Origin: Phaeosaccion multiseriatum | Taxonomy: Eukaryota; Protista; Ochrophyta, other classes | Direction: 5' to 3' | Length of the DNA: 64,000 bases | Assembly: GCA_965112735.1 (NCBI GenBank) | Contig: OZ218964.1 | Span: 496,001-560,000, forward strand | Part shown: piece after piece, positions 1 through 64,000 of the stretch | Position numbering within the stretch: the first letter of the stretch is position 1 | Layout of the letters: each line of letters opens with the position of its first letter | Translations under genes and position numbers: made by a program | Notes under the pieces: model-generated | The model's database searches: none | What the model was told of the DNA's origin: nothing | What the model saw: the letters and a program-made list of their open reading frames with translations, nothing else

Positions 1-3000
1 CGTGGAGGGCGAGCGTTACAGAATGGAGGTGGAGTGGGAGGTCATGCTCGACGCACTCACCACGTGCCCCACGCTGCAGCAGGAGGCGGCGGGGGGGGCA
101 TCGCTCTTGCTCACGGTCAGTACCCAGGGGGGGTCAGTACCCAGGGGGGGTCAGTACCCAGGGGGGGTCAGTACCCAGGGGGGTCAGTACCCAGGGGGAC
201 AGTGCGAGGGGTAGCGAGGGGTAGTGGGCTTGTTGGAGACAAGAGCGGACGGGGCCAACACACACCCACCCACCGAGAGAGAGAGAGAGAGAACTCCCCC
301 CCTTTGTTTGTTGTTTACCTAATGAACGTACGGACTGTTAAGACTGATAATCGATCGATCTGTCATGCGACTTGTGGGATGACAGGTGGCTGCAATGAAT
401 ACGCGGCGGATGCGAGCAAGCCAAGTCAAGGGCACACAGGGGGGGCAAGCAGCCATGGCCCGAGGAGCAATCGCCAGGGGGAGGGACAGATCAAGCGCTG
501 CCTTGTCGGGCCTCAGGAGCAAGAGCAACACCCCGGCCAGGAACAGAGGCAGAGGGGCCTCTGGATGGGGGGACGAGGGGGAGGGCGCCTTCTCCATGGG
601 CATTGGGGGGCGTTCTCCCTCTGTGTCGAGAGCGTCCACACCGAGGGGGGCGGCGTCCCCTTCAGCTTCAGCATCTCGAAGCTCACGCTCCACCAAAGGC
701 AGCTTCGGAGGGACGGCGGACGGAGCGGCAGGGGGGGGAGGGGGGGTATGGCATGAGACCTTCACCGTGACTAAGCGTGTGTCGGGAGACTACAGCCAGC
801 AAGGCCCCCTCAGACGCATGCACGTGTTGCTGACTTGTCTGGCGCAGGAGCGGGGCCTACAGGCAGTGGAGGTGCCTCCGGCGGCGCTGGGGGGGAGAGT
901 GCTGGACGGCTTGGGTAGGGGGCTTGGCGCGGGGGGGGAGGGGTATGGGTGTTATGGGGCGGGGAGCAGCGCGAGGGCAAAGGATTTGGTCTTCAATGGA
1001 TGGGAGTTCGCCTCGCCCTTCGCGGCTCGGGAAGACGGGAGGTGGGTGGAGGCGTATGGATGGGGAGGGACGGGGATGGCAGTTGACGGCAAGAAGGGCC
1101 GGGCCGTCAGCCTTCTCTCTCTCTTGTTCTCGCCTTCTTCGAGCCTCACTCACTCACCCCTCCCTCCTTCCTTCCTTCCCTCCCTCCCTGCCTGCCTGCC
1201 CGCTGTGTGCCCCTCCTCCCCCATGCGTCGCCACTCCTCCTCCGCACAGGGGCTCTCTCTCTCTCGGGCAGGACAGCCCCCGCAGCACCAGCCCCTCTCT
1301 GTGGGTGCTGCTGCGCTACCCCGTCCCCCCTGCGGCCCGGGCAGGAGCCTCAACCGTCTTGCACCGCCTCTCGGACTTGGCCTTCGAGATGGACGCGGTG
1401 TCATGGCAGGATGGGCCGTCTGATCCCAAGGGAGACAAGGGGCCAAGATGGTTCACGGCCTCGCATGTGTCCTTCTTGCAGGCGCCGAGAAAGGTGAGGC
1501 ATCGAGAATAGAATAGAGATGATCGATGTTGACTCTTCTTGTTCTGCTTGCAATGGTCTTTCCCCTTTGTTGGTGTTGGTGTTGGTGCTGGTGCTGGTGC
1601 CCCTTCTTACTCACCTCTCTCTCTCTGCATCTATCTCAGATCCGCAAGCTGCTGACTCTGTCGGAGCCGTGCCCAGGAGACAGCGCAAAGATGTCCGGTA
1701 TTAAGGAAGACCTTAGGGCGGGAAAGGTGAGTGGGGTGGGAGTGGGCATCCATGGCGCATCACAGATGGCGTATGGGGCTTAAGTCGGGCCATGTCGCGG
1801 TGCAACGCTTTCCATCACAGATGGCGGATGGTGTGCGCCTGTGCGCCGCTGCTCTCTCGCTCGCGCTTGTGTGTGTGTGTGTATGTGTATTCACGTGTCT
1901 GACGCCCGCCCTTGCGTGTGTGTGTGTGGGGGGGGGGGGGGTCCATTCGGTCCTTGGGCTTTGCTCTGCGCAGATGGCCGCCTCTGTTTTCCTCCGCTTT
2001 GAGACGGTGCTGCAGAACAACAATCGCGCCCCCCGGGGCATCACAGCGCCGTCTATGATGGAGCTGCCCCCCGCGGGAGGGGGCGCAGCAAGCGCAGCTC
2101 AAAGTCAGGCGGGGGGGGGGGGCAGAGTGTCGTCCGGCACACTCACTCGCCGCATCTTGGCCCACCGGGGGCGCTCCTCGACGGCGCACATGATCGGTGG
2201 AGGAGGGGGGGCAGCAGGAGGAGCAGCAGCTGGAGCAGCAGCAGCAGCAGGAGGAGGAGGAGGAGGGGGAGGAGGGGGGGGCGCAATGAAGGGCATGCTC
2301 CAGATGAAGCACAACATCAGCTCGAGCATCAGTACACACCTCAAAGCCTCCATGGACACACTCAGGCACGAGGGTGGACAGCACCCTCAGCCCCAACCGC
2401 AGCAGATACGGGAGGAGGAGGAGGAGGAGAAGGAGGTGGAGAAGAAGAAGGAGGAGGGGGAGGAGAAGAAGGAGGAGGGGGGGGAGGGGGGTGGCGTCAG
2501 GGGAGCAAGATTCGCATCGGACCCCGCTGCCCCGGCCTCGGCTCGTGCCCTACTCTCTACGAAAGAGCAGCCCGGCGAGGCTGAAGGCAGGCGCTCCTTC
2601 CGTCTGTCGGGCAGCAGCGACAAGGGCAGCAAGCAGGAGGCTCTCCCCCTCGTGACTCGGCGCGGCTCCATGTCCGATGTGAGCCTTCCCTGTCCTCCCT
2701 TGCCGGGGGCGTCGAGACCTGCCGTGCGCCACAGTGCGCTCTACGCCGGGGTGGCGCCTGTAGGAGAGGAAGGGAGGGCAGGGGGAGCCAGGGGGGCAGG
2801 GGGGGCAGGGGGGGCACCCGTCGATGCGCCGACTCCTCGCTCTCCTCCTTCTCGTCCGGCTTCTGCCTTCTCTCCTGGTGTGAGTGATGGTGTGGTTGTG
2901 GGCACTGGTGCTGGTGCTGGTGCTGGTGTTGGTACCGGTGCTCATGCTGATAGCAGCGCCTCTCCTCCCCTGTCCGGTGGCGTGCTGTCCCACCGCCACC

Positions 3001-3184
3001 TGGAGATGATGGAGAACATGTCCAGCGTGAGTGCCAACTCCACAGTCCTCACCGACCTGTCCTCCAGGCTGGACAACATTGAGGCGCTGTTGGGAAGGCT
3101 CTTAAGAGCGGGGGGCGGTGTAGGGGGCGGGGTAGGGGGCGGAGAGGGCCGTACCACTGACGCTCTCACAACAGCAGAGGGGCC

Positions 3185-3221
<37 letters not shown>

Positions 3222-4333
3222 CAATTGGTGATACAGCAGTCGCAACAGGACGAGGGGGGGGCGGGGAGGGAGGGGCAGCAGCCAACGCAGCAGCGCAGTG
3301 GCAGCAGTAGCAGCAGTGGCCTCTCTGGTGCCATCGGTCTTGGCCTGAGGACCAGCACGGCGCCCCAATGGGACCTTCAAAGAGGGGAGGACCAGACCCC
3401 GGGGGGGGAGCAGCTGCAGGAGCAGACCCCGCGGGGAGAGCTGCTGACATCGACCATGGCGGAGCTTCAGGTAGGAGGGGAGGGGAGGGGAGAAGGGGAG
3501 GGGCTCCGCTCCGTCTCTTGTGGAGGCTTTGTTGCTTTGCTCTCGTGGACCTGCTCTTGTCGTTTTCGTTGCGTGCTCATGCGTTGTGCTGCCTGCCCTT
3601 GTCGTATGCTGTCCCGTTGCACACAAAGCTCGTGAAGGAGGCTTTAAGAACCGAGCAACAGCAGCAGCAGCAGGGATGCCAACCTCCGCTTGAGGAGCAG
3701 CAAGGACAGCAAGGACAGCAAGGACAGCAAGACAAGTCTTTGCAGACAGGCGGGCCGCCCTACACGCTGCAGTCCTCGGCCGAAGGGGAGGAGCCGGGAG
3801 GTGATACAGCAGTTGGTGATACAGCAGAGGGAGGCACAATCTCCGCGGACAAGCAGCAGAAAAGCAGTGGGGGGCAGGAGGGGAGCTCGAGTCTGCCGAC
3901 TGGGAGGGCAGGCCGGAGCTCAGGAGAGCTCTCCCTGGCCTCCTCTGTCAGCAGCACGCTCTTCGCAGGCCTGAGCCGAAGTATAACGCGCACCAGCAGC
4001 TATCTCAGCCTTGGGGACAAGACCTCTGGCGGCGACTTGAGCAGAGCAAGTTTGCACAGCAGCGACGCGCAACTGTCGGGCAGTGGCGGTAGCAGTGGGA
4101 CAGGGGCAGAGACAGGGGGAGAGACAGGGGCTGGGACAGGGGCGGCAGCACCTGCCGTGAGGAGTGGGCCTCCCTCTGGTCCCTCCGGCCAGGGGGGCGG
4201 GGAGAAGCAAGCCGAGACAGAGATGGGACAACACGGCGGCTTGGGCGCTGGGGGAACTGACGCCCACAGAGAGGCTGACAGAGAGGAGGGCGAGCAGGCT
4301 CAAGGAGGGGACGGTACGGCTAACAAGAGTTGA
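1..4333 (+). CDS. 3' portion of a multi-exon gene, uncharacterised low-complexity (Gly/Gln/Glu-rich) protein; 5' end probably outside window
   Basis: GT-AG bounded segments join into plausible protein: ...ASTVLHRLSDLAFEMDAVSWQDG...QAPRK (to ~1492) | IRKLLTLSEPC...RAGK (~1640-1726) | MAASVFLRFETVLQNN... (~1974-3470) | LVKEALRTEQ...TANKS* (stop 4331-4333). No recognisable domain. Confidence 0.5.
113..198. repeat. Short tandem repeat (GTCAGTACCCAGGGGGG)x4-5
   Basis: Directly visible 17-18 bp unit with variable G-run, probably intronic. Confidence 0.85.
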
Positions 4334-4467
4334 GCTTGTGAGAGGAGGAAAGAGGCCTCTGGGGAATAGAAGGAGGCAGGCACACGAGTGTTCGACCTCA
4401 ATAAAATAACACCATTTTTGACTTAAACTGCCATCTGCTGCCATCTGCTGCCATCTGTCCCATCTGC

Positions 4468-5707
4468 CTATGTGTCTGCATACCCTTGCTGCCCCTGCTG
4501 CCCCTGCCCCACACTGGCCTCAATCTCCGTCACCTCCTCCTGCGTGAGGAAGAAGCGGTGGCTCTTGAGGTCCCACGCCACCTCCGTGGGCTTGTCGTGG
4601 CCCAGCACAGCCACCATATGATGCAACGAGTTCACCACCCAGAGGCTGCCTGCCTTGCCCTCCGTGCCCGCGTCGTCCCACACAGGGTGAGGTTGGGTCT
4701 CGCTCTCTGTGACCCACTTCTTGGGCACGCAGCGCACGCTCTCACAGGGGGGAGGGTCCTCTGAATTGGTGGCAACCATGCCCAACGACACAAAGGCCGA
4801 GGTCGGGGGCACGGGGCGCCACACATACAGTGGTGTATCTCCCCCCAGCTGCTTCCACACCTCCCGAAAGCGCACTGGGTAGGGGAAAAGCGAATCCACC
4901 ACGACATCGAGCTTCTTGCCGTGCTTTAGGCGGATCTTGTCGGTATCTGTGATCTCCACGCACAGCGGCTCCGACAAAGCGGCGTCCCTCTTGGCCGCCG
5001 CAGACGAGAAGCCCCCCACGCCGCCGCCCGGGTTGAAGCCGGGGCGGGCAAAATGTCCCAGGCACAGCCGGACCTTGTTGCGCGAGAGCAAGCTCTTCTT
5101 GTCGAGGTGCGGGGCCCACACGCTGGCCTTGGTGCGACTGCCCGTGCCGTGTGAGGTCCAGAGCTTGTTGACCCTCTCCTGCCTGTGCACCTTGACCTTG
5201 AAGGCCTCGAGCCTCTCCCTTGCAATATCCTCCATGGCGTGCTGCCCCGCCCCCCCCGCTGCCTCCTTCAACGCAATCTCGTGCAGCTCGGGCATGGGCT
5301 TGGGCCGGATGACCAACGCGTCCAGCGTATCCTCCCCCTGCCCTTCGTACGCATTGCCCTCATTGTCATCGTCATCATCGTCTTCGTTACCCTCGTCTCC
5401 GGCGTGCATATCCATGAAGCCGTGTGCAGCTCCTGACCCGTCCTCCTCGCTGCCTGGTGCCCGTCCCCCTCCCCCTCCTCCTCGCTGCTTGCCGAATGCG
5501 CGCCTGAAGTCCTGCCAAGATACGAGTCCGTCCCCGTCCGAGTCTATGGTCCTCACGATGTCGTGCACTTGCGAGGGTTGCACCTTCATTTGCAGCCACT
5601 CCAGAGCCCCGTACAGCTCGCTGCACGTCAGCAGGCCCGTGCGGCTGTGGGCAGACAGGGGCAGACAGGGGCAGGCAGGGGCAGGAGAGGGGTGAGAGAG
5701 AGAGAGA

Positions 5708-5747
<40 letters not shown>

Positions 5748-7118
5748 AACAAGGAGGGCCCCTATTACACTCGCACACCCCCAAAAGCGCCACACACACA
5801 CACACACACAACTCGCAGAGAGAGACGGCGCCGCCTCTCACCCTCCCTTACCCTTCCTTACCCTTCCTACCCTCCCTTACCCTTCCTTACCCTTCCTTAC
5901 CCTTCCTTACCCTCCCTTACCCTCCCTTACCCTTCCTTACCCTCCCTTACCCTTCCTTACCTGCTGTTGAAGGCGGCGAACGCGTCCCTTGCTCTGAGGC
6001 CCTTGGCGATTAACAGAGAGCGCACCACCCTGAGAGAGGCCCTGTTCTCCAGCAAGTGGTACTCGTCGGGCGTGCTAAACAGGCGAGACACCGGGAGCCG
6101 TCCGATGTCCACTTGCTGACGCCGACGGCACGCACGCACGTCAAGGAACCACGCCTCGCGCATGTACTGAGAGAGACCGGGGGGGGGTTGGACAAAGAGG
6201 GGATGGCAGTGGTGGGGATGAGAGAGGGGATGGCAGTGGAGGGGATGAGAGAGGGGATGGCAGTGGAGGGGATGAGAGAGAGGATGGCAGTGGAGGGGAT
6301 GAGAGAGAGGACGGCAGTGGAGGGGATGAGAGAGAGGATGGCAGTGGAGGGGATGAGAGAGGGGATGGCAGTTGAGGGGATGAGAGAGAGGATGGCAGTG
6401 GAGGGGATGAGAGAGGGGATGGAAGTAGACGGAGGCGGTGACGGCGGGGGCGACGGACGGCCTGCACGCGCACCCACTCCTCTCTCTCTCTCTGCCCGCG
6501 CCCCCCTCTGCTAGCCACTCACCTGCTCGTTGTCCTGTATGCCGCGCAGCACCATGTCCAGAGCCTTGTCGTCGTACCTCGCCTCGGAGTCAATGAAGCG
6601 GAAGCAGTTGCGCATTACTGCCTCCTGATACCTCCCCGGCTCCTCATAGCCCAGACTCCCGTCCAGCAACGCCCCGCCCTCGCCCCCCACAAGCCTTAAC
6701 CCCACCGCAACAGGCTGTCCCTCCACTAACGGCTGTCTCTTGCTGCGTGTGAGATGCAGAGTGCCTCTTAGCGACTCCGCCTCCTGCAGACTCAGCGCCA
6801 CAAAGGCCCGGCCCTGCTGCACCTGGATGAAGGTCTGCCTGCGCATCAACTCCTTGACGTTCTCGTAGGACACAAGTGGGGAGGTGATGCCCGTCGCGTT
6901 GGCGATGGCCACGAGGCGCTTCCTGCCCTCCTCTCGGTCCTGCTCCCCTTGCCCCACGTCCACATCGAGAGCCCTCAGAAGTCCTTTGAACTCCTCCTCG
7001 CTGAGTTTTCCGTCCCCGTCGAGGTCGAAGATGGCGAAGGCCTTGCGCAAGCGCTGCTCCTGCTCGGCCGTGATGCTGCGAGAAGCGTTGCTCTTGGTGG
7101 CGGTGTACTGTGGGCGAG

Positions 7119-7171
<53 letters not shown>

Positions 7172-8166
7172 GTCATCATCATCATCATCATGAAGGCATG
7201 CAGAGGGGCAGGGGAAGGGGGAAGAGGGGCGTGAGGGAGAGGGGGGGGGTGCTCGAAGATTATCCCTGCATTGACTTACGAAGAGAGGGCACACGGCATG
7301 GGCACAGATGTGCGTAACCCAGGCCCCGACAAAGAGCCCTTCGACAGACAAAGGCGTATGGGCAGACACACTGACAGACGGGCATACGCGCAGGCGGCCC
7401 TCCCTACTGCCCTCCCTTCCTGCCCTCCCTTCCTGCCCTCCCTTCCTGCCCTCCCTACCTGGAGCTTCCTGGCGTCGGCCGTCCAGTCCATCAACACGAT
7501 GACGTTCTTCAGCCGCCGGAACGTCTTGAGCGACCATCCCCTGACAGAGGGGAGACAGAAACATAAGGGGGCAGGGGTGAGGGAGGGAGGGAGGGAGAGA
7601 GAAGAGAAAGAGAGAGGGACAGAGACAGACTCTACACACAGAGACAGCAGAGAGAGCTTCTGTCTTGTCTTGTCTTGTCTTGCCTTCCACCATCGCACTA
7701 ACCTGTCGTAGTGATTGCGCGAGACCATGAGGTAGTCCGGGAATTTGAGTTTCTTGGGCAGCTGAATGAACTTCGTCAACACCCCGAGCTCGGAGGCTGG
7801 GTAGAAGCCCAGCGGGTCGGGCCTGTCCTGCGCCAGGTCCGCGAGGGGCCATCCTCTTGGCCGCTCGTCGTCTCGGGAGTACTTCTGCTTGACGAACTCA
7901 TCGGGCTCGCTCTCGTCCATCACCATCTCCTCCTAAAGGGGGACAGGGCAGAGGCAGTGGATACAAGTACATGGGCACAGATGGAGATAGAGGACGGCGA
8001 CGGCGTCAGGCAAAGTCGCCACACACACGCACGCACGCACGCACACACGCACGCCCACACACACTAGCAGGTGGTAATATGCATGCCAGCGCAGGCCCGA
8101 GGGCATTCGTCCACCCGTCCCTTCCCTCTCTTCCGCCGTACCTTCTCCTGCTCCTGCTCCTGCTCT

Positions 8167-8199
<33 letters not shown>

Positions 8200-10626
8200 A
8201 CCTGCTCCCCCTCGAAGGCTTTCTCCCTTGCCACCGCCGTGGGGTCAACCTCATCCTCCCCTGCCTCATCAAAGGTCATAGACACGGCTTGCACCATGCC
8301 GCTGCCGCCCCCTGTTGTTGCCTCCTTGCTTCCTCCTCCTCCCTCCCCAGCCTTGTTCCAGCCCTCCGGCAGAAGCTCTACGTAGTTGCCTGGGAAGGCT
8401 CCAGTGGCACCCCTGAGCAGGCCCACCCACCATCCGTCGTCGGACCGCTTGAGAATCTCGATAATGTCGCCCTGCACGCGTTCAGACATGTCGATTGACC
8501 CCCCACAGCACCACAGGATGGCCAACAGGAGCACACGAAGAGTGAGTCACCGAAGACGAGCAAGACGGGGGACTGGTAGGCGGTGCCCTCGCCCCCCCCC
8601 CCCCCCTGTCTCCCTCTGCGTGTCCCTGTATCTCTGTCTCTAGCTGTCTTTCTCTCTCCGCCCCCTCTGTCAACCTCACTCACCTTCTTAATGTTGAGGT
8701 CCCCAGGGTGGGTTGGCGGGTAGTCATATAAGGCCCTTCCCTGGGGCAGCGCCTCCTCCCTCCTGTCCTTGCCCCTGCCCGTGGAGGCGAGCAAGCGGGG
8801 TGTGGGTTTCTTCTTGCTTTGCCCCTCACCCTCTTTGACCTCGCTGAAACGGATGGAGGCGGCGCCGCTGCGGAGGGAGGCAGAGGCCTCGGCCTCTTGT
8901 ACCTGGGGAGGAGGAGAGGGAAGGAACGGGGAGTTGGGAGAGAGAAGATAGTGCTGGCGCTTGAGTGAGAGTTGTTAGGAGGGAACGTGTGGGTAGGGAC
9001 GGGTAGGGGTGGGGGCAGGGAGGCAGGAGGGCAGGGAGGGAAAGACGTACACAGACAGCACACGCGCAGAGGGGTGGAGGGGAGAGGCAGATGATACACA
9101 ACTCTTCTTTATCTTCCTGGCTGTGTACCTCTGTCTACCTCTCTTCTCCTCCACACCTCTCCACCCCTCTCCACCCCTCAGGCCTCTGACTCACGTGTTC
9201 CAGCACCGTCTGCAGTACCCCCCGAGCACTCTTGTCCTGCGCAAGGCCCCTCGCATCTGCCGAGGCGACGTCCCTCCGGAGCTGATCGCTGAAGCGGCTC
9301 TCCAGGGAGGGCACGGTATTCTCAACGGCGTGGTCCACCCTCTCTCTAAACACATCAAGGCAGCCCATCAGATGCGCCGTCTCCGCGTCCACTACTCCCA
9401 CCCCTCCTGCTGCTGTATCACCAACTGCTGTATCACCAGCGGCTGCTGCCCCTGGGCCCGTCCCTGCCGCAGCTGCAGCAATAGCCGCGGCCTCCTGCGG
9501 GGACACATCCCTCCCGAAGACGTTCCAGCGCCGCTGCATCTTGGTGAAGGCCTCTGTGCGCCACACGTTGTGCACTGTTTGCTCCTGAAGCAAGTTCCAT
9601 TGCACCTTCTCGCTCTTCATGCCGTTGAGCGTGAGCCACGCGCTGATGTCTCTTAGGAAGGAGGGGTGGCGTGTGTGGTTCTCCATTTGCAGCGACCCCT
9701 CAGGGGCCTTGGTGCCTTTGCCCGCAGCCACCTGCACACATATATACATACGCACGACACCGCACGAGCGCATATTAGAGACGTTTGCCTCCTCCTCCTT
9801 CCCTACCTCCTCCTCCTCTCCTGTCTCCCCTTCCCCCGCCCACCTCCCCCTCCTCCTTACCCCTCCCCTCCTTGCCTACCTGCGCGACTATGAGGCGGAA
9901 GACCTCGGGGATCACCAACACGTGCACCTTCTGCCCCTTGCCGATGCCCCTCATGCGGAAGGCCCCTTGCGCGTAGTCCCTAAAGGTCATATCCTTGCCG
10001 AGCGTGACGGCCGCCACCACCGACAGCGCCTGAGGAATGTCCATGCCTGTGGTGTGCACCTGTCGGTGGATGTTGGGTTGTTCAAGGGGTAAGGGGGTGT
10101 TGGAAGGCCAAAGAGAGAGGTATATGGGTCAGCAGAGCATAGGCATATGGGAAGAGGGGTGTATGCCCCAAGACCAGCAGGCAGACACCGATCAGAGGCA
10201 GCGCAGCACAGCACAGCACAGCAGTTGGTGATATACCACAGTGGCCTATTTATTATTTATCCAAAAGGGCCCTCACATCCTCCCACTCCCACTCGGATGG
10301 ATGACCAACAGCACCACTTGCCTGGTCGAAGAAGGTGAACCGCTTGTCCGGGTCCACGTGGCACTGATCGAGCAGCATGGGCCGCATGCCGCCCTGCCGC
10401 GTGATGATGCGCTTCCTGTCCAACTCATCAAGGTACACGACGCCCTGTGTCACAGATGGCAGTGCGGTGCGGAGAGAGAAAGCAGGTGAAGAGCAGACAG
10501 AGAGATCAGGCAGAAAGAGCGGATCAGTCAGTGAGACAGTCAGTAAGCCAGCCAGTCAGTCCATCAATCAGTCCGTCAGTCAGCCAGCAGTCAGTCAATT
10601 AGTCCGTCAGTCAGTCAGTCAGCCAA

Positions 10627-10661
<35 letters not shown>

Positions 10662-11509
10662 CCACTCCGACCTCCACCCCCCACTCCTCTACCATATACC
10701 TCCATGGTGTCCAGCCCCACTGTGAGCAAGTGCCTCGCAACCTCGAGGTTGGTCATGCCCGTCACGAGCGCTCCCACATCAATAAGCGCGTGGTACGGAG
10801 GACTCTTGGCCTGCGCCACCTCCAGCAGCACAGAGCGCACTTGCCAGTCGGCTGGCAGCAGCGAGTAGGAGGATACGGAGGGGTCGGTGAGGTGGTGGAG
10901 CATCATGGCCGTGTTGCCCATCTCAAACTGGCAGCGGCCCAGGGCGAGAGGGAGAAGGTCGGAGGGGGTGCCGCTGAAGCCCAGCTTGACGCCTGCGGGG
11001 GGGGGTTAGAAGGGAGGGAGGGAAAGGCTTTTAACAACACTTCAGAGGAGAACAGGGGAAAGGCTTACAATATTCCAACAACGCATTGGGTCAAGGGATT
11101 TGCTTGAGGGGAGGGAAAGGACGAAAGGACTATTCCTTGTCCGTTGTCCGACATTCCAAGTCGAGCTCCATATGTTCCATTCCTTGTACGTCGAGCCCAG
11201 CACGCATACACACGCATACACACACACGCACACACGCACGTACTCACCGAAAAGCATGTCCCCGCCGAGGCTCTGACCGTTAGCAGCGAGCTTGAGGCCT
11301 TGGTGCTGCATTGTCTCGGGGAAGACGAAGCAGTGCAGGTAGTAAGAGATGACCTGCGGGAGGCGCCTTAGTAGGCGGAACAACACTCCCATCATCTCCT
11401 CATCCCTCGGGTCTACGAGCTGTAACGGCCACAGATCTTGAAACTCCTTCGCGCTGCAGGGGAGACAAGTGGGAGGGAGGGAGGGAGGGAGGGAGGCGTG
11501 AGGGAGACA

Positions 11510-11588
<79 letters not shown>

Positions 11589-14500
11589 TGCATAGACAGA
11601 CCCGCACACCCCCACAGACCCTCCTACCCTCCCACACACACACTAACTTGGGCAGCCTCCTCCCTCCTCCCTCGCGGCCTGACCTGTCCTTCGCGGCTCT
11701 GTCCCCTCGGCCCTCCTCCTTGAGCATGAGCCCCGGGCCGTCTGCTGCCATCTGCCCCTCCGCCCCCTCCCCGCCTGGAGCGTTGGCCGCCGCACTCCCC
11801 GCGTTCTCCTTCCCTGCTGCTCCTGCTGCCGTACCACCAACTGCTGCTGCTTCTGATGCCCCCCCTGGCGGCTTGGGTGGGGCCTTCTTCCCGAGGCCCC
11901 TCACGGAGCCGCCCGCAAACCTTACCCATGACACGAAGCGGCGGCACGAGGGGCGCTTCTCGTACTTTCCAGACTCGTCCTCCTGAGGGTGGCAGTGGAT
12001 GGCGAGGGATAGTCGTGAGAAGGGGGGGCGAGGGCGAGGGCGGTGCCTGGCTTGGCTTGGCTCACGCTTCCTTGCCGAGGGGGGGGGCACTAACTCCCCT
12101 GCTGGCTCACTTGTTCACTCCCTCCCTCTCTCTCATTCCCTCCCTCTCACTCATTCACTCATTCACTCACCCACTCACTCCCTTCCTCACTTACTCCTCA
12201 CCCACTCCCTGACTTAACTCATTCACTCCCTCACTCCCTCCCTCAATCCCTCTCTGCCTGCCTCACCATTTCATCCCGTAGACAGCGCATGGCCATCCGA
12301 AAGTCCCCCTCCCTGAGCCCCTCATAGCGGTAGGCAAGGATGGTGAGTCCGATCACTACATCTGGGTGCGAGAACTCGGAGGCGCGGCTCGGCACGTCCT
12401 TGCCCACAAAGGGCACCGCGAGCAGCCGCCGGCTCTTGGGCATCCTACACACCCAAACAAAGGGGGGGCGCAATGGAGAAGGTCAGGGGGGGCACTTCCT
12501 TCTCGTGCTCGGTGGTGGCGGTGGCAGCAGACGGGAGCAGGAAGGACGTATTACCATCCACGACCATCCACTACCACGCACTGCCATCCATTGCCATGTA
12601 CTATTACGTATACCTGCTGTCGAGGCTGAGGGCTCTCTGCAGGTCCCCCTTGTCGAGCAGCCCGAACCCCACCCTGTCCACCTTTTGGAGGACGTGCGGC
12701 AGGAAGGAGCGCAGCCAGTCGTGCGTGAGGTTGAGCATCTTGACATGATCGTCGCTGAGCTTCTCATGCACCACCCGCCGGGCCGCAGGGGAGCACTCGG
12801 AGGGCCCACGCAGTAGGTAGTCCAGCACCTGCTCGTCCGTCACCTGCCATCCAATGCCATCCACGCAGTAGAGGGTGTCAGGGGATAAGGGAGAGAGAAT
12901 GGGCGGATGGACCCTCCCCACCCCAGTCACCCTGTCTGCCCATATGCCTCTGCCTGCCGGTCTCCCTCCCCTCCTCACCTCGCTTAACCGCTTGTTCCTC
13001 AGCCACAGCAGCACCCACTGTGCCAGCAGCGGCTCCAGCCTCTCGTGATAGAACTTCCTGCTCAGCAGAACGAGGTGGGGCTCCCTCTGTACCAGCCGCC
13101 CCGCCACCCCCTCCCCCACGGCCTGGCGGATGGCAGTCAACACCGCCCGGGCCCGGCGCGACTCGTGCACGCCCATGTCGGCCCCTGCTCCACTCTGTCC
13201 CTCCTGTCCCTCTGTCGAGTAGGCGAAGAAGAGAGCATCGAGGAGGTGGAAGGGGATGGACCATCGCAACCCATGGCCCAGACCTGTCCCCCTCCGACCG
13301 TAGGTGAGGTCAAGGGGCCTCTTCTTGCCGAGTGGCCAGTTGAGCTCGCTCTTGAGGGGGTGCAGGATGAGGTCCACTTCGTCAAGGATGAGCGCTCCTT
13401 CACGGAACACCTTGAGGATGCTCACCGCCAGCTCCACCTGTGTGATGGATGGCAGCATATTGGGGGCAGATGGTCACTCACAGACGGGGTGTCACCTTCT
13501 CTTTCTTCTCCTCACCCCCCCCGGGCAACAACAAGATGGCCAAACCTCCCCGCCCTTCCCCCTCCCCCATCCACTGCCATCCCCCGCCCTAGCCCCCGAC
13601 CTGTGCACGCATGCTGTCCTGCGACTCAAAGAGGTGCTTTCTGCCCGCGAAGGCCTTGCGCCGTCCGAGCGCCTTCCTGAGCCCCCTCGAGGCCTTTGTG
13701 GTGCCGAGTGTGTCGTCCTCCGTCTCCTCCTTCCTCAGGCGAGAGGCCTCCAACCCGTGGAGCAGCTCCACAAGCTTGAGCATGAAGGACTTGATGGACG
13801 TGGGTGTGGAGATGACCACGCTGCGGCGGTCCCGCGCGTCGAGCACCTGGGGGGGGGAGGGGAGGAGAGGATATCAGGGAAGGGAAGGGAGGGGAAGGGA
13901 AGGGAGAAGATGGGAGGGGAGTGGAGGGGAGGAGAGGGGAGGGGAGGGGAAGGGAAGGGAAGGGGAGGAGAGGGGAGGGGAAGGGAAGGGACGGAGAGGG
14001 GAGGGGAGATGAGGGGAGGAGAGGGAAGGTGGGGGGAGGGGAGATGAGAGGCATGTGAGAGGCATATGAGAGGCATATGGGGCATGCGGAGAGAGGGGAG
14101 GGAATGGGGGGCTGTTGCGGCTAGCTTGGAGACCGAGTACAGCAGAGCAAAGCAGGGCAGGGCAGTTGGTGATGCATACACCCACATCCACCTACTCCAC
14201 CCTCACACACCTTGTGCAGCAGCTCTGGCGTGACGTCCATGAAGCGCTCGAAGCGGAAGGTGTACACCGTTTTCTGTAACGCCAAGCTGAAGCTGCTGCG
14301 CATCACCGTAAAGGCAAAGTCCAGCAGTGCGTCAGGCACGACTTCCATGACGAGCTTGTGCCCGTTCGCCAGCAGCAGGGACAAGCAGGGCGCCACCGTC
14401 GTTGTCTTGCCTGCACCCATGATCATTTGGTGGCATATGCTGCCGCCCTTGCTGGCCTGGGACATGAAACGGCCGATGAGGGCAACCTGGGGGGGGGTGG

Positions 14501-14980
14501 GAGAAGCAGGGGATGGCAAGGGATGGCAAGGGGTGTCGGCGGATGGCAGTGGGTGGCAGGGGGTGGCAGGGGATGGCAGGGGATGGCAGGGGATGGCAAG
14601 GGATGGCAAGGGATGGCAAGGGATGGCAGGGGATGGCAGGGGATGGCAAGGGATGGCAAGGGATGGCCAGGGTGTCAGCGGATGGCAGTGGGTGGCAGGG
14701 GATGGGGGGGTGAAATGACGGGGTTTACGCACGGGGTTCCCGCACTCTGGGGCGCTCTATAGTTTGGGTTTCAGCTGTAGGTTCAGTTTGAGTTTCACAC
14801 CTGCGAGTCGTGCAGCAGGAACCCGCTGTTGAACTCCATGAGCAGCAGGCGCGGGTCGTACGAGAGGTTTCCCCCTCCCCCCCCCTTTGGAGAGAACACG
14901 TAGTGGCGAGACTTGCTTAGCGCCGCCGCCAGCGATTCGCCAGTCCGCAGCAGCCTCTGCTTCTGCTCCTCTTGGCCCTG

Positions 14981-15017
<37 letters not shown>

Positions 15018-16717
15018 GTGCTCTGCAGGCGCTGGAGTGCATTGCTGAGATCCTTAATCACCTTGACGCACCTCCGCGCCTGCGACAAGCGATTCACCTT
15101 GAGCAGCACGACGCCCAGCACAGACAGCGTCCGAGCAGAGAGTGGCCCCGCACAGGCAGGGTTCATGTAGGAGAGCACCTAAGGGATGGCAGTGTGTGGC
15201 AGGGCAGCGTATAGCAGGACAGCGTATAGCAGGACGGGGGGGCAGGAGTGATGACCCCTCGTGTTTGGAGTTGAGTAGCACCAAATGTCCCCTCGGGCCT
15301 GTTCCCTCCAGAGAGAGAGAGAGCTCTGGAGTGCAAAGGCGTCAATACCGGACCCCAAGCACTGAGCCCAAAGCACTTAAGCCCCACACTAACGCACGCA
15401 CCTGCTCACCCTCCGAGCACAGCAGCAGCTCCACGAGGGTTTCCAGCGTGGGGTTGAACTCTACATGCCCGACTTGCCGCAGCGCGAAGACTACGGCGTC
15501 TCTGTCGCCATCCACTGCCATCCCGCCCCCCGCCCCGGCCACACAGAGGCAGTGACTGAGGCCCTGAAGGCACCACGCCTCGTCTGCGGCGGCGACGGCC
15601 TCCACGTGCTGCTGCAACACGTCGAGGCGGTGACCCGCGTCCTTGCTTGAGGCAGGGCTGCTCACGTATCTGGCCACCTGAAGAAGGCAAGAGAGGGCAA
15701 GGGATGGGGGTGAGCGATGCCCAAGCAGCCCAAGCAGAGCAGACCAGGGCTCGACAGGCGCCTCCAAGGAGAAGCAAGAAAGATGGCACCGGACGGACGG
15801 ACGGACCTCCATCCCTCCCTCCCTCCCTCACCTCCGCTTCGGAGAAGCCGATAAGCTGGGGGATGCTCTCGTCTCGGCAGTGATTGGCATACCACGCCAC
15901 GTCCTCCTGAGAGGGCCGCCAGGGCAAGGTTGGAGAGAGAGAGGGGGGAGGGAAGGGAGGGAAGGGAGGGAAGGGAGGGAAGGGAGGGAGGAAGAGGCCG
16001 TGTGAGCTAGCTCCCGTCTTGTCTTGGCTCACGCACGCAAGGGGGAGTGGAGGGACGCGCCCCCCACAGCCACACACGTCGCCCTCCCTCTGGCGACACT
16101 CAGGGGCACAGTCGGCCTTCCTCCTTCTCCCTCTCCCTCTCCCTCTCTGTCCGGCTGTACCTGCAGGCGTGCGTGTATGTTCTTTGCCACATGACTCTTG
16201 GCCACGTTGTGCTTGTCCACCTCAAAGGGCAGCGCCCCCGACACCGCAGCCAGGCCCAGCCCAGCGCGCGTCTTGAGCTCCACATACGACCCGATACCCA
16301 CGGGAGCGAGCGGCGCACCGGCCAAAGCCATCACATCTGCCTCTGTGAGGGCAAGCTCCTCACCACTAACCGCATGCCTCTCACGGAAGGGTTGTAAAGG
16401 GCGGGCGGAGCAGGACAGATCCGGTACTCGGAAGGAGAACCACGAGCGGTCTTGTTGCAGCAGTCGGGGCAGACAGGGCGTGAGGCAGTGAGTAGGGGCG
16501 TGGAACTCCGAGTGGCTCCTCGGCCAGGAGAGGGCGCTGCGGCGAGAGATTAGGAACTTGTGGGCGTCGCGCACTTGCTTCTCCTTCGCAAGCTTGGGGT
16601 TCCATTTGGGGGCCTCGTGGGCCACCTGATTGTTCGTTGGGTAGGGAGGGAGCAAGTGGGTAAGGGCGGGCAGGGGCGCACGAAGGGGAGCTGAACTGAG
16701 CGCCGAAGGACCAAAGA

Positions 16718-16748
<31 letters not shown>

Positions 16749-19700
16749 CTGTTCACTGGCCAATGTTCACTGTCCATCCACGGGGCGGCACCACCAACCC
16801 TCCTTCACTGACTCACGACCACCCCACCCCACCTGTGGGTTGCATGCCAGTGTCCGTAGGATTGACATGAGGAGGTCCCTCTTCATCGCCACCGCCCAGG
16901 GCAGCATGCGCACGAGACAGGCTCCCCAGTTGGCGCTCGCGTCGTCGCCAAGCACCTTGAGGTTGATGGAGGTGGTGAGCAGCGCGTAGAGGAAGTGGAA
17001 GCCGAGGTTGTGCTTTCCGTCGCCCATCTCTAGCCCGTCGTCCAGCCACATCATCACCTGCGCCGCACAGCACAGCACAGCACCAGTGGCAGTGGCAGTG
17101 GCAGTGGCAGTGGCAGTGGCAGTGGCACACGGTACACACAGGGCAAAAGGCGAAAGGAAGGAAGGAAGGGTGAGTGGTCCAATCACACGACTCGAATTCC
17201 CTCCATTTGCATTCTCTCCCCTCTCTCTCTCTCCTGTCTCTCATCGGTCCGCTCTCCTCCATCCCAACTCCTCTGTCACTCACCTGACGGAGGGCCGTGG
17301 CGCCCGTGCCCTCCGGCGGCGGCTGATACCCCCCGGTGATGGCGTGCTTCATCTTGCCGAAGAAGCCCGGTTTGCTGAGCAGGCCCTCCTCCAAGCACGT
17401 CTGGTCCACAACGGCGTCGAAGCAAGGCGGGCGGAGCTGTGGGGGAGCCTCCACTGGAATATTCAGCTCCTTCTCCTGAGAGCCCGCCCCGAGTAGCGCC
17501 TCCACGGCGACGCGGCGGTTGCGTAGGAGGAGAAGCCCGAACCCGAGCCCTGCCTCTCCTGCTGCCCGAGGGGGGCCCGCCGCTGTATCACCAACTGCTG
17601 GAGGGCTGATGCTGGAGCTGGCGCGGTGAGTCTGCTTGATGTCGTGTCTGACCATAGCAAAGAGTTGTCGCTCCTCTTGGAGGGAGAGGCGGCAGTGTGC
17701 ACTCACGCGACTCTGGCGCTTCACATAGTGCTCCAGCTGTTCACAACGGGCGACGGCAAAGAACGCCACACACAAGGGCCCAGAGGGGCAGAGGGGCAGA
17801 GGGAGGAGAGGGAGGAGAGGGAGGAGAGGGAGGAGAGGGAGGAGAGGGACGAGGGGGAGGAGAGGCAGGAGAGGGAGGAGGGGGAGGAGAGGGAGGAGAG
17901 GGAGGAGAGGGAGGAGAGGGAGGAGAGGTCAGTGCACGCGGCGACGGATGGCAGCAGATGGGTATTGCTGTGCTGTGCTGTGGTGTACCTGCTCCACCAG
18001 ATTCCAGGGGCAAATCTCGGTCATCATCGGGCAGGAGGCCGTCAGCAGAGAGAGGCGCAGCCTGGCCAGCAGCACGCGAGGGATGAGGAGGGCGAGGGCG
18101 AGAGGGAGGGGTTAGGATCAAGGCTTGGGGTCAAGGTTAGGGTCGAGGCCAGGGCCCGCAGTAACTGATAGGGCGTACCTGTAAGGCCTTTAGCCCAAAC
18201 ACCTCTAATGCCCCAAAAGCCGCTGCACCTATACGCCTCTAATGCCGATATACCCCTCTGTGAGCCTCTATATCCCGATATACCCCATCTTCTCTTGCGA
18301 GCTCTAACACACCTGCAGGCGATGGCGTCGGGGTGGAAGTCGTGGTTGAGAGTGCCGAGCCACTTGTAAGCAGCGGCCTCCAGGGGGGACAGGGGCAAGT
18401 CCGTCACGCAGCTGGACGCCAACGTAAACACGTCCTCGTATCTAGTAGGGCAGCCAGAGAGCAAGCAGAGGGGCACACAGCAAGGATAAGACGTACACGG
18501 CTGGCGGCGGGCAAGTAGAGTGTGCCCCTCCCCCCATCCACTGCCATCCCCTCAAGCACACGCACACGCACGCACGCACGCCCTTCCTTACCTGCGGGCC
18601 ATGAAGCGCATAAGCAGGAGGTACATGGCAGCAGCAAGCGTGGAGGTGCCGAGCAGCATCTGACTAGGGTGCACGGGGTACACATGATGCCGAGGGCCTG
18701 TCTGCCCCAGCGCCTGGAGCCACGCCTTGTCCCCTCGGTCGAACACGAGGTCGGCAGAGAAGGCCATCCCCTGTACCTCGGGGCGGCACGGCATGACGCA
18801 GGGCAGCAGCACGTGCAGGGAGGCGTCGCGACGGTCCTCCATGAGCAGCGAGTTGGGCAGCCCGTGCAGCAGCTGAGAGGGCGCCGATGGCAGCACATGT
18901 GGATGGAACAGGGGCGAGGGAGAGGGTGGGGGACACACACGGGTACTTTAGTGACAGATGATGTGTTCTTTTCCTCTCCTCTCTTCTCCTCTCCGGTGAC
19001 TGGAGGGGGCGCAAAAGTAAGTCAGTAAAGGTATGACGACAGTAAGTCAAAGGTCAGTAAGTCAGTGAGGGGGCTTACCTTGTCCACGGCCGGCACCCTC
19101 CGATTGGATATGAAGAGGTTGGTGTGTTCATCGCTGTAAAGCCTGTTGCTGCCCCCCTCCTCACGCGCCGTGAAGGCCAGGCGGAGGCGGGGGAGCTCCA
19201 CAGTGTGGACCTATGTGCGCGGAGCGAGAGAAGGGGGGAGGGACGGCGGGAGCTTAGCGAGGCTTGGGACCGACCGCTCGGGCTTTTGATGAGATCCAAG
19301 GCCAAAGCGCGTGAGACGCCCTCGCCCAACCGATGCCCTCCCCATACGCCTCTAATTTCCTCCTCCCCACACGCTTCTAATCAGTCCATCAATACATGCC
19401 CCTCGCGCACCTGCCCACCCTCGTGGAGGCTGTTGGGCCCAATTTCGTCTTTGGTCCACACGAGAATGTGACTTGCATCCTCCACGCGCAGCAACACGTC
19501 GGCCAGCGCCTTGAGCGGGCTGCCCTTGGGAGTGTAGAGCAGGTTCAGCAGTGTGAGGCGGGACTTTACCACTCGGCTCGAGCGCGCTCCGGAGGCCTCG
19601 GCGTCTTGCACTCGCCCTGCCGTATCACCACCTGCTGGTGTTGCTGCTGCTGCTGCTGCTGCTGACTGCTGCTGCTGCTGCTGCTGCAGAAGCCCGGGCA

Positions 19701-20222
19701 GGGCGCCGTTGAGAAGGCGGAGGGACGCAGACTTCTCGGCTCTTGTGCCGCCTCCTTCTGCGGCTGTTGGCGCTCCTGTGGCTGTATCACTAACTGTCTC
19801 CCCGTCGGCGTCGTCGCCATCTGCATACACCACCCTCTGAATGAGCCCCACCGCCTGTCCTGACTTCCAATCGCACGCGTCTCGGCATAGCGTCACGCGA
19901 AGGAGCGCCACTCCTGCAGAGGGAGGGAGGAGGGAGGGGAGTCAGCAGAGGGAGGGAGGAGGGAGGGGAGTCAGCGGCACACATGCACATGCATGCACCC
20001 CCCCGTCCATACACAAACACGCACCTGCCACGTCGTTGGTGGCCATGGCCTGGCTGAGCGCCTCTTGCGCCGCCGCGTCGAGTCCTTCGCCATCTGTGTC
20101 TCCGTCTGCGCTGCCCGGGGGGGGGGCGCGCTTGCTCTTGTTGTTGAACTTGGGGATACCTGGGCGGATGGCAGCGGATGGTAGGGTTGGCATGGGGGCT
20201 CAGATATCAGAGCCCAAGTCAA

Positions 20223-20277
<55 letters not shown>

Positions 20278-23200
20278 TCCTTGCTCGATCTGCTACACAG
20301 TGCAAGGGTAGGCACTTGGATCACACACGACCAACCAACCAACCATCCCTACTTGGATCACACACAACCAACCAACCAACCATCCCTACTTGGATCACAC
20401 ACCACCAACCAACCAACCAACCAACCAACCAGCCAACCATCCCTACCTGTGAGCGAGTCGTCTTCGTTCTGCCAGAAGTCGAACTGCTCCAGCAGCACCC
20501 CGGGCACTTGCCCCGTGAGGAGTCTTCTCGGCACGAACACCTGCCTGCCCACTACGCTGTACAAGCTGCGAGACACCACCAGGCTGGGCCTCGGTTTGCG
20601 TACCTGCAGCGGGTCTCCTGAAACCAGGTGGGCCCCCAGGCCCTGCTGTCCTGACACCGAGTGCTGCTGCTCTGACGAGTCGAAGTCGTTGTCCATGACC
20701 CCGGTGGGCGGCATGCCCTCGAGGCAAAGCTTGACATTGGAGGTGAAGGCGAGCGTCCGGTGCCATCTGCGGCCGTGGCTCACCACATCGTACACATGCA
20801 CTACAGGGGGATCCATCAGCACCACTACCTCCTTCAGCTGCCTCTGCACCGGCGGAAGCTCCCCGGGTTGGGGGGCGGAAGCAGGAGTAGAGGAGGGGTC
20901 CATCGAGTCGTCTGCGAGCTGCTGATCGGGCGGAGTCTCCTCGTCCGCTGCAGCAGATGGCGACGGCGGCAGAGAAGCAGCAGGTTCCGCAAGAGACGCC
21001 GACCTGCTGGCCTTACGCTTCTTCTTCTTGGAGGGCGAGGGAGGGGGCAAGGGGGAGGGAGACGACCCCACTTCTTCGCCGGGGAGGGCGGGCAGCGGAG
21101 GCTCCAAACCTACCTCCTCCCAGGAGGGTTGGTAATCCAGATAGCCGGCCAGGCGGACGTAGGGCTGGGCCTCCAGCTTCGATAGCTTCCCGGGGGGGAG
21201 GAACAGCTCGATGTCCGGGAAGTGCCTGTAGATAGAAGGATGGCAGCAGATGCATGGGGGATCCGTCAGCACAGGGCGTGTGTGGGAGGAGAAGCAAAGC
21301 TCTGAGGGACCGACCCATCCCTCCCTCCATCCATCGCCCGCCAGTTTCGACAAGCCCGCTTCACAGCCCATTCGCCTTCCCTCCCCTCCCCCTTCCCCTC
21401 CCCTCCCCTCAATCCTCCCCTCCCCTCCCCTCCCTTCCCTTCCCGTGCCCCTCACCTCTCGCGCACCGGGTCCAGCACGGCACTCAACCACCCCTCCCCC
21501 TGCGGCCTGTAGGGCTCCTTGAAGGCAGGCCCAAGGGGGGGTGTGCGGGGGTCTTGATCCCAGTACTGAACATCGTGCCTCCTGCCCACGAGCCGCAGCC
21601 AGATGCGGTGGGTGGTGTTGGTCACCTCTGCGCAACCGATGCTGCTGCTCGTGTTGGCGGTGCTGCGCGCAACGAGTCCGCCTGTCTTCTCTGCTGCTCG
21701 AGCTGAGGTGGGGCCTGCAGGGGGGAGGAAGAGAGAGAGAGAGGGAGAGAGGGCACGCATCAACTTTCCGCCCTGTCCCGAGCAGATACAATCGTGCTCG
21801 GACTCTGGCCCGGCCTGTGCCTCACTGCCTCACTGCCTCACTGCCTCACCGTCGTCGCCTGGCCTCAAGCCGAACACCTCCGCAAAGTCGGGGTGCTCCT
21901 CGATAGCTCGGGGCAGCGTCTGATGAGGGGGGTGGGGACAAATCACCGTAGCAAAGAGGGACCGAGGGGGGTCAAACCACCGAAAAGGGCAGCACTCACA
22001 TCTGCCTGCGATGGATGAGTGTGTGTGTGTGTGCCTACGTGTGTGTGTGTGCCTACGTGTGTGTGTGTGTGTGCCTACGTGTGTGTGTGTGTGTGGGTGC
22101 GTCAATAACCAACCTGCAAGCGGTGCCTCTTGAGGGTGAACTCTCCAAGCTGCACATTGATCTCCGTGTCCACGGCCTGTGTGGCCCTGCGCAGCCACGC
22201 CTCGTAGCTCAGGGAGGAGGGCCGAGAGGCGTCCTCCATCTGCCGCCGGATGGTTTCTGTGTTCGGGATGTACCGCCCTGCAGAGCCCACACTGGTCATT
22301 GAACTCCAGCTCCTGGGGGGTGGGGTGAGGGTGAGGCAGAGTGAGGGGTGGATGGGGTAGGGTGAGGGCCGTGAGAGAGAGGGGCCAGCACACAACACAA
22401 CACAAAAGCAAAAGACATGTCGGATGGTGCGCCACTCAGTCGACAACAAGACAAGTGCAAGCAGTGCAGATGGCGTACACGTACACCCACCTCTCCTTGA
22501 ATGTGGTGTCCGCTCCCGAGGGGGCGGTGCGGTCTCCCGTCTGCGTGACCACCCTCACCACCCCCTCCATAACATCGTTGGCGTGCGTACTCTCCTCCTG
22601 CAGCCAGCGGAGCACCTTGTTGCGCAGCGCCGCCAGGATGTCGAACAGCTCCGTCGCCGGGATCTGGGAAGGCAGCAGACGGGGAAGGGGGGAGGGGGGG
22701 TGAGGCGGTGTTCACAGGCACAGAGGCACGCTCGATTCCTCCTGCTCTACCTCCCTCTCCTCCCTCTCCTCCCTCTCTCCCTCTTCTCGGCCCCGTCCTC
22801 CTCCCCCCCCCCTTCTCCGCCTCGCCCTTCACTTCACTAACCTGTAGGTCCATGCTCGTCTCCGCCCCGGTGTCTTTCACTGCCGAGCGCTTCACCCCTC
22901 TGTTGAAGGTCTTGGACAAGAGTACCCCGGGGGTCTTTCCCTCGAGGAAGTGGCCCGTCTCCACATCAAGCAGATCGGAGGCCTCCATAGAGAAGCGATA
23001 GTTGGCGACGATCCATACCTGAGGACAGGGAAGGACAGGAAACGCCAGGGCAGGGGGTGTGAGGACAACTTCATCACAATGAAACATGCTGCACACGGGT
23101 CACGAGTACACCTGTACGCCTCCATATGCCTATGCGATGCCTCCTCCATATGCATATAATATGCCTCCGTATGTCCCCCACCTGTGCAGAGAGCACGACT

Positions 23201-26200
23201 CCGACGACGGTGGGGCTGAGCTCCTTGGGTGTAACGTTTTTGAAGAGGTAGAGCAGATGTGCGTGCAGGAGGCACGCCAGGGCCGTATCCATATCCTCCG
23301 CCCTCCCTGCAGCCGCCAGAGTACAACGCTTGAGCCAACGCTCCAGCATAGGGAACGCCACCTGAGAGGGGTGAGTGAGTGAGTGAGGGAAGGAGGGAGG
23401 GAGGGAGAGAATGAGTGAGTGAGTGAGTGAGTGAGTAAGTGAGTGAGTGAATGAGTGATTGAGTAAGTGAGTGGGTGGGTGAGGGAGGGAGTGAGGGAGG
23501 GAGGGAGGGAGGGAGGGAGAGAGGGAGGGAGGGAGGGAGGGAGGGAGGGAGGGAGGGAGGGAGGGAGGGAGGGAGGGGGGGGGGGGAAGGAACGGAGGGA
23601 GGGAGGAGGGGAGGGAGGGACGGAGTCGCGTCCAGTGATTCGGTCGAGTGATTCTCAAGTGTGGTGATTGGGTTGGGCCTTGACAAGTCCATGTCTTAGA
23701 GCCCCGCGGGCGACTTTCAACAACTCACCTCGTTGAGCTTCTTCCTCATGCGCGCCTGTGCCGCCCTCCCCACGTCCATCTCCTCCTGCCTCCTGTCGGA
23801 GGGCCCCACGCCCCTGGTGCGCTGTGCCATCCCCGCATAGGCCCCTCCGGCCCCGTCAATCCCGTCCTGGTGCAGATAGAGGATGAAGCCCTCCACCCTC
23901 ACTACGAGGCGCAGCACATAGAGGATGGTAGGGCTGTGGTGGGGGCTGTAGCGCCCTGAGTCCATCTCAAGAGCCGTGGAAAGCATCAGCTCCAGAGAGG
24001 ACAGCAGCATCTGGTAAGGGGTAGCACGGGTGACCGTTCGTTTGTTCGTTAGGGGTGTTGCAGTGCACATCAGGGGGACCGCGAGGCGGAAGGGCGAAGC
24101 GGAAGGGTGAAGCGTCCCTCCCCCTTACCTTGGGAGACATGAGCAGCTCGTTGAAGAGCAGGCCGCACGGCGTGGACAGGTGCTCTCTGTCGAGCGCCGG
24201 TACAGTCTTGGGCTTGACCTTCTCCAGCACGAACTGCCACGCCCCGGGCTCGAACAGGGCCGAGTCCAGCGTCTCCTGCACACGCACGCACGCACGCACG
24301 CACACACACACGAGACACACGCACACACGCACAGCACGAGGTGAGACAACGCGAGGGAAGCGGACTTCACCCCCCCCCCGTGTGCCTGCCTATCTGCCTG
24401 CCTATCCCCCTGCCCATGTACCTGCCTATGTACCTGCCTATACGCTTGCAGATATGCCTGTCGATGATATGCCTGCCTATATGCCTCCCTCCATGCCTCT
24501 GCTTCTACACACACCTGCAGAGGCTCGCTCCTCAGCGCCTGCATGCGCACGGGGTCTGCGAAGAAGTGCATGAGCAGGGGGATCCTTAAGTAGGGTACCG
24601 TGAGGTACTGTAGCAGCAGCTCGCAGTCCCTGGCCTTGAGGCGGTCGCCGAAGTCAGGGAGGTTCTGTATAAAGAGTACGTCATCCTCTGTTTCGATGTT
24701 CTTGTCTACGAGGTGTGAGGGACTTGCACCGGAAGGGGGTGCGCGTGTCTTGGAGAGGCCTGAGGAGGGAGGGGGGGAGGAAGGATGGAAGGAAGAACAC
24801 ATGGGGCATTCGGTGGTGAGGAGGGAGGGGGGGAGGAAGGATAGAAGGAAGAACACATGGCGCATTCGGTGGTGAGGAGGGAGGGGGGGGTGGGGTTGGG
24901 CGATAAGGGGGAAGGGGTCACGCAAGAGCAGCGGCAGGTGTGAGGGATGGGTGGCGTGCGTTGATTTGTTCCCCTGAAGAGAAGGGTCAGGCGAATAAAT
25001 CGGGTGGGGCACAAACCGCAGCGCTTTTATCGCCGCTCTACTCCCTGTCCACTCCTTCACCCCGTCCTCCGTGGCTCCGCGGCCTCTTACATATATGTAT
25101 ATATATATGTGTGTGTGTGTAAATACATACGATATATGTACATGATATAGCCTCCCATTCCCACGCACCTATCCGGCGAGCGAAGCGCTGGAAGAGGCTG
25201 ACCTTGCCCCCCGTCCCCCCCGGACCGTCCGGCCCGATGTGCACGAACCCCTGGCACAAGAGGGTGCGGCCGAAGCCCTTGACGACAAAGCCCTCCTCCG
25301 ACCCCTTCCACTTCCACCGGAGGGCAGCATCCTGGGGCAGCCACGGCTTTACCTGGGAGGGGGACGGAGGGATGGATTCAGATGGATGCAGACAGATCAC
25401 GACAAAGACCCCCCCCCCCCTGATCCTCCCTCTTCGGAGCTGTTCCGTCTTCCCTCCCTACCGCCCGCCTTGCCCTTCCTCTCCTTTCTCTCCCCCTCAC
25501 CCCCCCGCTCCCCTCTCCTCTCCCCCTCCTCCCCCCCTCTCACCCTCTTTCGCCCTCCTCTCCTCCTCCTTCCCCTCCTCCCACCCTCCTTGCTCCCTCC
25601 TCTCCCCTTCCTCTCCTCCTTACCTCTGGCAGCAGGTCGCTGGTGGGAGCCATCATTGCCTTTAGCAGATACACGATGTCTCTAAAGTACGCAAACTCGG
25701 GGTAGTTGTCCACCACCACCGGGTCCTCTCCGCTGTAGTACAGCCACTGAGCGGAGCGAGGAAAGCCCATGTGCAGACACAGCTGGTCCATCAGCATGCC
25801 GTCGGCCGCGCTGGGTAGGGACAAGGCCAAGGCGTCACGGTCGGCGTCAGGGTCAGGGGCAGGGTCAGGGGCAGGGTCAGGGGCAGGCATATGGGCATGG
25901 GAACATCCTAACAACAACCAGTACTGTGAGTGGTGACTGTTGGCGGCTGACTAGTGACGGGTGACTGGTCAACGCTGAATAGTGACTGCTGGCTGCTGGC
26001 TGCTGCCTGGTGACTGCTGGCTGCTGACCTGAAGTTGAGACTCTCCTCGAAAGAGAAGAGCACGTGATCGTCCCTCAGAGCCCTGCGCTGCTGCGCGAAG
26101 TAGTCCAGCACTTGGCAGCGCACGGCTTGGAAGGCGGGGTCGGGAAGTTTGCTCCACTCGCTCTCCACGGCGAACCAGCCCATCTCGAAGCCGTACGGGT

Positions 26201-29200
26201 GCACGGGGCCTTTGGCCAGGCCGCTGCAAGACAAGAAAAGACAAAGGGAAGGAAAAGAAAGGAGCACGATAGGAAGAGAGAGGAAGGAAGGAAGGAAGGA
26301 AGGAAGGAAGGAAGGAAGACAGAGTGAGCTCTACCACGCGCACGAATCCACCGCAAGCATTCTTTCTGCCCCCCAAGCAATCAATCATCAATCAGCCCTC
26401 TCCCTCTCACTCTCTTACCTGTAGTGAAGCGAGAAAGCCGAGGGCGTATCACAGGCCTTGATGCGCATCACCACGTCCGCCACAGTCGCCAGGCACGACA
26501 GAGTGAGCATACGCACGGCGTCGAAGGAGCGAGTGATTGTCAAGCTGCCAAGAGAGAGAAGCATATGGGCAGAGGGAGAGGCGTATGGGCAGAGGACGGG
26601 ATATACACGCGTGAGGAGCTTCCCTCGATTGAGACTCTGAAGGAGAAGCACTGTCGGCCACCAACACGAGGCAGCGCCACGCCAGCAGGTAGAGAGAGAG
26701 GGACAGAGAGAGAGAGAGAGAGTTCGTGACATGGACCGTGCTCATCCGCAGCCCCTCCTTCCCTTCCTTCCTTCCTTCCGTGACCCCGTCTGTCCCTCTC
26801 GCCCCTCCTGCCCCCCCCCTACCTGAGGCTACTGCTGACGAAGTGCCTGCAGAGCATGTCGAGCTGCCGCAAGATGTGCGCCTGCGTCTCCGCGCGCACC
26901 CGCAGCCCCCTGCGCTGCCAAAAGCACTTCACCGGCGCGTCGGGGTCAACCACGGGCAGCGGCATTGGGATCACCTGAGGGAAGTGTGAGTGCGTGCATG
27001 CGTGCGTACGTACGTGCGTACGTACGTGCGTACGTACGTGTGGGCGTGAGGAGAAGAATGGGGCGTCCGGCCAAGAGGTGGGGCACCAGAGAACACTTCA
27101 GAGAACAAGACGGAAGGAGCTACATCCGCCTCCGCCTCTTTTGCCTGCTCGCTGGCTGTATCACCAACTGTTTACCCACCTTGGTGAAGAGGTGCGTGAT
27201 GAGGCTGACCCTCTGCAGATAGGTGTTTCTGATGAGTGTGCGCTGGTTGGCCAACAGGGTGCACACGTGCACGCACCGATGCAGCGCTGTGGCCACATCT
27301 TCGATGGTGTCCACCTGTCATCATGTGTCACGACAGTCACGACGAAGCAAGTGAGTAAGCAAGTCAGTGAACAAGCAAGTGACAAGGAAAGAAAGGAAGG
27401 AAGTAAGAAAGCAAGCAAGCAACGATGGTGTTCACCCATTGTCAGGGGTATCTCAACGATCAGCGCCAATGGCAGGCGAGCAGAGACCACAGAGCGCACG
27501 GCCGGCCCAGTGAGGCAGCACAAGAGCGAAGCGATGAAAGCGATGAAAGCGGCCGCCGACTCTGGCACCTGCCACCTGACACCTGACACATGACACCTAA
27601 CCCTTTCTTACCTTGTCTGGCACGCTGGACATCTCCACTGGCCTGAGGATGGGCGGCACACTTGCCTCCCCCGCCAGGTGCTCCACGCCCTCCCCGTCCC
27701 TCCTCAGCCGCCCCAGCAGGGGGAAGGTCGCCGCCTCTGCCCCCTGAATCTTGCTCACGGGCACCTCTGTGTGCGGCTGCGGGGCGTTCTCCGGAGTGAG
27801 ATTGGTGAGCCCGTCGAGCAGCTCTTCGGTCTGCCTGCAGCTGTGCAGAATCAAGCCCATCTCCTCTGCGGGCAGCTCTGTCACCACCTTGCCTCTACTC
27901 CCGCGGAGGGAACACACAATACACATGCACACGTACGCAGAAAGGGAGAGAGAGGGGGGCCGCGAGTTGGAGTGATTGAGCGAGGGTGGGTGAGTGAGTG
28001 AGTGAGGTGGAGTGAGTCACAGAGAGAGAGAGGGGGGGGGGGGGACGTCGAGTGAGTTCGGGGTCATGGTATGGACATTTCCTCCTCCTCTCCCCTCCTC
28101 CCTCCTCCCTCCTCCCTCTCCCCTCCGCTCTCCTCCTTCCCCTTCCCGCACACCTCGCCGTGGCCCTGGCGAGCTCCTTGACAGCGATTCTCAGAGGCAC
28201 CACATCGAGGCCCCTCAAGCGCTGCACGCTGCCGAGGTCTCCCTGAGCCATCTTGAGCACCACCCACCGCAGCCGGATGCCTGACCGAGCAGTTGGCGAT
28301 ACAGAGCAGAGCAGTTGGTGATACACAGCAATTCGTTTCGAGGTAGGCTGGCTGTGAGATGCAGGCACCGAAGGGAAGCCGCAGTTGGAGACCGCATCCA
28401 CCGCCCCGTGAGTGTAAGGCCACACCACACCACGCCACACCACACCATGCCATGCCATACCCCCTCTCTCTCTTACCCATATACTTGGCCTGGTTCTTGG
28501 TGAGCCCTCTTAGCAGCAGCATGTGCCGAACCGCCTCCCACACGAGCTTGGCCTTGCTCGGGTTGCCGCTCCTGCACAGCCCTCGAAACTCGATGACGCC
28601 CGAGTCCTCCCCTGTGGCGGCGTTGCTGGCCAGAGGGCGGTTGTTAAGGTAAGGAAGGAGCCGCTCGTACAGATCCTTAGGTCCATTGTCCTCTCGTGGG
28701 TGCACGTAGGGGCGGAAGGCGAGCACCCAGAAAGAGGCATCCAGCAGGCGATAGCCCGGCACGCTCCGCAGCACAAGGCTAACGTTGGCCTTGACCTTGG
28801 CCTTGACGGGGTCGAGCTGCGTGGGGTGGTACTCCAGCCCCTCCCCGTCCGAGTTTACCACCGACACGCTGTACGTGTCCACGCTGCGGCCCTGCGCGTC
28901 GTCCGGGTCTCTGCGCACCACGAGCAACACCGTCTGCATGGACGGGGGGATCCAACGTCCCCCTCCCTCCTCACCACCGCCGCCGCCTCCTCCTCCTCCT
29001 CCTGCTGCTGCTGCAGCTTCTGCTGAAGCCGAAGCCCCGTCGGACGCTGCTGCTGCTGCTGCTGCTGCTGCTGCATCCTTGTCTTTGTCTTTCTTGCTGG
29101 TCCCGCCGAGGAGCGACGTCAAGCCGAGCCCACTTTTCTCTTTGGCTCCCTGCTCCTCCTCCACTCGCCCCTCTCTCACCCACCCGCACGGAGTCATGGC

Positions 29201-31487
29201 GATTTGGCCGCCCTGGAGACGCTTCAGACGCCCAACCCAGAGACCCAAGAAGCCCAAGAAGCGATCATCATCGCCTGGGGAGGGTGAGGTTGAGGGTGAC
29301 GATGAGGATGCGGGTGAGGGTGAGGTGATAAGACGAATCATTCAAATCAATCGAGTGACAAAGCACAGAGGACAAAGCGTGCGCATGAGCACAAGCAGGA
29401 AGGTGAGAGTGAGTGAGTGAGTGAGTGAGGTTAGGCAAGTGCTGCGGGGGTGGGTGCCGTCTCTCGTCTCCTGCGTATGTGTCCCGCCCCACCCCACCCC
29501 ACCCCCCCCCCTGGCAGGCATCGCACTGTGTACTCAGCACTCTACCTGAGCCCACCGGGATGCCGTGGTGAGGCGAAGTGAGCTCACTCATGGCCCTGAG
29601 CACGCCGGCCACAGCGCGTGTGTGCGGGTCAGCGAGCTCTCCCTGCAGGGCCTCTACAGCGCTCAGCATGAACTCCAGAGAGCCGTGCAGGGGGGCCAGA
29701 CTGGGCAAGGTGTTGCTGCGAGGCTTGACGTAAGCATCGGCGTAGAGGTCGTGGAAGGCCCAGTACCTCCACGAGGGCTTGCTTTTGCCACGGGCAAAGA
29801 GAGCCCTCTGCCCCTCACCCCTCCCTGCCCCTCCTCCGAATCCCATTCGGCTCGCGGCGGAGCTGAGCTTATCCCCCGCACTCGACGCTGCCTTCTTCAG
29901 AGAGAAGCCCCCAGGGGCCGCCGTCGCGAAGACTGAGGACGGTCCACCGCTGAGGCCCGTGGAGGGGGGGGGGGGGCCTTGCAGTACTCATTGCTGCTGC
30001 TCCAACTCCTCCTCCTGCTGCTGCTACTGCTCCTACTGCTGCTCCTCCTGCTACTGCTGCTGCTGCTGCTCCAGCTCCTCCTCCTCCTCCTGCTGCTGCT
30101 GCTGCTGCTACCGCTGCAGGTGAGGGTAATGGCGGTGGAACGGGATTTGTCCCCCCTCGTGAAGGCCGGCTCATCGCGGAGGCCCCTCCGATATTGGGCA
30201 GTGAAGGCAGTCCCGCTGCAGCTGGAACGGGCACGATAGGTAAAGGCGGGGCGCCGCTCGTCGAAGGAGGAGGCCCGCCTCGGCCAGCAGCGGGGGCAGG
30301 CGGTGGAGCGGCCACGGCCTCCACGTAGTTGCTCGGGAAGAGGCCCGTGCGGCCATCTCTGGCCCTGCCCGTCCACCATCCGCCGTTCCTGGCCACCACC
30401 TCCAGCAGCTCTCCCTTCTTCAAGGCCATCTCGTCCGCGGCGGCCGCGGCATAGTCGAAAAGGGCCCTCACCCGCTCCTCTTGTGGTGGCTGCTGTGGTG
30501 GCTGCTGCGGGGGCTGCGTTTGCTGCTGCGCTTGCACCTGCTGCTGAGGCTGTCCTATATTCCCACTCGTCCGAGCTCCCGCAGCCGGAGCTGGTGACGG
30601 TGCCGTCGAAGCCGCTGCTGCCGCCGCCGCGCGAGCTTCGGCTGCGGCCCTCAGCGCTGCCACTCCACCCACGGCGGGCGCTCCCGCTGCCGCGGCCACT
30701 GCCACGCCTCCCGACCCCCCTCCTCCTCTCTCTGCCCCCCCTGCGGCCAGGCCAGCCAAGGAGAGTCCCGGTGCCGATCCTCTCCGACTCGCGGCTGCTG
30801 ACGGCTGCACAGTTGTTGCGCTGCTCACCACTGGGACAGCGACGGCCACAGGCAGAGCCGATGCAGACGACTGCTGCCGTACTGCGGGATTCCCCGCTCC
30901 TCCTGAGGCTCCTGGAGGCTGTATCTGCACGTAGTTACTGGGGAACCATCCACTCTACAAGTGCGTTGCACCGCACACGTCCACGGCAAGAGGGCAACAG
31001 TGTGCAAAGAAGTGAGGGCACGAGCATCAAGCTTACAGTAAAAAAGAAAGGCACGCGAAGCTGTTCGAGACGACAAGGACCTCCAGGAGCTGCCACAGGT
31101 GCGCCTAACCGGCCTTCAGCCCATCTTGAGCCTCCTTCCTACCTGTCCTCTGAGCTCTCCGAGGCCCCAGCCCTTCTGCCCAGAGTCATTCTTGACCAAG
31201 ATGACTTCGTCCTTCTTGAAGGAGAGCTGGTCCGCCCCTGCATGGATGAGAGGGCGAGGGAAGGTTGGCATTTCCAAGCCGTGAGTAGGGAGCGAGTGAG
31301 AGGCGAGAGGATGCCGGAGAGGGCCGTACTGCTCGGGATCCACAACAGCAGCAGCGAGGTCATCGACTCTGCCACAGTGGGCATGTACCCTCGCAGCCAT
31401 CCACTCCCTCCACCCAGTCTCTTGCGTACTCTGACCTTTCCCAACGAAGTCAAAGAGGGCTTTGGCGTAGGTGGGGGACGACGCCAT
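4468..31487 (-). CDS. Giant (~50 exon) multidomain protein: 2 N-terminal SH3, central DUF3638/DUF3645 SF2-helicase-like P-loop ATPase, third SH3, EF-hands, C-terminal Vps62/DUF946-like domain
   Basis: ATG at 31487. SH3-1 is MASSPTYAKALFDFVGK|GADQLSFKKDEVILV..GWGLGEL..|VGWFPSNYV. SH3-2 is VRALFDY..DEMALKKGE..GWW..GLFPSNYVE (~30320-30480). Walker A-like CHQMIMGAGKTT (~14400-14435). LILDEVDLILHPLKSELNW (~13335-13395). DUF3645-like LLAVPFVGKDVPSRASEFSHPDVVIGLT (~12340-12430). GFSGTPSDLLP (~10950-10985). FFDQ|VHTTGMD and AQGAFRMR (~9950-10330). SH3-3 is RALYDY..|GDIIEIL..DGWW..GAFPGNYVE (~8375-8740). EF-hands DLDGDGKLSEEE (~7000) and DSDGDGLVSWQD (~5530). Vps62-like YVWRPVPP..FVSLGMVAT..VRCVP (~4720-4830). 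Stop at 4468-4470. Exons lie collinearly on one strand. Confidence 0.85.
5841..5960. repeat. Intronic 10-bp tandem repeat (CCCTTCCTTA)n
   Basis: About 12 near-identical units visible. Confidence 0.85.
6196..6422. repeat. Intronic 24-bp minisatellite (GATGGCAGTGGAGGGGATGAGAGA-like) ~9 copies
   Basis: Directly visible; gives the spurious EGMAVEGMR repeats in the ORF track. Confidence 0.85.
14510..14703. repeat. Intronic 10-bp tandem repeat (GGATGGCARG)n
   Basis: Directly visible; same GATGGCA core as the 6.2 kb minisatellite. Confidence 0.85.
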
Positions 31488-31848
31488 CGTTCCGCTATTT
31501 CTCCCTTACTCCCTCTTTCCCGCCTCTTGCCCACTTCCTCTTTTCCTGGCTGTTTCCTGAAATATACAAGAGACACCAGGCATTAGTAAGAGGCGCTGGA
31601 GCAGGAGTAGTTGTGGTGTGCGCAACGAGACGTCCAGTGTTTGCCTGGGAGGGGAGAGAATTCCCAAACTGCGACACGGAACGTTACCTTGCTCATATTC
31701 AGTTGCTTCCTGCTTCCACTGCTGCTGGTGCGCCGCCTGCCGCCGCACCGCCTCTGTTTCAGAGACAGGAGGCAAGGGCACCTCCTTTCTTTCCTCTTTT
31801 TTCCTTCTTCTATTTTTTTTTTTTGCTCATTTCCAAGATCACCCAAAT

Positions 31849-32325
31849 AATATGTCAACAACCCTGACATCCACTGCATTCCGATCACGTGCCTTTCATT
31901 CCTGTTTGATTTGGTTTTCCTCGTTCCTACGCCCTCACCACTAAAAAGGCCCAAGGCCACCACAACCACGTCGTCGCTCGTCCTCGTCCAGGTCTCGCGC
32001 CTTTTGGAAGCGTCGCCCACACTGCCGATATTACATACCCTGCCTTTATTAACGCTGCTTTATCCTCAGCCATAGAACTCTCCCTACCTCTTGCCCCTCC
32101 TCCTTCATCCCCTTCACATCCTGCACTCGCAATTTGTGACCCCCTCCTACGTTGCTTCTCCTTCCTCGCCTCCCCCTTTCACCTTCCTCTCCTCCACCCT
32201 CCCTTCTTCTCCCACTTCTTGCCAACCCCAACCCTCTTCCCTCCTCCTCCTTCCCCCTGGCGAGGGCGCAGCATCGACAAAGGCCTGCCTTGTACAATAT
32301 GTCAACAACCCCTGACATCGACTGC
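31849..32325. promoter_or_regulatory. Two copies (31849-31877, 32296-32325) of a ~29-bp element containing the dyad ATGTCA-N7/8-TGACAT
   Basis: AATATGTCAACAACCC(C)TGACATC(C/G)ACTGC occurs twice in the intergenic region upstream of the giant gene ATG; regulatory function is inferred. Confidence 0.4.
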
Positions 32326-32366
32326 CTCACTGCTGCACTGCGTCGCTGCCAGCCGGTCTAAACGCT

Positions 32367-33417
32367 TCAGTCCTCGTCCTTCAGCGAGAGCTTGACGACG
32401 AGCTTGCTTCGAGGAGTGTCGGAGGGGGGAGTACCGCGAAGGTCCTGCCCCTTGACGAGCTCGTAGTCGAAGGCTTTTTTTTTCGTGGTTCGTTGTGTAT
32501 GGTTGTTTCGTTCGTTTCATACGCACACGGAGGCACGTATGCGAGCCAAACGGAAGCGCGAAGGGGCAGAGCGGGTCAGCACGTAAAGTGAGGGGATGGC
32601 AGCAGAGGGGAAGGGGAAGACAACAGAGGGGCAGAGGAAGGCGCGGCTATGGAGGGTGGAGAGAGGGTAGAGCGAGTGGGAGGCGAGGGAAGAAGCTGTT
32701 ACTGTTCCACACAAACACACTCTTCCTCCGTCCCTCCCCCTCCTCTACTCACTCTCCAAGAAGCGTGTCATGAAGAGGACCATCTCCAGCTTGGAGAGGT
32801 GTCGCCCTGGGCACAAGTGGCGACCAAAGCCGAACGATTCTGGCTTGGGCTCAATTCTTAACTCCTGCCCCTCACCCCCTGCTTCCCCCTTTCTCCGGCC
32901 CTTCTTCTTGTCGCCCTTTGCGATGCCCGTGATGAAGCGGTAGGGGCAGAAGCTGTCGGGCTGGTGGTGCAGCTCAGGGTCACGCGTCGATGTCAGCACT
33001 GTCCACATTATGCTGGTGTCCTTCTCGTTGGCGGTGGGGTCGATTTGATAGATTGATGATTGCGGTTTGAGTTTGAGGCGGATCAGGGGTGGACACGACA
33101 ACGCAGACGCGTGGGATGGCGTGGAGTGGTGTGAGGAAGGGTGAGGCGTGCTTAAGAGATCAACCGATATACCGACACCGACAGCTTCTGTTCGAGCCCG
33201 CTAGTTCGCCCTCCCAACCAACCACCACTCGCTCGCACTACACGTTCTCTTTCATCCCGACTCACTCCCTCAAGCACGCTCGCTCGCAAAGCATGCACCA
33301 CACACACACCTTGGGGACTGCGTAGCCGTTGTAGGTGAAGTCCCTATTCGCTTTCCGAAACACGCCACCCACAGGCGGATTCAAGCGAGCACTCTGCACA
33401 CAAACACACCCACACAC

Positions 33418-33457
<40 letters not shown>

Positions 33458-33867
33458 GCAGCGAGCGCCATAAGGGGCGGAAGGAGGAGGGGTGCTCAAT
33501 TAGTCCAGCGCTCCCTCACTCCCCCTCCCTCCCCCTACCTCTCTCTGATACCTCGCACAGACATTCTCGCCTAATCCTCCTCCTCCTCCTCCTCCTCCTC
33601 CTCCTCCTCCTCCTCCTCCTCGACCTCAGCCCTAGCCCTCCATACTTGATACTTACCTCGTGGAATACCGCGTCGAGAAGGGGGTATGTCCCGAATACGT
33701 CGAGGCGTGAGCTTGGGTACGCAAGAGCCTCACTGGGCAAGCTGTCTCGCCCCTCTCGCACCAACTCCTCTCTGTCGTCGTCGCCAGTTTCGGTTTGAGG
33801 TCCAGCACAGCGGACGATGGGAACAACACAAGGCAAGGTGAGTGAGTCATACCAATGTCACACTCGT

Positions 33868-33898
<31 letters not shown>

Positions 33899-36800
33899 AC
33901 GCTTAAAAATGCGGTGGTTCCCTACACAAGAGGAGAGCCCTTCACAAGGCAACGACAAAGACTTGCTCCATCCATCCTGCCCCACCATCTCGCATGTACC
34001 AGCGCTCTACGAGAAGGAAGCTCCCCCGTCTTCCTTAAGCAAACCCCTCAACCGCTCGCGGGCGGGGTTACCTACTCATCTACCCACCTAACCCCCCCCC
34101 CCCACCCCCACCCCAAGCCTCCCCCCCTCCCTATCTCCACCCTTCTCCACCTGAGATCAGGGTGGTCTGCCAGATACTGCAGCATGCGGCTGAGAGAAGC
34201 GCTCGTGGTGCCCAAGCCCGCCATGACCACTGAAACGAGCGTGTCCAGGATGGTCTCGGGCGTAAGCACCTCCACAGAGGCCATACCGCCCTAACAAGGA
34301 GGGGGAGGAGGGAGGGAGGGAGGTGAAGGGGTTGGGAGGATGGGACTGTTAAAATCCATCCATCCATCCATCTATCCAATCATTCATCTGCCATTCCGTC
34401 CATTTAGCTAGTTGTCCTCCTCCCCCTCCTAAGTACCTTCTCCTCCTCCTCCTTGAGCTGATCCCAGAGGAGCACGTCAAGCATGCTATCAGAGCCCTCA
34501 GGGGGGGCGTCTGTACCGGGGGGAGAGATGGCAGTGGAGGGGAGAGATGGCAGTGGATGGGAGGGGCTGAGAAGGGAAGATGGCAGCTAATGGGAGAGAG
34601 AAGTGGGGGGGCACGAGGACGAAAGGACTTGGGCTGTGGAGAGGCAAGCCAGGAGCCCTTGGGAGGGAAAAGGGCAGAGGATGAGAGAGGAAGGATCGAA
34701 GGAAAGCCATAGGAGGGGGGGGGGAGAATCCACGAAGACTGGCGATGCGTAGGGGAGGCAAGTGAAGAATGGCCTCTCACCCGCACTGCTAAGAGACCGA
34801 AAGAGCGACAGCCAAAGCACAGCAAAGCAAGGCAAAGGAACTGGCCACAGACCACAGCACACACAGAGACAGAAGAGGCGTGACGGGGGCATTGGAGGAG
34901 GGGGGTGGGTACGCACCACTCTTCATGCCGTTTCTCCGCGCGCGATACAGCACCTCTCGTCGCCTTTGCACCACGTCCTGACAAGAGAATGACGGGGAGG
35001 GGGCGTGCGAGGCGTCAGCGGAGGAGTTTTGATGGCTGTCTTCTCCGTTCCTCTCCACTGCTCTCTTCTCCTCCCGCCCCCTCTCCTCTCCTCTCTTCTC
35101 CTCCCGTCCCCTCTCCTCTCCTCTCCTCTCCTCTCCTCTCTTATCCTCTCCTCTCCTCTCCTCTCTTCTCCTCTCGTTTACTCTCCCCTCCCCTCTTTTC
35201 CTCTCCTCCCGTCCCTTCTCATCTCCCGTCCCCTCTCACGTCATCTCCCGCCCTCCCCTGTCCTCCCCTGGGCTCAGCGAAGGATCCCCAACGGCAGCAG
35301 ATGTGATGTGAGAACACCCCTCTTATCACAGAGTGTCGATATCTATATCGATCTCGATTTCACCTGAACCTGCAACTGTAACGGCAACTAAAGCTCACCT
35401 TGAGGCCAATTCTGATTCTTTGTCGAGCCTTGAGCCCCGCCCTGGCCGCGGTGGGCAGTCGCTCGAACAGCTCTGATCTGTTGCATTGCATGGGTCAAGG
35501 GCAAGGCACAAGGAGCGCGAGGGAGAGAGACAGGGAGGAGGGGGGGAGAGAGGTGTGAGGGGTCGCAGCAGGCAGGGCAGGCGAGAGCAAAGGAGAACAT
35601 GACGATGGGAAGGCGCGAGTTTAGAGGAGTGTGCGCTGTCTGTGCGCTTTGACTGCCATCCCTGCCTCCTGGAGGCACAGCAATGGATCGCACGAGAAGA
35701 GGAGGGCAGGGGCGTCTTGAATCCGAAGGGACAAAGACACATTGCGACGAGGAGGGGCAGCATATTCATTGCGAGGAGAGAGAAGGGGCCCTCTGTCGTC
35801 TCTGCTGTGCTGCTCTCCACTCCACTCTCTCTCTCTCACTCACGCACCCACTCACTCACTCACTCACTCACTCACTTGACGGGGACGGAGAAAAGTCCTC
35901 TGGTCACCTTACGGAAATCCTGCTCGAAAGAAGGAAAGAGAGGCGACGACAAAAGAGGCATCAGAACTCGTCCCAGCCATCGAGGGCGGGCAGTCAGCTA
36001 GTCAGCCAGGCAGTCAGCTAGTCAGCCAGGCATTCAGCTAGTCAGCCAGGCATTCAGCTAGTCAGCCAGGCAGTCAGCTAGTCAGCCAGGCATTCAGCTA
36101 GTCAGCCAGGCATTCAGCTAGTCAGCCAGGCAGTCAGCTAGTCAGCCAGGCAGTCAGCTAGTTAGCCAGGCAGTCAGCTAGTCAGCCAGGCAGTCAGCTA
36201 GTCAGCCAGGCAGTCAGCTAGTCAGCCAGGCAGTCAGCTAGTCAGCCAGGCAGTCAGCTAGTCAGCCAGGCAGTCAGCTAGTCAGCCAGGCATTCAGCTA
36301 GTCAGCGAGGCAGTCAGCTAGTTAGCCAGGCAGTCAGCTAGTCAGCCAGGCATTCAGCTAGTCAGCCAGGCAGTCAGCTAGTCAGCCAGGCATTCAGCTA
36401 GTCAGCCAGGCATTCAGCTAGCAGCTGGTGTGGTACAGCAACAGCCTCCCTGCCGTACTCCTTGAAGACCAAGTAATACAGAATGAAGAGGGAAGAGGGA
36501 AAGAACGAAACACTGCCCCTCTCCCCCCTCCTGCGCCTCTGCTATGCATGCCTATCCGCTGCCATCCCACCCACGCCCCCCCTCAATCCCCTGTCATTCC
36601 CGGCCCTTCGCCCTTCGCCTTACGTCCTCGAATTGCAGCATGGCCTTGCTTTCCTCGGCTCCAAAAAAAGCAGTGTTAATGACGGCAAAGGTGAAGCTCT
36701 CCAGCTCGGGCTGCAGCTGCAGTTTGAGTTTCAGCTTCCTCTTGGGGTTCTTCCTCTCCCTCCACGACTTTTTGCCCTTGCTGCATGGGAGTGGGGAGGG

Positions 36801-39058
36801 AGGATGGAGGAGGCGGAGAGGAGAGGGAGAGGAGGGGAGGGGAGGGGGAGAGGAAGGGAGGGGAGGGGGAGAGGAGGGGATGGAGAGAAAAGGATAGGAT
36901 AGGAGAGGAGAGGAAGGAGGAGAGGAAAAGAGAAGGCAGAAGAGGGGAGGAGGGGAAGGGAGGGGAGGGGAGGGAGAGGAGGGGAGAGGAGAGGATAGGA
37001 GATGAGAGGAGAGGAGAGGAGAGGAGAGAAGAGAGGGGAGAGGAGAGGAGGGGAGAGGAGAGGAGATGAGAGGAGAGGAGAGGAGAGGAGAGGGGAGGAG
37101 AGGGAGGGGAGAGGAGAAAAGAGGACAGGAGAGGAGAGGAGAGAAGGGAGGAGGAGAGGAGAAGAGAAGACAGAAGAGGGAAGGAGAGGGGAGGGGAGAG
37201 GAGAGGAGAGGAGAGGAGAGGAGAGGAGAGGAGAGGAGAGGAGAGGAGAGGAGAGGAGAGGAGAGGAGAGAGTAGGGAGGACAGGGCAGGAGAAGAAGGT
37301 ACAGAAGAGAAGAGGAGAGGAGAGGAGAGGAGAGGAGAGGAGAGGAGAGGAGAGGTGGTGGAGGGGCATTGGTGAGCTCTGGCTTGAGCTTCCCGTAAGT
37401 AAAATGCCGCACCGGTGCGGTGTTGGATAAGCCAATGACGCAGTGTAAACAGGAAGTTAGGCATGTCCCAATATATCACGCCAGTATGTTAACGAATACA
37501 GGCGGATGGGCGATGTAGGAGCAAGCGCCCGCACCCAGCATACTTCACACTACCACGGAAGGCCTACTGATGAAGAGGATGATTGGGTATACAAGTGAGT
37601 ACATTGGGTACAGAGTATGAGTCCCCAAGCACATCCTGTCTACCCACCTTCGTATTCGCTCCTTCCACTCGGCTACCTTGTCTTCCAGTACTCTCTAAGG
37701 GAGGGGGAGGGGGGGGGCAGTTTGAGTGTGAGCCTGTTTGACTCTCTCTGCCGCCTCTGAGTGTCACGCACACGAAGACACGCACGCACCTGCACGAGGG
37801 GCTCCATGTTGGGGATATAGGACATCGCCAAGGCCTTCGTCGACACGTTACGGATCTTGGACCGTGTCTGTGTGTGTGTGAGGGTGTGTGTGTGTGTTTT
37901 AGTGTGCGTCACCATGTGCATGGTCACTGCCAGAAAACTAGACCAATAGAGTGCCCAGAAGAAGGACTCGCATAAATCTTCTCACTAACCTTTCCTCACT
38001 CTCCACTCACTCTTTCTCTCCCTTTCTTCCTTCGTTCCTTCGTTCCTTCCTCTATCTTTTTCTAACCCTCCCTTCCTTCCTTCCTTCCTCTCTCTCTCAC
38101 TCACTCACTCACCGGAGACTCGGGCATTGTTGTGAAGGAGCGCTCCCCGAGCATTCTTGTGACCGAGTAGGGCCAGCTGCGTGAATGAGGCGGGTGTTCA
38201 TATCAGAGAGAAGGACCAAGTGCCATGAAAGAATGGAAGGGGTGAAGGGGTGGCGTAGCGAAAGGGTTGGGCCGGCAGGCGGGTACAAGAGGGAGCTTCC
38301 AGTATTCGACCGGCACGGCGTATCTCCCTTCTTCCCCCTCTGTCTCTCTCTCTTCTCTCTCTTCTCTCTTCTCTCCCTTTGTCTCTCTCTCTCTCACTCA
38401 CTCACGTGCCGTCCACATCCCCGCTCGGTTCCAGCGCTGCAAGAGCCTCCGTCGCAAGGGGACTCGTCATGACCGTGGTCGTGAGAAAGCCGAACAACTT
38501 GGTCCGAAAGATGCCTTCCGTTCGCTTACCTGCGAGGTGTAAAATGTGGGTGGGGAGAGAAGAGGGGGGCGGGTTCACATCCTGATGGAGGTTTCGCTAA
38601 TCCAAGGCGAATAGAAGTGGGACACATGATCAGGAGCCGCATGCAGGGGGAGTGCATGTGCTTGCAGTGCGGCGCAGACAGTTGGAAAGGCTTGCTACAA
38701 GCTCACCAAGAGCACGAGCGCTTCGCCGTCCAGTCGTCTTTGGTGTGCGACCGAGTATTGTCCGGATGCGACCCCTCAAAGAGAAGGTGTTGTCTTTCGG
38801 TGGTGGCGGCAAGTCGGCAAAGTCCTCTGATGAAGCGCCTGCTATAGTGCTGCTCCTGTCCCTCCTACCACTCCCGCCTGCCCTCACCCCTTCGCCCCCT
38901 GTGGGAGTACATGTATGACAACGGGGGAGGGAGGGAGAGGCTTTTTTCGGGACTCCAACCCTCACGCTTGCGGGCGGCCCAAACGCAGTGCACACAGCAA
39001 CTCCCCTCGTCAGCAAAGTGCCTACCAGAGGGAGAAGGACGCGAGCAAGCGGCCGCAT
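32367..39058 (-). CDS. Cytochrome P450 (CYP120/CYP26-like), multi-exon, with probable bipartite plastid-targeting presequence
   Basis: Heme motif FGFGRHLCPG (~32805-32835). K-helix ExxR is split by an intron: DAVFHE|SARLNPPVGGVFRKANRDFTYNGYAVPK. I-helix VVMAGLGTTSAS (~34200-34230). PERF-like PYRF. Last exon FDYELVKGQDL...KDED* (TGA 32367-32369). N-terminus MRPLARVLLPLVGTLLTRGVAVCTAFGP (ATG 39058). Confidence 0.9.
35991..36420. repeat. 20-bp minisatellite CA(G/T)TCAGCTAGTCAGCCAGG, ~21.5 copies, in a P450 intron
   Basis: Head-to-tail copies with only point variants and no spacers. Confidence 0.95.
36790..37352. repeat. Long polypurine (GAGAG)n low-complexity tract, intronic
   Basis: Almost pure A/G over ~560 bp. 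Confidence 0.9.
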
Positions 39059-39439
39059 TTTTTTTTTTTTTTCTGTAAACACCACCTCAGCAATCAATCA
39101 CATGTGGGAAGGAACCCTAGTAAGTCAGTAGTAGGGATGAGGCCCGGGGAAAGGGGGGAGAAGGACGGGAAGGAACTGGTGAAGGATGGAAGAATTTAAC
39201 ACGCAACACCTCACAAGCTGGGGAGCGACGCGGTAGAAATCAGCATCAGTGGCAGGGAAGGCAGTGTGCGGACCAAAAGCAGCTGCAGCTGTAGCCAAAG
39301 GCAAACGCGGAACGCAAGGAGAGGAACAACGGAACATTAAGGCCTACGGGGCCGAAGCGCAGCAGCTGTGGCAGATACGGGAGAGCACGCAGGGAGACGG
39401 TAACACAGGCAGCCAGTGTGAGCAGCAGCAGCGGGAAAC

Positions 39440-40398
39440 ATGGGCGGCAAGGGATGTGTCCCCCATCGGCCTAAGAAGGTGGGCGCCTGCTACCTGCTCT
39501 GCGGGGAGGAGAGCGCCAGTGGGTTCCCCTTCCACTGCCTCGTAGGGCCGCAGTACCCGTGCATGCTCGTCACCTACTGCCTCATCATCGTCCCTTCCGT
39601 GGTGGTCTTCATCTTTGTGTAAGTCCTCAGCCGAAGTGAAGAGCCCTTCTCTCTTCCTTTCCATGTAGTTTGCTGTCTGTGCTCGTGTGTTCCCTTCAAA
39701 ACCCCCTCTTCCTCCCCGCCCCCTACCCCGCCTTCTGCTCCCCCCCTCATTCATGTTTCCCCTCTCTCCTCCGAGCAGCGCGCCCTCGTACCCCTTCTAC
39801 ATCGCTATCATGCTCGCCGTGAGCTTCACCACGCTACTTTGCGCCTTCTCCTTCACGGCGTGCAGTGATCCGGGCATTATCTACGCGGCAAGGCCGGGGC
39901 AGCCGTCAGGGACAGGCTCATCAGCCGCGGCAGCAGGAGAGGGAGGGGTGGGGGCGCGGCACGAGGAGCACCAAATAGAGGAGGGCACACTGTGTGGTGC
40001 GTGAGGATGGCAGTGGATGGGAGCGTATCGGGGACTGGGGGCTCGTAGACTTGTCTGTGTTGTCTGTCTGTTTGAGTACGGTGTTTGAACAATTATTCTC
40101 TTATTAAATCGGCCAACCAAGTAGCCAATCAACGAACCCACTCCCCTCCACCCACTCTTTCACCGCAACCACTCCACGCTACACAGGGAGATGCGAAGTG
40201 ATGCGACCAGATACAGCGCAGCACTGTGGGGAGTGTAACCTTTGCATCGACGGCTTAGACCACCACTGCCCTTGGACGGGCAAGTGCATCGGCAAGCGCA
40301 ATCTCGCCGCCTTCTACGTATTCGTGGGGTCGGTCTTCTTGCACTTGGGGGTGGTGCTGCTGCTAGTCATGGGGGCCTTTGCGCAGACCAAGGGCTGA
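39440..40398 (+). CDS. DHHC-type protein S-acyltransferase (palmitoyltransferase), ~3 exons; true start uncertain
   Basis: AQHCGECNLCIDGLDHHCPWTGKCIGKRNLAAFYVF; upstream GPQYPCMLVTYCLII transmembrane segment and TACSDPGII motif. Confidence 0.9.
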
Positions 40399-41554
40399 CT
40401 CGTTTCGCCAGCGTCGATCGTCGTCCCACGACCCCCCCTCTGTCTTTCCCATCGCTATCTTTCCCGGCGTCTCCATCTTCCTCTCTCTCCCGCCTTCTCC
40501 TTCTCTCTGGCGCTCTGTCTCTCTCTCTGAAGTGGTGCCAGGGAGCTGACTCCCCTGCTCTGAGGCTTGCAGCAGCGCAAGCGAGAAGGAGGTAGGCCAG
40601 GACAGCGCTTATCCCGTCCGTTGGTTCTCCGCCTACTTTTGGCGAAGGAGTGTTCCGCCGCTTTGCGCGGCGCTGGAGGCGTCCCGGGGGTGGAGGAGCT
40701 GCGATGGCGGCTCCGTTGATTCACCCCCCCCTCGGAAGGAGCGCTCTCCCGCTGTGTGTGTATGTGTGTGTCTGAGGGAGGGAACTCGGGGCATCCCTCA
40801 GGGAGGGGCAGCAGACGAGCACAGCTCTTGGGCAGAACACAAGCGCAGCAGCTGGGCAGCTGCATCGGGCTTGGGGGACCGGGCGTACTGGCTGCGGTGT
40901 GGTGCCTTCGTCAGCGCTTCCCCTGTGCGAGGAGGGGCGCTTGGCTTCTCGCAGGCGGGCTGTCGCAATGTGTACCACCAACGTGGGCACGTGTGCGGGC
41001 ACTCCTCGACGTGCGGAGGACCTCTCTAGTCATCCTGCTTGTCGTCTTCTCGGCGACCCAACCCACTCATCTTCTTTCGGACAGTGACCACTACCACCGG
41101 TGCACCTTCAGAAGGCTCACATTCAGGCCAGACGTGATCCGTACTAAATGATTGATCGAGGTTGACGTCCTGTACAGCAGCGCGTTGACAGAGAGAGAGA
41201 GTTAATGTGTGCACATAGATAATGATCTACTCAGGTGCAAGCTTTGCCATGGGCTGCCTTCCTTCCTTCCTCCCTGGAGTGCCTCTTGTCTCTTGGGGGG
41301 GTTGGTGGACTGACTGTGGTCGCTGCTCTCTCTGTGCCAATCTGTTCGGGTTCTTCTTTTTCCACTCCTGCTCTCTCCATCTCTCCTCTGCTTTCTGCAA
41401 TCTCTCTCCAGCCCCCCCTACTCCCCCTCTCGCTCGCTTTCTCAGCTTGTGTATGTATATACGTGTGTTTTATGTTCACGTGTGTGCGTGAGTGATTTCT
41501 CACACATCCAGTGCCATCTGCACTGCCTAATAGTAGTAGTAGTAGTTCTGAGCA

Positions 41555-42145
41555 TTGGCAGCTGCCACCTTGCGAATCGAGCTCTTCTACGACGCAGCGA
41601 GTCCATGTAAGATCCTACGCCGCAGTACTCTCTCTCTCTCTCTCGCTCTCTCACTAGTCCCTTTAACGTCTCTCTCACCCTCCCCTTCCCCCTCTCCATC
41701 TCGCCCGGTCTCTCTCCCTTCCCCTTTCCCTCTCTTCTTTCCCCGTCTCCTTCTCTCTCTTGCTCTCTCTCTCTACCTTTCTCTCTCTCCCTCTCTCCCC
41801 CCCCCCCCTCTCTCTCTCCCTTTCCGTGTTTCCTTCTCTCTCCCTCTCCCACATCCTCTCTCGCTGTCCTCCTCCTTCCCCCCCTTTGCCTCCCACCATC
41901 ATATTTAGACACATGGCTTGCCTTCGAGACTCTTTTGCGGCAGCGCAACAAGGCGTGGAAGGGCACCACGATTGGGACACGGCCCTTCTACCTCGGGGGC
42001 GTCATGAAGGCCACAGGGTAAGTTTACGGGCTCACTAATGTCACAGACATTGCGTGTCGCCCTCGTTGGCCTTCCTCTCAGGCTACAACACCCCCTCCCC
42101 CTTTGTCTCAGGAACCGCCCCGGCTGCTGCTCTTCGAGTTTCTAG
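41555..42145 (+). pseudogene. Truncated or frameshifted glutathione S-transferase kappa / DsbA-like (HCCA isomerase) gene fragment
   Basis: Spliced reading LRIELFYDAASP|YTWLAFETLLRQRNKAWKGTTIGTRPFYLGGVMKAT|GNRP matches the GST-kappa N-terminal pattern ELFYD..SPY.WL.FE.L...RP...G.MK..GN.PP. No ATG (ATTGGCA instead), and a TAG follows shortly after GNRP. Confidence 0.65.
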
Positions 42146-42330
42146 CATCAAGTGGGGAGTTTTTGAGTGAGGTGCGCCTTGCCGAACGACGAGGCAGGGG
42201 AGGCCCCCAGAGCCCCGGGGAGAGGGTTGAAGGGGCAAACGTCCCCGAACGGGCTGGGGCCCGCATCGGTGCGCTCCGCCCCAGATTTTCCCGAACTTGT
42301 AACCGTCGGGGGGGGGGCAGAGCAGCTCCA

Positions 42331-44532
42331 TCACCCCACGGCCGCCCCCTTCTCGTCACGACGCAGAGACAGGCGCTGCATGTAAAGCTCGCAGCGGCCC
42401 TGATACGCGGCTTGCAGCGCAATGAGGCCCGGGTACAGGCCAGCGCAGGCCTCAGGCACAGACCGGTACTCCTTCAGCCTCTCCTGCACGCCCCTCTCCA
42501 GCAAGGCCAGGTGCTCCACAGGCACCTCCACCTCTCCTCCTTGCTTGGCAGGGCACAGCCAAAGGATGGAGGCGCCATCTCGGCTCTGCAGTAGACAGGG
42601 GTCAGGGCCGGGTGCGTAACGGCGGACGATGGCCTTATCGCCTTCGCTCGTGCCTCCCGAGTCCCCCCCCTCATCCTCCTGCGCTGTGGCTGTGGCTGTG
42701 GCTGAGGCTAGCGAGCGAGTGAGTCTCTTGGCGAGCAGAGTCAGCGTGCGAGGGGAGGGGCGGTACACCACGACCCCCCCGTCCTCTACCTCTGACACCG
42801 TCGTTCCGCCCAAGTGCACCACGTCTGCGGCTGCTCCACACTCGCGTTGCTCCAGCCCCTCCCCCTCTTGCTGTATCACCAACTTGTCCTCCTGCCGGGC
42901 CTCTCGGAGCATGTGGGAGAGCCGCGCGGGCACGTCGGGTGCGAGCAAGAGGGCACCACTCGGCACCACAGCCACGCTGCGCTCGTGAGCCACCACGCTG
43001 AGCAGAAGAGCCCACAGAGAGGACAGGGGAGAGGAGAGGGTGCTGGAGGAGGTGCCCTGGTACAAGGGCAGGCAGGACTGGCCTAGGACAAACAGCATGG
43101 TATCCTCGATGCGCTCGGAGGCGCACCCAAAGGCGACGTCCACGCCCCAGTGCGCTGCGGCGGCGTGCAGGCGAGCAGCTCCGGCCATTGCCTCTTCGTT
43201 TTGGACAAAGGCAAAGAGCAGTAGGGAGTCGGATGAGTCCCCACTCTCGTTTTTGCCACCGCCACCGCCCGCCCCTCCCCCCCCCCATTGCTGCTTCTGT
43301 GCCAAGTAGTCTCCCACCGGCCACCAAAACTCGTGCACCATTTCCGCCACGCGCTTGCCGAGAACGTTGCGCATGTGTCGCAGCAGGAAGCGGCCCACGC
43401 ACTCCTTGTCCTCCCCGCAGCCGCTTGGCTCCTTGGTGCCCCCCGGGAGCACCAGGGACACATCCCGACGCAGCAACCCGTGATCCTCATGCAAGGCCTC
43501 GTGGGCAAGCGCCAAAAACTCCGCATCGTCTTGCGTCTGTTCCTCTGCGGCTCCCAGGGGGAAGCGGAAGTGGCTGATGTGGGCATCTCCCTCCCCCAGC
43601 AGATTGAAGGCGTGTGTCTGGCGACAGGCTTCCTCCAGGAAGTCCCTCGGCGGGCGGTAGTCATACACGGCGTTGCGGTGGGTGGGAAGGGAGTCGACAC
43701 CGTCCTTTCCCCGATCCCTGTGCAGGCAAAGATAGTTGCCCAGCTCGATGCCGAAGTCCTTGGCACACGTGTAGCCCGCAGCCTCGAGGCTGGCCAGCAC
43801 CTCCCTGTGCTCCAGGCACTCCAAATGGCAGTGCTCGAACTCAAGCACCGCAGGGTAGGGCTGGAAGGGGGGGAGGAGGGGGGGGGGTATGAGATTCTCC
43901 TGCCGGCGCGAGGTGTTGGGGACCCGTCCTCGCCTCACCTCTTTATCGAGCCCCCTCACAGCACTCGCTGCCACTTCCAGAATCATGTGCACAATTTTGG
44001 CGTCGTAGCCCTCTGTGTCGACCTTGACGTACGACACATTCTCTGAGTCCAGCTGGTGCGCGTCCAGGAGAGTCTGGTAGGTAGTGCAGGGGACGCTGTG
44101 GCCGTGCCAGTGCGACTGCCAGCCCTGTGAGATTACCTCCCACTGAAGTCTCTGCGTGGAGGAGAGCCCCTTGGCCCAGAAGGGAAGGCCCCCGTCCCCC
44201 TCCTCCTTCTCGATCTTGTCTTCGTCGATGCTATACAGCACCCCTTGGCCGTTTTGCTCGCAGAGAAGCGAATGGACGAAGGAGTAGCCCTCGCGGTGGG
44301 GCAAGCGATTGAGGTAGGCCCGCTTTGGCTCCACAGAAATTCCTGTCCATTCGCGCTGCTCCAGGAACGTCTCGGCCAGGGTATCAAAGTCCGCAGTGCC
44401 AATCTCAATGAACACGCGAGCTGCAGAGCTCGCATAGAGCCGCGCGCCAGCGCTGAGCAGGACGAGCAGGATACGGCGCACACTTTTTTTTTCCATGGTC
44501 TCCCTCGCCTTCGCTGCGCTGCCTTCGCTCAC
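42331..44532 (-). CDS. FkbM (Methyltransf_21)-like methyltransferase-domain protein with N-terminal signal/TM and uncharacterised C-terminal region
   Basis: 733-aa ORF; VFIEIG..., WTGISVEP, VPCTTYQTLL, YVKVDTEGYDAKIV, LEFEH..L motifs. Start may be the ATG of MEKKS (~44496). Possible in-frame intron ~43862-43939. Confidence 0.75.
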   Translation of the reverse strand: MSEGSAAKARETMEKKSVRRILLVLLSAGARLYASSAARVFIEIGTADFDTLAETFLEQREWTGISVEPKRAYLNRLPHREGYSFVHSLLCEQNGQGVLYSIDEDKIEKEEGDGGLPFWAKGLSSTQRLQWEVISQGWQSHWHGHSVPCTTYQTLLDAHQLDSENVSYVKVDTEGYDAKIVHMILEVAASAVRGLDKEVRRGRVPNTSRRQENLIPPPLLPPFQPYPAVLEFEHCHLECLEHREVLASLEAAGYTCAKDFGIELGNYLCLHRDRGKDGVDSLPTHRNAVYDYRPPRDFLEEACRQTHAFNLLGEGDAHISHFRFPLGAAEEQTQDDAEFLALAHEALHEDHGLLRRDVSLVLPGGTKEPSGCGEDKECVGRFLLRHMRNVLGKRVAEMVHEFWWPVGDYLAQKQQWGGGGAGGGGGKNESGDSSDSLLLFAFVQNEEAMAGAARLHAAAAHWGVDVAFGCASERIEDTMLFVLGQSCLPLYQGTSSSTLSSPLSSLWALLLSVVAHERSVAVVPSGALLLAPDVPARLSHMLREARQEDKLVIQQEGEGLEQRECGAAADVVHLGGTTVSEVEDGGVVVYRPSPRTLTLLAKRLTRSLASATATATAQEDEGGDSGGTSEGDKAIVRRYAPGPDPCLLQSRDGASILWLCPAKQGGEVEVPVEHLALLERGVQERLKEYRSVPEACAGLYPGLIALQAAYQGRCELYMQRLSLRRDEKGAAVG

Positions 44533-44966
44533 TCCTACCGTTCCATCCCTTCTTAGAGTAAGGTCGCTGGTGTCATCGTCTCACCACCTCCTTGGTAAAG
44601 GGAGGAGGGAATTTACGGATTTACGGCAAAGTATCGATGTGGATTGTGCCTTGCCGGTTGGGGGGATCTCAGTAAGTCATTAATTGATTATTCTGCCCAT
44701 ACACCTTTTCTTCAAAGCCTCTCTGTCTCCCCTCTCTCCATCGCGTGTAAATACCTCTCTCTCGTGCTCTCTTGACTCTCTTACAATTCTCTTTCTCTCT
44801 CTTAGCCTCTGTCTGTCTCTCTCTTTCTCTCGATCGCCCCCTGCGCTCCTCTCTCTGAGTCCGACTTCTCCTCCCTTATTCTTGAGAACCACCACTGGAG
44901 GAGGAGGACCATAGGAGAAGCTGCGGGCAGAGGCAGCATCGGGGAGGAAGGAGCCAAGCAGGCAGG

Positions 44967-46553
44967 ATGAAGGAGCGGAATGCAATAAATCCGTCGGAAA
45001 TCAAAAACAAGATACGGCGACGGGAGCTGCACAAGAAGCAGAAGGTATAGAGGGTAGAGTGTTTAGAGCCGTCGTTGCTGGGGTACTCGGCACTCGTGCG
45101 TCGTGCTAACCACGCAAATGCTTATCCCGAACATCAAACAGACTGAGAAGAGCCAAGCAAAGAGGGACAGGCGGAAGAAAGCGAAGGAGGTAGAGGAGCT
45201 GGGGGAAGACGCCCCTCAAAAAAAACAAGTAAGACCTTCCAGATGCTCCAGAGCCCAAACGACGGAGCTGATTTTCATGCCTGCCCTACTGGCACTTGCG
45301 CCGGTCTGCTGCTCACATATCTGTCCCCACCCAACCCCCTCCCCGTGCAGACCAAGACCCTCGAGAGCACCCGAGAGGCGGACGTGATGGTGGTGACAGC
45401 GGACGACGAGGAGGTGTTCGCGGACGAGGCTGGAGACGAATTTGCCAAATTTTGGAACAACGAGAGGTACGCGTGCCTATCCGTCTCTCTGTCTCTCTCC
45501 TTATTTTGTGAAGACCAGGAGCAGAGTAAATAAAGGCGAACCTCTTTAGGCCCTGCTGACGACATCCCCCCCGCCCCCGTGCAACGCTCGCCGTGCTTGC
45601 TTTGCCCAACCAACCCCTGGTCGGTCGGCCCTACAGAAATGCGAAGATCATGCTCACCACGCGGCCGCGGCCGTCGAAGGAGCTGTTTCTATTCATCAGC
45701 GACCTCGTCAACATGCTTCCCAACGCCTTCTACTACCCCAGAAGTGAGTGAGGCCCCTCTCACGAGCTGTGGCACGATCCATGCTCGCTCATCCTCCCCC
45801 TTTAGCCATCCGTCCATGCCGGTTCCACTTCTCCTCAACCTCGATGTATTCGCTCTCCCGTATGCCCGTGCTTGATTCATTCCAACAGAGACGTATACAG
45901 TGGCGCAAATCACCCAGTGGGCCACCAACAAGAACTTCACACATCTCTTTGTGCTCTCTGAAAAGAGCAAGGTAAGGCGTCAGGCAGTCCTTGGGGGGGA
46001 GGGGGGGCGTAAGCGAGTAAGCAAATGTGGCACTCCGGCCCCAGAAGCTGAGCCAGGATGCTGTTGAATGCGCTTCATACAACCTCGGATCCGTGACCTC
46101 CGCCCCATGTGCTTCTACTTTTGGGCCTCCTCTGCCTGTTTTGTTGGCGGCTGTGACCTCCTCCCCACCCAGGTGTGCAACGGCCTCATCGTGGGGGTGC
46201 TTCCCGAGGGCCCCACGGCCTTCTTCAAGATCTCAAACGTGGTGCCCTCTGCAGACATCAAGAACTCAGGTACATGCAAGCACATCCACATGCACCGACC
46301 GTCTCTGCCCCAGTGAGACACCTGTCGAGGAAGGGGCCGCTCGCTCCTCGGCAGCCCGCTCCATTCGACTCACGCTCTCCCCCGCCCTCCCCCACAGGCA
46401 AGCCAACGGGACACAAGCCAGAGATGATCCTGAACAACTTCAACACGCGCTTGGGCCACCGAGTCGGCCGAATGCTGGGGTAAGTATCTAAACAGTAGGG
46501 TAGGTGAAGGTGTGAGCCCCCATCGCGACCAAGAGTAGCGCAAGCCAGGACTT

Positions 46554-46591
<38 letters not shown>

Positions 46592-47241
46592 AGTGGCTGC
46601 CCTTGCCGTTCGCCCCCAGTGGAGCTCACCCGCTACCCCCCCCCGCACACTCGTCTGTGTTGGACGCAGGTCCATGTTCCCCCACGAGCCGCACTTCAAC
46701 GGGCGGCAAGTAGTGACTTTCCACAACCAGAGAGACTTCATCTTCGTGCGGCACCACAGATACATCTTCAGGTCCGTTGTCTGATGGGGTGCTATCTGTG
46801 GCCCACGGTCTCGTTCATGTTATAACACTACTGTGTGTGTGTTGTCGTGTCGGTGTGTGCACAGGGGCGACAAGAAGGCAGGCGACGGGAAGGCGTCCGG
46901 GAAGGGCACGAGGACGGCGCTACAGGTCAGCGGGTGCTTAAGGGCTCAGCTCGAGAGGGCTCAGCTCGAGAGGGCTCAGCTCGAGAGGGCTCAGCTCGAG
47001 TCTGGTGCTGTGGGGGGGGGTGGGGAGAGGTCCCCAGTGTCATACTTTCGAAGTAGTATTCTATTCAGAGACTCATCCCTCTTGCACGCTTTGGCTTTGG
47101 CTTTGGCAGGAGCTCGGGCCTCGCTTCACCATGAAGATGCGCTGGCTGCAGATGGGCACGTTCGACACCAAGTTCGGCGAGTACGAGTGGATCCACAAGA
47201 GGAAGGAGATGGACACCACCAGACGCACCTTCCACCTCTGA
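44967..47241 (+). CDS. RPF1: Ribosome production factor 1 (Brix domain, pre-60S biogenesis), ~10 exons
   Basis: [18 protein letters not shown]..., [71 protein letters not shown]|[33 protein letters not shown]. Confidence 0.95.
46951..47000. repeat. 15-bp tandem repeat (AGGGCTCAGCTCGAG)x3-4 in last RPF1 intron
   Basis: Directly visible. Confidence 0.75.
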
Positions 47242-48000
47242 GCCTCTCTCTCTCCACTTCTTGGCCGAGGAGGGGGGGGGCTGGACCGGCGCCGCGGTTG
47301 AGCTGGGAAGAAGGAATAAACCACAAATCTTAGTTAGTGGGCGTCAAATCTGAGTTGGCCTCCGCTTTTGCCACGGCCTCATTCACCATTTTCTCTCTCT
47401 GAGCTTGAGTTAGCTGGAGTTTGATAATGACTTAGCTGGAGGGAGCTTAAGCCCCCCAGTAAGCCAAGGATTGCTCCTTCTATCGCAACCATCTAGCAAC
47501 CATGAGAAGAAGAACTCTGAGCAGGAAGCTTTGGGCTGGGGCTACTCAAGGCCGTCCTCTGCACGGTCGATATCAAGGAGCTGAAGACGAAGGGATATGG
47601 TCCGCTGCACTACCTCGCCGATGCTGACAAGAGCAAGGACACACGCCGCTCGGAAGGGAAGGGCACGAGGATGTTGGAGGGTGTCAAGCTGCTGAAGGAG
47701 TGCGGACTAAACGGGAAAAAAACGAAGCAGTGAAGATGAAGATTGTGATGCGCCTGTAGTAGCGGTGCACAGAATCACGAATCACGCCTCCAGCGGCCAC
47801 CTTGTCGACACATTTCCCTGACTTATTATTACGCACTATGACGTCATTCACTGTCTTATTTCTAAGGCGCACCGCCCAGGATCACCGATCACGCCTGTAG
47901 CGGTGCACAACATCACAAATCACGCCTCCCTCAGAATCACGTCAGGGGTCGAATGCTGATGAGGCGCTGGCTGGTTGATGAACCACAGCTCAAATGCCAA

Positions 48001-49257
48001 TCACGAAGCCTTCTTTGGCGGGTCTATGCCTCGGTGGATCGAGAGCTGTTCAGGCATGGTCTTGGGAATCTCTGCGGGTTTCGTACCCTCTCCAGCCTTG
48101 ACGTAGACCTCCTCGTCCACAGGTCCCCAGACGTTGGTCTTCGACTCGTCTTCGAGTTCGATGCGGTACGGATTTCCATTGTCCCAGGTCTGGATCACCT
48201 TGCCCGGAGTATAGGCGCCCCCCACGTTTGCAAGCACTTTATCACCTACTTTGAATCGAAGCGTTTGCGAGCAGACGCAATCAAGGAAACCCTTGATGAG
48301 CGTGTCCTTATCGAGATCGCGACCGATGAAGACAAAGCAGTTTTCGCGCTCCTCACCGCTCCACGTAGCATCCGCAAAGCCACCTGCAAAGAGCATGCCT
48401 ACGCCCTGGAAAACAAACTTCTCATCCTTGCCAGCCACATTCAATACACCCTTGTACCGAAACAAGTCTGCGCCCATCGTCTGAATGATAGCGCCAATCC
48501 AGGACTGTAGCTTGTTGACGTTCAGGTGACCTGCAAACTTGACGCTGGTCGATGAAACTCGCGGATCGTGCTCGTGCTCCTGGTCGGTGTTGAGAAACTC
48601 TGGGTCCATCTCGAGAGTCTTCTTCACGTCGAATGCGCTGATGCCGATCAGTAGATTAGGATCAACCTTGCTCTGAAGCGTTCTCAAAATCTTCGCCTCG
48701 GTATTGTGCATACGCAAGCGCTTCTCAATAGCCTCAAGCTCTTTCTCATCGGTCACAAGATCCGTCTTGTTGAGCAGAATGCGGTCTGCAAACGCAACTT
48801 GTTCCTGGGCCTCGTTCTCAACGCCTTCGGGTTTCTCGTCGTCAAGGCGCGCGACAATGTGCTTCGCGTCAACGAGAGTGATGATGCCGTCCAACTTGTA
48901 GTGCTCCTGGATCCAGTCGTCGACGAAGAAAGTCTGTGCTACCGGAGCAGGGTCAGCCAGGCCAGTCGTCTCGATGATGACTGCGTCGAACTGTGAAACC
49001 TTGGACCACAAATTCTTAAGCGCCACGACCAAATCACCTCGTACGGTGCAGCAAATGCAGCCATTCATGACTTCGATGATCTCTTCCTCAGCATTTTCAG
49101 ACAGAATGCGCTCGTCCACACCGACTTCCCCAAACTCGTTCTCAATGATGGCGAAACGCAGACCGTGCGTCTTGTCTTCCAGAATATGGTTTAGGAGGGT
49201 TGTCTTACCCGCGCCAAGGAATCCAGTCAGGATAGTGACAGGCACTTGAGGTCTCAT
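48001..49257 (-). CDS. cobW: COG0523/CobW-family (G3E) metal-chaperone GTPase, intronless, with C-terminal extension
   Basis: PVTILTGFLGAGKTT, ENEFGEVGVD, NGCICCTVRGDL, IETTGLADPAPV, LLNKTDL, CobW_C (LFRYKGVL..FVFQGV..FVFIGR); extension LRFKVGDKVLANVG...; ATG at 49257. The symbol denotes the family, not proven orthology. Confidence 0.95.
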   Translation of the reverse strand: MRPQVPVTILTGFLGAGKTTLLNHILEDKTHGLRFAIIENEFGEVGVDERILSENAEEEIIEVMNGCICCTVRGDLVVALKNLWSKVSQFDAVIIETTGLADPAPVAQTFFVDDWIQEHYKLDGIITLVDAKHIVARLDDEKPEGVENEAQEQVAFADRILLNKTDLVTDEKELEAIEKRLRMHNTEAKILRTLQSKVDPNLLIGISAFDVKKTLEMDPEFLNTDQEHEHDPRVSSTSVKFAGHLNVNKLQSWIGAIIQTMGADLFRYKGVLNVAGKDEKFVFQGVGMLFAGGFADATWSGEERENCFVFIGRDLDKDTLIKGFLDCVCSQTLRFKVGDKVLANVGGAYTPGKVIQTWDNGNPYRIELEDESKTNVWGPVDEEVYVKAGEGTKPAEIPKTMPEQLSIHRGIDPPKKAS

Positions 49258-49953
49258 GCTTTTTGTTTTGTGTGAAGATCGGCAAGATCGTTTCACGTGC
49301 CACCACAAACCACTGCTGCAGTTTTTGATCGTTGTTTTTTTTTTTGCGTCAAGTTGGGCGCGTTGCGCGTTCTTGCGTGGGAGCGGTTCCGCGCCCGGAT
49401 GGGGTGGACATAAAACATAGAATATCGGGTGGGGGGCGGCCGGACGGACGGATGGGGAAGGAGGAAGATGCTCCTCGCGTTCACTGCGTCCCCCGACACC
49501 TAATATTACCTATATGCCTTCGTCTCAAGCGCTCTCTCTCTCAATCAATGAATACTTACACGTGTTTATTTTGTGTAAGGGGGGGTACATGCGATTTCCA
49601 GGGGGTGCCAAAGCAGGGCGGGCAGACGCGTCTGCCTCGCCCTTACTCCCATCCACCCCGTTGGATTCCCGATACTCCCACCAGTCCCCCCGGGCCGGGC
49701 GGGTGGGGAAACTTTTGCTGTCACTGCCGTCTCCTTCTACGCGGTGAACTGCTGGGCTGCCCCCTTCGCTGTCCTCCTCACCGCGCTGAGCTCTTCGGCA
49801 CTTGCTACAACTCTTGCGACGCTGGACTCGCGTCGCCTCGCTCCTCTTTGCACAGGAGTGATTGCTAAGTGCTGACTCCTTGTACCCCGGCGGGGTGAGC
49901 CTCGCCGTAGGCTGTTGGGCCTTCGCGTCAGTCCTTTTTCTCCTTTCATCTGC

Positions 49954-51258
49954 CTATTCTTCACTACTTGAAGACTCGTAAACTCGCTCTGCTCGAAAAA
50001 CTACCTTTGCCGCCCCCACGCGGAGAGATGATTTTTGGCGCAATACAAAGTTTTTGATCTGGTGCCATTTGGGCCTCATAAGCCAATAGCACATCGTACG
50101 CTTCTTTTCGGTGAGGAGCGGGTTCGCTGCTGCTGCTGCAAAAGCTGTTCCTCCTCCGCTGGCGGGGCCGGCAGCTTGCCCTGCTTGTCTCACCCATCCT
50201 GCCTGTCCGCTCTCTGGCCCGCCGCCCTGCCCCCCGCTTCCCCTTCCCCTCCCCCCCCTCCGCCCATGTCAGCGCTTTGGCCGTACCCAACACGGAGGTG
50301 CATCTTGTGTGCGCATGTGTCGCCGCGAGCGTGTCCCGCGTCCCTCTCGTAGAGCTCTCCCTCACCCCCCTCCTTCCTCTCCTCCTCCTCCTCCTCCTCC
50401 TCCTCCTCCTCCTTCTCCTCTCCGTCCTCCCCATCAAGGTCAAACTCGTCTGAGTCGTCCTCGAAAACGGTCTCTCTGACGGAACCGCGTAGCTCCCCTC
50501 CCCCCTCTGTCTCCCTGTCGCAACTCGTCGCCAACGGACGGAATATGAAACTGAGACGGAGGGGATGGACATGGCGATGGGTATCGGCTCTCGCTGAGCA
50601 CGGCGCTCTTGCCGAAGGGGCTAGTGTTATCTCTTCGCTCCTGCTCCTGCTTGAGGGCGTTCTCCCCCCGCGGACTCGCTGAACAGAAAAGCCTCTTCCG
50701 CCTCCGCGGCCATCGCTAGTGACGCTCGCTCTTCCTTCAGTCTCTGCTCTTCTTCTTCTTCTTCTTCTTCTTCTTCTGCTGCTGCTGCTGCTGCTGCTAC
50801 TTGCTCTTTCCTCTGTCTCTCCTTCTATGCTGCTGCTACTGCTGCCTGTCTCTCCGCCTCCGCCGCTATCCCCCTCTCCTCCTCCTCCGCCGCCGCTCTT
50901 CTCCTCTCCTCCTCGCCAAGTCCCGCTGGGCTGCAAACGATCTCACGAGCACCTGCGGCAGCAAAGCGAGGGGAAGGACAAACGTGAGGGGGGGTGGGGC
51001 TTTCCCCGGGGTTCCCGAGGGACGAAGGGCGTGAAGGGCGTGATGACTCACCTGCATGTCGGGGGCCTTGGGGCAGGGGGTGCGGGTGCCCAGGTTGGCG
51101 AGCGAGCAAGGAAGGGAAGCGACCCACGAGCACTGCATTGACTGTGTGGACATGCCTCTGGCTGAGCCGCGGAGGGAGCGAGCCGAGGGAACAAGTAAAG
51201 TGGGCTCTTGTTCTTCGTGGTTATATGTCCGTCTCTCTCCAGCTGCCATAGCTACTAT
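49954..51258 (-). CDS. Possible hypothetical low-complexity protein or gene remnant
   Basis: Splice-like sites (~51052 donor, ~50953 acceptor, ~50190 donor) and coding-looking stretches, but I could not join them into one frame; no domain. Confidence 0.25.
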
Positions 51259-52494
51259 GGTAGAGGGGGAAGACAAAGCCACCGGCCCCGGTGTGGCCCT
51301 CGAACGTCAAACCTCCCACCCTCGCCGCTTGTCATCCGAGCTGCACAGGCCCATCAGCTATGTGCGCCAGCTAGGACACGGGAGTTGGGTGGGCTGCCGC
51401 ACAGGAGCGATACACACCTGATCGGCGAAGACAGCAAGACAGTGGGTAAAAATCGAGGGATGGAGGGACCCGGCAACTGCTCAGACCTCGAACATACCCC
51501 TTCCTCCCGCCCCCGTCGCTGTTCGATAGGACTCCACGCTAAGGAAGGACAGCGACCCACCCCGGGGCCTCCCCCTCTGCCAAGCAGTTCACCCACGCTC
51601 ACCTTCATTGAAGTTTCTGATTACTGTGACATCAATTTCGCTGGGGAAGAGCGAAGAGCGTGCAAAGAGCAAGCAGACGAGGAGTGTCACGAGTGTAAGA
51701 AAAGGACATATCGACGCAAGAATAGGCGAGATGGGAAGTTGCTGACGCACACCTGTAAAACATTGTCCCGATAGCATACTAAGCACGTTGGATAGGTCAC
51801 AGAATACAGTCTTCCACGGGGGTTTACACTGCACCTGCTCCTGTTCACAGGAGACACTCTGGACAACAACCTAAAACCTACCCTGTCGTAACACTACCGT
51901 ATAAAGCAGGGCAATGGCAGACACCTGGAACATATTCCCTCGCGTGAATACTTGCTTACGCGTTGGACATGTGCGATAAACTTATCCACAGGAAGTGTTC
52001 CCTTCATGAAGTTACAAGTCCTGCAACAAGAAACACATTGTCGTCATCATCATGATCTACACCGGTATATTGCTTACAGCTTTCGCGCTCCTCCTTTGAC
52101 CATCCACCACAGTAGTGACATGGAGCAGAGGTTATTCGTTGGAAGCTGCTCTTAGTGATGTGTACCTTTATCCCACGGCGCGCTGCTTGAGTCAGAAAAA
52201 CGCTCCATCGTTAACTTGAACTGAACTTGCGATTCACTACATATGTCTTGTACTTGAGGGTCTTCCGGTAGCGTCTCTTCTTCAAGGCAAGAGCGCGTTG
52301 GGGATCAAATGCCGTGGCTGAGACGGCCTCTTCGCAGGCAGCTTGCTCCAAAGGCCACTTACATTTTCCTGGAAGGTCACGTCCATTTGTGAGTAGGATT
52401 CAAAGCTCGCTCAGTTTGAGCTTGCTTGCCTTGTGTGCGTACTATATACACTAAGGCGAGCCGCTACCAGTGTTTGCGTATTACGAAGGCTACG

Positions 52495-55400
52495 ATGTCT
52501 AGCGTTCTCGAGGGACAGCGTAGCATACTCACGGCCTTCTTCCACGCCACGGGAGAACCCGACTGGCTTAAGAAAGCAGGATGGAACACGAAAGCACGTG
52601 TAGAAAACTGGGCCGGAGTGACGGTAGAGAATGACTATGTTGTGAAGCTCGATCTGCCGCAGAAAGGCCTCAAAGGTGAGAGAGACGTGATTATGGTTGT
52701 TCCGCCCGAGGTCCTGAAGAGTATTCTGAAGTATTTCCAGAATGTTCGGAAGTTCCCTCTCTGTTCATGCATCTAGATGTGATGGGTCTAGAATATTCGG
52801 GAAGGACGATCAAAGCGGGACAAGAGAAGGAGGCGCGGCACGGTGTGGCAGTCCAGCGACCGTTCGCGTCCTGTTCACTTGATAGTCGAATGACAAAGAA
52901 CTTTCCTCCGCTCCGCAGGGAATATTCCACCAGAGCTTAGGCGTCTGCAGAACCTGGTCGTGCTCAACCTGGAGTTCAACAACCTCAGCGGTAAGTGGTA
53001 CGCACACCCGTTCGCGTCCCTTTTACTTGATTTTTGCCTGACCAAAGAGCTTTCCTCCTCTACAGGGGACATTCCAAGAGAGCTCGGAGATCTCAAGCAG
53101 TTGGCCACTCTGTGTATCTCTACCAAGCTCTCCGGTGAGTGGTACGCGTACCCGTTCGCGTCGCGTCCCTTTGACTTGATGTAAGTATGACCAAGAACAT
53201 TCCTCCGCTCCGCAGGGAATATTCCGCCCGAGCTTGGAGCTCTGCAGAACCTTCAGGTTCTGTGGCTCGAGAACAACAAGCTCACTGGTGAGTGGTACGC
53301 GAACCCGTTCGCGTCCCCTTGCCTTGATATGAGTGTGACCAGAGAACTCTCCTCCCATCCGCAGGGAGCATTCCACCCGAGCTTGGAAGTCTGGAGAAGC
53401 TTGCGGTTTTGGGCCTCGACAGCAACAAGCTCACTGGTAAGTGGTACGCATACCCGTTCGCGTCCCTTTCGCTTGATATTTGTGTGACCACAGAACTTTG
53501 CTCCACTCGGCAGGGAGCATTCCGCCCACGCTTGGAGATGTGAAGCTCCATACCTTGCGACTCTCCAACAACCAGCTCATTGGTAAGTCGAGGTCCATGT
53601 CACTTGGTAATGGTATGAATGACCCAAGCACTTCCTTCCCCTCCGCAGGAGACATTCCACCTGCCCTTGAAGGGCTCTTAAAAGGCCAGCCCCATGGTAA
53701 GTCATACGCGTAGTCGCTCGCGTCCTTCCAGCCAGCAGCGTGTATGGACTGAGAAATTCGGCTCGGGACACCCTTCCTAATGCTCTCTTTCTTCCTTGTC
53801 TGAAGCTGTACGGCCAGGGCGAAGACGCGACGAGAAACAGTCGGGGGCGGCAATGGATGGTGATCACATCGACCGCGTGGATATGCTTGGCTACGGGGAC
53901 TACGGGGAGAGCATTGCCGATGCCGTACGCCAGGCCGTGCCTCCAGTGGCCGTGGGCATTTACGCGAAGTGGGGCTCAGGTACCTTAGCTAGCTACTGAC
54001 CCGCGCAGTTTGTAGAAAGAAATGCCCACTAGGTTGCCTGTCTCACCTTTCCTATCTGCAATCTACGCGATGCACAGGAAAGTCTTTTTTGCTCAGCAGC
54101 ATCAAGTCGAAGTTGCAGGGAAGCAAGACGGGGGGGGGGGAGGACTGGCTCATGCCCTGGTTGATCAGCTACCTATGGCAGGTGCTGCTTTGGTGCTTCT
54201 GTGGGTGCTTTGGACAGTGTTATAGTCGTGTGCTCGTCGAGGAGGGGCCTGACGAGGAAGAAGGAGTGGCGGAGACTGACTACTTAGTGGTGGAGTTCAA
54301 CGCATGCAAGTTGGTCGCACACCACACACGTGTACAATGGCGAAGAGCAGGGCCAACAGAAGGCCTCAGCCAAAGGCTGCATCCTCTTCTGACCACTTTT
54401 ACCACCGCTCCGGTCTCTCCACAGGGCTGTACGCGGGATCCGACAACCTGTGGGCCGGAGTTGTGAAGGTACGGCGCACGGTCAACCGGCCGAGTAGACA
54501 AGGGAGAAATTGAGTTAGCATGAGGGCTTGTCGTCGATAGTGCAAGCTCCATCGCTGTACAGAGCCCCTACCATGCACGCTGGAAGGGCATCCATGCATC
54601 GTAGGGCATCCCGCAACCTCTACCTGACAATTACCCCAACCCTGTACCTTTCTCCTCCTGCTCTCTCGCTTTCTTCGCTCGCTTGGTGACTGTGACGTGT
54701 CACTTTATCTCAGGCCATGTTCGACGAGGTGGAGAAGAGCAGCATGAGAGGAAACCGACGCGCACACAGAATCAAGAGGGCCGTAAAGAGCCAAGGCATG
54801 TACAACTTCCTGCTCCCACTGGGCATCTGCCTCCTTGTGGTGCTCATCGCGGTCACGGCGAGGAGGTCAATTGATAAAGGCCTAGCTACGAAACTGACGG
54901 TAGCCTTCGGGACTAGCTTACCGGTTGCTGCTGGACTAGTCGCGTGGTACAACATCGGCTGGGGTGTTCTGGGCCAAGGAGCAGCACTGTTGAAGGGGGC
55001 CAAAGATGCCAACTTCTCGAAGGAGCTCGGTAAGGGGGGGCTGCGTTTTACTTGTATGTCTATACCGCACTCACTGCCTCGCCTTGTTTCTTGGCCCAGG
55101 CTTCATGGCGAAGGTTAAAGAGGAGCTTGAGGACCTGTACGAGTTTCTTCGGAAGGAAGCAACTGTGCTGGCCGTCATGGTGGATGATCTCGACCGATGC
55201 AAACACTCGCAGGTGGTGAGCATTCTCGAAGCAGCGCAGCTTTTGCTGTGCATGGACAACGCTCCGGTGGCCTTGTTCCTTGCCGTGGACCCGAGAGTGG
55301 TGACTGCTGCGGTCGAGCATAGCTTTTGTGAGACCATGAGTCGTGCCAGGATCACAGGTAACGTCGCTCCCCATGCATGCATTCATGCTCTCTCCCTTCT

Positions 55401-57905
55401 CCTACGTTCATTTGTGTAATGTTCCGTGCTCGGTCCTATATATCTTCTTCCAACCTCAGGATACGAGTACCTGGAGAAGCTGATTCAGTAAGTCAAGGGC
55501 GACGACGGAGTGTTGTTTCTTTTGTTTTCGTTGTTGCTCGGAGTACCTCTTACGTCATGTCTGCCTGCCTGCCTGCCTGCCTGCCGGCCTGCCTGCCTAC
55601 CTGCCTGCGGTGGGCTGCTTGGCCATGACGCTCGCATCGATTGCTGGACCCAGGCTTCCGGTGAGTGAGTGAGTGAATGAGTGAGTGAGTGAGTAAGTGA
55701 TGGGCTGCTTTTGTCCACTGCCAAATTTTAAATCTCCCTACTAACCCTGTGTTTCGTCCTCTCGCTACTTACGTGTGCTTCAGTTTTGCTTGCCGGAAAT
55801 TAAGCTGGGCTACAAGAGAGGCTTGATGGACAGCATACTTCTTGGTGGGACACCGGAGGCCGTCATCGACAACTTGCTTGAGCTCTCCCTTGACGACGGG
55901 AGAAGATTGGCTTTGGAGAAGTGCGGTGTGCTCGAGATCGGTATCAAAGGTTACGATGGGTGGATCGCCTGGATGCGCTTGGGTGGAAACGCCGAGCATC
56001 CTGTTCCAGAGAATGGGAAGGAGAGGAGACAGATGCGCAAGGACCTTGTCGAGGCGTGGGTGAGCAAGCTCCTCAAAAGGGAGCCTGCTCTGGAGAGTGT
56101 TCCGCCGCAACTCGTCGACAATGCCATCAACGCGCTGGCAGAGCTGAGAAAGAAAGGAGACCGAAGGCCCCGGAAGGAGATCAACGCCGTTCGGAAGGAG
56201 AGCATGGCCCATCTCTGCGTCTTTGCCAACTGCTATATCTACCGTGTCACCCAACAGCAAGGCCATCAGCAGCAGGATGCAGCAGGACAGGAGGAGCAAA
56301 AGCAGCAGCAGCAGCAGCAGCAGCAGGATGTTGTTGCTGGTGGTGGTGGTCTTGGTGGAGACCAGCACCAGGAGCAGGACGAGCAAAAGCACGAGAAGAA
56401 GGGGGGGGGTGAAGTGGTCCCAAGCGAACCACCGCAGCAGCAGGCCAAGCAAGAGCAGGAGGAGAAGAAGCAAACTGCTCGTGCGACGAAGCAGCAAAAG
56501 GGGGTGGGTTGCAGGTGGAGAGGGCATAATACTTTCGACAGTTTCGTGGCCTTTATCGACAACAACCCCAGGAAGATGAAGCGCCTGGCCAATATCTACC
56601 GCGTCATGCGAGGCGTCGCGCTGAAGAGCAACGGCGACTGGGATTTTGAAGAGAAGGCCATCAAGTGGTGCATCTTGACAGAGCAGGTGTGTGCATAGCT
56701 ATGGTCCTCACCAGGCAACCTCTGTTGCTGCCGTCGCTGTTGCTGCCGTTTTGGTGACTACGACGGACAACTTTGTGCAGAGGCCAAGGGGTTGCCGGTC
56801 GTTTGCCCACGGAATCTGCTCTCTCTGTCCATATGCCTGCCTGCCTGCCTGTGCCTGTGCCAGTGGCCGTACCGAACGACGGTCATTGTGCACCTCGTGG
56901 AGGATTGCTTGCGACGTACGCACGCACAGAAAGGACGGGGCACTCCCACCCCGGGGCTGGGGGGAGGCGGACAGACGGAGACTCCGGCATGGTCTGTCTT
57001 CGACCCCCTTGTAAGCATGGAGGATGAGACGCAAGACATCAGGTGGGTCGGGTTGTGGTGATTCGCGTGCTTTCTGCCTTCCCCTTGCTTGTTTCCTGCC
57101 TCTGCTTCTCACCCTTGCTTGTTGCCTGCCTCTGCTTCTCACCCCGCCCTTTCCCGACCTTGTCGGCCAACCCCCTTGCTCTCCCGGCCTCCCCTTGCTT
57201 CTTTGCTTGTCTCGCCCCCCCCAAGTGACTTCGAGTTGATCATCGAGCAGGTCGTGCACGCCAATGAGAGTTCCGACAAACTGCTGCAATTGGACAGCGA
57301 TGCGGAGCTCTTTTGGGAACTTCTCAAGACCGGACCGAACATTTTAGTGGAAGATATCCGCGAGGGACCCCACACCGCGGGCAAACTTATGCAGCTCTGC
57401 TTCAACCTGAATCCGTCGCTGAAAGACATGGTGCGTACCCTATCTGCTAGGCACTGCTGTACTGAGTCCCTTCGATGATCAGATTCAGCTGCTACCCCCG
57501 CCCCCCCCTCTCATTCTTTCCCTCTCGCTTCCTCTCTCCCGCTCGCTCCTTGTACACCTCCCCCCCCCTCTCTCTCACACACCCCCCCCTGCTCTCTCCT
57601 GGCCTCGCTCTCTCCCTGCCCCATTCCTGTTTCCCTTCCCTCTTCTCTTTGCTGGCTGTGTAACTGACTGTCAGGTGGCTGGGGAGATGGAGCAGAAAGT
57701 CATCTGGCAGCACAGTAAGCATGCTGACGTGTCAAGATTTTTCAAGGAGCAAGAAAGCTTGCTTCATGCTCAGCCCCGAGAGAACATGATGACCTGGTTT
57801 CACCCGGCGCCTCATTTAGTCCCCGCTGCCACGGAAGGGATGCCCAGCGCCCGTCGGAGCTTATCGACAGGGGAACCGGCAGGGGGAAGAAGGCACTCAA
57901 GATAG
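52495..57905 (+). CDS. LRR + KAP-family P-loop NTPase (LRRNT cap, 5 full + 1 partial plant-type LRRs, KAP NTPase with inserted TM helices, Kidins220/NKPD1-like C-terminus)
   Basis: Exon 1 52495-52675 is an LRRNT-like cap (W..W.GV). LRR exons: 52919-52990, 53066-53134, 53216-53287, 53365-53436, 53514-53582, 53649-53696. KAP motifs: DMLGY..AVGIYAKWGSG|KSFLL (Walker A), VEFNA|WLYAGSDNLWAG, two hydrophobic helices (~54800-54970), VMVDDLDRC (Walker B), LFLAVDPRVV, GYEYLEKLIQLPFCLP, NPRKMKRL, KWCILTEQ|WPYR, LLQLDSDAELF, FNLNPSL. Confidence 0.9.
52858..53696 (+). repeat. Tandem array of ~150-bp intron+LRR-exon cassettes
   Basis: Introns share GTRAGTGGTACGC..ACCCGTTCGCGTC(CC)...CTTGAT...TGACCA.AGAACT.TCCTCC...CAG; each exon starts GG(A/G)..ATTCC and ends in phase 1. 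Confidence 0.92.
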
Positions 57906-58387
57906 CGGAAGAAGCATCACGGAGGAGGCGAAGACCAACGCGTGTACCTCTCTCCAAGAGTGTTGCCACAGTTTGGGCGGTGCGTGGAGGGAGGGAATGG
58001 AGGGAGCCAGCCCCGCCGCTGCGATGGCCAACAGGCCGTCTTCCTGAGCAGCGCGACTGGGCTTGGGCTGTCGCGTGGTCGCCCCTCCGTGTGTGAGAGA
58101 GGGGTAGAGATGAGGGGAGAGAGCGACGGTGAGGGAGAGAAGGAGAGGGAGAGGAAGGGGGCGAGAAAAGGGAGAGCGGCGAGCCACCCACCTCCTGCCT
58201 CCGTCCACCTCCTGTGCCTCTCCCTCCCCCCCCCCTTGTCTCCTGACTAGCTAAAAGAACACCTCTCATCACCACCCACCTCCTCACCCGCCTCAACCCC
58301 TTACCTGTCTCACGCACCCACCCACTCACCCACCCACTCACCCCGCCACCCACCCCCCGCCACCCCCCCCCCTCCACCCCTCTGCAG

Positions 58388-58980
58388 GACCTGGTACTTC
58401 TCTGGGAGGTGGTGCTGGAGGGGTGCAGCGGGTCAGGCAGGCGGGCTTTGCTGGCGACGACTCGCTGAGCCCCAAGAAGGCCAAGGAGCTGAGCCGCAAC
58501 AAGGCCAAGCTGGAAACTGCCCTCGCCATTACGCAGGACGATCTCAAGAAGTGAGTGACTTGTGGGTTTTTGGTTGTGGTGCCCATATAGCCTGCCCATG
58601 TGCCTGCCCATATAGGCCTGCCTGACTGGCCGACTGCCCGAGTCTGACTGCCTGAGTCTGTCTGCCTTGGCTGGCCTTGTACCTATACGTATGCATACCT
58701 TCACGTGCGAAAGAGAGGGTCGTCTTCTCGCCCGTCTTGTGCGTGTGTGTGAGCGTGCGTGCTCCCCTCTTATCTTTCTGCTTACTCACGCACGCACGCA
58801 CACTCACACACACGCACGCACAAACCGACCCTCTGTGGCCGCTGTGCTACTCCCCACCCCCATCCCATGCCCTCTGTCTGTCCTGAAGGTTCCTCACCTA
58901 CGTGAATAAGGTGCCCAAATCCAAGGAGGCGGGTGGGCCTTGCGACATTGAGCGGTTGGAGGCAGACCAGCTGAGCCTGT
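58388..58980 (+). pseudogene. Two orphan spliceable exon-like segments of an unidentified gene remnant
   Basis: CAG|..LSPKKAKELSRNKAKLETALAITQDDLK|GTGAGT and AAG|FLTYVNKVPKSK.. join in frame, but there is no start and they run into the orphan LRR cassette. Confidence 0.3.
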
Positions 58981-59005
58981 CGCCGGTGGAGGCAGACCAG
59001 CTGAG

Positions 59006-59256
59006 CCCGTTCGCGTCCCTTTGACTTGATTTTTGCATGATCAAAGAACGTTCTTCCATCTACAGGGAGTATTCCCCCCGAGCTTGGAAGTCTGAAGAAG
59101 CTTTGTACTGTAAAGAGTCACGTTGCTCTCCACCTGGGATACGAGTAGCCGCATGGATAAGGTAATAGCAACCCCAAAGCCAGCCTGGCAGCCAGCCTTG
59201 TCTCTATTAGCTTTATCCGTGAGCCATCCTAAACGACAACCTGCTGGGAGGTGAGT
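59006..59256 (+). pseudogene. Orphan LRR cassette (conserved intron 3' half + LRR exon) disrupted by a ~113-bp insertion
   Basis: CCCGTTCGCGTCCCTTTGACTTGAT...TACAG|GSIPPELGSLKKLCT (59066-59109), then insertion, then ILNDNLLG-G|GTGAGT (59226-59250). The 44 nt + one codon + 25 nt add up to 72 nt. Confidence 0.85.
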
Positions 59257-59494
59257 GAGAAACGGGCCACGCACCGTTCCTCACCGTATTTGCTTGGGCC
59301 TGGGCCATGGACATAATACTGACTTTCAACATCCCCGTCAGCCATCCCTGCACTTCTAACATCCCCCTGGACTAAACTATTGCGTGTCCCCACGCAACTC
59401 AAAGCGGGTTCGCCTACTAAAGCTCGACTTGTAGCAAAAGCCTCCATGTTGCTTCCAAAAAAAAAGGATGAGAAAATGACATTTTATCGTTCAT

Positions 59495-59530
59495 CGGGGT
59501 TAATTGACATACCGGGGTCAATTGACATAC
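59495..59530. promoter_or_regulatory. 18-bp direct repeat CGGGGT(T/C)AATTGACATAC x2 upstream of the DUF952 gene
   Basis: Seen ~65-100 bp 5' of ATG 59596; function inferred. Confidence 0.35.
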
Positions 59531-59595
59531 TATCCTCTCCCCCTTCTTCCTTTTGCCTCCTCTCGTCTCTTCTTCCTTTCCCTTTCCCTTCAAAC

Positions 59596-60217
59596 ATGGC
59601 GACAACTGCTCCTGCTCCCTTCATGTGAGATTGCGATGGCCTCCCCCTTCCTCCCTCCACTCCTCACTCCCTTCCTCACGCCCTCCCTGCCTCCCTCCCT
59701 CCCTCGCTCATTTTTTTTTTGCAGCTATCATCTGATCAAGGAGGACATGTGGACTCCCGTGAAGGAAGCCGCTGCTGCCTCATCAGAAGGTTCGGAAGAG
59801 CCGCTGCTGTACTTCCCCCCCACCTACAAGAGCGACGGCTTCGTGCATGCGACGGCTGAGCCCACAGCCCTTCTCGACGTGGCAAACCATTTCTATCAAG
59901 GAGATGCTGGCAAGTATCTCTGTCTGAAGATTGATGTTTCAAAGCTAAAGCACGAAGTCAAGTACGAGGCGGCGGCCCCAGTGGGGGACACGGAGGCCTT
60001 CGATAGCGCGAAGGAGCTGCAGGTGGAGGGCGCGAGTGAGCATGTGGTGGAGGAGATGAAGCTCGAGCCCATGTTGTTCCCTCACATCTACGGTGGGATT
60101 AACCCTGGCAGTGTTTGCGAGGAGCTTGTCGTGACGAGGGAAGGGGCGGAAAGCAAGAGCGGCAAGTTCCTCACCATCGACTTCTTTTCTCCTCACGGGG
60201 AAGTGCGGGCTGGGTAG
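59596..60217 (+). CDS. DUF952 family protein (2 exons: 59596-59624, 59725-60217)
   Basis: MATTAPAPF-I|YHL..W...Y.PPTY..DGFVHAT...VANHFY....LCLKID..KL..EVKYE...LFPHIYGGIN, a typical DUF952 pattern. Confidence 0.88.
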
Positions 60218-60878
60218 CGAGGGAAGCAAGCCCACCACATCCCACAGGGCCCTACTCGCAGGGGCGGGACGCAGTGAAGGAGCAGCGCCACGCTTGGTGC
60301 AGGTCTCTGAGGACAGCTGCTACCTGCCCATGTGGACTGAGCTCAACAAGTGACGGACAAAGTGTGCCTCACTTTTCGCTTCCCTTCCGGCGCCCCCAGA
60401 GGAGCGCCACGCAGCGGAGGGGCACAGGCGCTGAAGAAGGCAGCCAATGCACAAACAGTCTGTACAAAGTGAGGGGCTCCACACGCGCAGTCATGTCCTG
60501 TCCACTGCGAACGGGGGTGGAACTTGTACACGTGGGCGTGAGTCCAGCACTTTTGAAGTACGGTATCTGTCACCCCAGAGAGAGGAGAGGAGATGACTGC
60601 GCATGGGGGGCGCCTCTGTTCGGAAGCCCCACAAAAGCCGCTCTTACACACCACTTTATACGCACAAAGCCGCTCCTTGGCGGGGGGGGGGGGGGCTGCT
60701 CGGTGCGGCAGCTGGAGAACATACGCTTCGACAATAATGCCTTGCCATTATCCGCCTGGTGTGGAACGCTGAGTGTAGGTTGTTAGACAAAAATTAAACT
60801 CTCAGTGCGAACCCAGACCTCCATTTTGTATGTGTGTGGCACTCAAGGACCTCATTCACTTGTCTCCTGCCCGCAGCA

Positions 60879-61654
60879 CTACAGCACCACTCGGCTGGTA
60901 TCCTCTTCAGTTGATTCTACCCACTCCCCTTGCTGCAAGCCATCACCAGCAGCTGTCCCCCTCCCCTGCCCCTGCTCCCGGTCCTGCTGCGATGACTGAA
61001 TTTGGAAGCCGAACTCATCATACGCAAACGGGTCCTGGGGAGGGTAGGTTTGCCCCTGTTGCTGAGCGTAGGCCTGCTCCCCCAGGGGAAGGTCGTCTGC
61101 GCCGTCCTCGCAGGCCTGAGCCTGACCCTCCTCCTCCCCGTACCCATACTGCTGCTGCTGCCGCTGCCCATATGCCTGCTGCTGCTGGTGCTCCTGCCCA
61201 GCCGCTGGCGGTGCCGGAGGAAAGCCCCCCGATGATGATGCCCGGTGGGGCTGCTCTCTCCCGTCCGGTCCTCTGCGCGTCTCTCCCATCCCCATCCCTC
61301 CTGGAGCCCCTCCACCGCCATACCCGTATGCGAGGTTCTCTCCGCCCGCCTCCCCGTACCCCCCATACCCTCCCCCGTAGGCGGTGTTTGGGCCGCTTGG
61401 GCTCGCAGCACCCAAGTGTTGTTGGTGTGCATCTTCCCCAAAGTCGCCCCCTGCGTGTCCCTGTGACATTCCCTGCCCTGCGTAGGAGTAGCCGCCCTCT
61501 GCTGCACCATGAGAGACGTCATTTGACTGCTGCTGCTGCTGCTGCTGCCGCTGTCTTACCGAGTCGGCGTGCCCCCTTGGGTCTCCCCCTCTGGGACTTT
61601 TCCCCCATCCTCGCGCTTTGAGTGCTCGGGCGAGAACCTCGTCCATAACCTTCG

Positions 61655-61706
<52 letters not shown>

Positions 61707-62882
61707 AGTGCAAAGAGGGCGGGAAGCGAAGGGAGAAAAGTGAGCAAGCACACATGATACAATGGCAAGCACTCGAGACAAGACCACTCAGCGCCTGCTT
61801 GGGCCTTGGCTAGACCTTCAACACAAGCATACACACGACACGAGCAGCTCAATGTGTGCAGCTCATCGCACCTGAGTGCAGAGGGCGCAAGTGCGCACGG
61901 GCTGGGCCACTCGGCAGCGGCGCACCTTGCCAGAGCTGCTGTCGATGTACAACACCTGATGGAGGGATACGTAGGGGGCATGAGGCCGGGGGGTGTGACG
62001 ACAGGGACCAGGGTACCCACACACACACAGGATGTGGCTTCGCGGGAGAGCAGCCGTCTGACTGGGAGGAACTGAAATTGGAGTGTTTGAACCTTCCCTC
62101 CTCTGCCTCCCCTCAACCCCGACGCCCGACTTGCCTTGTCGCACATGCGGTTTCCCGAGCATACAGCGCACACGCACGCCCCGCAGCGCCTGCAGTGGTG
62201 CCGCCTCCGCACGAAATTGAAACCCTTACTACACACCATGCAGCAGGGCGCTGAGCGGTCAGGCACCCACAGGTGGTTGTTCTTAACCTGGAGGGAGGGC
62301 AGGAGGGCGAGGAAGGGGTGGAGCTACGGTCAGAGCGGGAGAAAGAGCGTTGTAGGGCAGTCGCTCGGTCTGTCGCGAGTGGTGAGGCAGCAAGGGCAAG
62401 AGCCCCTTCTCTCTCTCTCTCTCACCAGTTGGATGTGCCACGTGCTGTGGATGGGGTCTTGGCTGTGGCTGGCGGCGAGAGCAAGAGGCGCGCCGTTTGC
62501 TGCTATCACAGAGACAAGAGCACCGCCGTTGCGCAGGGCAGGGCACGCACGCACACACATACAGCGACACTTACGTAAGAGGGAGGGCATAAGACCAGCA
62601 TGAGCAGACGCTGTGACAACCCGCGACCTCGAGCCTGCCTGCAGAGCGCCAGATCACCGGCCTGCGTACTCCTGCCGGCTTCGGCGTGTCCGTTCCTTAC
62701 CGTCCGCTCCTTGCCCCTGCCCGGGAGGCCCGCCAGCCACCACCATCTTGGCGGAGGGAACGCTGACACCAGGCACTGCGTCGGACAAGTCGTCTTGTAG
62801 AGTCACCTGCCCGTACCAGAGAGAGGGGGGGGGGGTGGGGCGGGGAGAGAGGGGCGCGGGGAGAGAGAAGAGACGGAGAGAA

Positions 62883-62915
<33 letters not shown>

Positions 62916-62931
62916 GAGGGAGGGAGGGAGG

Positions 62932-62990
<59 letters not shown>

Positions 62991-64000
62991 AGGGAGGGAG
63001 GGAGAGACTAGGCTTCAGTCAGGGGAAGACAGGACGTACTGCGTGAGGGCAGAAGGAGCCAAGCAGATAGGCAGGCTCCTAAGTGCGCCATGCCCTTCTC
63101 CCTCCCGTACCTTCTCGGGCTGGCGGCACTTGTGAGTGGCGCTGCAGACCATGTACTGGCAGTGTTGGTGCACGCTCAGGCCGCAGGTGCCGCAGCGCAG
63201 GCCCTGCATAATCACCCCCACGATGAACTTGGAGCACGCGTCGCAGAAGGTGGGCTTTAGGAAGGTTGTGAGGTAGAAGCTGTGCACGCTGCCAAGCGTC
63301 CGCTTAGCGCCGCCGCCGGACGGGGGGTGACCCTGCAAGGGGGGCGGCGAGGAGATTCGGGACCCTACCCCTGCTGCTCCGTAGCCCACAAAGTCTTGAC
63401 TTCCCCCCTCTCCTCCTCCTCCTCCTCCTCCTCCTCCTCCTCCTCCGTAGCCGTTGAAGGCTCTCTGCCCCTGGCCGCCTTCTGCTTCGTCTTCTGCTCC
63501 CACGCCTCCCCACTCGACCTGGTCAGTGGAGGCGTATCCATACCCCAGGGGAGAGGGAGGCCCCTCACGAAAATGCTGCGAGGGTGTCCAAACGCGGCGA
63601 CACAAGAGAAAAGAGAATGTGATAAATAGGGAGGGACAGGTCCAGATGGGGAGTGGCATATGGAAGACGATGCAGAGAGTATGCGAATATACCAAGGGGC
63701 GGATGCGGACACTGGCGTACCTTCCCTTGTTCTTGGCCACAAGGTGGCGCAAGTCCCCCCCCTCCGTAAGGCCCTGCGCGGCTTTCAGCCCCTATTAGAG
63801 AATTCATCTCGTCGAGCACATCATTGCTGGAGCAAGAAGGGGGACAAGAGGGGGGGGGAGCCAGGGTCAAACTACTTTGTACAACGCCCCCCAACGCACA
63901 ATCTCATTTGTTCTCCTGGCGGCCTTACCTTGTGAACAGTGCGCTATTCCCGTTGGCTATGACCGTGTGGGGGCTCGGGACGTTCGTGTCGCTGCCCGCA
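60879..64000 (-). CDS. 3' portion of a C1 (DAG/phorbol-type zinc finger) + FYVE domain protein; 5' end outside window
   Basis: C1: HSFYLTTFLKPTFCDACSKFIVGVIMQGLRCGTCGLSVHQHC (~63160-63290). FYVE: WVPDRSAPCCMVCSKGFNFVRRRHHCRRCGACVCAVCS (~62155-62270). Gly/Gln/Tyr-rich last exon. Confidence 0.85.

What the first reader, a model, noticed from the sequence alone, without database searches (positions are those of the whole stretch)
52495..59256. Candidate exon-shuffling immune receptor: LRR-KAP NTPase with one-LRR-per-exon cassettes and a spare cassette outside the gene
Seen: an LRR sensor fused to a complete KAP-family P-loop NTPase (Walker A AKWGSGKS, Walker B VDDLDRC, TM hairpin, EKLIQLPF, EQWPYR). 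Each LRR is its own symmetric phase-1 exon (72/69/72/72/69 nt). Backbone residues (G.IP.ELG.L..L..L.L..N.L) are conserved while the solvent-exposed xLxLxx positions all differ (VLNLEF, TLCIST, VLWLEN, VLGLDS, TLRLSN). A further cassette sits ~1.1 kb past the stop. Established: brown-algal LRR-ROCO and NB-ARC-TPR genes have the same one-repeat-per-exon organisation and were proposed as shuffling pathogen receptors; prokaryotic KAP NTPases (e.g. PifA) act in phage exclusion. Inference: this is an NLR-like, membrane-anchored receptor that uses KAP rather than NB-ARC, NACHT or ROC as its switch and diversifies by cassette gain, loss and exchange.
Basis: partly seen in the sequence, partly recalled or inferred. 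Interest (0 to 1): 0.9.

Follow-up and report, generated by a model that had tools for sequence, protein, structure and literature searches.

The report
Exon-shuffled LRR-KAP NTPase gene
An algal gene joins a leucine-rich-repeat binding domain, built from one-repeat exons of a genome-wide cassette family, to a membrane-anchored KAP-type ATPase; I found no description of this receptor-like architecture, and its transcript and any immune role are untested.

Summary
The sequence features are real. An 18-exon model (52495-57905, + strand) gives an intact 1051-aa protein. It has an LRR cap exon, five one-LRR exons (72/69/72/72/69 nt, all phase 1), a partial LRR exon, and a complete KAP P-loop NTPase with a transmembrane hairpin. 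The KAP part is colinear with a Chrysoparadoxa ANK-TPR-KAP protein (E 2e-111). It keeps 11 of 11 invariant family residues, including residues that depend on a GC-AG intron and a 7-nt micro-exon.

The LRR array is a 149-bp exon+intron tandem. Introns are 84% alike and the exon middles 49%. DNA runs of the same organism pile on the order of a hundred times single-copy depth (summed contig depth, not a copy count) on the one cassette stretch laid, so the cassette belongs to a genome-wide pool.

The "spare cassette" is broken. It has an intron box and half an exon, then runs into a dispersed repeat and an in-frame stop.

No RNA data could be obtained, so the LRR-to-KAP splice is inferred. Immune function and cassette exchange at this locus are untested. 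No N-terminal LRR-KAP appeared among 183 KAP relatives or in the literature searched.

Verdict: a new variant of the known brown-alga-type exon-shuffled LRR receptors. The scan had already noted a second LRR-KAP gene elsewhere in this genome (s1-345982).

The parts
52495..52675 (+). Exon 1: start codon and LRR N-terminal cap; no signal-peptide-like hydrophobic start
   Evidence: Model. Atlas hit to an 'LRR N-terminal domain-containing protein' cluster, score 0.95. No Pfam LRRNT_2 hit. The ORF opens at 52426 after an in-frame stop.
52919..53582 (+). Five one-LRR exons (52919-52990, 53066-53134, 53216-53287, 53365-53436, 53514-53582; 72/69/72/72/69 nt, phase 1-1) separated by 75-81-nt homologous introns that carry the CCCGTTCGCGTCC box
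   Evidence: Intron identity is 84%, against 49% for the exon middle.
53649..53696 (+). Exon 7: truncated LRR/linker (48 nt). Its donor and the first ~30 nt of intron 7 are still cassette-intron-like.
53806..54305 (+). Exons 8-9 (53806-53979, 54078-54305): start of the KAP domain, Walker A split across the junction, a Cys/Trp-rich hydrophobic insert, and FNA ahead of a GC-AG intron
   Evidence: M211 aligns with the N-terminus of many KAP-only homologues.
54425..55029 (+). Exons 10-11 (54425-54468, 54714-55029): W-LYAGSDNLWAG motif and the transmembrane hairpin (residues 374-392 and 404-422)
55100..55357 (+). Exon 12: Walker B (VMVDDLDRC) and sensor region of the KAP NTPase
   Evidence: Pfam PF07693 E 8.5e-12. 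PADLOC QatA E 1.6e-7. Seven invariant family residues lie here.
55460..55660 (+). Exon 13 (55460-55487) and 7-nt micro-exon 14 (55654-55660), which together complete GYEYLEKLIQLP
   Evidence: Without the micro-exon the frame breaks. With it, Q544, P546 and F547 match near-invariant family columns.
55784..57905 (+). Exons 15-18 (55784-56686, 56864-57042, 57226-57430, 57675-57905): helical C-terminal part of the KAP module with a low-complexity Q/E-rich insert, the NPRKMKR, EQWPYR and LDSD..FW motifs, and the stop codon
   Evidence: Colinear with P0001 to residue 996. The motifs are conserved in the 67-sequence alignment A3.
58952..59010 (+). 29-nt direct repeat (58952-58980 and 58982-59010) that abuts the orphan's intron box
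59006..59103 (+). Orphan cassette fragment: intron box, branch/acceptor region and the first ~38 nt of an LRR exon (GSIPPELGSLKKL)
   Evidence: It is 72-77% identical to the in-gene cassettes. Contigs from elsewhere in the genome continue it as an intact cassette (table 5c).
59104..59266 (+). Dispersed high-copy repeat that replaces the rest of the orphan exon; it ends in an LRR-exon-end-like LNDNLLG plus GTGAGT
   Evidence: In run X1 the summed word depth at individual positions (59142-59201) is 89,000-208,000, against about 525 for single copy. Single unitigs reach depth 4,270-5,441 where single copy is about 100 (run X2).

Best explanation
This is most likely one protein-coding gene of an alga with brown-alga-type LRR genes. 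It encodes a cytosolic N-terminal LRR domain (a cap plus 5.5 repeats) fused to a KAP-family P-loop NTPase that is tethered to a membrane by a hairpin inserted between Walker A and Walker B.

Origin: the gene arose by exon shuffling. A tandem array of the genome's common 72-nt LRR exon + ~77-nt intron cassette was joined, within an intron, to the 5' end of a KAP gene of the eukaryotic KAP lineage. The sister gene in Chrysoparadoxa carries ANK-TPR repeats at the same position.

Proposed mechanism (inferred): the LRR surface binds a protein ligand on the cytosolic face. Binding releases the NTPase, and its ORC/Cdc6/STAND-like core (nearest solved fold: the ring-forming defence ATPase RdrA) binds or hydrolyses NTP and oligomerises at the membrane. 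That assembles or disassembles a membrane signalling complex, or perturbs the membrane.

Shown: anatomy, family membership, cassette homology, genome-wide cassette abundance. Inferred: a single transcript, ligand sensing, oligomerisation, and any role in immunity.
For: - An intact 3156-nt spliced ORF with canonical sites (one GC-AG intron).
- KAP_NTPase on exon 12.
- blastp against P0001 is colinear over residues 211-996, E 2e-111, and validates every KAP-part junction.
- 11/11 invariant and 27/29 near-invariant positions of a 67-sequence KAP alignment are kept, across exons 8-15.
- A TM hairpin sits between the Walker motifs.
- Introns 1-9 are all phase 1. Exon 7 keeps a consensus donor followed by cassette-type intron sequence, so it is built to be spliced onward.
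- Only 142 nt separate the read-through stop after exon 7 from the first Met of the KAP part. That leaves little room for two transcription units; the neighbouring genes are 1.7-3 kb away.
- Repeat-sensor-KAP fusions exist in relatives, including a transcriptome-derived TPR-KAP (P0136).
- In the tree the window and Chrysoparadoxa are sisters (SH-aLRT 96) inside a eukaryotic KAP clade.
- Cassette stretch 53300-53499 has summed depth 150-300 times single copy in four DNA runs.
- An AF2 model of the sister KAP matches RdrA at Z 17.4, ORC/Cdc6 at Z 14-15 and NRC2 NB-ARC at Z 11.5.
Against: - No RNA evidence. All four runs that hold the locus are genomic DNA, and no RNA library was listed.
- The exon 7 to exon 8 junction has no comparative support. 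M211 aligns with the start Met of many KAP-only homologues, so a KAP-only product is possible.
- No N-terminal LRR-KAP was found among 183 fetched KAP relatives. The architecture is therefore corroborated only by an unchecked note of a second locus in this genome (s1-345982).
- The structure evidence comes from a homologue that is 42% identical in the core, not from the window's protein.
- Nothing in the window links the gene to defence. Its neighbours are CobW and DUF952 genes.
Confidence: 0.65

Rival explanations
1. There are two adjacent genes rather than a fusion. An LRR-only gene ends by read-through five codons into intron 7. A separate KAP gene starts at the ATG of M211 (about 53853) or uses an internal promoter.
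For: M211 aligns with a near-invariant N-terminal Met column of KAP homologues. The 16 codons of exon 8 upstream of M211 are low-complexity and have no homology support. No RNA data exist. No N-terminal LRR-KAP was found in the databases.
Against: Only 142 nt would have to hold a 3'UTR, an intergenic promoter and a 5'UTR. Exon 7 has a consensus donor and exon 8 a polypyrimidine-AG acceptor in a compatible phase. The sister protein P0001 also has repeats directly upstream of the same Met.
Confidence: 0.2
2. The gene is a single LRR-KAP gene, but it is a housekeeping or developmental membrane scaffold in the manner of Kidins220/ARMS, not a pathogen sensor. Its LRR array merely shares the genome's generic way of building LRR domains.
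For: The KAP core falls in the eukaryotic clade with Kidins220 and NKPD1, not with bacterial defence KAPs. The gene body is single copy and lies among ordinary genes, not in a receptor cluster. There are only 5.5 repeats, and no inverted or inactivated LRR exons in its introns. Zambounis et al. counted 46 non-ROCO, non-kinase Ectocarpus LRR loci with type I exons, so the exon type is not specific to candidate immune genes.
Against: Repeat-sensor + NTPase + membrane or effector architectures are typical of conflict systems. KAP relatives are fused to TIR, caspase and ROC-COR domains. Bacterial KAPs are experimentally antiphage (PMC13552941). The exon middle, which holds the exposed xLxLxx positions, is far more diverged than the introns (49% against 84%).
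Confidence: 0.3
3. A programmed, possibly somatic, cassette-exchange system uses the downstream orphan as a donor to rewrite the LRR array.
For: The orphan starts exactly at the conserved intron box, next to a 29-nt direct repeat. The introns are homogenised.
Against: The orphan is broken and carries a stop. It is only 72-77% identical to any in-gene cassette. The contigs that cover 53441-59170 in four DNA runs are colinear with the assembly and have no variants (gaps only at three simple-repeat stretches the tool skipped), and the only joints come from other cassette loci. No recombinase or inverted cassettes are present in the window. An earlier follow-up on the same box elsewhere found no sign of a dedicated crossover signal (s1-331394).
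Confidence: 0.03
4. The locus is a decaying pseudogene or an annotation mirage created by choosing splice sites to fit.
For: The model needs a 7-nt micro-exon and a GC donor. Two long G-runs lie in coding exons.
Against: The model has 1051 codons without a stop. Every unusual junction restores residues that are invariant or near-invariant in 67 homologues. The Walker A and B motifs are intact.
Confidence: 0.04

Closest known systems
Brown-algal LRR-ROCO genes with type I LRR exons (Zambounis et al. 2012, PMC3341825; PMC11378527)
   Same: One LRR per 72-nt exon, with the same split-Gly boundary (2+69+1 nt). Tandem exon+intron units, GxIPxxL...LxLxxNxL repeats, and inactivated LRR exons near the gene.
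   Different: The switch domain is a TM-KAP NTPase, not ROC-COR. The array is short. No LRR exons lie in introns or on the opposite strand. 'KAP' occurs in neither paper.
Chrysoparadoxa australica ANK-TPR-KAP protein (P0001)
   Same: Sister KAP module: 42% identity in the core, colinear to the C-terminus, with the same motifs and TM inserts.
   Different: Its N-terminal sensor is ankyrin plus NPHP3/KLC-type TPR repeats instead of LRR.
Kidins220/ARMS and NKPD1 (animal KAP proteins)
   Same: Eukaryotic KAP clade. An N-terminal protein-interaction repeat domain followed by a membrane-embedded KAP NTPase.
   Different: ANK rather than LRR repeats. Known as a neuronal signalling scaffold. No exon-cassette organisation is reported.
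Prokaryotic KAP defence proteins (PifA, QatA, EF_KAP)
   Same: Same NTPase family. PADLOC QatA, PDC-S20 and PifA models hit exon 12 or P0001. Walker B-dependent antiphage activity has been shown for EF_KAP (PMC13552941).
   Different: They fall in a separate bacterial clade and have no LRR. Their effectors and operon partners are absent here.
NLR / STAND receptors (NB-ARC, NACHT)
   Same: Repeat sensor plus oligomerising P-loop switch. The sister model aligns to NRC2 NB-ARC at Z 11.5 and to ORC/Cdc6 at Z 14-15.
   Different: No STAND domain by Pfam. The sensor is N-terminal, not C-terminal. TM helices sit inside the NTPase. No CC, TIR, CARD or PYD effector domain.
KAP combined with NLR parts: amphioxus KAP-NACHT-LRR (P0075/P0076) and the Chromochloris NLR-like locus with a KAP domain (PMC7145615)
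   Same: KAP and LRR in one predicted protein.
   Different: In those proteins KAP accompanies a bona fide NACHT/NB domain, and the amphioxus LRRs are C-terminal (Pfam LRR_6). Here KAP is the only NTPase.
RdrA of the RADAR antiphage system (8hr8, 8fnt)
   Same: Best structural match of the sister KAP model: Z 17.4, 346 residues aligned.
   Different: 12% sequence identity. RdrA is a soluble ring that pairs with a deaminase. The match was obtained on a homologue, not on the window's protein.

Membership tests
KAP family P-loop NTPase (Pfam PF07693; Aravind et al. 2004) | Profile match above the curated threshold | tested here: met
   Exon 12 alone scores 45.4 bits (cut-off 20), E 8.5e-12. The spliced model against KAP proteins gives phmmer E 1e-114 to 1e-54. 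The whole spliced protein could not be handed to hmmscan.
KAP family P-loop NTPase (Pfam PF07693; Aravind et al. 2004) | Intact Walker A ([AG]xxxxGK[ST]) and Walker B (hhhhDD) | tested here: met
   AKWGSGKS at 248-255 and VMVDDLDR at 474-481.
KAP family P-loop NTPase (Pfam PF07693; Aravind et al. 2004) | Transmembrane helices associated with or inserted in the NTPase domain | tested here: met
   Hydropathy peaks at 374-392 (2.48) and 404-422 (1.43), between Walker A and B, plus a Cys/Trp-rich segment at 280-306. This is prediction only.
KAP family P-loop NTPase (Pfam PF07693; Aravind et al. 2004) | Family-invariant residues outside the Walker motifs (FNAW, DLDRC, D..R, GYEYL.K..Q.PF) | tested here: met
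   11/11 invariant and 27/29 near-invariant columns of alignment A3 are kept.
Brown-alga-type exon-shuffled LRR genes (type I LRR exon) | Each LRR on its own ~72-nt exon, with symmetric phase and the boundary in the Gly codon before xIP | tested here: met
   72/69/72/72/69 nt, all phase 1-1. This matches the description in PMC3341825 and PMC11378527.
Brown-alga-type exon-shuffled LRR genes (type I LRR exon) | Signs of shuffling: homologous introns, related cassettes elsewhere, inactivated exons | tested here: met
   149-bp tandem. Introns 84% alike. Summed depth 150-300 times single copy on the cassette stretch laid. One inactivated exon downstream. None in introns or on the minus strand.
Brown-alga-type exon-shuffled LRR genes (type I LRR exon) | Positive selection at solvent-exposed LRR positions; variation in repeat number between paralogues or strains | not testable with these tools
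   No paralogue or strain sequences could be fetched. Only one sample's DNA runs were available.
ROCO GTPases | ROC-COR tandem | tested here: not met
   No Roc or COR hit on any exon. The NTPase is KAP.
NLR / STAND receptors | NB-ARC or NACHT STAND NTPase, followed by C-terminal repeats | tested here: not met
   Pfam finds KAP_NTPase only (a weak sub-threshold ATPase_2 hit, E 0.064). The repeats are N-terminal.
Prokaryotic KAP defence systems (PifA, QatABCD) | Closest phylogenetic affinity to the defence KAPs, with their partner genes | tested here: not met
   PADLOC QatA E 1.6e-7 shows family-level similarity only. The tree places the window in a eukaryotic clade separated from the bacterial clade (SH-aLRT 96). 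The eukaryotic context has no operon.
Single LRR-KAP transcript | RNA reads joining exon 7 to exon 8 | not testable with these tools
   Two run searches listed only four runs of one sample, and all are genomic DNA.

The most novel reading that the evidence does not exclude
LRR-KAP (with ANK-TPR-KAP in Chrysoparadoxa) could define a further class of eukaryotic repeat-sensor NTPase immune receptors, alongside NB-ARC, NACHT and ROCO types. Here the switch would be a membrane-embedded KAP ATPase, and the LRR sensor would be drawn from, and exchanged with, a genome-wide pool of one-repeat exon cassettes. On activation it would oligomerise at the membrane and trigger a PifA-like membrane or cell-death response.
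Probability: 0.25. Interest if true: 0.8.

Novelty: new variant of a known kind. Interest (0 to 1): 0.55.

Why it matters
[quoted passage not shown] A KAP-based version would show that the same LRR cassette pool is plugged into quite different NTPase switches. It would also show that a conserved KAP chassis has swapped sensors (LRR here, ANK-TPR in a sister alga), which parallels NLR evolution.

KAP NTPases have only recently been shown to be antiphage in bacteria, and the function of eukaryotic KAPs outside Kidins220 is unknown. A membrane-embedded, LRR-bearing KAP gives a concrete gene on which to test whether this family acts in eukaryotic innate immunity.

Tried and rejected
- RNA support: two run searches and one read layout found only genomic DNA of one sample. 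No splice evidence could be obtained.
- The representative-library search with exon 15 gave one hit only, because that exon is poorly conserved. The window's own protein is not in the protein collections.
- Aligning separate exon translations to P0001 to build a mixed profile misaligned the fragments, so I dropped it.
- A metagenome scan with exon 12 found no relative.
- The CobW neighbour search did not identify the organism: the top hits were 73-75% identical and unnamed.
- Pfam on single LRR exons is underpowered. The spliced protein has no reference, so it was not submitted to hmmscan, AlphaFold or the word-indexed search. A homologue was folded instead.
- Rfam on the orphan region gave nothing significant.
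- The conserved intron shows no convincing RNA structure: -4.2 kcal/mol and one compensatory pair.
- The PDB sequence search found nothing. Foldseek on PDB found no match at E <= 0.001; only the VIA-align second look gave usable Z-scores.
- I considered and rejected bacterial contamination or recent HGT of the KAP. It is interrupted by 10 spliceosomal introns and sits in a eukaryotic clade.
Full report
**What is in the sequence.** The window is eukaryotic DNA with 53-65% G+C. Between 52495 and 57905 on the + strand, 18 exons with AG/GT borders (one GC donor) splice into an uninterrupted 3156-nt ORF of 1051 codons. Exon 1 encodes a 60-residue cap. Exons 2-6 are 72, 69, 72, 72 and 69 nt, and each is flanked by phase-1 introns. 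Each encodes one 23-24-residue repeat of the form G-x-I-P-x-x-L-G-x-L-x-x-L-x-x-L-x-L-x-x-N-x-L, with the Gly codon split 1+2 across the intron. Exon 7 (48 nt) is a truncated repeat.

**The LRR array is a DNA-level tandem.**
- Tandem Repeats Finder reports a 149-bp unit (2.7 copies, 81% matches) and a 297-bp double unit.
- The 13-nt intron box CCCGTTCGCGTCC occurs six times in 64 kb. The sites are the introns upstream of exons 2-6 and the downstream orphan. Chance expectation is 1.45, and no shuffle reached six.
- Among the four best-conserved units the introns are 84% identical. The exon's framework ends are 71-81% identical, and the exon middle, which holds the exposed xLxLxx positions, is only 49% identical. 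The introns are therefore better conserved than the coding sequence they separate.
- The intron shows no convincing RNA structure. Part of its conservation covers the donor, a TGAC branch-like site and the polypyrimidine tract of these very short introns.

**The cassette is a genome-wide family.**
- The only runs that hold the locus are four runs of one sample. Their contigs are colinear with the introns, so they are genomic DNA.
- The contigs that cover 53441-59170 match the assembly without a variant (gaps only at three simple-repeat stretches the tool skipped). Depth from 53700 to 58099 is mostly flat, about 525 in X1 and about 100 in X2.
- The bin 53300-53499 (intron 4, exon 5, intron 5) has summed depths of 154,502, 20,714, 7,399 and 18,508. 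That is 150-300 times the single-copy level. The excess is concentrated on intron positions (70,000-116,000 at 53342/53349 in X1), with less on the exon middle (2,600-4,200).
- The tool warns that summed depth is not a copy number. Even so, hundreds of distinct contigs at 90% identity or more map there (817 laid in X1).
- The bin holding exon 6, intron 6 and exon 7 is only about twice single copy, so that part is nearly unique.
- Earlier notes of this scan report the same box in cassettes of ROC-COR, XK-like and ZU5-type genes on another chromosome (s1-331315, s1-331394). I treat these as leads that agree.
- Within this window there are no further cassettes on either strand apart from the orphan.

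**The KAP part.**
- Pfam KAP_NTPase hits the Walker B exon alone at E 8.5e-12 (45.4 bits, cut-off 20). It also hits the Walker A exon weakly, at profile positions 3-31.
- An exhaustive HMMER search with exon 15 found a single relative, P0001. P0001 is a 1371-aa Chrysoparadoxa australica protein with ANK repeats, NPHP3/KLC-type TPRs and a KAP domain.
- The spliced model aligns colinearly to P0001 from residue 211 to 996 (E 2e-111). The alignment crosses every KAP-part junction.
- It supports the GC-AG intron (FNA|W|LYAG), the 7-nt micro-exon (LIQ|LP|FCLP) and the TEQ|WPYR junction.
- In a 67-sequence alignment of KAP relatives, all 11 invariant and 27 of 29 near-invariant positions are kept in the window's protein.
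- Hydropathy shows a strong hairpin (374-392 and 404-422) between FNAW and Walker B. A Cys/Trp-rich hydrophobic insert follows Walker A, and P0001 has hydrophobic segments at corresponding places.
- Both Walker motifs must lie on the same side of the membrane, and exon 1 has no signal-peptide-like start. The LRR domain is therefore predicted to be cytosolic. This would be a membrane-tethered intracellular sensor, not a surface receptor.

**Where the KAP comes from, and what relatives carry.**
- Two word-indexed searches with P0001 returned 183 KAP proteins. Their N- or C-terminal partners include ANK, TPR, PH, SPRY, WD40, pentapeptide, ROC-COR, TIR, caspase and kinase domains.
- The only ones with LRRs are two amphioxus models, and these are KAP-NACHT-LRR with C-terminal LRRs (Pfam LRR_6).
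- None has an N-terminal plant-type LRR. The searches were length-limited and capped, so absence is not proven.
- A quick ML tree of the core places the window as sister to Chrysoparadoxa (SH-aLRT 96). Both fall in a eukaryotic clade with other ochrophyte KAPs and animal Kidins220/NKPD1, separated from the bacterial clade (96). Branches are long, and only one support measure was computed.
- The KAP is thus an old eukaryotic module whose sensor has been swapped. It is not a recent bacterial import.
- PADLOC models of QatA, PDC-S20 and PifA match at family level.

**Fold of the module (by proxy).** The spliced protein has no reference, so I folded P0001:396-1340 with the 67-row alignment. Mean pLDDT was 72, and above 90 in the NTPase core and the C-terminal helical domain. 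Foldseek on PDB found nothing at E <= 0.001. The VIA-align second look gave:
- RdrA of the RADAR defence system at Z 17.4 (346 residues);
- archaeal ORC/Cdc6 at Z 14-15;
- BrxC at about Z 12;
- the NB-ARC of plant NRC2/NRC1 at about Z 11.5.

This fits an ORC/Cdc6/STAND-like, ring-forming ATPase. That is the basis for proposing NTP-dependent oligomerisation, but it is an inference from a homologue.

**The weak link is the LRR-to-KAP junction.** No RNA library was listed, so one transcript is not shown.

In favour of the fusion:
- Exon 7 ends in a consensus donor, followed by about 30 nt that are still recognisably cassette intron.
- Exon 8 has a pyrimidine-rich acceptor in the matching phase.
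- If exon 7 were not spliced, the frame would stop five codons later, only 142 nt upstream of the first Met of the KAP part. The neighbouring genes are 1.7-3 kb away.
- The sister protein also has repeats immediately upstream of the same Met.
- A transcriptome-derived TPR-KAP exists (P0136).

Against:
- That Met aligns with the N-terminus of many KAP-only homologues.
- The 16 codons before it have no homology support.

I put the single-gene reading at roughly 0.75-0.8, and the whole best explanation at 0.65.

**The "spare cassette".**
- At 59006 the intron box reappears, followed by the branch/acceptor region and an exon start encoding GSIPPELGSLKKL.
- After about 59103 the similarity to cassettes ends. 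The frame runs into a stop after 26 codons.
- The sequence from about 59104 to at least 59266 matches a dispersed repeat. Summed depth at individual positions is 89,000-208,000 in X1, and single unitigs reach 40-50 times single copy in X2.
- Contigs from elsewhere continue the orphan's first half as an intact cassette (table 5c).
- The orphan is only 72-77% identical to any in-gene cassette, no closer than those are to each other. It is therefore a decayed member of the genomic pool, not a recent copy or a ready donor.
- It is preceded by a 29-nt direct repeat whose second copy merges into the box. That suggests a junction formed at microhomology.
- In Zambounis's terms it is an "inactivated exon" lying outside the gene.

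**Literature.**
- Zambounis et al. 2012 describe the 72-nt type I LRR exon in Ectocarpus ROCO genes. They also count 46 of 164 other LRR loci with such exons.
- The 2024 ROCO paper describes the same 2+69+1 layout.
- Neither paper, nor the Phaeoexplorer genome paper, mentions KAP NTPases.
- No paper in the library combines KAP NTPase with algae.
- KAP proteins are described as membrane-bound P-loop ATPases that often carry repeats. PifA is a T7-exclusion factor (PMC13001434). Several KAPs have been shown experimentally to be Walker B-dependent antiphage proteins (PMC13552941).
- A Chromochloris NLR-like locus with a KAP domain was reported by Andolfo et al. (PMC7145615).

**Verdict.** This is a new domain combination within a known kind of system, the exon-shuffled LRR receptor-like genes of brown algae and relatives. 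The scan has already noted a second LRR-KAP gene elsewhere in this genome (s1-345982, unchecked).

Noticed in passing
window 55561-55700: The 7-nt micro-exon (55654-55660) sits between a (CTGC)12 microsatellite in intron 13 and a (GTGA)10 microsatellite that begins at its own donor GT. Such a small exon flanked by simple repeats is unusual and worth checking in RNA.
   Followed up: partly
window 54306-54424: Intron 9 uses a GC-AG donor (GCAAGT). The split codon restores the family-invariant Trp of FNAW.
   Followed up: yes
window 59104-59299 (possibly further right): A dispersed repeat of unknown type, with summed depth hundreds of times single copy in the DNA runs. It contains an LRR-exon-end-like LNDNLLG plus GTGAGT. 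It has no other copy in this window and no Rfam match.
   Followed up: partly
window 58388-58552 and 58889-59023: Two ORF-like segments with AG/GT borders and no Pfam hit lie between the stop and the orphan. They would join in frame to a possible donor (CACA|GTAAGC) near 57714 inside exon 18, so they may be alternative 3' exons or a small separate gene. The second one reads into the orphan's intron box.
   Followed up: partly
window 54133-54142 and about 56404-56412: G10 and G9 homopolymers lie inside coding exons 9 and 15. The frame is intact in the assembly and the contigs agree, but these are error-prone sites.
   Followed up: partly
window 48004-49308 (-) and 59597-60217 (+): The neighbours are a CobW/ZNG1-type G3E GTPase (Pfam E 2e-62) and a two-exon DUF952 gene (E 8.5e-14). 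They are ordinary genes, not a receptor cluster.
   Followed up: yes
window 59495-59530: An 18-nt tandem (CGGGGTCAATTGACATAC, 2 copies) lies just upstream of the DUF952 gene. Its meaning is unknown.
   Followed up: no
proteins P0002, P0003, P0007, P0119, P0120 (metagenomic): ROC-COR GTPase fused to a KAP NTPase in one protein: two different NTPase switches together. They cluster with Anaerolineae KAPs in the tree.
   Followed up: no
proteins P0075, P0076 (Branchiostoma lanceolatum): KAP (55-631), NACHT (847-1004) and LRR (1361-1654) in one gene model. This is either a KAP-headed NLR or two genes merged by annotation.
   Followed up: partly
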